Origin: Vezdaea acicularis
Taxonomy: Eukaryota
Reading direction: 5' to 3'
Length of the DNA: 50,661 nt
Assembly (NCBI GenBank): GCA_026025075.1
Contig: JAPEUI010000113.1
Coordinates: 1-50,661 of the forward strand
Part shown: positions 1 through 50,661 of the stretch, one piece after another
Layout of the letters: each line of letters starts with the position of its first letter
How positions within the stretch are numbered: position 1 is the first letter of the stretch
The notes under the pieces: model-generated
The model's input: the letters and a program-made list of their open reading frames with translations, nothing else
Told to the model about the DNA's origin: nothing
The model's database searches: none
Position numbers and translations under genes: made by a program

Positions 1-1865
1 TCTGGACATCGTGAAGGGTGGTTGTGATTGGGTCGAGCATGGCTTCAGTTATTCCAGAGTACCTAGCGGAAAACCATTTAGCACGCCAGACTGGGCATGT
101 AAAGAAGTGGGCTGCACTTACTCTGTGACATAGTCGATGATTGGTTTCTCTGGCTTGACCAAGTCGTCTAGGATCACTTCTCCAGACCAGGAAACGACTG
201 ACACCCGCGTGACTGCAAACTCCTCCGGCCCCGTCATACACATCTCGCAATCGATTGCAAAGACTTCTCGATCAGCAAGTAAGCTATCCTTTTGAGAATG
301 TAGCTGTTGAGCATCCCGGTTCTCGTCTTCTCCAAGCAGAGCTGGGTGATCTAGCTGCATCCCATTTTCCTTTCCATGACTATCCTCACCAGCAAGTGTG
401 CTATCTTCTTGCCCTTTTTGCACATGCGCATCCCCACTGTCCCACCTCTCAACTTCAGTGTCCATCCAGCCATACTCCTCGGTTTGCTGTAGTTGCTTTC
501 GAGACTCTAGATTAAGACGGCGGCCCTCTCCATTCCGAAACATAGCTGGATGGATCGCGCACCCGTCCTGTCTCAACTCCTCAGGAGACACGAGGAAATG
601 GGTAACAGGAGTAGGCTGGTTGATCCAGGAGGCTTCCTCCCTTGGCGGCTGAGGACCATTCTTAGCTTTCTTCTTATCACCAGATCTAGGAATAACTGTC
701 TTGAGCATCATCTCGATAGGTGGTTGAATGCTTGTCAATTTCTGCTCTCTATTTCTCCATGCACGTGTGATGACGGGCCACATGAGAGGAAACATGTCCG
801 CTAACGGCCGTAATGGAAGGGCTAACTTTTCTTTCAGGAGCTGTGTGGGTATGTAAAAATCCGGTGACTTTGTGTCTTGATTCGATGGACTCGAACGTCC
901 GTTCTCTTTGGTTTTGCTCTCTGCGAGCTGACCGGCCTTCGCTGGAGATGAGTCTTTGCTTTGCAGTTCGGAAGCTCCATTTCCACTCTCAGTTTCACCC
1001 TCTACAAGCTGATCCACTTCCTTGAGGGGTAAGTCTTCCTTAAGTAAGGGTGAATCTATTCCTTCTTTAGATACATTTATGCTCTTTACGGATGCATCCA
1101 CATGCATTTTAAGTGACTCTTCGAGCTTGTTATCTCCCTCAAATATCTCCCTCTCCAGACCATGCACCATCAAAACCACAACCCTCCTGATCTGCGACTT
1201 ATGGGCGATCTCAATCCATTGCGGCGCGGGACCGTCTGCAAGGATATTCAGAACAAGCTCCTGCAATTGGCCGACTTTGAGCTGAGATTGGAGTCTATTG
1301 GGGTTTTTGAAGTTGATACTTGGGTAGTTTGATGATTCCGTCTTTGGCACTTTCTTCCGAGTGGCCCCCTCCTTCGGCGTCGTACTTCCCACTACTTGTC
1401 GTGCGCTGGCTTGATTCTTATTCTCGGCATGCTTCCCAGCACCTTTCTTGGTGTGCTCCTGATGCTCATGCACCGAATTTATTGGACCAACCCTTGTCAG
1501 CTTTGCCTCATCGTTCCCCTCTTTATTATGGTTTTTTTTATTCCTTTTCCTCCTCCGACTCTCCACTACCTGCCAATCCCCACCTAAATCTTCCATATTC
1601 CCGTCATTTTCAGCAGGAGCAACGTTCTCACTCTCAGCTTGACCTTCTGTAACCGGCTGTTCTATAAATACTATCAGTAAAAAAACTCCATCCTCGTAAA
1701 CTCCCAAAAACTTAGTAAATGCATTTCGCATACTCATTCGCACATTACGACCATCTGGCACGAACTCGGGCAAGGAGGATTGAGAAGAGCCATACCATTC
1801 AACTGGCTCGTCTCCAAGTCCGCCTCAAGAAGTTCGCCGTAGCTGCGCTTCTTGGAAGACGCCAT
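1..1865 (-). CDS. DEDDh RNA exonuclease (Rex1/Rnh70/REXO5-like); 3' end runs off the window
   Basis: ATG at 1865 (MASSKKRSYGELL), intron 1662-1795 (GTATGG..ATAG), main exon, intron 63-121 (GTAAGT..CTAG). The spliced product contains the ExoI motif FAIDCEMCMTG..AVTRVSVV..LDDLVKPEKPIIDYVTEYSGITEAML. Confidence 0.88.
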
Positions 1866-3022
1866 GGTCCAGGGTTACTTAGGTTCAAGCGCGTACGTTG
1901 TATGACTAGAGTACTTCTTGGCTTTTCTTTCCGAAAAATGAAATACGCGATGCAAAGCGAATTGTTACACACGTGCCCCCCACTATAGTACGCGAGGGGC
2001 GTAGGAAGAACCCCTTTATATACGGAGCTCTTCTTTTGGTCTACTTTAATGCTAACAGCTATAGTAACAAGTATAACGCGCGTTCAGCCGGCCGGCGTAC
2101 TCGCATAGAGAACAACTCATGTCACAGAGCCGTAAGAAGCACTCAGTGGGTAGCAACACAGACTGGATGAACCTCCAAGTCTATCAAAACCCGCTGAAAA
2201 AGAGATCTTCATCACTCTCACATGTCCTAGAAACTTGAGGGCTGAGTTACCCATACACGTCTCTATCCCTGCGAATTTAATTGCTAGCATTACATGGGTG
2301 GATAAACTTCAGTGATATCCCTACTTTCAACCTTCTATCACCCAACACAAAGCCGACAACCCCTAGAAAACCCAATATAATTAGACAAGCATAACCAACT
2401 AAGCCCGAATATCCCGCTGATACGTGAGGCCCAGTATGAGACACATGCGAAGAAGGAGTTCTAATCACGCATAACACGATCAACAGAGCTCAGTCCAAGT
2501 CCCCAGATTTCGCGATATATAAAAGCGTGATGAATACGGGTGCCCAGCACGAGCTTGCCATTAAGGGGCATGCAAGCGGTAGGAACTTGTACGCTTTCCT
2601 TGCGTTACGTTGCTTTACTTGCTTGATTGCTATAAGAACAAACAGGGGACATATGCCCCTACCTTCCTTCCTTCCTTCCTTCCGCAACTTTAAAAAAAGG
2701 GGGAGTGAGCCCCAAAAGGAAAAAAAAAACCCCACGACAACGCCAGACCCATACTCAAACTTTCCAAATGCCTTGAAACGAGCTCTCGCCTCAAAACACA
2801 AGCACGCTCATCCACAAATAAGGGGTGGGGAGGCAAAGGAGCGATGGGAAGGAATATAACGCGGCGATCCCCGTTTTTTTTAAACCTGATGGAGAGAAGG
2901 GACAGAAAAGAAAAGAAGAGGCAGGAGACTCCGACCAAATTGCGACCCGAACCCACCACACCGAACCAAACGACGAAAAAGAAGGCATAGTAACGCTCCC
3001 AAGCACGTGTGAGTGACGCCCT

Positions 3023-6000
3023 TCAATTCGTGCCCGCGACGCCGACTTGGCCGGGCCCGGGTGTGCCAGGCTGACTGCTCCGGCCCCAGCCAGAGTTCCT
3101 CCAGCCGCTCCGCTCGCCCGCTCCACGCCGGCTATCGCCGCTGCCCTGGCTATTCGCCCGCTCGCGGTATGGGATGTTTGGCGGTTCGACGAGTTCCCAC
3201 TCTCTGCTCTGGTTGCTGGGGGTTCCGTGCTGCGAGGCGTAGGGAGCTTGGGGGTTGCCTGGGAGCGGGCCGTAGACGGGGCCAGGCTGCCCTTGGACGT
3301 GTCGGACGGAGCTTTCGTTTTCCCAGGCGTGTGCTTGGTAGGGGTCTGTGTCGATGCGCGTCGCGACTGGGTTAGTGGGTTGTTGGCCGTGCCGTGATTG
3401 GGGTGGCGGGGTGTCGGACTGTGTGCCGACGGTGCGGCGGGGTCCGGGTTGGCGGGCAAAGTCGCCGTAGCGCCGGAGGATTTCTTTGGTGGTGATGTCG
3501 GCGTTGCTGTTGAAGAGAGCGTTGTCGTTCAAGATGGATTGGAGATCTTCTGGGACCTAGAGTGAGGGTAAAAGGCGTAAGTAACAGGACAGAGGGAAAG
3601 ATCAAGTAAATGAGAATACCATACCTCGCACATGGTTTCGTTAAACTCAATAAGACAGTTCACTGCTTCGATGGCAAGCAAGCTGTCATCCATGCCAATT
3701 TGCTTACTGTTCGAGTAAAGGATATTGGGTGTGATGACCGTAGCTATATTGTGAACGTCCATTTTGCTTCCGGATTCTTCATCGACATGCGAGAAAGATG
3801 AGACCCAGATCAAGAAGCTGAATATGATCTCCATCGAGTCTCGATGCGATTTTGGAAGTAGGCAACATGTAAGGTGCAAGACCCTTCTCCGCTTATCCTC
3901 ATCCGCCATTTCTAAGCTGAGTTAGCGTACTTATTCTGGAGAAAACGTTTTGGAAATGGTGCGACCTACTTTGTGAAGTGATGAATAATCGATGGAGCTT
4001 AAAGGTCAACAGAGGATCCGGGAGTTCTCGAAGGAATTTTTTGAGAAGTGCCGCCACCTGCACTGGGTTCTCTCGTAAGAGATCGACAGCGTCACCGCCT
4101 TTCGCGTCGATCTGTTCCGACATTTCTTTCAGCCGCCTGATATTTCCGTTCTTTCGGAAAACACCCTCAACAGACATATCCATCTGCCGCATAGCGGTGA
4201 TAGCATCGTCAACGAGTGCTGGTACCCGTAAAGCGCCTGGGCCAACGCCAAAAGTTGACTCTGCGCCATCTTTCTCCACCAGCGATTCCAGAGCAACTCC
4301 GAATACGCCCTTCTTCTTACCAGCCTTACGACCATCATTCTTGAAGGCCTTCCCGAATTTACCCCAGAAAGTCGGCTTCCTGGGTTCAATCAGTTGGAGG
4401 AGTTCCTCCAAGTTGTATGTATCATCTAGTAGAGGCTCCATGGCCAAGACGGCGACGTGTCTCACAATAAAATACTCAAGCGCGGAAAGCTCTGAGAAGT
4501 ATCTCTTTGGGCGAGACAACGACTGGTCCCCAGCCATGGCGTTCTCCAGATCCTGGCCCCCAGATACATCACGCTGATGTGTGTTGGCCTTTAACTTTGC
4601 TTGGTTCGATCCTGAGCCCATCAATGGATTTCGTGCATGCTTGTAGGCATTTGGTCGCTGTTCTTTGTTTTGCTCAGCTGCAACTATCCGTGGGATATCG
4701 TCCAAAGTCAACGCATCATGATTAATTGTCAGATCAGGTATCGCGCCGCCGTTTAAGTCTCGGTCCTCTACAATTTGAAACCCATGCTTCCTTGAGTCTG
4801 ATCCATCTGCTCCAGCGGAGCCTGGACGAACGCTGGTGCCTTGGGGGCCATCAATAATTCGCGACGTACGAGCTTTCTTTATAGTGGTCGAGAGATGCTT
4901 GTCCATGCGAGTAGAACGGAGTCTCTTGATGTCGCCTAGTGTTTGAGCATATGACGATTCTCCTTCGTTTCCGTGGCCAGCATATGACTTTGATCGGGAA
5001 TCTGATCTCAAAAGCGGGGGTTCTCCCTGGCCATTCGGACCGAGACGGTGCCCATCTTCAGAATTGTAAGCGCCCAAGTTAATGTCGTCTGTCAGTGAAT
5101 AAATGTTAGCAGATTTCTTTGCAGATCCAGAATGATGGTCATACCAGATGTGTGTGGAAGAGCTCCACTGCTCCTTAACCTTGCTAGTAGCCTAGCTAAG
5201 GCCACTCGTAGGAGAAATACATATTGCTGCAGCTTCGAGATATTCTCAAAACCTCCTACCGCGTCTGTAGTCTTCTCAGCGCAAGTCTGGCACAATACGC
5301 GGTGCTCTGAATCGCTCCACCGGGCAGCATCAGTCTTCTTGCCTAGCTCTTGACCACAATTGCTGCAGATGAGACAGGCCTTGTGCCACCTTCGCTCTTT
5401 GAGGCCGACGCACTCGTCTTCGATTGCCGCTTTGCACGCTGCGCATCGATCTGATGTATCTTCGGCAAGTCCAGAGACCCCGGCCGTGGAATCCAATGAC
5501 CTATCCGCGTCTTTTATGGAGTCGAGGTCATTGAGCTCATCCAAAAACCGGTGGAGGCCATCCGCATTTTTGCGCTCCCGCTCGAGTCTTAGGGCACCTT
5601 GCAAGCTTATTCGAATCAAGAGCTTCAGATAATGTGCAAGCCCGGTAACTAGAGAAAGGAGCTCTTGTGTGACTCCGAGCTTTCGGACCCCTGTGTCTTG
5701 TGACTTGGAGAGTAGAGAGAAAAATGCGACGATTTTCTTGCAGAGCAGCTTTGCTTCTCGGCCGTAAGAGAGCTCTAGATGGATCGTTAGCAACCAAGAA
5801 TCCCCAAGTTTCACGAGATAGCCCGTACCTTTGACGCCTTCTGAAATCATTAGATGGTGAAGACGATCCAGAGACCCAAACAGAATATCCACATGCCAAA
5901 TGAACTTTTTTGCTACCGTGACACCTTCCATGTATGCACCGTTGCTGACGTGAAGCAGCATATCAGATATACACGCTGCAGAGGACTCCTCGAACGTTGA

Positions 6001-6839
6001 TAGAATACTCCAGATGCGATAGACCTTTTCCTCCATCTTCTCCTCTTCGATTCGGACTAGGTTTCGCTCCTCATCGGTTGCATTTGCATCTGTCTTTGGC
6101 CGTCCACCAGCCGCTTTGTCGGACGACGACAGTCGAACCGTCCAGAATTTATGGATCATGTAACACTCTGGATGCCAATGCTGGTTCTGGCCATTTCGCA
6201 GAATTTCGACAAACTGCTTCAATATAGCTGTTTGACAGCCATTACACCTTTGGGCGAATTGTGTCGAGTAATGATAATGGCAGTACACCTTTCCCTCGTG
6301 CTCGTAATAGCTATCCTGCGCCCCGAACACGGTGGGGCACACTGAGCAGGTAAAATGCTCGATATGGTATTTTCGTTCGAGCGCGGTAATATACGATCCT
6401 CGGAGAGCGCCACCACATTCGAAGCACAGTAGATCGAGGCGACGGAAGTAATCAGTCTCACACAGGGGGAACTGCCCTCCATTCTCCTTGTCTTCAACGG
6501 GAAAGAACTTTGAAGCTACGATCTGGCCGCAGTCCTGCCGATCGCTGTGAGCACGCGACCGTTTCTCGGGTGGTCGGAGAATATGTCACGAATCGAACTC
6601 ACCTGACAACTGAAGCAATCGAGATGAAAGGTACCACCCAACGCCCTCACAAACTGCCCTGTCAACGGCTCTCGACATTTCCTACAAAGCCTCGTCGCCC
6701 CGCTGGCGCTTCTGCCCCCAACACTCCCATTTGTGCGGGATCGATCTCTGTCTGGCGCACCATTGGCGTTCTCTCTGGGACGACCTGAGCGAGGATCCAT
6801 GTTCTCAAGACCATTGCTCGGGGGTTTTTCATTCGACAT
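3023..6839 (-). CDS. LRG1: LIM-domain Rho GTPase-activating protein (Lrg1/Rga1-like), multi-exon
   Basis: LIM domains (CRKCREPLTGQFVRALGGTFHLDCFSC; HFTCSVC..YCHYHYS; CNGCQTAILKQFV..WHPECYMIHKFW) and a RhoGAP domain (VEGVFRKNGNIRRLK, ALLKKFLRELPDPLLT, SKMDVHNIATVITPNIL). First intron 6535-6602; further introns near 5800, 5100, 3930 and 3590 join the ORF-track pieces. Confidence 0.88.
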
Positions 6840-8019
6840 CTGCTGCGGGAAAGGGATCAATTCAGAGCGGTCGACGAGGCAGGAAGCAGCGGATTAAAGA
6901 GTGACCTGGATGATGGAGAAGTGGAGAGGTTGTCGTGGGGCGAAGTCGGTGCTGTTAGGCGCGGTTTGGATCAGAGCGGTGGGAACGAGGATGAGGGCCC
7001 CTACGGTCACCGGGAATAGCCAGATCGGTTTAGAGCTCAGTTAGTGGGTGCGCTTGAGGCTGGCGCGCGTGTGGGAACGCAACACCTGCCGAGCCACGTC
7101 GGGCATTTAATTCTGAATCGGGCAAATCCCTGGGGGAACCAGCGCTGCGGCCACCGCTATCTGTCAATGTCATCACCGTCTCACTCGAGGCCCAGCAGGT
7201 CCAAGCGTGCGGGTCGTGGGCGGAGGCATTTGGAAACGTCTCTTTTCCCCATTCGGGCCACTGGTACGCGACCGATTCACGGGGTGGGCAGGGCTATGCA
7301 GAAGGCAACAAACTCCCCACCCCACGTCATTCTCCTCTGCACAATAGACAGGAGCGTGATCGTAAGCTCAACAACATGGACGCGGTCTGTGTCAGCCTCC
7401 GGCGAGACCGTTGCCATGGGATATGCTTCACTGTCAGCGTCTGCGCCTGCGCCTGCGTAAGAGTCTGTGGGTACACTGTTGTTTATCCACGCATGCAAAT
7501 AGTGGACACCGCGGTGGAGGCTCTCTGCGCCAGCCTTGTGGGAGTGGGCCTTCCCAGGCGCAGAACCGCACGAGACGGTCTCAAATTTCGTCCACCGCCT
7601 GACCTGACCAAGAGCCTCACGCATTTATATATAGATTTGTAGCAATAGGACTACGAGAGCTTGATTGTTGAGAAGGTTTGCCTACTTCAGCCTTGCCCAA
7701 CTAGTGCCGGCATTTAGCTTTCGTGAGCCCGGCCGGGAAGTGGCCCAAACTGCCCCATACTGCCTGCTTCGTCCCACTCGACCAGATGCCGGTTGCCTAA
7801 GAGGTGCGGTCCGTCGAGCGTAGAATTTTGATGTGTGTGATGTGCTGCACCATCCCGTCGCGCTCTGAAACCTTCAACCTTTCACCACTCTATGTCCGTG
7901 ACTTCTCATAAATGCCAACTCGTCTCTCGACCTGCCGCTGGTTGCATCTGCTTTCCTAACCCAGTGGCTCCCGCACTGGTGCCCAAACCATACTCCCTCC
8001 ATCAGCACCACGCGCAGCC

Positions 8020-9564
8020 ATGTCTACTCAGTCAATCATACGTATTACTCGGGTTAGCAGGGTCTTCTCTTTATATTGAGCGCTTGAGAACATTGAACAC
8101 TGACGGATGTGTTGCGAGTTCAGGAACTAGGCCAGCTCCAAAAATCGTCAGATCTATGTAAGCTCAACGCGATCAAACCCTTCCAATGTAAATTATACTT
8201 GCTAATCTCCGGCCGCTATAGCTCTCGCTGCTGCTTGCCGTGATGTCGATGTCAGGAGCGTCAAGTGCATCATCATCGGTCCTCCAGAAACGCCGTACGA
8301 ATTTGGGTTCTTTGAATTCTTCGTCAAGTTTCCGAAGGACTATCCCGGCAAGCCACCAGTGGTGACTGGAATGACAACCAATGGTGGAAGATGTCGCTTT
8401 AATCCGAACATATACGCAAATGGCAAGGTCTGCTTGTCAATTCTGGGCACCTGGCGTGGAGAGCGGGGCGAGGAGTGGTCATCGGCCCAGGGACTGGAAT
8501 CAATCTTAATTTCTATCCAAAGTTTGATGTCTTCCAACCCATACGAGAACGAGCCCGGCTATGAGAATGCCCGAGAGGAACATGACAAGAAAAACATAGA
8601 GGAATATGTAGCCAAGATTCGACATGAGACTCTCCGCATTAGTGTGATTCAGCGACTTGAAGAGTATCTGGGCATAAACCCCGATGGCACTTTTCAAAGC
8701 AAAGCTCCAATCTCGGCCGAAGACGCCGAGGAGCTCGAATTCGAGGCGATGGATGATGTTGCTCCAACCTTTGAACCGTTCAAGGACCTTTGCAAACGAC
8801 GTTTCATGTGGTACTACGATTCTTATACTCTCACGATCACACGTGAGGGCGCAAAAATACTCGATGACAAGGCGTTCTCTCCCATGCCATTCGAGTCGAG
8901 AGACAATGGTATGGATGGAAAATACAGGTACACGGAGCTATTGCGAAGACTCATCCTCATCCGAGAAACTCTTGAGGAAGAGCCCGAGAAATGGGCGGTT
9001 GAGGGACTAAGTGCAACAAAGAAAGAGACTGGAGTCGCTGCCAACCTCCAAAGGCAATTCGAGCAGGTTGTCGAAGCATATAAGAAAGATGATAACGTCA
9101 CGATCAACATCGAACTCGTCGACGGGAATCCATTCGTCTGGCGCATTACGTACTTCGGTCGACCGATGACAAATCTCGACGGTGGTCTCTTCAAAATCAA
9201 GATCAGCTTCAGCCCACGATTTCCTGACGAACAGCCGCGGGTCAAATTCGAAACCAAACTCTTTCACCATCGAATTTCCAAGGACGGCGTTGTGTGCTAC
9301 TTTCCGAGGAGACACGACGATGTGAAGTCGCATGTCGAAGCGATCATCGAATCTCTGGAAGAAGAGCATCCTCCATATGACCCACGAACAATGGTCAACC
9401 CGGAAGCCGCGAAACTTTACTGGGGCTCTCCCGAAGACAAGAAGAACTACACCCGACGTCTTCGAAGGACCGTTCAAAGAAGCATGGAGTAAGTAGAAGT
9501 TTACGGTGCACCTCAACTCTCAAGTGCAATCGCTAATAATCATTGCCATCGAAGGGACATGTGA
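8020..9564 (+). CDS. Ubiquitin-conjugating enzyme E2 (UBE2Z/BIRC6-type) with a second C-terminal UBC-like domain
   Basis: Exons 8020-8052, 8124-8157 and 8222 onward give MSTQSIIRITRELGQLQKSSDLSLAAACRD..IIGPPETPYEFGFFEF..RFNPNIYANGKVCLSILGTW. The stop is either at 9492 (unspliced) or at 9564 after an intron 9489-9554. Confidence 0.88.
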
Positions 9565-10981
9565 TAGTTGTACAGCTGCCCTAAGGCCGAACCTAACCTT
9601 TCCCCCCAAAACTCCATCGCGGTGTTATTTTCCCGGTTGAAGTCTATTCAATCTTCCACTTTTCAATCGATCAGCATCAGGGTTCAACGGGGCTCTCCCC
9701 ATCAGCACAGCTCCGCTGGCTGCAATCCCATTCTTCTTTCATTCTCTGCTGCAACACATGTCATAACCTTCTTGTTGTGCTTATTGGGCAACGGCATACG
9801 GATGAGCGGAACATGGCGCCTTTGGGGAGCATTTTTTACCTTCGGATCATGCACACTGCGGCGAACTTGCGGACAGGATGAAACCGGGGTTACTGGCATG
9901 GGGATTACGGAGACCATGACTTCACGAAGCTGTACCTAGACTGACGAATATGAGATCCATGCCGATGAACCACGATGCTCTGGCATGCCCTTGCATTCGC
10001 TCGCGCGGCTACCATTTGGCATTTTCGCAGCTCCCTTTTGAGCAAATTTGAGTGTAAATATCCAACATTGCGGTTACTCGACGAATGCACATCAGGCGAT
10101 GCCCGTTCATTGGGGGAAAGGTCGGCTGCAGCGCGTCTGCGCCTTGGCTTCACCTGCGCATCCAGCTGACTTTCCTGGAATGCTCACCCCACTTTTGCTC
10201 GTGCAGGGCACATGCTTCCCCTCGCCATGACCGTGACACGAGGCTCGCAACGATGAGGTGAGGCTCAGGCGCGGCCCTGCGTCACTCGTTCAACCATTTG
10301 TATTCATCGCTGTTCCAAGTATAGGGTGTAGAGCAGCTTGAACCATAGCTTGACGTACAAATCAGCGTATTTGCTCCCTACCGTTTCTGTGGGGGAGAGT
10401 GAGCCGTCCGCGAGACAGTTCCAAGGCCGCTCGCCCGGCTTGATTGGCGCCAAGGCCTCGCGTAGAGCCGATGCCTGCGCCAGCGAAGCCCAGGAATTGC
10501 GCCAGAGGGCAATCGGGGTCCTGCAGGTCAAAAGTGGTGGGATGCCCTTAGCGCCCTTCTGCGACACCAGACTCACGTCCTCCCCACCATCCAAGTGCTC
10601 ATCCACGGCTGGAAAGGGACAAAGAGGGCCGGCCGACCGACTGACCGACTCGCTTTCTCTGGCCTGATCGACCGAACGGGGCTCATCTCCATCCTCCACT
10701 CCCAACCTCTCAAACTCTTCATCTTCCCTTTCGCACCCGTCGGGGAGGCCTCGCTGTCACCAGTGAGCGCGTTGCGACGTATCGAGTGCGGTCCAACCCC
10801 ACCAATAACGTGACGTCTTCGATCGCCCTCCCGCTCAGCTGATATTGACAGCTCGACACCTCTGCTCGAGAAATACTCAAGACGCTCGAACGGCAATCAC
10901 GGTGCTTCAGCACTCGACGGATGCCTCTACATACCTCGTCAGCATCGTGAGGGTACAGACGTACCTCTGACGTTATATACC

Positions 10982-12308
10982 ATGCATCCTTCCGGCTTTG
11001 ACTTCTCAACCCTTCCGCCCCGGGACAGCCTTCGCGAACAGCCTCAACGGTCGGTTCAAAGTTCCAACGCGGGCCTCAGACGCTCTGCGGCCGATGCGTT
11101 GCGAACCTACTCAGAAGGTATGACGACCGCTGCGCCCTTTACCCTCTGCCGAGCGAGCCCTGAAGAAAGCTTGGCCTGGCTTCCTTCATCCTCCCTACTT
11201 GGCAGCCAGTGACATGTCTTCAAGGAGTGCTAACCATGCCTCGACTACAGAATCATGGGTTGAGATATCCTCACAACCGTCGTCCTCCTCCCTCTCCTCT
11301 GTTGCCGACGAGATCGTCACGACAGGCCTTCGTGTCCAGGCCGAGCCGACAAGTCGTCGACGGCGGCGTCGGCGACATCTCCAAACTCAAGCCCACGGCC
11401 CCTCACCACTCCATGGCCGCCATCGAAGCACGAGTAGCAGCCAAGAAGAATACGAGGAGAGCGAATCAGAATCCGACCATATCCTTACGAGTTCCAATGA
11501 CGAGCTTCCCCGCCAAAGTCAGCCCGACGTACACCAGCAATCCTCGCTCCACCCCTTATCCGACTCTACCACCGCTATGAACACATCTTCTGACGACGAA
11601 GCCGCAACTGCCCTTGGCATAACCTCTCCCTCGGTCTTCACACCGCAACCACACGCCTTTACGCGCTCTTCCCCCTCCTCAGCTCCGCAATCCTACTTCC
11701 CTTCGACCTCTTCTGCGCCAAGGCCCCAAACCCGCCAGCGCCCATCCCACTATACATCTCAATCCCAACCCGACCACGACGCCGCTCTCCGCGCCTCACT
11801 ATCCACCCTCCTCTCCTGCGCCGCCGCCGCCCGCGGCCTGCCCAAACCCCCTCCCTCCTCATCCAACACCCACACTAGACAACCCCCCACCGGCCCCCGC
11901 GTCCACCCCTCCGACCTCCGCCTCGTCCCCGAATCCATCGCTCTCGGCGGCGGCGCTCTCTCCTCCCCCCACTCTTCCCCGCCTCTCGGCTCCGAGACTA
12001 CCCCCAGCACCTACCGAAGCAAGCGCAAGGGCAGTCCCACTGGGAAGCGCGACCGTCTCGAGAAACGCGTCCGCCGCGGCCAGAAAACCGAGGACCTATC
12101 CGTCAGCCCTACCCTGCTCACCTGGGGCGTTGCGGCCGGCGTGGTGGTCCTGGTCGGCGTCGTCGGCTTTGGAGCCGGGTATGCGATGGGGAGAGAGGTC
12201 GGACGCGCCGAGGCGGCTGAGGCTAGGTGTGGACGCGAGGTCGTCAGGGGCGGCTTGAGGAGGTGGCGCTGGAGTGCCGGCGCTGCGGTGGGGAGGGTTG
12301 GGGCGTAA
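10982..12308 (+). CDS. Uncharacterised Ser-rich, C-terminally anchored membrane protein with SWVEI (AIM/LIR-like) motif
   Basis: 369-codon ORF. A probable first exon 10982-11117 joins in frame via intron 11118-11205 (GTATGA..GGCAG); an alternative ATG lies at 11214. Blocks ESWVEISSQPSSSSLSS and DHDAALRASLSTLLSCAAAARGLPK, and a hydrophobic segment LLTWGVAAGVVVLVGVVGFGAGYAMG near the C-terminus. Confidence 0.8.
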
Positions 12309-12732
12309 GGTTTGCTTTTGGAGAGTTGGGGTAGGGCGGGAACGAGAAAAGGCTGGATTGGATGGTGGTGTGCGGTTGGTAAGGTGGTAATGTTCTGATG
12401 AGTTATGTGGTTAATGGTAAGATGTGTCGGACGAATAGGGGTTAATAGTGGTGATGGCTCGGCTCTTAGGTGACGATGACCGCGATGGCGCGGTTGGCGG
12501 TTCCTGGCAATGTATGGCGCGGTTTCTTTTCTCATGAATGTGTCCGTGTATAGATTGATATCCACCATCATCAGCTCTACAGGGAACTAGCTATTAAGAT
12601 TACGATATCGTCGATCTATTTCCCATCGCCCGCGCATCAAATGCACCAAACACCCCCATCTATACACCCCGCTCCTCCCTTCCCTTCCTGCAGTCGAACC
12701 AGGTTGGATCTCCCATGCCGACCTTCACACTC

Positions 12733-13950
12733 TCACTTCCCCTCCTTCCCCGCCGCCAGCCGCGCCTGCCTCTGCTCCCCGATCCACCACCTCACACCCA
12801 GATCAATGCCCTCCTCCAAGCTCCACCTCGGCTGATATCCAAGCCTTCTCACGGCTTTACTGACATCGAAGTAGCGCGTCATGCACGAATACCTGTATTC
12901 GGTGCGGCCGAGCTTAGCTTTTTTGCCGAGGGCCCACATGGCGTATTCCATGAGAGTGGCGAGGGCGAGGCCGGCGGGGCCGGTGATGGTCCATACGGCG
13001 CTTGGATCGCGGGGAGGGGGGGCTAAGGGGATATGGGCTGCGCCGGGGGGGTTGAGAGTGGGGGATTGGAGGAGCGAGTGGGCTTGGGACCAGAGGGCGC
13101 GGGCGAAGTTCCAGAAGGCGACGGGGGAGCCGTTGGTGATGAGGAAGGGTTCGCCGTCGACGCGTTCGGAGTTTAGGGGGCGGGTGGAAAGAGCGGAGGT
13201 GGAGACTAGGGCGGAGGCGGCGAGGAGGTGCGCCCATGCTACGTTGCCAACGTAGGTGAAGTCGAAGAGGTTGGTGTTTTGGCCGATTTGGAAGGCGGTT
13301 TGGCCGCGGGTGTAGGCGCCTAGCATGCCGGGGATGAGCTGGATGTCGCCGTCGCCGAAGATGCCGGCGGGGCGGAGGGCGCAGGTGAGGAAGTTCGCTG
13401 GGGGGTTATTGGCGGCGAGGACGGCGGCTTCGGCGAGGGCTTTGGTGGTGGAGTAGAATTCGCGTTGGGCGGGGGGGAGGATCACCGGGTGCGATTCGGA
13501 GGCGTTGATGAGGGATTGAGAACCCGAGTTGTCGGAGAGGATCGAAGCGCTGGAGGTGTAGATGAAGTGATGGACGCCCTTCTCGCGGCTGACTTCGAGA
13601 AGGAGCTTTGTGCCGTCGACGTTCACGCGCTGGTATAGCGCGTGTGCCTTTTTGACGTCGGCGACGAGGTTCTTCCCGACTAAGACGGGGGATGCGGTGT
13701 GGATTATACAAGAAGGCTTGGCGGCCGCGAAGCACGGCTCGATGGAGGAGCGCGATGTAATGTCGCCGTTGTAGTATTTCACACGCGAATCTGAGGAGCG
13801 GTTGCGGTCGGTGCGTAGGTCGAGGACGGAGAGGGCGCTGAAAGTGTAGATCGTGGACGTGAGGAGCTGGTTTACGATGTGGTGGCCTACGAAGCCGCAG
13901 CCGCCGATAACGAGGACGGACCCGAGGTTTTGGGGAGGGTTCGAGGCCAT
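12733..13950 (-). CDS. ERG26: C-3 sterol dehydrogenase / sterol-4-alpha-carboxylate 3-dehydrogenase (3-beta-HSD family)
   Basis: Rossmann motif VLVIGGCGFVGHHIV, IHTASP, YTSSAS, catalytic YSTTKALAE, ALRPAGIFGDGD, NLFDFTYVGNVAWAH; single exon. Confidence 0.92.
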   Translation of the reverse strand: MASNPPQNLGSVLVIGGCGFVGHHIVNQLLTSTIYTFSALSVLDLRTDRNRSSDSRVKYYNGDITSRSSIEPCFAAAKPSCIIHTASPVLVGKNLVADVKKAHALYQRVNVDGTKLLLEVSREKGVHHFIYTSSASILSDNSGSQSLINASESHPVILPPAQREFYSTTKALAEAAVLAANNPPANFLTCALRPAGIFGDGDIQLIPGMLGAYTRGQTAFQIGQNTNLFDFTYVGNVAWAHLLAASALVSTSALSTRPLNSERVDGEPFLITNGSPVAFWNFARALWSQAHSLLQSPTLNPPGAAHIPLAPPPRDPSAVWTITGPAGLALATLMEYAMWALGKKAKLGRTEYRYSCMTRYFDVSKAVRRLGYQPRWSLEEGIDLGVRWWIGEQRQARLAAGKEGK

Positions 13951-15008
13951 TGCGGAGGAATTGTTCCGAGGGAACTTGTAAGTAGAGGGTTCAAGAGGTC
14001 AATGCAATGGTGCTGTGACGATCACATCGGAACTTTTTCTGGAGGCGGAGGCTCTCTCGGGAGTTTCCAGATCCGTACCTCGCATGATCGCGCGACACGA
14101 AGTTCACGTCATCCTCAACATGAGAATTCCTTTGACCATCCAACAGGCAAGACGTCTAATTGTGAATCTCTCCGGGACTTTATTTCGTACAGCCTCCAAT
14201 TTGCAGGGTGGGCGCAAGGTTTACGGAGAATGCCTCTCGAATTTAAGCGCGGTTCATGCCCTGGGTGTTGCCAGCGGCGCTTAAGCGCAAACCGGAAATA
14301 CCTTCCCCAATTTTCATTGTTGGTCTATGTTTATCCTCACGATGACGAATTTTTGGATTGCATCAAAGTACCCTGCGCAGTGAAATGACCTCAAGGCCCC
14401 TCGGCCATGGACAGCCTTATACGTCGAATACAAATCTGGCGGCCTTTCAAGTTCTGATTAACGTCAGATGGAGGCAGTCTTTCTCGTATGTTGGGCTTTC
14501 CTTCTCGCCTTAGGGACCCCGGCCACCAACATACCGGAGGCCGGAGCATAAAACGCTCCATAATGTAGACCTCTCCCATCCCCTCGGTCCCCGTTATGGC
14601 CGCATCTTCTGTTGGACCCTGGAATAGATATAGTGCGCCCACCACATGCCACAGCGCTCGACTACGTCGTGGCTGGCATTCCGCACCTTCTTTGTTCCTA
14701 CCTCCGCACTCTAGCCCTCTGGTTAGTTTGTTGAAAGGCTGACACTTCTCACGAAGTATGCCCTGCCCACTCTTAATCCGTGTTTTCTCTTCTAGAACTA
14801 CCTCTCCATCGTAGGATTACCCTCCCAAGTAGAAACGCGCTCCAATTCTCGACGCTCAGCGCCGTGCTTGACTCTTCGAAACCCTCGGGAAAGTCGAATC
14901 GCCAATGTAGCAGAGGAACGGTAGACTTCTTTGTCTTCCTGCTACGTCAGATCTAATGCGTTGAGCACGACTGAAATCTAAGCCTCGAAAGAAGTACATA
15001 TACTCGCA

Positions 15009-16318
15009 ATGAAACTTCGGTTTCGGCGTCAGCGGCAGACGTGCAGTGGTTCTGCGTTGTTCTACACATGCTCTACAGGCTTCAGTGGCTGTTGTTCGGT
15101 GGATCCTTGCACGTCATCGGGATGTCCTGATAGCTCAGATGCGGGTTCATCCAGCGCACGACCAGCGTCAAGTACACAGCCGTCATCCGATGTTATATCC
15201 TCAAGTCCTGTGGCATCGAGTTCTTCAACAGCGCCGGAGGTTAGCATTCAGACGTCACCAAATGCATCAACAACAACTTCTCCGCCAGTTCGAACGGGTT
15301 CGACGGCCAGCTCATCATCTTCTTCAGGCCCCACATCCACAGGCAAAACTACCTCTACAGCGACTTCAGCCACCTCGCAAAGTCTCACATCGACACCTCC
15401 TACTACTACCAGCACGTCTGATCCCAGCCTAACTGCAACACCAGGTGTTCAGAAGGCGTCGAATAGTACCGCAGTGATTGCCGGTGCTGTCGTAGGCGCC
15501 ACAATCGGACTTGTCCTCTTAGCGCTCTTATTGATATGCTGGGGCAAAAGGAGGCGCCTGAAAGCGTCATCCCTTCCATCGAGTATCCATGCATTTGAGC
15601 AGACAAGCTCCTTCCCCGAAAAACCCCCATCCCGAGCACATGACCCGAAAGACATCTTTGCAGAGTTCGGAGGTGAGTCTTAGACGGGTTCGATGTTTCA
15701 TCAGGGAACTAACATCGAACAGGATACTTCCACAGATCTGGATCGAGGAAGGCTTCCTACAACGATGGAAAGACAACTGGCTCATCTTCGCGTACATCCC
15801 AAGGTGTCTTTGCAGCTACGAATCTCCAGGTTGATAGCGTCGCCCTTCCATCGGCGTCAGAACTTCCGGGTTCTCCTGTGTTCGAGGCAGATTCAAAGTC
15901 TCTTCCTCATCGTGCAAACACTGAGGCCTCCACATTTTCAATTCCGATCGCACTTGGAAGTCCCTCGACTCCCCCACAAGCTTCGAGTAATGCAGAGGAC
16001 GATAAACCCTCGAACTCCTCATTCGAAGATCCAGTAAGCGCAATTCCTAGCACAGGGCGCAGGTCTCGAAGTGGGCCGCATGTGATGAGCTGGGCAGATT
16101 TTCAGAACCCGCATGCAAGTACCATCAGCCAATCAAGCCTTGCGCCCTCGACTCCGACGGTAATATCGAGCAATCGAAGCTCCGCGCAGATGACCACCTT
16201 CGGGAGCGTTAGCGATTTAGATTCTCCTACCAACCAGTTGCTGCCAAGCACGAAGTTCACGCCGCGGGCGAGGTTTTCTGGAGGAGAGCTGGGCGTCATC
16301 AGTGATGAGAAGAGTTAA
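15009..16318 (+). CDS. Single-pass membrane protein: N-terminal Cys-rich module, Ser/Thr-rich stalk, TM helix, cytoplasmic tail (Mid2/Wsc-like architecture)
   Basis: Exon 15009-15672, intron 15673-15722 (GTGAGT..CTAAC..ACAG) and exon 15723-16318, in frame with ORF 15878-16318. Motif CSGSALFYTCSTGFSGCCSVDPCTSSGC; TM VIAGAVVGATIGLVLLALLLICW followed by KRRR. Confidence 0.78.
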
Positions 16319-17588
16319 TCTGGACTTCGCAACGCCTCTTTGATGCTTTCATGTCACTAACGCTCAAGGATCACGAGTATCTAAAACATGTAACACTAAT
16401 GTACTGTACTGTACTGCGAATGGAGCCTCTGGGGAATAGAGCGCCCACGTCGGCGCTTGAGGCCACTGGTCGGGATAGAGATTTGCCATATACTTTTGTT
16501 CAATCTTTACATTTTACCTTGAGCCAAAACAGCAATCGTTATAGCTTTTTGATCCCCGTCACATGATCCCAACCCGTTTAGGAAGCTGACGAGGTGGTTG
16601 CACGATGACTAAAATAGCCAGCCCAGAGCGGTAAGGGCCGCCAAGCCCTGCCTAGGGCCGCTTCACTGCCACAGCCAAGCCCCTGCCAATTGAAGCTCAG
16701 CCAATAATCTCGACATGCTGCTATCCTCTCGAGTTGGGACGTGAGAATGCTGATCGCATGAGGCTCTATCGCAACAGCTTGAAGGTAGCGTTTTATTGCT
16801 CGTTCATAAGATGCGTCCGGCGTCAATTATATCTTCTCTGTTGAGAAGTCAGAGACAAAAGATGCAGGGTCGCGCCACTCCAAAACTTGGATGTCGGCCG
16901 GGTCTGGCCCCAGAACGTGTGCGGCAAGAGCCTAGAAGGGTGTCGGCCCTGTTGGATCGAGCTCTTCCGACCGAATGGAAAGCTCGTCGGGTGGCCGACC
17001 TCCGTCAAATCCGCGCAATGCTCAATCAGAACAACAGAAGCAATATTGATGGTATCTGCGAGCTATGGCTGAGCTATGTCGGAGACGACATTCAAGCGTT
17101 CCCCGCGCTCTACGCAAGACGCATACGAGTCCAGCGTGGGTTATCGCAACCAAAGAGAGAAAGTCGCCGCGGCCGACAGACAGGGGGTTTGGCCACCTCC
17201 TAACTGGAAACTGCCCCGAGTCGCTAGTGACTCGAATTGCGGGTCTAGCCACATCGTCGACTCGCCTACTGAAATTGCCTGCGCCTGAGCTTGGGTGGGC
17301 GTGGGTGCGTTGCTCAGCCTTGCGTTGGCTATGTTTGTACTTAAACCCCTTCTCAGCCGCTGCATCGTGAAAAAGTGATCTGCTCCCTCACCCACTAGGC
17401 ATACGATATTTGTGCGTGGATCCAAAGCGTCGATAAAACGTCGCTTCATTCCCCTTTCATCACCTTCAGCGAAGGTACTCGGACCGTTCACAATGTAAGG
17501 CCCCTAAACGTTCTGCGCTTGTCCAGCAGCCAGCTGAACTTTTACGCAGTAGCAAACGCGTCGAATCTCCAAAACCTCTCCGCCCAAC

Positions 17589-18366
17589 ATGAATCCTTCA
17601 GGCTCATACCCCAATACCCCCGCTCCTCAATAGTATGTTTGCTGCTGCCCTCTTCCCGTATTCCTAGTGCGCCTCTGATAATGTTTCAGCAATGCCGCGT
17701 ACGAGAAGCCTCCACAAGGGCAACCCGGCTTTCCTCAGCAGACTCACGTAGGAAGCCCACCACCACAGCAAATGGGCGTCCCTCCTTCCCACCAGGGCTC
17801 TCCCCCGCCAATGATGCATCAGGGCAGCTATGGAATGCCTCAGCAACCCATGGGATCCCCAGGGCCGAAGCCAATGATGCAACCCCAGATGCAGCACGTT
17901 GGGTCGAACATGAGCCAGCCTGGCATGCAGCAGCCACAAGCTGCCCCTATGGCTGCTCCGGGGCAGAGGCAATACATGTAGGTTCTCAAATAGAACGCGT
18001 GTTGTGGGCAAGCAGGGACTAATTAGAGAATAGGAACGCTACTCCATTGACCGTCCTCAACCGCGGCGCGGCGCCAGTCGATTGCCCAGCTTGCGGCCAC
18101 CGAGGCTTGACAAGGACGACCTTTGAGACTGGCAACACTACACAGTAAGTCTCAGATGAAGTAGAATTTTGGTCTCGGGACATCATCGCTAACATTTCAC
18201 GATCAGCGTCTGGGCCCTTGTCTGCTGCTGCTTGACCCTTGTCCTGACCCCTCTCCCATATCTGATGAACAGCACCAAGGACGTTGCACATCACTGCGGG
18301 CACTGCGGTGTCCTACTCGCCACCTACCACAAGTCAGGCACCACCGAGGTTCACCAGCACTCTTAA
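17589..18366 (+). CDS. LITAF/SIMPLE-like zinc-ribbon membrane-associated protein (4 exons)
   Basis: Three GT-AG introns (about 17633-17689, 17978-18033, 18145-18206) join a Pro/Gln/Met-rich N-terminus to PVDCPACGHRGLTRT..HVWALVCCCLTLVLTPLPYLMNSTKDVAHHCGHCGVLLATY. This CxxC-hydrophobic-HxCxxC layout is the LITAF signature. Stop TAA at 18364-18366. Confidence 0.88.
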
Positions 18367-18994
18367 ACAATGGTCTAGGCTTGGCGGCTACGAGATTGTA
18401 GGACTGTGATAAAGAAAAGGGAGATTGAGTGGCCGGCAGGCAGAGCGATTCAATGGTCTCCTTATGTATTCTTTTGATTCCGGTAATCGTTTGCTCATTT
18501 GCATCATACGAGCTCGTCCTCGGAGCATTCCTTTTGTGACTTGGGGCGCGGTGGAGAAGGCAGTCCGTTCATGAATCAAAATACCCTAATCTCTATAATA
18601 TGCCCAAGTTCATGTGATCTGCAAGATTATTCTTCGATAGAATAGCCTGTGATTTTGGGGTCGATGCTATATGGTGATGTTACAATGCTCGTTCAAGGGA
18701 TCAACTGTACCCCATGCATCACGACCACGTCAAAGCGCAGGAAGGTGAGCCATTGTGCTCCAGCTGTCACTGCGAAGCTTGTCTATTAGTTTGGCAAAAT
18801 ACTAACACCATTCGGTCCATGAGTACACGTGCAAAGATTGGAGTCAATCCACCAGCCGTTAATACAAGTGTAGAGCGCCAAGATTTCGCCTCGGACCCCA
18901 CCAAATTCTTTTTCACATTCCGAATCGTACATATACCGCCAGATCAGTTTGCACTACCAGAACTTCAAGCGTCATAGCTCCACAGAACAAGAAA

Positions 18995-20878
18995 ATGGCG
19001 CCTATTTCTCTCTCCGAAATAGTCTCCGCTCTACCCTCAGACGAGTCATGGGGTCCAACAACGTCCACGGAGACGACTTTGGACGGCGTGCCGTATGCCC
19101 CATATTCGAAAGGCGACAAGCTAGGGCGGATGGCGGACTGGACTTCTGAGGGAAAGGACGGGAGGGAAAGAGGTGGGAGGCAAAATTATAACCGGAACTA
19201 CAGAGGTAGATGTTCATGCTTGGGGGTTATTGTTTGACATTATGGGAAGCTGATATTTTCTTTCTTAGATCAACAAGTCTATGGTGCTGGCACATCAAGT
19301 CTCTTCGCTGTACAGATCGCAGAAGACGAGTCATCCTTTTCGGTTGTAGACAATACTCGCACATCGACCAAGGGTCGTGGTGGATACGGACGTGGTGGGC
19401 CAGCCATTTTCCGTGGGCGAGGTCAAAGAGGCGCACAGAATACTCGGGGAGGCGGTAGAGGAGGGCAATACACTCGAGTGGGTGGAGGTAGAGGTGGCCA
19501 GCAAGGAGGTGATCGATACTATGATAACAGAGGCGGACGGGGTGGTCGAGGAAGGCGGTTTGGGTGGAAAGACTACGACAAGCCACAGCGAAATCGAGAT
19601 GCTTCAGTCAATATCAAGCCTGATTGGAAGATGCTCGAAGAGATCGATTTCAACCGTCTAGCCAAGCTGAACCTCGACACAGACGACGGAGAGGATCTCG
19701 ATAGCTACGGCTTCCTTTATTATTACGACCGTTCCTACGACAAGCAACCAGTCAAGACTGTAGAACGAAAACTCAATGTCGTCGACCGCGTCGTCTTCAA
19801 TACCACCACCTCTGTCGACCCAGTCATCCAAGAATTAGCTGAGAAAGACGAAGGCACCATCTTTGCTACCGACAGTATCCTCTCGATGCTAATGTGTGCC
19901 CCTCGCTCCGTTTACCCCTGGGATCTCATCATGATCCGCGAAGGGAACAAAGTCTACCTTGACAAGCGCGATAACTCCTCCCTTGACATTGTATCTGTTA
20001 ACGAGAACGCCGCCGACGCTCCCCTTGACGCCTCCGAAGGCAATAAAGACTCGATTAATAATCCCAACGCCCTCGGCCTTGAAGCAACCTTCATCAATCA
20101 GCTCTTCGCCTCGCAAGTCGTCCTCGAATCCGACAGTGCCAAGCTCGAAATGGCCCATGAAAACCCGTTCTATAACGCTGCCGAAGAGGAGGCTCCCCTC
20201 GCTTCCAAAGCGTACAAATATAGACGCTTCGACCTGTCGCTGAATGAAGAAGAACCCGTACACTTGATCGTGCGGACAGAACTGGATGCTGTATTGAAGA
20301 ACGCCATTAACGGCGAGGACCAGTTCCTAACCGTCAAAGCGCTGAATGAGTTCGACCACAAGGCGCAGGGCAGCGGTGGGGCACTCGACTGGCGTACCAA
20401 GCTTACCACTCAGAGAGGTGCTGTCGTAGCAACAGAGATGAAGAATAACTCTTGCAAGCTCGCAAGATGGACGGCTCAGGCCATTCTAGCTAAGGCCGAT
20501 GTCATGAAGCTCGGGTTTGCAGCCTTTTCCTTTCCTCCTTCCTACAGTCTCCCCAATTCTGCCTTAATGGATAATTGCTAACACGCTCTGACCTCCAGTT
20601 TCGTCTCCCGTGCGAATCCAAAGTCCGCAGACCGCCATGTTACGCTTGGCGTCGTGGGGTACAAGCCACGCGAGTTTGCGCTTCAGATGAATTTGAGCTT
20701 GTCGAATGGTTGGGGCATCGTGAGGACGATTGTGGATATGTGTCTGAAGATGCCTGAGGGCAAGTACGTGCTTGTCAAGGACCCGAACAAGCCGCTACTG
20801 AGGCTGTATGAGGTCCCATTGAATACTTTTGAGGAGGAAGACGAAGAGGAGGTGGCTGATGGAGCCGAAGAGGAATAA
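18995..20878 (+). CDS. eIF3d: Eukaryotic translation initiation factor 3 subunit D
   Basis: [24 protein letters not shown]-rich segment, [51 protein letters not shown] and an acidic tail; introns near 19206-19268 and 20515-20598. Confidence 0.95.
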
Positions 20879-22083
20879 GCTGAAGGTATTGGAACTCGTG
20901 GAAATCATGATCGTGATAGCTGTGAAGTTTAAAGGCACTATACGGCTCTAAGAATCATACATTGTCACATCGCAATAGAGTCGGATTTTACATGTCTTCC
21001 AAAGTCCTTCAATCGCGTGCGCCGCTATTTTAAGCAGGCTGCAATGCTCTAGCAACCTGGGCGGGGACTTAGCGGCCGTTAGAGGTCTAGAACGAGTCGA
21101 TGAACAGGGTTGAATCAACCTTCGAATGTACAGCAATGCATCAAGAGACAGCGCCAGTAATCTGCTCTCGCTGCTTATGACGGCATGGAATACAAATTTA
21201 GCTTTGCATGCATTGTGGAAGTTGTTCTATCATGGCTGATTGGCGGGTTAAGTGGGACGACCTCGATCGAAGATCGGGATAATACCAAAGCCATGTCCCG
21301 CCTCAGAAGGGACCGATCGACAGGGTTCTGAGCTTGCATTTTGCTCATTTGGCCGCCCTACGGGCACCCCTCCTCCAATCCAGCCCACAAAACATCATAG
21401 ACCCTTCTTCCTTGAAAGTAATACCAACAAGTCTAATCTTTCTCCTTCCCACGCCTCAAATCTGGTCCTTGACCGATACAAAGGCGACTGAGCTGGCTTG
21501 TTCTTCATCGTCGACGTCTACTTCATAGGATTGACACGGCTACAGTAATGTCACACAAAGCTCTCGCACAAGAGCCCAACTAATCGTCGTGTGCTCGCTC
21601 CACGACGAATTCGCTAAAGATCCAAGCTCGACGCACAGTCCACTGCGGAATCATTGTGCAAACGATATCAAGCATGACAAATTGATTGTCTTTCCACGCA
21701 GGAACGGCGTACGACTTTTCTACGCCTTACGCAGACAGAAGCCCCGTTTCGGCGGTGCGGTGAGAAACAGCTCCAACCGATACGGAAAGTCGTCGTCATT
21801 GCTTCAAAGCTTCCGCCACTCACAACAGTTCAAATTCCCTCAAGGTCAGCACTTTATTCTTCTTCGGCGGGCTGTGCTGCCGCGTTGTACCTCGGATCGT
21901 CGCGAAGCCGAGTTGAAGAACATAGACGCTTTTGAATCGCTCTGAAGGCTGGGCTGGATACGAGGTATGAGCTCTGGATATATAGATCAACTCCTGCATA
22001 GCTTGATGCCCAAGACATTCCGACCTTTTACTGTCAATTGCTTCATTTTAATAGGGTGCCTTTTCCAGCAAATAAAACTAATC

Positions 22084-24116
22084 ATGTTTGAAGGGCAAAT
22101 CAAACAAGAGCCTCTCGGCGACCCTTTTACCTGCTACGACGCCAGTGTCGGGGCACGTTTCGCCCAGCTCTTCACCAATAGCGACATGGCGACAATATCG
22201 CCAGCAGAGTCGGCAGCAGGCGGGCGTCATCACGGTACCGCCCAAGACGCTGAAGCCTTCGGTAAGTCAAACTTCATCATGAGTGGTTCGTCTTGTTTTT
22301 GCTTCTTCCCTACGGACACCTTGCCGAAGCAGAGAGCCTTCAAGTTCGTCTGATGTCGTATCGAATCCCACACGATGCAATGAAGTCGTCTGATCATGCA
22401 TCTTAATCTTCTACTTTTATTTTAACTACAACATTTTGCATTTAAGGCTGCATCACACAATGATTCGTCTAAAGGTCCTTCCCACATGTATTTCTTTGAA
22501 AATATGCCTTGGGGCCGTGTTTCATCCTCCACTGCTTGGTCTTGTTTTACGTTTGTAGTGCGGCGTAAGCACTGGTCTGCAGGAGATTAGTGGAATCTGT
22601 GCGTAGTGGTGCCTCCGCTTACGTTCCACATTACCCCGCTGAGACCATTCATATACTTCGTTGGACGCACGTAACTGGCCCGAGTTGCTATTATCAGCTT
22701 GTTTATATCAGAATGTCTCAATCTCAAAGGAAACGATTTGCATTTCGCGACTTCACTCTCCGTATGGTTGAGCCTTCCGGCAGTACTCGGTGTTATCCGT
22801 GCTCTTTCTGGATGGTAGGCTGATTTGCTTCTGACTGGTAGGCGATGATTCCGAAAGCCCCTTACTGAATCTGGGATTTTTGAAAAATTTAACAGAGAAA
22901 AAGACTACAAGAGGTATGGAACTGTGGCATTGGCTTTCCTAATGGTTTTCTGACTTTAACTGTAGATGGACAACCGCCAAAGAGGAGAGGCCCTAAACCA
23001 GATAGTAAACCAGCTCTGACAAGACGACAAGAATTGAATCGGCAAGCGCAAAGGTAAGCGCGGCAGAGCTTACGCAAGCCAACATTCTATAGGGCTAATC
23101 TCTGTCGTAGAACCCATCGAGAGAGGAAAGAGCTTTATATAAAGGCGCTCGAACAAGAGGTCCGTCGTCTTAAGGAAACTTATATGAATGTAACACACGA
23201 GAGAGATGCGGTCCGAGAGGAGAATCGACGCTTGAAGGAGTTACTTCAGCAACACGGAATCCCTTTCCAAGGTCTCCCTAGTAGTGATACTAGTGGTAGG
23301 GCAGATCAGTCCTGGGATTTTATAAGCTCAAGCGGAAGTATCTCAGGCAGCTACAACACTCCAGGCACGGGCTCTCAACGCTATAGTCCCGCCCCTGGGC
23401 CTGGCAATTACGTGAATCCTGCTCCAAATCAACAGCCTGGCGCAGTGTATCAACAGCAAGGAACAGATTATGACCAGACGGGGATAGATTTCGTTCTAAC
23501 GTACGACCGCACGCCATATCTTTCACCTCCTCGCGAACCAAATATATAGTTCCTGTCGTTTCTGACGTTTGCCTTTTTTTGCCACGCAGGCTCGAGCGAC
23601 CCTGTATGGACCACATGCAATTTCTACTTGTGCGAGCACAAGACAGCGAAGGCGACATCAGCGGCCATGCCCTCATGGCATCCGCTCCGCCAGAAAGTCA
23701 TATAATCGAACACCCCGATCAAGCTTATATGAAGAAACCACATGACTTTCAACCACCCGACCTTATGAATCTCCTCGATTTAAGCCGTCGCCTAAATTTC
23801 GACGGAGAAATCACGCCGGTCATGGCCTGGGGAATGCTGTTAGAGCACCCTCGGTTTAGAGAGTTGACAGCGGCGGATTTTGACAAGTTAAAAGAAGACT
23901 TGTTAGCAAAAGTGAGATGTTATGGGTAAGTCACTATTTCCGTTGCTAACCCAAAGCTTGATCCCGGTTGCTCTTTGGGCGGCTCTCACGTCTCCGTCTG
24001 TGCCTATACTAACGTATACGGCTAGATTTGGAGCTTGTCTCGAGGAATTTGAAGTTCGGGACGCTCTTCAAAGCGTGTTCATGAACAAGGGCGAGACATT
24101 TGGCAGCTTCAACTAA
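22084..24116 (+). CDS. meaB: bZIP transcription factor, probably MeaB-like (multi-exon)
   Basis: Exon 22084-22261, long intron 22262-22841, then spliced LGFLKNLTEKKTTRDGQPPKRRGPKPDSKPALTRRQELNRQAQRTHRERKELYIKALEQEVRRLKE (basic region plus zipper). C-terminal block RLNFDGEITPVMAW..VRCYGFGACLEEFEVRDAL. The bZIP call is firm; the meaB name is from memory of the family. Confidence 0.75.
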
Positions 24117-24791
24117 GAGTCGTCAAATAGAAAATCTAAGTCGTTACCATGTATTCTACGATTGCGCCGGAATGGCAGACTGTCAAGTGCTTGTACGCAA
24201 AGAAAGATCCTGTGGAGATTCAATGGGGCAGTAAGAGAAGCCTTGTTCCGATATCTTATCACGATTGTACCAGGATTTAAAGCTATGTACTGCGCCTCTA
24301 GTGGCGCGCTAGGGAGCACCGTAACGTTGTGTTTGTGCAGATTTTTGGTTTCGACGTCCTCGCTTTCTTAGCTTCCTAACTGCGCCCAAATACACCAGCG
24401 CACGAGGAGCGCTTGGATCAGTGTATTGAGATACAAGATAGCGAATTTCATGTCATGGCCGATGAGTTATTTTCTCGCTCTGTCGGCAACGCTGGTGCGG
24501 AAACTCCAAGTTTGGCGTTTGCGGCATTTCTTCTAGAAGAGATTCTCAAACACGCCTGTGTCACGGTGTGCACCGCCGCAACATGCACATTGCAGACTCA
24601 TAAAGACGATGTGACCACAGCACGGCCTTCTAAGATGGTCGGATCGCCACTACATCATACGTACAAGTCGCTCGTTATCGAAGACGTCGCTCTCTTCTAT
24701 CTCCTCTGCTTACACCCTGGTTGAGCACCTCACGTTACTCCGTCAGTCCCTTCCGTTATCAAGTCTTGAATCACAAGACCAAGCAGTCATC

Positions 24792-26663
24792 ATGCTTGAG
24801 TTTCTTCTTCTACAACTGCTCGTACTTCCTCTAGTCTTGGCCGTGAGCCCGGCACCTCCGTATACTAGTGATACCAAGATTGACCCCAACTTCAAATGCT
24901 TCGGCGACATACCAGATGTCCTAGCTGGACAGCCCTTCAAGAAGTCCGACTATAGCGACCTTACAGCTCTCTGTGCTACAGCTAGTGACGGCCACCCTAC
25001 GTTAGGATGTGGTGGCTGCAGTGGTACCAGTCCCGGCACCTGCTTACGTGCTAATGCTTCGACTGAATTATTCGACTGGCAATACTGGCCAGAAGAGGGA
25101 AACGTCACAATCCCCATCAGTCTGTCGTGGCTCTGCTTGAGCCAGTGCACCTGCAACGGACAAGCACCAAATTACAACGCTACCGCAGAGCTCTCACCGC
25201 AATCAGAGCAGCTTGCCAGGTTGGTAATCCCGCCTTACGATTCTGCTGGAATCGCCGACGTCTACTGTGTTGGTCCTGTCCCAGACACCGACCCTGGCAA
25301 CGTCAACTTCCAAGCAGCCAACTACGCCGACCTCACCGCCGTCTGCGGCATCTCCGATAATACCCCCTCTGTCGGCTGCGACTGCAGCGGGCCTGGCGGC
25401 AACCTCACCTGCGATGGCTCGAAAGCCTCCTCAGGCATGTACAACAGCTTCCAGCGTCCCCCAGGCAATTCTGTGCAGCCTTTTTCCCTACCATTTCTGT
25501 GCAAGCAGCTCTGTACTTGCCCAAATCAATCACTCAGCGTTGGCATGGAGGACTGGCTCACCGTCTGGAGCGACGGCTCTAAGAACGCCACTCTCCTTAA
25601 CGACACCTCCGTCGTCGAGCTGATCCCCGCCTCTGACTTCCGTGACCTCTCCAGCATCTCTGACCAGCTCGCCGCAGACTACATAGCCGGGCCGAACGCC
25701 ACAAACGTCGACCTTATCTGGACCGCCGCCTACAACTCTTCCTACTCAAACCTCACCTCCCCTTCAGACACTGAAGACCCCGCAGCCTCCTGCGCCAACA
25801 TCACCGACCTAACCGCCTACTCAAACTGCATAGCGCACTACTACCCCAACCAGGATCCGTGCGCTGGAGCCGCCGACGCCACCTCCTGCGCCGCCGTCTA
25901 CTACAACTCCACTTGTACCCGCCCCTCCACCAACGCCTCCACCGACCCCCTCCTTGCCCCCTACCTCGCCTGCATCCAAGCGACCTTCGGCCCCTCCCCC
26001 TGCGCCGCCGCCGTAGACTACTGGAGCTGCGTCGCCAGCCCAGACGCCAACAACCTCCCTACGCCGCCCGACCCCTGCTTTAACGCAACCGACTACGTCA
26101 CCTGCACCGACTTCAACTACAACACGACCGTCTTCCTGCCCTACCGCCCTCCCACCGTGAATGCCACCGACTACTTCTTCCGCGACACCTCCGCCTTCTA
26201 CACCCCCACAAACGGCACCAGCCTCTCCTGGGACTATACGCGCAACATCTACTTCCCCGCCACCTGGAATGGCTCTTACATGGGCGCCATCAACGAAACC
26301 CTCCTCCCCAACGGCACCATCAACGCCACCCTCAACTACGAGCCCGCCCCCTGCAACTGCTCCTACGTCTCCTTCGCCTGCTTCTTCGCTACCAGCGGCC
26401 GCGTCTGGGAGCCCCCCGATCGCCAGTTTGCGAATTTGACCGTTTGCGATCAGGCCTTGAATGGCTCGGCGAATGACGTGACGGGTAGTAGTGCTGCTGG
26501 CGGCAATTCGAGTAATTCGAAGGCGGGCGGTGATGGGAGTGCGAATGGGACGGGCTCGGATCAGGGGCTTAGAGCCAGGAGGGCGAAGAGGAGTAAGGAT
26601 CTGTGGGAGGTGGAGGGGGAGGTGAGGAGGGAGATGCCGCTCGGGAGGGAGAGGAGACGTTAA
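24792..26663 (+). CDS. Secreted Cys-rich, N-glycosylation-rich repeat protein of unknown function
   Basis: 623-aa single ORF with signal peptide MLEFLLLQLLVLPLVLA, internal Cys-pattern repeats, many N-x-S/T sequons, PCNCSYVSFACF..GRVWEPP block and strong codon bias. Confidence 0.85.
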   Translation: MLEFLLLQLLVLPLVLAVSPAPPYTSDTKIDPNFKCFGDIPDVLAGQPFKKSDYSDLTALCATASDGHPTLGCGGCSGTSPGTCLRANASTELFDWQYWPEEGNVTIPISLSWLCLSQCTCNGQAPNYNATAELSPQSEQLARLVIPPYDSAGIADVYCVGPVPDTDPGNVNFQAANYADLTAVCGISDNTPSVGCDCSGPGGNLTCDGSKASSGMYNSFQRPPGNSVQPFSLPFLCKQLCTCPNQSLSVGMEDWLTVWSDGSKNATLLNDTSVVELIPASDFRDLSSISDQLAADYIAGPNATNVDLIWTAAYNSSYSNLTSPSDTEDPAASCANITDLTAYSNCIAHYYPNQDPCAGAADATSCAAVYYNSTCTRPSTNASTDPLLAPYLACIQATFGPSPCAAAVDYWSCVASPDANNLPTPPDPCFNATDYVTCTDFNYNTTVFLPYRPPTVNATDYFFRDTSAFYTPTNGTSLSWDYTRNIYFPATWNGSYMGAINETLLPNGTINATLNYEPAPCNCSYVSFACFFATSGRVWEPPDRQFANLTVCDQALNGSANDVTGSSAAGGNSSNSKAGGDGSANGTGSDQGLRARRAKRSKDLWEVEGEVRREMPLGRERRR

Positions 26664-26914
26664 GCGGTCATCTTCTTGGATGAAAAGTGGGGGGAGGTGG
26701 GTTGGATGTGGGTAAAAGTAACGGGCGTTCTTTTTGGGTTGGCTTTTATGCAATAACAGCGGAGATAGAAATATGGGAATGAAATTTGTTTGTATCGATG
26801 CACCATGTGGAGCCCGAACGCCCTTGTGCGCCTTTCCCCCGTACAGTCATTACTCGCAAAAAAATGCGCCGCCCGTATGATACAGGACCGAGAACTGTCC
26901 GCTCCACAATCTAA

Positions 26915-29517
26915 CTACCCCTGCAAACTATTCAAGACAGTCGTCATGCCCACGCTGCCCAGATCGTCCCTACGCATGATATACGGCCTCACATCATCGA
27001 GCAGCAGGGCGCTCAGCGCGCCAGTCCTCAGACGATCCTTCAACGCCTCCGGCTTGACGACGAAGATATTACCAATTTCCGGCAGCACATCGAGCGAGAG
27101 GCGGAAGGAGGCGGTGGTGGGCCAGGCGCGGAGGAGGTCGGTGTAGCGCTTGATGTCCTCCTGGACGGAGAGGGCGCCGGTGAAGTTGACCTGGAACTTC
27201 TTGAAGTGGTCGAGGAGGGTAGAGCGCACGCCGATGCCGAGCTCGGTGAGGAAGGCTTCGAGGTGCTCGCCTGTTAGTGTTTGTGAGATTTGGTTGTGGG
27301 CTTTGGTCAGGAAGGCGCAGATGGCGCTGCAGGTGGAGGTTTGGAGCGATTCGAGCCAGGCGTGCCCGCGGTCGAGGGCGCCGTCGCGGGGGCGGTAGTC
27401 GAGCTTTTTTTGGGCGGCGAGGAGCTTGCTGAGCCAGCTGAGGATGACGTCGATCGTTTTCTGGATGGCGCTGTTGATCTTTTCGTCCATGCGGTGGAGG
27501 GAGCTGTCGCGGGCTTTCTCCATCTCGCGCCGGACGGTGAGGTTCGAGGTTGCGAGGGGGACGAGGAGGGTGTTGATTGAGCGGATCATAAGCTGTTTGA
27601 TCCTTATAGCGGATCGTAGGTTGGGTAGATAGGATAGATCAGGCTCAGTCTTCGTCACTTCTTGAGAGGCAGCAAAGTCGTTGGCACTAGCGGTTGTTAG
27701 TAATATATCGTGCGAGCTTTTAGAGGGAGAGCATACGCATCAAGTGCCGTCTCGACGTAGATCTGTCCCATCTTCGATAGCAGCAGATTCAGCAGCGCTG
27801 CAACATCTTTTGGCGTCTCACCGCCACCATTGAGTTCTAGGCCTCGCCCAACTCCCTCGGCGAGCCACTTTATCATCCTCATAGAATTTGCTACGCTCAG
27901 GTTGCCGTCCTCTTCGGTAAGCTCAACATCCTGTTTCTTGCCACTGTCGGTTTCCTTTACTCTGGCAATACGCAACAGCATGGACTTCTGCTCGGGAGTA
28001 AGATCGGCTGAATCTAGCCGCTCCAAATAAGCGTCTTTTGCTGAAGCAAGCATTTCACTCCCTTGCTTCGCTAAGCTGCCCATAAACGTCGTAGGGAGCT
28101 TCTTTCGACGATCGTGGAAGATTGTGAATCGGAAGAGAATAGAGGAGTACAGCTCGTCCAAACTCTTCCTTTCTCGGTCGATGTATGATGAGCCAAGAAG
28201 ATACGGCACAAACAGATCGTCAAGTTGCTGGTCGAGAGCAAGGGCGGTTTGCGGCGATATCGGATCTGGGCGCTCGGTCAACCCATGGTCTTTCAGCTCT
28301 TCTATGAGCGTTACTATGCAACTTCTTGCCGCTTGTAGAGACCGTAAGAATGCGAGAGAAGAGACCGCGTTCGCCTTATCGAGGACCATCTCGAGGCGTT
28401 GCTGTATCGACTGCTGGAAGACACGCTGTAAGAAACGGTTGAGTACCAGCTCATAGAAAGGAAACGCTCGTTTAATGATTCCAGATTCTTCCTGAGCCAC
28501 ATCCTTGACCTCATCGATAAGGTTTTGGAGACTGGGCTCGACTCCTGGCGGCGTAGCATCTGGGTCAGCGAGGCGGGCCCAAGTCTCGCTATCACTGGCA
28601 ACTTCTTCCGTAATAAGCTGGTTCCGGTCAATGAAGAACTGATGTTGATTGACGAAAAGTCCAATAACATTTGAGCCCCCATTGAAGTCGTGTAGAACAG
28701 TCGCACATTCCCTCATGCCTTCCAGGTTCTGTCTCCGGTAAAAGTCATCAAACTGCTTAAGGAGATCTTTCTCTAAGGTCTCGAGGAATTTCTCGATCGC
28801 CTCTCTTGTATTAAAACCTCTACGATGTCCGTTGACCTCCTTTACCCCACTCTTCCTTCGTGCTCCGTTCGTCTGAGCCCAGCTTTCAGGGTCAAGTCTT
28901 TGGCTTAGTCGCATGAGTTGCCTCGCAATGACCGCGCACCGCACTTTGGCATCTCCATCGCCTTGTCTTCTCACTTCTTCGAGGGATGTAAGAACTCCCC
29001 CTTGACTGACGTCTGTCCAACATTGTACCAGAAACGCAGCATCTTTTGCCCTCCTTGCTTGTCTATCATACTCCTCGAGCTTCTCTCCAATTCGGAGAGC
29101 CGCATTTCCTCCCTTGCTACTATTGCTGTCCGTCACCGAGTTGAGATCGGTATCGAGTGATTGAAAGTTGTCAACTGTGCTATCTAGCTTTTTCCCTAAC
29201 GTCTCCAGTGTCTGCGAATGTTGTAATTCTGCTCGTCTGACGGCGGTAAGCAATTCAGTCTCGCGTGTACTTTGGTCGTCAGATAGCTCCCCCAGTCGTG
29301 AGAGGGCGTGCTCGAAGCTCCGTATAAGAGGCTTTGGGTCAAATTCGGCATCTGTGTTTGAGCGGCGACTAGAGGTTATAGCGCTCTCCGACAGAGACTC
29401 AATGAAGTCTTTGACTATGAAGTCTTTGCTAGATAAGTTCTCGAGTGTGAAGCTCGGCCCCTTTGGAAAGAGCGCCCGGGGCGCAACGCCCGGAGCTATG
29501 GAATTGTGGGCCGACAT
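26915..29517 (-). CDS. SEC10: Exocyst complex component Sec10
   Basis: SFTLENLSSKDFIVKDFIESLS, FDPKPLIRSFEHAL, FVNQHQFFI, FLQRVFQQSIQQRLE, QKKLDYRPRD, LLDHFKKFQVN; one intron at about 27688-27736 joins the two ORFs. Confidence 0.93.
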
Positions 29518-30038
29518 CTGTCCATAAGGTTGGAGAGGCACTTCAAGGTGTCACTTCATGGCTGGCTGCATGCGCCGAACGATAGTCGTGTACACTTGAG
29601 AGCTTGGAAGAATGATATGCTTGCTACCTCGGTAGTTTATCTTAAAGCTAGATATCCCAAGATGTCCAGGTTCCTTTTAGACAATACCTAGTTCACTAAT
29701 TATCTTAAACAAGTCGTCTTTTAGAATAGACATTTCACTAACCTCGTTTGCTCAAATCCACATCTTGGTTCCGTATCTCATACACTTGTCAAGATACTTG
29801 CACCGCCACGACATAATCCTGCGGCGTATGAAATGTGGCTTCTCAACTTTTCGGCAAAAGCTCTCAACCTGCGTAAAGACGGACACGCCTGGTCAACATG
29901 CATAGCCACTATTCCTCAACCGCCTGAACTACGGCTTCGTGCTCGTATACACCGCTTTCAGCACATAGACCCCAAGTCGCTCAAGCTCAGCGAGTAAAGG
30001 CACATCTGTCCCTCTAGCTGGGACACCCTCTTCCAACC

Positions 30039-31153
30039 ATGATCGCCGCGACCCGAGAAGCCGAAATTATTCGCCGGCGGCCTTTGAGCGCCCATGAGCG
30101 CGAGAAGCTGCTCTCTCAATACCTTCCACCACCCGGAGTCACATCGTCGCCAAGCCGTTCCCCTTCTCCCAGCCCTTCTAAGCTCAAAGGCACTCGCAAA
30201 CCGTCTAAGTTCTTAGCTCGCAGACGTCGGCCATCAGTGCGCGCTTTCGTCGACAATCTGCTTCACATCATCCTCTTTCACGTTATACATACCTTCTTCT
30301 CGCTCTATATCCGAATACGGCAAACGTACCATGCAATTGTCAACCGCATATTCGCAATTCTGTACTACCACCACCGAACACCCGAGCTGATACGGAAGGA
30401 TGTAAAAGGCTTGAAACGGCTACCAGGCCACCTCAGCGTGATCTTGAGCCTAGAAGGAGGAGAGGGGCAGAGAGGAGTCGAAGACCTGATGGACGAGGTA
30501 GCTGAGATCATGGCGTGGGCGAGCTGTGCTGGCATCAGCTTGGTTAGCGTGTATGAGAGGACTGGTACGCTGCGCCCTACACTCAACCCTGGGGTTTCGC
30601 ACACTCCAATCAAGCCGGGCACCTTTCAGAAACGCTAATAAACTTCTCAGGTATCCTCAAGAGCTACACCCCCACCCTCCACAGCATGACCACTAAAACG
30701 CTCTCCCTCTACTACGGCAGCGCCCTCCCGCACCTAACCATAACCGCTCCCCACACCTCCCCCTATCCATCTCCTCCTCCAAAACCCACCACCACCACGC
30801 CCTCCACCAATCCCCTAACACCACAAGTAGAACTACGCCTTCTCTCCTCTACGGATAGCACACCCACTCTTTGCGACCTGACGCGCACCCTGACCGAAAT
30901 GTCGCAGCACGGCAAGCTCTCCGCAAGCGACATAACCACCGATCTCATCAACGCCGAGATCAAGGACTCCGTATGCTCTGAGCCAGATCTGCTGATTCTC
31001 TTCGGCCCGACGGTCTGTCTGGACGGCTATCCGTGCTGGTCCGTGCGCCTGACGGAGATCTTTCATGTGCAGGATAATGAGGGAGTGGGATATCAGGTCT
31101 TCCTTCGGGCGCTGCATAGGTTCGCGAAGAGCGAGATGAGGTTTGGGAGGTGA
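30039..31153 (+). CDS. NUS1: Cis-prenyltransferase (dehydrodolichyl diphosphate synthase) subunit Nus1/NgBR
   Basis: YHHRTPELIRKDVKGLKRLPGHLSVIL, WASCAGISLVSVYERTG|ILKSY (intron 30565-30650), EPDLLILFGP..LDGYPCWSVRLTEIF, and C-terminal RFGR (RxG motif). Confidence 0.92.
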
Positions 31154-31812
31154 AGCCAGCGGGATGAGAAGGTAACGACACGGAAGACGTGTTAGAAGGG
31201 TAGGGAGAAAGGGGGGACTTGATTGTCTGATAGAGTAGCACATAGAGGGCGTTCATAGATCCATCATTCTCAAAGGTAGACGCATTGCAGGCGCGAAGTT
31301 ACCAGCATCTTCAATTGGTATAAAAAAATGACCGCACACACCTTCCCTCGTAATGGTCCGAAAGAACAAGAATCTATTCTACAAGTATAAAAACACTACA
31401 CCACAGCAACAAAGAACTTATCCAGCAACTCCAGCTGCGACCGAAATCTATGCTCGTGAAGTGGTTCCCGGCGCGCGCGATTAATATCATTAGGCTGTAG
31501 CGAGCTTAGTTGAAAGCAGAAAAGAGTCAGGTCTGCGGACGGGTTCTGACCGAAGGAGGGGGTGAATACATGGGTGAAATAAACAGGGGTATGATGTAAA
31601 GCAAACGAGCAGTAGAGAGCGATGGGGATGTTGCTCTTTAAGTATTCTCGCTCTTCTGCGAACGCCAGTAGGCTGCCCCAGCCCGAGCTGTGCAGGGTTG
31701 GGAGAACTTTCCTCCTCTTCCCGCTTTCGCGGACTTGAAATGTGTCCTCATAAACACAGAATGGACGCAACAGAGATACTCCGGATGCGTTGCCATAATA
31801 TCCTCCCACCAC

Positions 31813-33326
31813 TCATTGGCTTTCCGGCTTCTTCTCCCCTTTCAGCTTCCTCCCGACCCACTTCACTCCATCACTCAACCCGTCTTTGAATTTTTCCCAC
31901 GGCGTCCTGTTCAGGTAATTACTCAGCTCGCGGAAGTTGTACATCTCGCCCCAGCAATCCCGTCCCCACTCACACCCGGCCATGTTGACCATGAAGTCTC
32001 TGTCTTCTTTGTGATAGTGTATCCTTGGATCCATGCCCTCTTCGCTACACGCCCCATCTGGGAAACTGTTGACCTTCCGTTGCGGGACGAAGGCTGTATG
32101 AGGTCTGATCCAGGGTTGGGTTTCATACAGGTACTCGAGGGCGTCTTGCTCTTTATGTTCCCATTGCATGTGGCGCTGCTCGTACGCAACAGGGTCCCAC
32201 CAGATGTCGAGGAGACGATCAGTCCAAGTGCTGCGGCGGATGAAGAAGGAGCCGAGGTTGAATCCGGAGCAGTCTTGAGGGATGATCATGTTGATGCTTG
32301 AAGGCTGGTTATCGCCGACTGGGGACAGGGCAGCTTCATCTAGGTAGGGGCTTTTGAAGGGATGTGATATATTGAGAGGGTTATATACATTAATATCGCG
32401 GTAGGTGGTTTTGGCGAGGTTGTTGAAGAGGTGGGACTGAAGTGAATAGCTGGGCTCCATTATGAAGGTATTTAGGTCGAGCCACCAAATCCTGAAGATC
32501 GTTTAGCAAAGGAAGGCGAGGAGACAGGCTACAGGAACATTACCATTCTGCTTTCGGGTACTTGCGGAGCGTCGTACGTATGGTGTCGACCTTCTCCCAG
32601 CTCTCTCGCCACTCGTGTGCGTAGCGCTTCTTTATGCTCATGTCCACAATCTCCAGATCGTATCCCCATCTCTTTGTATATTTCCTCTTGTTTCTGATGC
32701 TGTCCCGCTCGATAGCCCATTCCCGAGGGCCTTTCCATTCCATTACGCCACCGCCCTGGTTCGCTGCTAGGATGATCACAAACTTGTTCCCGCCGCCGAG
32801 AAACCCCGCTCGCCGGTACATTCGATGTAAAGCTATGAGGGATCAGCAGTTATTACCGAAAGAAAGAAATGGTACACATACGTGTGACGTAGAAGAGAAA
32901 GATCATCAAGAGTAGTCCAAGCACAATCAGGAAACGTAACTTCATCCGCCGTATTATATTTATAGCAAGCATCCTTATCCTTCCCAGTAAGCTGGCGTTG
33001 TTTGGCGACCACCGGCCTCGACCCAGCTTCTCCTTCTCAGCGTAATCTTTCCGTCCACCTAGGCTGAACCGTGGTAGATTGTTTGATATTCGCCTGGCAT
33101 GCCTTCCGAAGAACCCATTGTTTCGAGTTTGGAATGAGGGATATCCATTGACTTCTGCACTCTTTGCTCTTGCCGATGCCCATGTTACACCACTTGTACC
33201 TCCATTCAGGTTTCCGAAATCCTTCGTCGGACTTGACCTTCCACTACCGCTTGCATATGGTGTGGTCAGACCAGGACTAGACCACCCTCCACCCGGTCGA
33301 GGCGAAGGCGATCTCGACAGAGACAT
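31813..33326 (-). CDS. MNN10: GT34 glycosyltransferase, alpha-1,6-mannosyltransferase subunit (Mnn10-like)
   Basis: MSLSRSPSPRPGGGWSSPGL N-terminus, TM helix, KFVIILAANQGGGVMEWKGPREWAIERDS, HEWRESWEKVD, WWLDLNTFIMEPSYSL, QDCSGFNLGSFFIRRS, MAGCEWGRDCW; two introns. Confidence 0.9.
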
Positions 33327-35680
33327 TGTCGGTGTGCCAGGTATGGGGTCGAGCGGTTGAGGAAATCCCGGTTCTGAGAGACCCGAGGTTGCCCCGAAGT
33401 CTTCAACCGTTGGTGAAGGTTCTTGTAGATGTACTGAAGGGGATGATGTGAACTGTCCTGAAGGCCACCGACGGCGTTGTGACGACGAAGCCGACGACAG
33501 CGAATCTTGCTGGGGTGGAGCCAGCGTGACGAGAGTGGAAGTCGGGTTTTGCTTGTGAAACTACAGCGGCAGTCTTGCTGCGCTCGTCCTCCTGTATCGT
33601 GAAGATCTCTAGCGTTCCCTTTGAGACTTTTTGGAAAGGGTGATGCTCTCGGGACGGTGAGATTTAGAAAGAGCGCGTCCCCTCGGATATCAACCACCAA
33701 CGCTGATGCTGCATGGAGATTGTACGTATTGCGAGTTTGAAGAGAGCGGATGTTGTCAAGCTGCTTAGCAGCAAAACCGACGACAGCTGTGTCCTGATGA
33801 ACCCTGGGCTCGAATTTCTGCAGCGATGATTTCGAAAAGCGTTAGCGTATAAAGGGTGGAAACAGCGCCAAGCCACGCGGTCGAAGCCGATGGCTGTGAA
33901 TAGTAAGACCCCAAGACAAGATCGAGCCAAGCTAAGGGGCACAGCCGCGATAGTTTTGGATTGAAGGACACGAGAGAACGACAGACAGCTTTTCAACAAG
34001 CAGGCAAAGGGTTGTGGATACCTCCGGCTCTATCAGGTCAGGTGTCAAGAATTTCGGCCAGGACCGTGGTGGTTTTGGAAATTGCACCAAAGCTTCACGC
34101 TTAGCGGATTTACCGCACAGGTTCAGGAGAACGCGGGCTTGGCGACTCTTCACGCAGGTTCGCATAGATAAGGCACGCCAGATTGAGATGGGAACCAAGC
34201 GTCTGTTCTACTGCTCTGCATCCGCCGGCAGCTCCCTTAACATTGACGCCGAACACCTAACCGCAAGGCGTGGGGGTTGAGAGAGTCGAATCTTACGCCA
34301 CCTCACGTGCACCCAACATATTGGTTGACTCTTTCCCACGAGCTATTCGATGTTTACCAGTCTACTTATCATACTGCTGATGATCATGAAGCCCACAGGA
34401 TCACTACCCAGCGGAGTTTTGGTTTCGCCGAGATGCATTCGCCCCTGAGGGAAGGCTCGTATTCTCTGATTCCTGTGCGCATCCTCAGATGGTACAGGAT
34501 AGACATTTTATAGTATGTGCGCACAGCTGCCCCGTATGACGCCCTCAAGGTCGCTTGATGTGATCATGTCCATTCTCTTTATGGCTGGTGATCTTGATAG
34601 TGGTCTATCGAGTGGAACCATCCATTTCCATAACGAGAGCGTTCGTCGCAACGAGCGTGGATCATTAAAAGCTTTCTGGGATCCCGTAGAAAAAGACATG
34701 TTTGGCACGATAAGCAACCCTTACTTCTCGCACGCGAGGTTCTGCTGCAGGGTTTCACGTCCGAAAAGGGAGCAGGGGGTTGATTTATCCGGGTCACCTG
34801 ACTTCAACGATGGAATGCGCGTGGGTGCCTGCGACTGCACGTTACCTCGGACTTCCCCTAGATGTCTATGAGTCCAAAATCACTTCTTTTGTAGATATGC
34901 TCGTGCCAGGGTGCCTTTCATGAAGTTTTTGCCCCGAGCGAATGGTAGGCTTCTATTCTCGGCCTCCAGGCGCCCGCTCGTTTCAGGGGTGTACCCTCTC
35001 GCCTCCGATTGGTCGATGAACGCAAACCACGAAAGACTCCGTCCCAGCGTCTCGTCTTCTTTGATGAGCGCAAAGCATAGAAGCATCCACTGGGCGCTTC
35101 CATTGCGACTATTGTCGCGCTGCTGGCCTACGTCTATCTAGCCAATGCAATGAAGTCCGGCTCCACAGACAATGGCCGCAGGCAACTGCCAGCGAATCAG
35201 GGCAAGCCCGGAGCAGGCTCATTTCCAAACACTGGCGTGCGCCGGCCGACGGTGCTCAACGTCAGCTCTCCACCATGCAGAGAAGCTTCCTTGCTTCGTA
35301 CGATCTCCATTTTCTGTTCACGAATCTGCTTGCCTCTCTTCACTTCAGCTGCTCTTCCCTCCTTGACGTAGAGACAGCTAGGCTTGCTGGTCAACCTTTC
35401 AATCGTGAATAGCCTATTGTGTTCTACGTCCATTGTTCTTACCTTTCACAAGCGTGAAAGACCAACAAACCCATTCTTTGTTGCGCCTTCGCTTTGCATC
35501 CATGGAGAGCCAACTTGCGACCAAGTCGCTGCTGCTGAACTCTTATTGACTGACTGTTGACTCATTGTCACTCCTTACTGTAACGGAGGCCAATACTACA
35601 GGAACACAAATTTGCCAGAAGGGTTCGATATTTTGTTCTCACCAGAAGGTATTAACATCCTCTCCCAGGCAGCTCTCATA

Positions 35681-38600
35681 ATGATCTCTAAGCCCGATGA
35701 ATGTTCTAGATCTTGTCACAACCCATCACGCTGCCAACTACCGATCGAGTCTGGAATGGCACTCAGCTATGACAAGCCACTGCCGGCCCCCGGTGGTAAC
35801 ACAAACAATGATATCAACGAGGGTCAACGTCGGGATGGGGATTATAAGTTCTCATCAGGAGTTGATAAGAAGCGGGTGCAGGCATCCAGAAACCAACGTT
35901 CAGAATCGATAAGCAGCGATGATGAGGAGTGGTGGTCGGATGATGACCCTCTCGCCAGTAAGGCATCGAAGGATACAACAGTTCCGAGTATGAATGGTTA
36001 CGGGAGCAATCAGGCTGTGGTAACAGCTGCCCCCTCAAAGGCTGCTCCTCCTCGAGCATATTCGGTGGTAAAGCTGAAAAGGGAGAAATCTAAAGGGAGA
36101 CAAAGAGCGCAGAATGCATTAGCAGGCATTAAGGTCATCACAGACATCTCCGTCAAAAGCTATCCTCAGCCCGTCCGGGCGCAACCAAAGACGCAGGATG
36201 CCAAACGAACAGTCCTGGAAGCCCCACAGCGTGGCGAGGCATCGAATGGGCCACAAACCGCTTGGACGGATCTCTTCAGCAAAACACCCGAGCAACAGCA
36301 GAACCGAAGCCCGAAGTCGAGAAGAAGACAAGCAGAGGCGGGAGTTCCGGTTGTGGACAAAAAATGGAAGGCCCAAACAAGAAACAACGCTCCTGCTCCG
36401 GCACAAGTTGGACAATTTATCAATTTGATGGATTTAGCAGGCTTGAACGACACTAAAGAGAAGGACAACGACAAGATGTCGGATTGGCTTCGGGGAATAA
36501 AGGAAGCTACACGACAGAAGCAAAGGAGCCGTGGCCATCGACGGATACCAACAAGTTCAAGTAACGGTTCTTCGAAGGGAAAATCTTCAAGAGACCTTGC
36601 AAAAGCTACGTACACCAGCCAACAGTCGCAAGGCCGTTCTGAGAAAATAGCTTCTGAGCTAGTCACAGGCGGAGGGCTTGGCCTCATCGTGGCAGAAGCA
36701 ACGAAGAACTACCCAGAAAACTCGTCCAAGGGCTTCTTGGGACATGGCAGAAATCCGAGTAATAACTCAAAAGGTCTTGCCATAGAGCCTCTCCGTCTGG
36801 GAAGCTCAATTTCCCCAAGTGACGGAAAAATATTTATCGGCCTCTCTGTTCCCTCCGCAAAGGCTTCAGAGTTTGCCTTGAGCCCTGAGTCCGCCACTGC
36901 AGCTCATCCTTACCATAATGAAGCTCACGATCCGAATTCAGCAACTACACCGACTATTCTAGTCACGTCCGCCGAGGCTAATTCTAAGTGGGAAGGGCCA
37001 CAAAGAGGTGCTGATCTATCGTCGCAGAAGGCTAGAGCTCGCTCTAGCATATATTCAACGGTGACGCCTTATGGGGAGCAACCCAACAATGCAGTTATAC
37101 CGCCTATGCCAACTAAGTTCGCAAAAGCTCACCAACTTGCAACGGTTTCCAAGCAACATGAGGGCGTGCCACGAGAGTCTGTAATAACAGTTTTCGAAGA
37201 AGACGAAATGACGCCCCGGACTGGTGAGCCACATAGTGCTATATCCAGCATATTCTTTGGCTCAAGACTGAGGGCTTTGAGTATCGATACTTTGGCAAAA
37301 GAACGCAGTTCGAAAGGCTGGTGGGACCACATTAAGAGTCCTTTCATGCTCTCCAGGTCAAGCACAAACGCGTCGAGACATGGGCTGAGTCCAACCGAGG
37401 ATGCACCTGAGCTTCCGAGTTTAGCGCATGCCGCCGAGATAGCACAACGTCACGACGACATGAAGAAGAAAATCTGGCAGAAACAGTCTCCAGTGAGCCC
37501 TGAAGATGTGGGACCAAAAAGTGGGCATACGACTATTTGGACTGACCTCAGCGGATGGGAAGCCGAGCGAGAAGCAAAATTTCAGGGTCAGCACAACGAG
37601 ACTGCTAGGGGTATAGAAGCTTCGCCAAATGGCACATCTGTGGTGGGTGACTCGACGGGCAAAGCGGCGCCTCTAGTCCCAATATCGGAGCATGAAGGTT
37701 TAAACTACTCTTACTATCATCCAGAGGAGAAAAATGAGCAATGGCTATCACCTGGTAACCCTACCTCGCCGCCGCGCTTTTTGGAATCACCCCAAGTGAA
37801 GTCGCCAGACGATGTTCTGAGCCCGAACGATCGAGAGGTGCCCTTCATTCTAGCAGATGACTCCAAGAAAGTCGAGACAGAACGACAGGTTCCCGACCCT
37901 GTGGCTCCGAAGAAAATCCGCCCACTGTTCATAGACACGTCGCTAAAGCCCGGTCAGCAGACAACTCGAGCAGTCCCTGGATCGCCGCTACCAGACGAAG
38001 TTGAAACACCCACAGTTCACGAAGCAAATGCAGTTCGCTATGTTCAAGCTCGAAGCAGTATTCAGTCTACAGACAAGAAGCCCATCTCTGCCATGAAGAC
38101 TCCGCCGAAACCTGATTCCTATTCACCTTTTCCGCCTCCATACACCGGTCGAAAACCACCCCAAGTGATCATCAACAACACGTACTCGACCAGCCATAAC
38201 TACGTACAATCACCTGGGCCTCTGTCTGCTGGACTACGTAGAGCCATAGGCGCCAACCGCGGGGGGCAGATGACCCAAGTCCCACTCACTCCAGCAGCGG
38301 CAGAAAAGGGGCCGAAGTCCGAGTTTGAACATCCTTCTCAGCAGTGGCCACCTGTAGCGCTACCCGAAAGGCCAGCCCGACGAAGGCTCTGTTTCGGAAA
38401 GACGAAAGAGGACAAGAAGAAAAAGAAGGTGTGGTTTTGGTGGCTGGGAGGGGGGATCGCGCTCCTCATTCTGATCGTGGTGCTCGCGATGACGGTCCAC
38501 AAAAAGTCCAGCAACCCGGTCATCTCCTCCCAATGGATGAACAACACGGGCTATCCACCCATGCCCACCGGAGTCGCCACCATCGTCCAGCCCAGCGCCG

Positions 38601-39661
38601 TAGCAGAAAACAGCGGCTGTATCGCCCCCTCGACAATGTGGAGCTGCGCCCTGCCTAAAGAGCTACAAAGCGGCATCTTGCCCAACCGCCCCGACGAGCC
38701 CAACTTCACCATCGAAATCCTCTACCGAAACGGCACTCTCCCGTCCTCGAAAAGAGCAGCGAAGCGCTCCCTCCGGAGCTTCAGCAGCCGCATCCTCCAC
38801 CCCCGCGACGCCGCCACCGACGCAAACTTCACGCCCGACCCCTCACCCCCCAGCGTCGAAGAAATGGCCTTTCTGGGCAACACGACCGACGGCGTCGTCG
38901 CCCCCAACAAAGCCGGCGAACCCACCCCCTTCTACGCCTCCTTCCTCTCCAACCCCAACACCCCCTCCTCCCCCCTCCTACACAAACGGGACCAATCCTT
39001 CCCCGACGCCCTCAGCGCCATCCCTCCACCAGCCACAAACCCCGACGGCACAGCCCACGCCGCCACCCTCCTCCCCCTTCCCCTCTCCCAGCCCCTCCGC
39101 CTCTACGACCGTGGCCTGCAGACAGAACACTACGCCTTCTACACCTACTTCGACCGCGCCATCTTCCTCTCCGCCGACATCTTCAACGACTCCTCCGCCG
39201 CCCCCTCGCCCGCCGACGCTACCGGCGGCGCGCTCGAGAAAGCCGCGCGAGTCAGGTGTACGTGGTCGCAAACCCGCTTTTTGGTGCAGATCTGGACGCA
39301 ACCTAAACCCGGGAAGAGTCTGCTTGGGAATCACTCTGTCCAATCCCCCTCCGCCACACCAAGCACATCCCAAAAACAACCAGGTTCCTTCCCCTACCCC
39401 CTAACCCTAACACTCGACCGACACGGCGGCTCTCTCACCCAGAAATTCCTCTACTGCTACGGTCTCGACTCCAACCAGCAACCCCTCCCGTCCCAGAAAC
39501 AGTTCATGCAGGAACAGGTGGGCGCGGGAGGGCAGCTGGTAGGCGGGGGCTCGGGGCCGTTGGGGGGGAATGTCTCGCTGGAGCAGGGCGGGTGGGGCGG
39601 CATCGATGGTGGGAGTGGGGGATGTAGCTGTCGGTGGCAGAATTGGATTGGGACGGATTGA
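35681..39661 (+). CDS. Large uncharacterised type II membrane protein (disordered N-terminus, single TM, Cys-containing C-terminal domain)
   Basis: ORF of about 1330 codons; first ATG at 35681, alternative at 35756. KKKKK precedes TM VWFWWLGGGIALLILIVVLAM; C-terminal blocks GYPPMPTGVATI, GCIAPSTMWSCALPKE, RCTWSQTRFLVQIWT, PGSFPYPLTLTLDRHGG, GGCSCRWQNW. Confidence 0.82.
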   Translation: MISKPDECSRSCHNPSRCQLPIESGMALSYDKPLPAPGGNTNNDINEGQRRDGDYKFSSGVDKKRVQASRNQRSESISSDDEEWWSDDDPLASKASKDTTVPSMNGYGSNQAVVTAAPSKAAPPRAYSVVKLKREKSKGRQRAQNALAGIKVITDISVKSYPQPVRAQPKTQDAKRTVLEAPQRGEASNGPQTAWTDLFSKTPEQQQNRSPKSRRRQAEAGVPVVDKKWKAQTRNNAPAPAQVGQFINLMDLAGLNDTKEKDNDKMSDWLRGIKEATRQKQRSRGHRRIPTSSSNGSSKGKSSRDLAKATYTSQQSQGRSEKIASELVTGGGLGLIVAEATKNYPENSSKGFLGHGRNPSNNSKGLAIEPLRLGSSISPSDGKIFIGLSVPSAKASEFALSPESATAAHPYHNEAHDPNSATTPTILVTSAEANSKWEGPQRGADLSSQKARARSSIYSTVTPYGEQPNNAVIPPMPTKFAKAHQLATVSKQHEGVPRESVITVFEEDEMTPRTGEPHSAISSIFFGSRLRALSIDTLAKERSSKGWWDHIKSPFMLSRSSTNASRHGLSPTEDAPELPSLAHAAEIAQRHDDMKKKIWQKQSPVSPEDVGPKSGHTTIWTDLSGWEAEREAKFQGQHNETARGIEASPNGTSVVGDSTGKAAPLVPISEHEGLNYSYYHPEEKNEQWLSPGNPTSPPRFLESPQVKSPDDVLSPNDREVPFILADDSKKVETERQVPDPVAPKKIRPLFIDTSLKPGQQTTRAVPGSPLPDEVETPTVHEANAVRYVQARSSIQSTDKKPISAMKTPPKPDSYSPFPPPYTGRKPPQVIINNTYSTSHNYVQSPGPLSAGLRRAIGANRGGQMTQVPLTPAAAEKGPKSEFEHPSQQWPPVALPERPARRRLCFGKTKEDKKKKKVWFWWLGGGIALLILIVVLAMTVHKKSSNPVISSQWMNNTGYPPMPTGVATIVQPSAVAENSGCIAPSTMWSCALPKELQSGILPNRPDEPNFTIEILYRNGTLPSSKRAAKRSLRSFSSRILHPRDAATDANFTPDPSPPSVEEMAFLGNTTDGVVAPNKAGEPTPFYASFLSNPNTPSSPLLHKRDQSFPDALSAIPPPATNPDGTAHAATLLPLPLSQPLRLYDRGLQTEHYAFYTYFDRAIFLSADIFNDSSAAPSPADATGGALEKAARVRCTWSQTRFLVQIWTQPKPGKSLLGNHSVQSPSATPSTSQKQPGSFPYPLTLTLDRHGGSLTQKFLYCYGLDSNQQPLPSQKQFMQEQVGAGGQLVGGGSGPLGGNVSLEQGGWGGIDGGSGGCSCRWQNWIGTD

Positions 39662-40039
39662 TGAGGGTGGGGGGATGGAATATGTGTGTGGTCGGGAAGA
39701 AAGGGGGAGCCTTTTATTTAAAAATTCACTTTTTTTGTTTTCTTTTTGTATGGGCATTGCATAGCGTTCGGTAGGGTCCATGGGAGATATCCTGCATTGC
39801 ATTGGGGTTGCGTACGGAGAGGGGGGCGGGGTCTTTATTCAGTAGAGAATGCCAACGGAAGATATTCTTGTTTGTGCTTGACGTGATGTTCTACCTGGTA
39901 AGATTACAAAGTCGTATACGGTTCAAAGATACGGGTTCGTGCACCAGCCATCCCACATAGCCATCTTTTTCCCGATACCACACATTTCCCCTACTTTCCT
40001 CCGCCCCTGTCTCCCTTCACTAGGTGCAGGTCTTCAATT

Positions 40040-40687
40040 CTAAACAATGACGATGTTCTCGGCCTGTGGGCCCTTCGCCCCCTGCGAGACGTCGAACTCC
40101 ACCTTCTGGCCTTCGGTCAATTCTCTGAAGCCTTGCGTCTGTGATGTAGCAGCAAGTGTCAGTCAGCCATACTCTGTGCTAATACCCATATACTCGACAA
40201 CACCCCGCTTCCTAGATAAGCTTGTACGGTCCACTGCTTGCCTCGCCCAGGGATGGGTTGAGGAAACCTCTGAGTGCTGAGCTGGTAAGGTGGAGAACCT
40301 CCCCCACATCCTCTGCTCAACAGGGTAGGGGCGAGGAGGGCAAGTCTGGAGTATGAATTTGGGGAGGGTATAGTAACAGACGCGAAGGGATCGTAGAATA
40401 GAGCAAAGAGATAGAGTTAAACCTACCGCAATATTGCTATAATGCGCAAACACGTCCGGCCCACCGCCATCCTGTTCAATGAAGCCGAATCCCTTCTAAC
40501 AACCCGCCTCATTCATCAGTTCGCGGACATTTCAGGGCATGGGGGTCAACAGAAGCGAAGGCTTTTCCATGAGATAGATAGACATCGGGGGAAGAATTGG
40601 GGGAAAAGACGGCGAAGGGAAGATTGTGTTGTGTGAGAGCAAAGGACGAACCTCCGAGTTAAACCACTTGACCACACCTGTAGCCAT
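40040..40687 (-). CDS. Stand-alone cold-shock domain protein (CspA family), 67 aa, 3 exons
   Basis: Exons 40687-40652, 40495-40427 and 40138-40040 with phase-0 introns (GTTCGT..TTAG; GTAGGT..CTGAC..ACAG) splice to [67 protein letters not shown], containing RNP1 (KGFGFI) and RNP2 (VFAHY). Confidence 0.95.
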
Positions 40688-40788
40688 CCTGGAACGAACC
40701 GGGGCGACTTGACTTGCTTGAAGATAGTGATCGATTGAATGAGTGAGTCTCGTCCCTCACTTGTCTCACTTGTCTAGTCTATTAAACC

Positions 40789-40800
40789 GTATATATATCT
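40789..40800 (-). promoter_or_regulatory. Putative TATA element of the csp gene
   Basis: ATATATATA tract about 100 bp upstream of the csp ATG at 40687. Confidence 0.4.
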
Positions 40801-40987
40801 CTCGAAGAGCGCGCGGGAGAAAGATTTCACTACGAAGAAGTTGTACAAAGCCAGAAGAAAGACTCAAAGCTCCCCAGAAAAAAAGAGCTCAAGAGCGGGG
40901 TAAAAAAAAAAGCCCGCTTCCAAACGGAGTGAGGGGTAAGGTAGGTAGGGTGGTACAAGGTACGAGTACAGTAAGCAAGCAACACGG

Positions 40988-41001
40988 CCCCCCCCCCCCC
41001 C
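40988..41001. repeat. Poly-C/poly-G homopolymer (14 bp) upstream of the csp gene
   Basis: Directly visible run of C; nearby short CAG/CTG tracts at about 41048-41063 and 41135-41145. Confidence 0.7.
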
Positions 41002-41765
41002 TTCCCCTTCCTCGAAACAAAACCTGCCGACGACATGCTTTTCCTTGCTGCTGCTGCAGCTGCAGATCCAGTAGGAGCAAGCAGCCAGGGACTAGGGGGC
41101 CAGAAGTCGTAGGAGCCAGGAGCCAAAGGCCAGGAGCAGCAGCAGCCGGCAGGCGCAGCCAAAGAGAAAAATGATTGATTCCTTCTACGCCTGTCTCTTC
41201 CCCGACTCCTGCCCAGCGACGGCAGGTCCGACTTTCTCGCGGAGGTGGATGATGATGATGGCGGGACCCCGCTATCACGTGGTCTCCTCTTCCTCCTCTC
41301 TCTCTGTGCACGCAGCCAGATCAGACTAACAACAGCCCCAACCTCCCATTTCCCGTTCCAATTTTTATTTTAGAAAGTTAGAGTTTTAGAATTTACATAT
41401 TACATAGTTCTTATTCGCCTTAGCTCACCATCTACCTCCATCTACATACAACACTCCAAACACCCGCAGAAACAAACCCGCGCCGCCCGTACAAGATTTG
41501 GGGGGGGGTATATCATCTCTCTCTCCCTTTTCCTCCCTCTGTCGCTCTCTTTCTTTAAAATAGAAAAGAAACTCCCGCAGGTTCCCGCTCCATTAGAATC
41601 AAGACTCGGGGCGGAGGGGGGGGCTACACCGCCGTGCTTTCTAGATAGTATAAAAAACGCCACTCCCTTCCAGACCCACACGCCTTCTCCACCCCTTTTT
41701 GGAGAAAGAGTAGATAGCAAGACCACCTCACCCAACGATACCATGCACACACATACCCTACTCAC

Positions 41766-44700
41766 TCAATCAAGCCCACTCCCCTCCCCACTCTCACTAC
41801 TCCCACTCCTCCCACTGACACTCGCACTGCTACGACCAGAGGAGAAATAACTCTGATCAATCTTCAAGATCCACTCGACCTTCTCGCGCTCGCTTCTCGC
41901 CGCGAAGAGCCAGGTATTCCGCTCTGCATAGATGGCGAGGACGTTTTCCCTGACGCCGCCGCCGCCGCCATGCGATCCAGTCGCACCGGCATGTCCACCT
42001 GCGTTGGCACCTCCAGTCCTCTCAACACCAGTGCTACTACCACCGCTGCTACCACCACCACCAGCAGCAACAAGCAACAACTTAATATCCGGCGAATGAT
42101 CCACGCGCGCATTCGTAAGATTGACGACCAAAACCTCCTCTCCACCCGGCACGGCATGAACATGGAGATAGGGGCGGCGTAGCTCGACGTAGCGGCGGAC
42201 CCAGCGCGTGTGGGCCTCGTTCGGGCTGAGGAGGTAGCCGCCTTTGAGCAGATTGGGGTTTTTGGGGATGAGGCGCACTTCGGCGACGAGGCGGGGGGCG
42301 GGAGTTGGTTCTGCGTTCGGGGAGGAGGAGGTTGGGGCGGTGGAAGGGACGGAGGTGGAGGGGGCACGATGCGGGATAAGGCCGTTGGTGGGCGGTTCGG
42401 TGTTGGCGCTCACAAGGATGACTTCTCCAGGATCTTTGCGCGCTGCCCACAAGCCCAGGAACTTGCGCAGGAGGTCTTGCTGGCGTTGATCGAGCTCCGG
42501 GGCGGGGCTTGAGGCGGTAGTAGAGGCGGTGGCGGCGTTGTTGCTCGGGCGGAGGGCCCGCGAAGAGAGCACGCCGCGGGCGGTCTCGATCTCAGCGACG
42601 CGGCGGCGACGGCGGCGCTGCGCGATGTAGTCGCGGACGAGCGAGACGCCGCGCGGGGCCCAGTTGGTGAGGAGGTCCTCGCCTTTGACGTAGTCGTAGG
42701 AGGTGTTCATGCGCCAGAGGTCGACGGCGCGCTTGGCGGAGGTGGGGCGGATGGCGAGGCTGAAGGTGGAGACGGTGGAGCGGAGGGAGCGGGTGGGTTG
42801 GGGGGTAAAGAGGGTGAGGAGGCGGTAGGGGGAGGAGAGGGCGGAGCGGGTGTGGGCGCGGGGTTGGATCTGGGCGGTTAGGTGGAGGGAGAAGGTCATG
42901 GGCGCGGCGAGGCGGGGCGAGGTGGCGGTCCAGAGGAGGGAGAAGCGGATGCGGTAGTTGGGGGCGGTGGTGCGGTCGAGGAGGAGGGAGTCGTGTAGAG
43001 AGCTGTCCCATTGGCCCGTGAGCGTGGCGTTGCAGGTGCCATTTGCGTTTTGGTGAATCGTAGGCTGCGAGAGGAGCTTTAGGGGGATTTCAGGAGAAGG
43101 TGTGCCCAGGTCTTGCGCTTTGTTGGAGGGGTCCACGAGCTGGATGTGACCGACACGGAGGGAGGAGACGTCAGCCCATTCGAGAGTTTCGCCGGAACTG
43201 TGGGTGATGTTAACGACGATACGGCGTTGGAGGCCTTGGTGGAGTTGGTAGCAGCCCGGGTCCAGTTCGTGGTGTTGCAGCACTTCGACTGGTAGGTACT
43301 CGCCAGTCTCGGAGAGCTCTTGGATCTGCACTCTCGTAAACACGTCGTGCCGCTCTTCGGTATAAAACTCTCGCTCGGCGATGCGAGCGCTCTTCCTCCT
43401 ATGTTTCGGAGGCTGAGGCGCGTCTCGAATGCTGTCCCAGCTGAGCAGCTTGTCAAGATGCATCGAGGTAACCTTCGCGAAAATGGAGACTCGCAGGGAA
43501 GCGCCTCGAGAGCCAGTCTGTGGAAGGCTCATGCTATGGACACTCTCAAATTTGACTGGCCCTTCATCAAACTGACTGATCATCTGCGTAGTTGTTGCAC
43601 CACCCTCATCAGAGATACCAGGGATGAAAAGCTGAGCGTGTACATCTGTGCCCTCGCGCTCCGCGAACCCGACCATATCATGCATGACAACATTGAACTT
43701 GAGTGTCGAGGACGGCGCTTGAGCAGATGAGGGCTCCAGGGACAGCTTCACAATCCCAATGACGCTGCAAGTATACGGCGAGATGACATCCAAGGAGAAG
43801 TCTTGCACCCTCGACTCGAATACTGCCGTAAGTGGAATATCTGCGTCTCCAATAAGCGAGAACTGCGGCATGCAGGCCTCTGAGAAGGGGCTGCTGGGGA
43901 GGAGGTGCTGCAGGTACTCTGGCCGATCCAGGTACTGGTGCATCTGGCGCATCTGACGAACACGGACTTGAAGCTTCTCGAGCGACCAGAGGTGGATGAC
44001 ACTATTCTTGTAGTCGATGACCCGGACGGCAACGCATGGCTTTGGCGCGCTGTCCAGCATTTCGTCGTCTTCGCCCGAGATTCCATTCAGCACCAAGTCG
44101 TAGGATGACGCAAAGGTGTGTCCGACGTCGACCAAGGCGAACTGGAAGACAACGTCTTTGTCCATTTCCTGGCTCATGACCTGCGCTTGTTTCAGCGTGG
44201 CGGCGTGCTGCAGGATAGCTTCAGCCATTCGGACATATCGACGCTGACGCCAGTGTTCAATGACCGAGGAGGCTAACTTAATCTCGCCCTCAGTTAGTCC
44301 ATCGCCAGGGTTCTTCTTTGGCGATTCGGAAATCTCCCGAATCCGAGTCTCAAACTCCTCCTTCTGTAGCTGAAGCTGCGCCTGCATCTCCTCTTTCGCC
44401 GCTCTCAGGCTCTCCTCCATCTTCTCCTTCTCGGCTCGAATCAGGTCGATCTCGACGTTCGAGGCCTCGGCAGCTTTCAGCTTCTCTTGATAGTCCTCTT
44501 TCTGCTTTTCTAGCTGATTCTGCATATCTTCCCGCACCAGTCGCAACCGCTCGTCCACCTCGCCATACTGAGGCGTCGAAGGCATAGTGAGCGCGGTATC
44601 TAGCGAAAAGTTGTCTATCGTCCCCGTAGAGGCGTACTTCTCCCGGACAGGGTAAGAAGTCATCGAATCCGTGTCATCTTCTTCTCCATGTCTGCTCTCA

Positions 44701-46900
44701 GGTCGCCCTCTCCTTCCAGCTCGCACCCTCTGCACATCCTCGAACAGGTTGTCCAGCTCGTCATCCGTGAGCTGCGCAATCTTCTGATCAGGGCCTAACA
44801 GCGCACTCGCCGCTTCCCTCCTTGCCATCGACCAATCCGTATCTCGCGAGTTCTTGTTCATAGGTGCCGGCGAATCGGGCCTACTGCTCCCCTCAAAATC
44901 CGACAAGGCCCGACTGTGAGACCGTTCGTGGCCAAAGCCGTTCGAGAGTCGCGGACCGGGCGAGCCCGAGTTGCTTGCGAGCACAGAGTGTCTGAGAGAG
45001 CTCTGGGTCTCCGCTCGCTCAGCACGAGCCTCTTGTGGATTATTAAAACGGAAAATGTGAAAGTCGCCCAGGATGACACGGTAACCGCTCCGTAACCGCT
45101 TCGGTTCGTCGATACGAAGGCCATTTACCATGACAGCGGCACCCTCATTAGGCACGACGGTCACAACACCATCCGTATTCATAAAAGTACAGTGGTCGTG
45201 TAGTATCCTAGAACCGTTTAGTCTGATTTCAGACGTTGTCGCTGTCTCCACGTTCCCAACCGTAGTCGTCCCAGGCTTCAGATTATAGACTAGACACTCT
45301 GCCAGCAGAGGGTCGTCGCTTAAGTTGACCAGATGAGGCATCTTTTTAGGTGTATGTAGCCCCACGAAGCCCTTTTCTATGCTGATCCCAAGCTCTTCCA
45401 GCGCCGCTTCGCGCTCTTTGTGTATCTGCTCTGTCTTCTGCAGCTTCTGCTCCCACGTCTGATTCAGGTCTTGGTAGAGTTTCTCGGACTGGTTCAGCTG
45501 TTCTGCGATTTCAGCTTTCGAGACCTTCTTCACCGATCCATCGGCATTCGTGATAGTGACGAATTGCTTTTCGAGAGGGGTGCCCTCAGCGTAGACTTCT
45601 CCGGGGATGCCTTCCACAGACCCACCACCGCTCAGCTTTGATCGAAGCTGTGCGAGCTCCTCCTTCAACTCCCGTATCATCCGAGCATTTGGATCTTCGT
45701 TGACAACGGCGTGGTTCTTGATCCTCTTTGCCGAGTCGGCGTATCGTAATGTAGACAGAGTCTCCTCAAAATTGATATCAGCGGGAGATATCGCCGCAAT
45801 CATAGCCGTCATGCTGTTCCCACCTAACGAGTCCTTGAGAAGCCATGTCAGGACGGAATCTCGATAAGGAACCATCGACATATTCCTCTTCTTGCCGGAT
45901 GACAAGTCAGCAAGCGCTGCAATGACACGGCCGAGTGTCGACAAAGATCGATTGATCTCCGCTCCCTCCTTCAACCTCGCGCCAGTCGCGCCCGTCGAGG
46001 TGGCCCGTTCGGAACCCGCCAAATCGACCAGACTGATCTTCGCGACCTTCTCCGTATCCATGCGCGTCTCGACATCGTGTCTCTTCTGGGTCAGCGTCAA
46101 CGTGAAGACGGCATGTGAGCGACTCGACGTCTCGTTCATATTCGTCGCCGCTACTGTCCTAGCCTTATTGCCCTCATCCATCAGATGCTCAATCTCCGTA
46201 AACGACCGGACCACGAGCTTGGCCAGATCTTCGACGTAGGGCCCCGTAGATGGATGTTCTCGCACTTTGAGATTGCCCTTCGTGGCCGGGTTCAGCAGGT
46301 CTCGCACCCGCTCGTTGTAGATTTCCAGATACGACACCTCGACCGTACAGCTCAGGTTCGCGTCCTTCTGCTGCTCCGTGATGCGCTCGAACATGTCCTG
46401 GCAAATCCTGGGGATGACCCCCGCCTCCGCTCCATACCCCATCATCGAGTACGACTTTCCCGAGCCGGTCTGCCCATACGCGAAGATGCAGTTGTTGTAA
46501 CCCTGGAAGGCGTTGTCCAGCAGGGGTTTCCCCAAGTCGGCGTGTAGATTGTCCTGACCGGCAAAATGTGGATCGTTTTTGTCGAAGCTCCAGTAACTCC
46601 TGTCGAACGCAAACACCTTCTGCCCGTCCACCTTCCCACCCTTGCTGTTCCGCAGTCGCTCTTCGGCATCGGGAGGGGGGATGAGGATAGTCTGGGACTC
46701 TTTCATCTGGACGACGCATTTTGCATGGCGGTCCAATTCTAAGCAACACAGCGAGTTTAGCCGGCGTCATTGGTGAGGGGCCCCCCTTGGTCTGGCTGGA
46801 GATCCAGCCTGTAGCCCCATAACACGACTCACTTACCTCTATTATTGAAAGGCCGCACCCTCACCACCACCTTAATGTTCCCACCGCCCGCTGGCGCCAT
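41766..46900 (-). CDS. Kinesin-3 family motor (Unc-104/KIF1/UncA-like) with FHA and C-terminal PH domains
   Basis: Exon 46900-46837 (MAPAGGGNIKVVVRVRPFNNR), intron 46739-46836; P-loop GQTGSGKS, switch motifs NETSSRSH and LVDLAGSE, FHA region (PHLVNLSDDPLLAECLVY..ILGDFHIFRFNNP), PH domain (WVRRYVELRRPYLH). Confidence 0.96.
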
Positions 46901-48739
46901 GACCGCAACTCTTGGCCTTACGTGGCTACTGACACGATCCCAAGCCCAGCGAGGAGAGAGGAAAGTCCAAGCTCGAGGCGGTCCGGCCTACCCCGAAGCA
47001 CTCTGCTCAGCGGCTCAAAATAGGTCCACCTCGCAAGTCGTCCAATAGGGACAAAAAAGCCCAAAAACGCCCGTATCACAGCACCAAAGCACCACCGAAG
47101 CGCTTCTATCCCACCAACGCGTATAATAGACGGCGTTCCCTCCTTACTCCCGTATTGAACTCCACAAAACTCGTAAATACCGTCCCAGCAAGTATGAGCG
47201 CCGGGGGAGCGCCGAGATTTTAATGCATGTCCGTTGTATTTATGCGTGGTCCAGGTTTCCGGGGGTGTCGCATCTGACGCGTTTTTGGGGAACGAACGAG
47301 CTCGGGGTGGCATCTCGGAAATTCTAGCGGGCATCCCCATGCGGTTTTTGTCGGCTCGCGCCGCCGAAAAAGGAAAATGGGGCGATCATGTGATATGGAC
47401 ATGTGAATTCAACTGTGATGCTCGCGGTTCACGGCTATTGAGCGTCACGGGCAATAGGCCGATACTGGATCAAGCCAGTGAGGAACTTTATTATCGAGGG
47501 GGAGGCAAGAGGATGGGATAGATGCCTTCATAGCGTGACCAAGACAAACGCATGGAGGCAGGCAACAGGTTGTACTTCAGAGGCACAGGAGTAACCAGCC
47601 CAGACAGACTTCTAGAACGAACCGTATAGATTAAGACGCGGTCGCGGTCATCGAACTCATGATGCGATTGAACTGAACGAGCAAGTATGATACAGGCGGG
47701 CGGACAAAGCAAAACCAGACCAAAAAAAAAAAAAGAGAAGGGTTGGTGTTGGTGGTGAGAGTCCAAGCAGATGCAAGCCCCCTTTCCCTTTCCCCCCAAG
47801 ATGACCCGCCGATGAATGCGTGTGTCCCACCACCGCCGTTCCACCAGAATTCAAAGAAGAACAGTCAGGAAAAGCAGAAGCCACGGACTCAGACGCATAC
47901 ACCACCCCTCACGCACACACGCAACGGACAAGTGATGAGCCCTTTCTTAAGAAAGAATGCTCCCCCTTATGCCGCGTGGTGGTAGAGTCCGAGTAATGAT
48001 CGCAAGAAAAGAAAATTCGTAAAGCCGCTGCACCGCGAGCGAGTATTCTCGAGCGAAGCTGGCGCACGTGGAGCAGAGTTCGATCAATCTTGGGTTCCGG
48101 CGACGGAAAGCGGTTCTAAGTTTTTTAAATGTTTTCGTCATGAGGAAGGGAAGTAGAAGTAAAGGAAGACGAGGCTGAAATAGGCTGAAAGATTGGAACA
48201 GACAAGATTTAAGATGATCGCTGGTGTAAGTGGGGGGTACTGTTGTTCGGTGATTCAAAGATGCAGGACGTGGTACGAAAGGAAGTTGGGTAAAGAGTCG
48301 AAGTCGTTCTAGCAGGCTGTAAGGGAACTAGTTTTTCGAGGAAAGATCGGCCGTTGATGATGTTTGGATGATCCTGTGAGAAGATGATGACGACAACGCC
48401 CGATGTATTTCTCGATATGTAGCCGGACACAGCTTGCAGGCTCGAACGCTTCAAGGAGGGGGAAACAAAATGTCAGTCTGAAAGGGGAAAGCAAATCAAA
48501 AAAACAACAAACAGTCAAGCCGCTAAACATCGCTAATCGTGAATCGTATCTTTGAACAAAGGGAATGGACGCAAGAAAAAGTGGTGATTCCGAGATTCCT
48601 TTTTTCCGTACGAGGCAAGCAAGTTTCTATTCGGAGTAGTAGCTTGAGAGGGGGTTCTGTTTCCGTTCTATGTCTGTTGGAGAGTCTGACGAATCTGTTG
48701 AAGAAGATGTGAAGTCGGAAGAGAGAGAGTTGAAATCTT

Positions 48740-49951
48740 TCAGCCGTCGTCGTCCTCGTCCTCCTCGGCATCTTCGCTGTCTTCGTTCGACGTGCTTCTG
48801 CGCGTGGGGTTTCCAGCCGTCAAGAAGTTGCCAGCGGTCTTCAGTTTCTTGACCGGCGTGGAGGTGTCTGGCGGCCCTAGAGCCTTTCTCTTATTGCTTC
48901 CACCAGCGCTTCCTGTTGCACTAGGCTGAGTTCCTACTTTGGCTGGGGTCTCGGTGGAGTTCTCTTTGTCACCTACAGCATCGCCATCGTCACCCTTCTC
49001 CTCCATCTCCGCTACTTCTTGAGCGGTCAAGAAGCGCCCTCCCGGTCCTCGCGGGCGACGCATGGCGTGGTTATGCCTCGATTCGTGAAGATACGGCTTC
49101 CGGCCTTTACTCGTCAAACGGAGAGCCTCCTCGAGCTTTTGGCGAGCCACGCGTCGCTTGAGGATACGATGGAACTGCTTCGCATTCACGTACAACGGGG
49201 ACTCCTCCGCACTTCCCGACACGGCTTCCGGCGACTGTTGGTGCTGCGGAACCGGTGGCTGCTGAGGCTGGGACATCTGGGGAGGGACGGATGAGCGAGG
49301 AGCGGCGGCATGGTTTCCCATGACAGGCTGAGAGTTTGGAACGGCAGGACTGGCCAGCTGCTGTTGTTGCTGCTGCTGTTGGCTCATCCGGCGCTGGGGC
49401 ATCTGCGGGTTTTGAGGAACTTGCACCTGAGATGAAAGGTGTGATGGACCTCCCATCGGGCCCGGTACCTGCTGTGGTGAACGAGGGTTCCGTTCCTTCT
49501 TGACCGGTACGCCGGCCATCCGCGGCGAGCCTCGTGGGTCTTGCAGGCCACCTTGTAGAGCCTGCTCGCCGGAGATGGGATAGAAGCTCTGCCCTGATGC
49601 CGCCGCCATCGCTTGGGTTGGAGAGATACCCGGATACTGCTGGTGTATCCCTTGTGGCCCGACCGCGTAGGTGGGCGGATAGTTCAGCTGATGCTGTAGA
49701 GGATGGCTGCCTTGGCCCTGCCCGGCTTGTTGCTGCATCCCGTGCGTCGACTGCGATGGCAAGATGGGCGAGGCTTGATGTTGCGCGGCATGCTGCTGAT
49801 GCATCGACGGTTGTTGATTCGGAGGCGAAGTCATGGGAGCTCCGCCAGGTCCGGCATTCGGCGGCGGCGCCGGGTATCCTCCTTGGAGATGTGGTTGAGC
49901 GTGGGGGTGTTGCCCGTGCTGAGGCGGTTGGTACTGCGCGTAATCCATCAT
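48740..49951 (-). CDS. hapB: CCAAT-binding complex subunit HapB/Hap2 (NF-YA)
   Basis: [51 protein letters not shown], Gln/Pro-rich N-terminus and basic C-terminal NLS-like segments. Confidence 0.95.
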
Positions 49952-50661
49952 GGGCGGCGAGAGATGTTCAGAAAGGACTTGCGCGCCCTCTCACGAAGAT
50001 GAGCGGGTGCGAAGTACCCTCTTGAGAGAGAGCTCCAGGGAGCTTCTTCTTTCTTGTTTATTGTTCGCGGGCGAAACTCGGCCAACGATGGGCAAGGTCG
50101 CAGGCGCCCCGGGTCGCTTGTTTTCGGTGCGAGACAGTTGCTGGTCGGCGGAGGTTGGGACGAATCGCGTTCGCGGTGACTGGAACGTACCCAGTGTGTG
50201 AAGATGAGGAGAGTGAGCTCGAGTATCAGGTTCGGTCGCTCACGTATCAACCGTGGGGAGGTCTCTCGTCTCGCGAGTTTATCGGTCTCTAACAGGTGGG
50301 TTTTGCGAAGCTAGATCGCCAGGCCCTGCAGCCCTGTTATCGAGTCAGAAGCTGTATCGAGCGACGCGCCGCGAGATTGGTCAGAACGGAGGGATTGTGT
50401 CGAAATGAATCGAAGGATCTGGGAGCGAGGACGAGGTCGAGGGGGGCCTCAGAGATATGATCGCTTCGCGCAAGATGCTCCGTGCGTGCCCGTGGCCAGC
50501 CTACAGCATGGACGACCCAGCAGTTTTGTGTGCGTCGGCGTTGCGTGTGTGCGTGTTTCTATTGTCAGCCGCCAGCGATACGTGGGGTTCGGCGGTGGTG
50601 TTGTTTCGAGGCTATGGCGGAAGCCGGTCGGGGCGCTGAAGCAAGCAACGCTATGCCAGCT

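Follow-up and report, generated by a model that had tools for sequence, protein, structure and literature searches.

The minus strand of the window (by which we mean the whole stretch of DNA that we analysed, about 50.6 kb) carries a small cold-shock protein (csp) gene at 40687-40040, with three phase-0 exons and two GT-AG introns, that encodes a product of 67 amino acids. Exon 1 (40652..40687, minus strand, as are all parts of the gene) has 36 nt, or 12 codons from the ATG, and encodes the N-terminal strand of the cold-shock domain. Intron 1 (40496..40651) has 156 nt, lies in phase 0, begins with GTTCGT and ends with AG, and has the branch motif CTGAT. Exon 2 (40427..40495; 69 nt, 23 codons) encodes both RNA-binding motifs, KGFGFI and VFAHY. 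Intron 2 (40139..40426) has 288 nt, is also in phase 0, runs from GTAGGT to AG, and has the branch motif CTGAC. Exon 3 (40040..40138) has 32 codons and the TAG stop, and it encodes the domain's C-terminal half. Together, the exons give a coding sequence of 201 nt plus the stop codon.

The 5' sites of both introns (GTTCGT and GTAGGT) are of the fungal type; the GTTCGT of intron 1 is probably not the form seen most often in fungi. By eye, both introns contain a branch motif of the CTRAY type, with its A placed 20 nt before the 3' AG. Around the gene, we saw a few weak signals by eye on the minus strand: a TATA-like run (40789..40799) that resembles the consensus and is about 105 nt upstream of the ATG, T/CT-rich tracts further upstream than that run, and an AATAAA (39834..39839) about 200 nt downstream of the stop, which is a possible poly(A) signal. 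From the gene's sequence, we infer that it is transcribed and spliced.

The genes on both sides of csp are eukaryotic, and they lie within 0.4 and 1.1 kb of it. The stop codon of a kinesin-3 gene is 1.1 kb upstream of the csp ATG, on the same strand, and a 1326-codon open reading frame (ORF) on the plus strand (35681-39658) converges on the csp gene and ends 0.4 kb from its stop. The window also contains genes for Sec10, an eIF3 subunit, NF-YA, a LIM-RhoGAP protein, a ubiquitin-conjugating enzyme, and a 3-beta-hydroxysteroid dehydrogenase. We found no Pfam domain in the 1326-codon ORF, and its look-alikes are from Ascomycota. Its relatives were drawn from the 7999 candidates that shared the most words with it, and none of the candidates that we scored was a match from Metarhizium or Aspergillus. 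All of its named relatives are distant: the best is from Bisporella sp., with 39% identity across 36% of the query, and the others are from Xylariaceae (33%) and from Echria (44%), with 18-36% of the query covered. (The annotated form of this ORF has 1301 amino acids, P0168; the relative from Echria is named 'glycoprotease family-domain-containing', and clusters of look-alikes were automatically named 'Glycoprotease family protein'.) Two other ORFs, at 24615-26663 on the plus strand (682 codons) and at 118-1824 on the minus strand (568 codons, stop to stop, as for the first), have no Pfam match at E <= 1e-5. The 3' part of the kinesin-3 ORF includes a GC-rich patch (42200-42999), where the GC content is 0.67-0.71 (the mean for the window is 0.536) and the GC skew is strongly positive.

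Two of the three exons are recognizable as parts of a cold-shock domain on their own. The Pfam model PF00313, whose gathering score is 27 bits, matches exon 2 alone with 33.0 bits (profile positions 12-33) and exon 3 alone with 40.2 bits (positions 36-64 of 66). We also built our own hidden Markov model (HMM) from 74 bacterial cold-shock proteins (Csps), and we ran it on every stop-to-stop piece from the six reading frames of the window. Only three pieces matched with E < 1; they lie on the minus strand in collinear order and cover consecutive positions of the model: exon 1 matches positions 1-12 (E = 0.0045), exon 2 matches positions 13-35 (E = 2.3e-12), and exon 3 matches positions 35-67 (E = 1.6e-18). 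The boundaries of these matches fall at the proposed splice junctions, and the spliced product matches the same model with E = 1.3e-48. In other words, the match of the three exons is far beyond chance.

The spliced protein is a single cold-shock domain of 67 amino acids from ATG to TAG. The stop codon comes directly after the domain, with no auxiliary region, and the six-frame scan with the HMM found no second cold-shock domain in the whole window. Residues 1-67 align to residues 1-67 of bacterial Csps of the same length. The family's two nucleic-acid-binding motifs are RNP1 (KGFGFI-type) and RNP2 (VFxHx-type); both are intact, both lie in exon 2, and their columns are at least 90% conserved in an alignment of 15 bacterial Csps. 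When we compared exon 3 to proteins with solved structures, all 23 of the 23 matches were to proteins described as cold-shock proteins, as CspA-E, or as a cspA-regulating RNA chaperone. We therefore place the predicted protein in the bacterial-type CspA family (PF00313). The first-pass annotation of this DNA had proposed that three short exons are joined by phase-0 GT-AG splicing into a complete Csp without extra domains. Our gene model has exactly the coordinates that it gave, the HMM boundaries agree with them, and the product is indeed the domain alone.

To find relatives, we compared a 40-amino-acid query, which is the unspliced stop-to-stop frame that holds exon 3, to a collection of 5.8 billion proteins. 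Among proteins of 22-70 amino acids, 131 of 133 candidates were matches. Of the 120 that were listed, 64 are named by organism: 63 are from Actinomycetota and one is from Pseudoalteromonas, and none of the 64 is named for a fungus. The matches from Actinomycetota are mainly from Streptomyces, Kitasatospora, and Embleya, with fewer from Actinopolymorpha, Actinoallomurus, Pontimonas, and one metagenome-assembled genome (MAG) of Cellulomonadaceae. Among proteins of 71-2000 amino acids, 47 of 59 candidates were matches, and the organism-named ones are from Kitasatospora or Streptomyces only. Among the matches listed, neither length band has a match to exon 3 that is named for Metarhizium.

Bacterial genomes gave a similar picture. 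In a set of genomes from 185,579 species of bacteria and archaea, at least 597 of at least 601 pattern matches encode relatives. Of the best 80 of these (at least 597) loci, 75 are from Streptomycetaceae, 3 are from other Actinomycetota, and one each is from Chloroflexota and Pseudoalteromonas. (These loci were picked by their likeness to exon 3, and the search patterns came from a mostly actinobacterial alignment, so the sample is biased in favour of this result.) Full csp reading frames could be extracted from 74 of the 80 loci, and we compared these to the spliced protein. The best 11, which are all from Streptomycetaceae, are identical at 59 of the 67 residues. Nocardia has 57 identical residues, Lentzea has 56, Actinopolymorpha has 55-56, Embleya has 52, and Actinoallomurus has 50; lower values were seen for Cellulomonadaceae (44), Pseudoalteromonas (42-47), Pontimonas (42), and Pelolinea, from the Chloroflexota (40). 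Nothing closer than 59/67 was found among the 316 proteins that we compared (312 of which were matches from the Csp searches) or the 74 ORFs from the bacterial loci.

An exhaustive search with HMMER of 1.84 billion cluster representatives gave 739 matches to exon 3 at E <= 0.001, and within this set, no single stretch was over 83% identical to exon 3. The top-scoring representatives (P0172-P0194) have 149-1095 amino acids and 2-6 matched stretches each, which are tandem cold-shock domains. We considered whether short unnamed matches, such as P0049, P0237, P0287, and others, might be intron-bearing orthologues, and none of them is evidence for a fungal orthologue. For example, the odd N-terminus of P0049 is what would be expected from a one-base frame shift in a typical bacterial csp.

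Our maximum-likelihood tree has 101 rows and 67 columns: besides the spliced protein, it includes the proteins of the 74 loci and, from the 64 organism-named matches, 26 that we picked for their taxonomic spread. Likeness to the query governed which sequences came into this sample. The window's protein falls inside a clade of 62 rows (support 95/82), 53 of which are labelled as Streptomycetaceae, and it is sister to the other 61. The clade is nested among rows from Kitasatospora, Streptacidiphilus, Actinopolymorpha, and Actinoallomurus. At 0.17, the end branch of the fungal protein is long (the median is 0.019). We then held the window's protein with 7 outgroup rows (Micrococcales, Pseudoalteromonas, and Pelolinea), outside the 93 others. 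An AU test on the 67 columns, with the group named after the tree was seen, did not reject this placement (p = 0.438, log-likelihood difference of 2.42).

The first-pass annotation had remarked on the protein's likeness to Streptomyces Csps, and this holds up: the best Csps of the Streptomycetaceae are of equal length and agree with it at 59 of 67 residues, and the family accounts for 75 of the best 80 loci. It had also named nesting within the Actinobacteria as a check. Here the result is mixed, as the maximum-likelihood clade (95/82) agrees with nesting while the AU test retains the outgroup placement. On similarity, an actinobacterial, Streptomycetaceae-like source is the best reading. The donor family and the timing of a transfer are matters that we infer, and because the alignment has only 67 columns, it does not fix the donor family.

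The csp gene does not have the composition of a bacterial gene. The GC content at third codon positions (GC3) is 0.69; five host ORFs have values of 0.53-0.73, and 30 bacterial csp genes have values of 0.79-0.93. The nucleotide identity of the coding sequence to bacterial genes is at most 75.5%, and the identity at third positions is around 0.5. Relative to 10 bacterial genes, dN is 0.12-0.14 (about 0.13), and dS either takes values of 1.6-3.1 or is saturated beyond calculation; when the bacterial genes are compared with each other, dS is 0.12-0.62. The ratio of the two rates (omega) is about 0.04-0.09. Given the host-like GC3, the saturated dS, and the low dN, the gene is old, has been in a eukaryotic genome for a long time, and is under strong purifying selection.

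The similarity to bacterial DNA is confined to the csp gene. When we compared the window to the 80 bacterial loci with blastn, all 153 matches were within 40049-40497, and with tblastx, the 15 commonest spans were within 40031-40696 and coincided with the exons (for exon 1, the matches were at 40652-40696). By blastn, the DNA of exon 2 is 78-82% identical to bacterial csp, and the DNA of exon 3 is up to 89% identical to Streptomyces csp genes over 65 nt. We looked for leftover bacterial DNA around the gene, and in these comparisons to 80 loci, the introns and flanks have no bacterial likeness. There is also no step in GC content at the csp locus. As a side observation, for two of the 12 loci whose blastn alignments were printed (L036 and L067), the alignment extends 9 nt past exon 3 into the end of intron 2 (40139-40147, minus strand). 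Nothing else inside either intron hints at exon-like sequence, and this match is probably due to chance: in ungapped comparisons of the intron's last 9 nt to 66 bacterial genes, just 1-4 of the 9 positions match.

The two introns have the same kinds of signals as introns in the host's own genes. By eye, the first intron of the kinesin-3 gene has about 105 nt (46743-46846, minus strand; GTAAGT...CTAAAC...AG), and an intron in Sec10 has about 57 nt (27687-27734, minus strand; GTATGC...CTAAC...AG). The csp introns (156 and 288 nt) are longer than either; their length and the 5' site of intron 1 are points against the explanation that we prefer below. We found no further copies of either intron in the window, and the only repeats within 39900-40900 are of the size expected by chance (12-14 nt), so within the window, introner-like or duplicated introns are ruled out. 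Another idea, that an intron hosts an RNA gene such as a snoRNA, was dropped, as there was no Rfam match at E <= 1 within 39700-41000. The exon junctions, GAG|AAG and GCG|ACG, are poor protosplice sites. Bacterial ancestors of the gene would have had no spliceosomal introns, so if the gene is of bacterial origin, then both introns were gained after the transfer. That the introns post-date the transfer had already been proposed for this gene, and it follows directly from a bacterial origin. The same annotation had argued that the gene is not a contaminant, and the introns, the eukaryotic neighbours, the host-like GC3, and the lack of bacterial likeness outside the exons all agree with this.

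The csp gene appears to be unannotated in its source. The window's own Csp is absent from both length bands (22-70 and 71-2000 amino acids) of the 5.8-billion-protein collection, while the product of the neighbouring gene is present in that collection, which is why we think that the csp gene, in particular, lacks an annotation. Standard annotation can miss a 67-codon gene that is split into exons of 12, 23, and 32 codons. More broadly, if such small split genes can be missed, then Csps of the bacterial type may be more widespread in fungi than is now apparent.

Putting these results together, we think it very probable that an actinobacterial Csp was taken up by a fungus of the Pezizomycotina, that the gene gained two introns, and that the protein is probably an RNA chaperone. 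Specifically, a functional nuclear gene of the fungus would encode a stand-alone Csp of the bacterial type, with 67 amino acids and one OB-fold cold-shock domain. It would descend from an actinobacterial csp gene, closest in kind to those of the Streptomycetaceae, which reached the fungal lineage through a horizontal transfer that was not recent. Since then, its codon composition would have come to match that of the host, all of the bacterial sequence around it would have been lost, and two spliceosomal introns, in phase 0 and with signals like those of the host, would have been gained. Csps bind single-stranded RNA or DNA on the surface of the OB fold and prevent or melt secondary structure, which is useful in the cold and in other stresses. 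By analogy, the most likely function of the fungal protein is as an RNA chaperone: it would bind single-stranded RNA and melt its secondary structure, as a chaperone or an anti-terminator-like factor. It might act under cold, freezing, or oxidative stress, as reported for CRP1 of Metarhizium (see below).

Could the gene have reached the fungal contig by bacterial contamination or by a chimeric join? The protein's very high identity to Streptomycetaceae is what contamination would give. But the reading frame is broken by two introns of the spliceosomal type, precisely where the stretches of homology end, the nucleotide identity is at most 75.5% and the third-position identity is around 0.5, the flanks have no bacterial likeness, and there are eukaryotic genes within 0.4 and 1.1 kb and no GC step. 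We consider this explanation to be effectively refuted. An ordinary eukaryotic cold-shock-domain gene (like Y-box, Lin28, or the plant cold-shock-domain proteins, CSDPs) that was inherited vertically would share PF00313 with the window's gene. This is refuted as well, by architecture and by similarity: the protein ends right after the domain with no auxiliary region, the solved structures that match exon 3 (23/23) are of proteins described as cold-shock proteins, CspA-E, or the cspA-regulating RNA chaperone, and the identity to Streptomycetaceae is 88%. Alternatively, the gene might be a decaying and unexpressed relic of a transferred gene, and the apparent introns might be insertions that broke it. 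The missing annotation fits with this, as does the greater length of the csp introns as compared to the two host introns that we examined. However, the three pieces are all in phase 0 with the start and stop codons intact; the GT, AG, and branch motifs are at the right distances; both RNA-binding motifs are intact; and omega is about 0.04-0.09 despite the saturated synonymous change. Strong purifying selection argues against a dead relic, and we view this explanation as very improbable.

A more serious alternative concerns when the gene arrived and how. It might belong to an older and wider lineage of fungal Csps that goes back to one ancient transfer from bacteria, followed by vertical descent with losses or by transfer from fungus to fungus, in which case the gene would not have been gained by this host's lineage in particular, and other fungi might share the introns. 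The saturated synonymous sites, the full amelioration, and the two introns all indicate an old event, and the fungal end branch is long (0.17 versus a median of 0.019). Genes with cold-shock domains in Aspergillus nidulans and Cladonia grayi (in the part of PMC6652019 that was available) and CRP1 in Metarhizium also point this way. On the other hand, 12 of the 14 fungi in that same part of PMC6652019 have no such genes, so vertical descent would require many losses; no fungus-named protein is among the exon-3 matches listed; and if the split were very ancient, one would hardly expect an identity as high as 88% to present-day Streptomycetaceae. We consider a wider fungal lineage to be a genuine possibility but not the favoured one. 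The opposite possibility is that the window's gene is a separate capture of a Streptomycetaceae-type csp, independent of CRP1 from Metarhizium and of the cold-shock-domain genes of Aspergillus and Cladonia. We can suggest this only tentatively, as it is rather unlikely. If it were true, ascomycetes that live in soil or on rock would repeatedly have acquired the same very small RNA chaperone from bacteria. Both of the long introns would also be de novo gains, since neither has a source copy in the window and the junctions are not protosplice sites, and they could be dated against the transfer. More broadly, independence from CRP1 would suggest that selection has repeatedly favoured a bacterial RNA chaperone in fungi that are exposed to stress.

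Whichever fungi share it, a bacterial gene that was taken up by a fungus and gained two introns, which is the explanation that we prefer, would be a clean, small, and easily tested case of domestication: the donor group is recognizable, and both introns must post-date the transfer. This kind of case is already known, both from CRP1 in Metarhizium and from other genes that gained introns after they were transferred from an actinobacterium to a fungus. The first-pass annotation overstated the novelty of the gene, as CRP1, a small eubacteria-like Csp, had already been described and functionally tested in Metarhizium. In the literature that we searched, which did not include Fang & St. Leger 2010 or Zhang et al. 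2019, we found no paper on an intron-bearing Csp of the actinobacterial type in a fungus.

Among known proteins, the closest to the window's are the Csps of Streptomycetaceae, such as L018 (from Actinacidiphila soli), L026 (Streptomyces albireticuli), and L019 (Streptomyces aureus). These have the same length of 67 amino acids, 59 of 67 residues in common with the window's protein, the same RNP1 and RNP2 motifs, and the same single domain. Unlike them, the window's gene has two spliceosomal introns and eukaryotic flanks, its GC3 is lower, and its synonymous sites are saturated. Y-box proteins, Lin28, and plant CSDPs also have PF00313 and bind nucleic acid, but they have added regions such as zinc knuckles or glycine-rich or charged tails, whereas the window's protein is the domain alone.

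CRP1 is the best-known fungal counterpart. Like the window's gene, it is fungal and encodes a small Csp of the bacterial type; we set the two side by side by description only, and as far as can be told, the window's host is not Metarhizium. A 2010 report by Fang and St. Leger (Environ Microbiol 12:810) is said to have found that CRP1 is cold-induced and that it rescues an E. coli csp deletion strain, and, among the fungi then surveyed, the domain was reportedly present only in Metarhizium and Aspergillus clavatus. In the available portion of PMC7776561, CRP1 of Metarhizium robertsii / anisopliae is described as a "small eubacteria-like" fungal Csp that stabilises RNA, guards against freezing, and adds to virulence, and such responses are called unique among fungi. 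The available portion of PMC6658566 adds that stress induces Crp1 and that, in E. coli, it melts the secondary structure of RNA.

Cold-shock domains are otherwise sporadic in the fungi for which we have counts. In Additional file 9 of PMC6652019 (one part of that source), the count for the cold-shock-domain family is 0 for 12 of 14 fungi, 1 for Aspergillus nidulans, and 2 for Cladonia grayi; the term 'Cold shock' is absent from 11 other supplementary files of that paper. As Cladonia has two of these genes, a lichen-forming host for the window's gene would be no more than a lead. Lichtheimia corymbifera has a single PF00313 protein, according to the accessible part of PMC4133162. The genes of these three fungi resemble the window's gene in their sporadic occurrence, and from these partial sources they are known by counts alone.

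For the introns, the best precedent is an alpha-amylase that moved from an actinobacterium into the Agaricomycotina (Da Lage et al. 2013, PMC3584928). According to the part of that paper that was accessible, the amylase belongs to another gene family and its recipients to another fungal phylum, it has many introns instead of two, and the introns vary little in size, as compared to 156 and 288 nt in csp. Intron gain after transfer has also been documented more generally in early-diverging fungi, at least in the available excerpts of that work. Overall, the two cases are alike in the kind of donor and recipient, in the insertion of introns after the transfer, and, in the accessible text of PMC3584928, in having little protosplice-like sequence at the insertion sites, as at the csp junctions.
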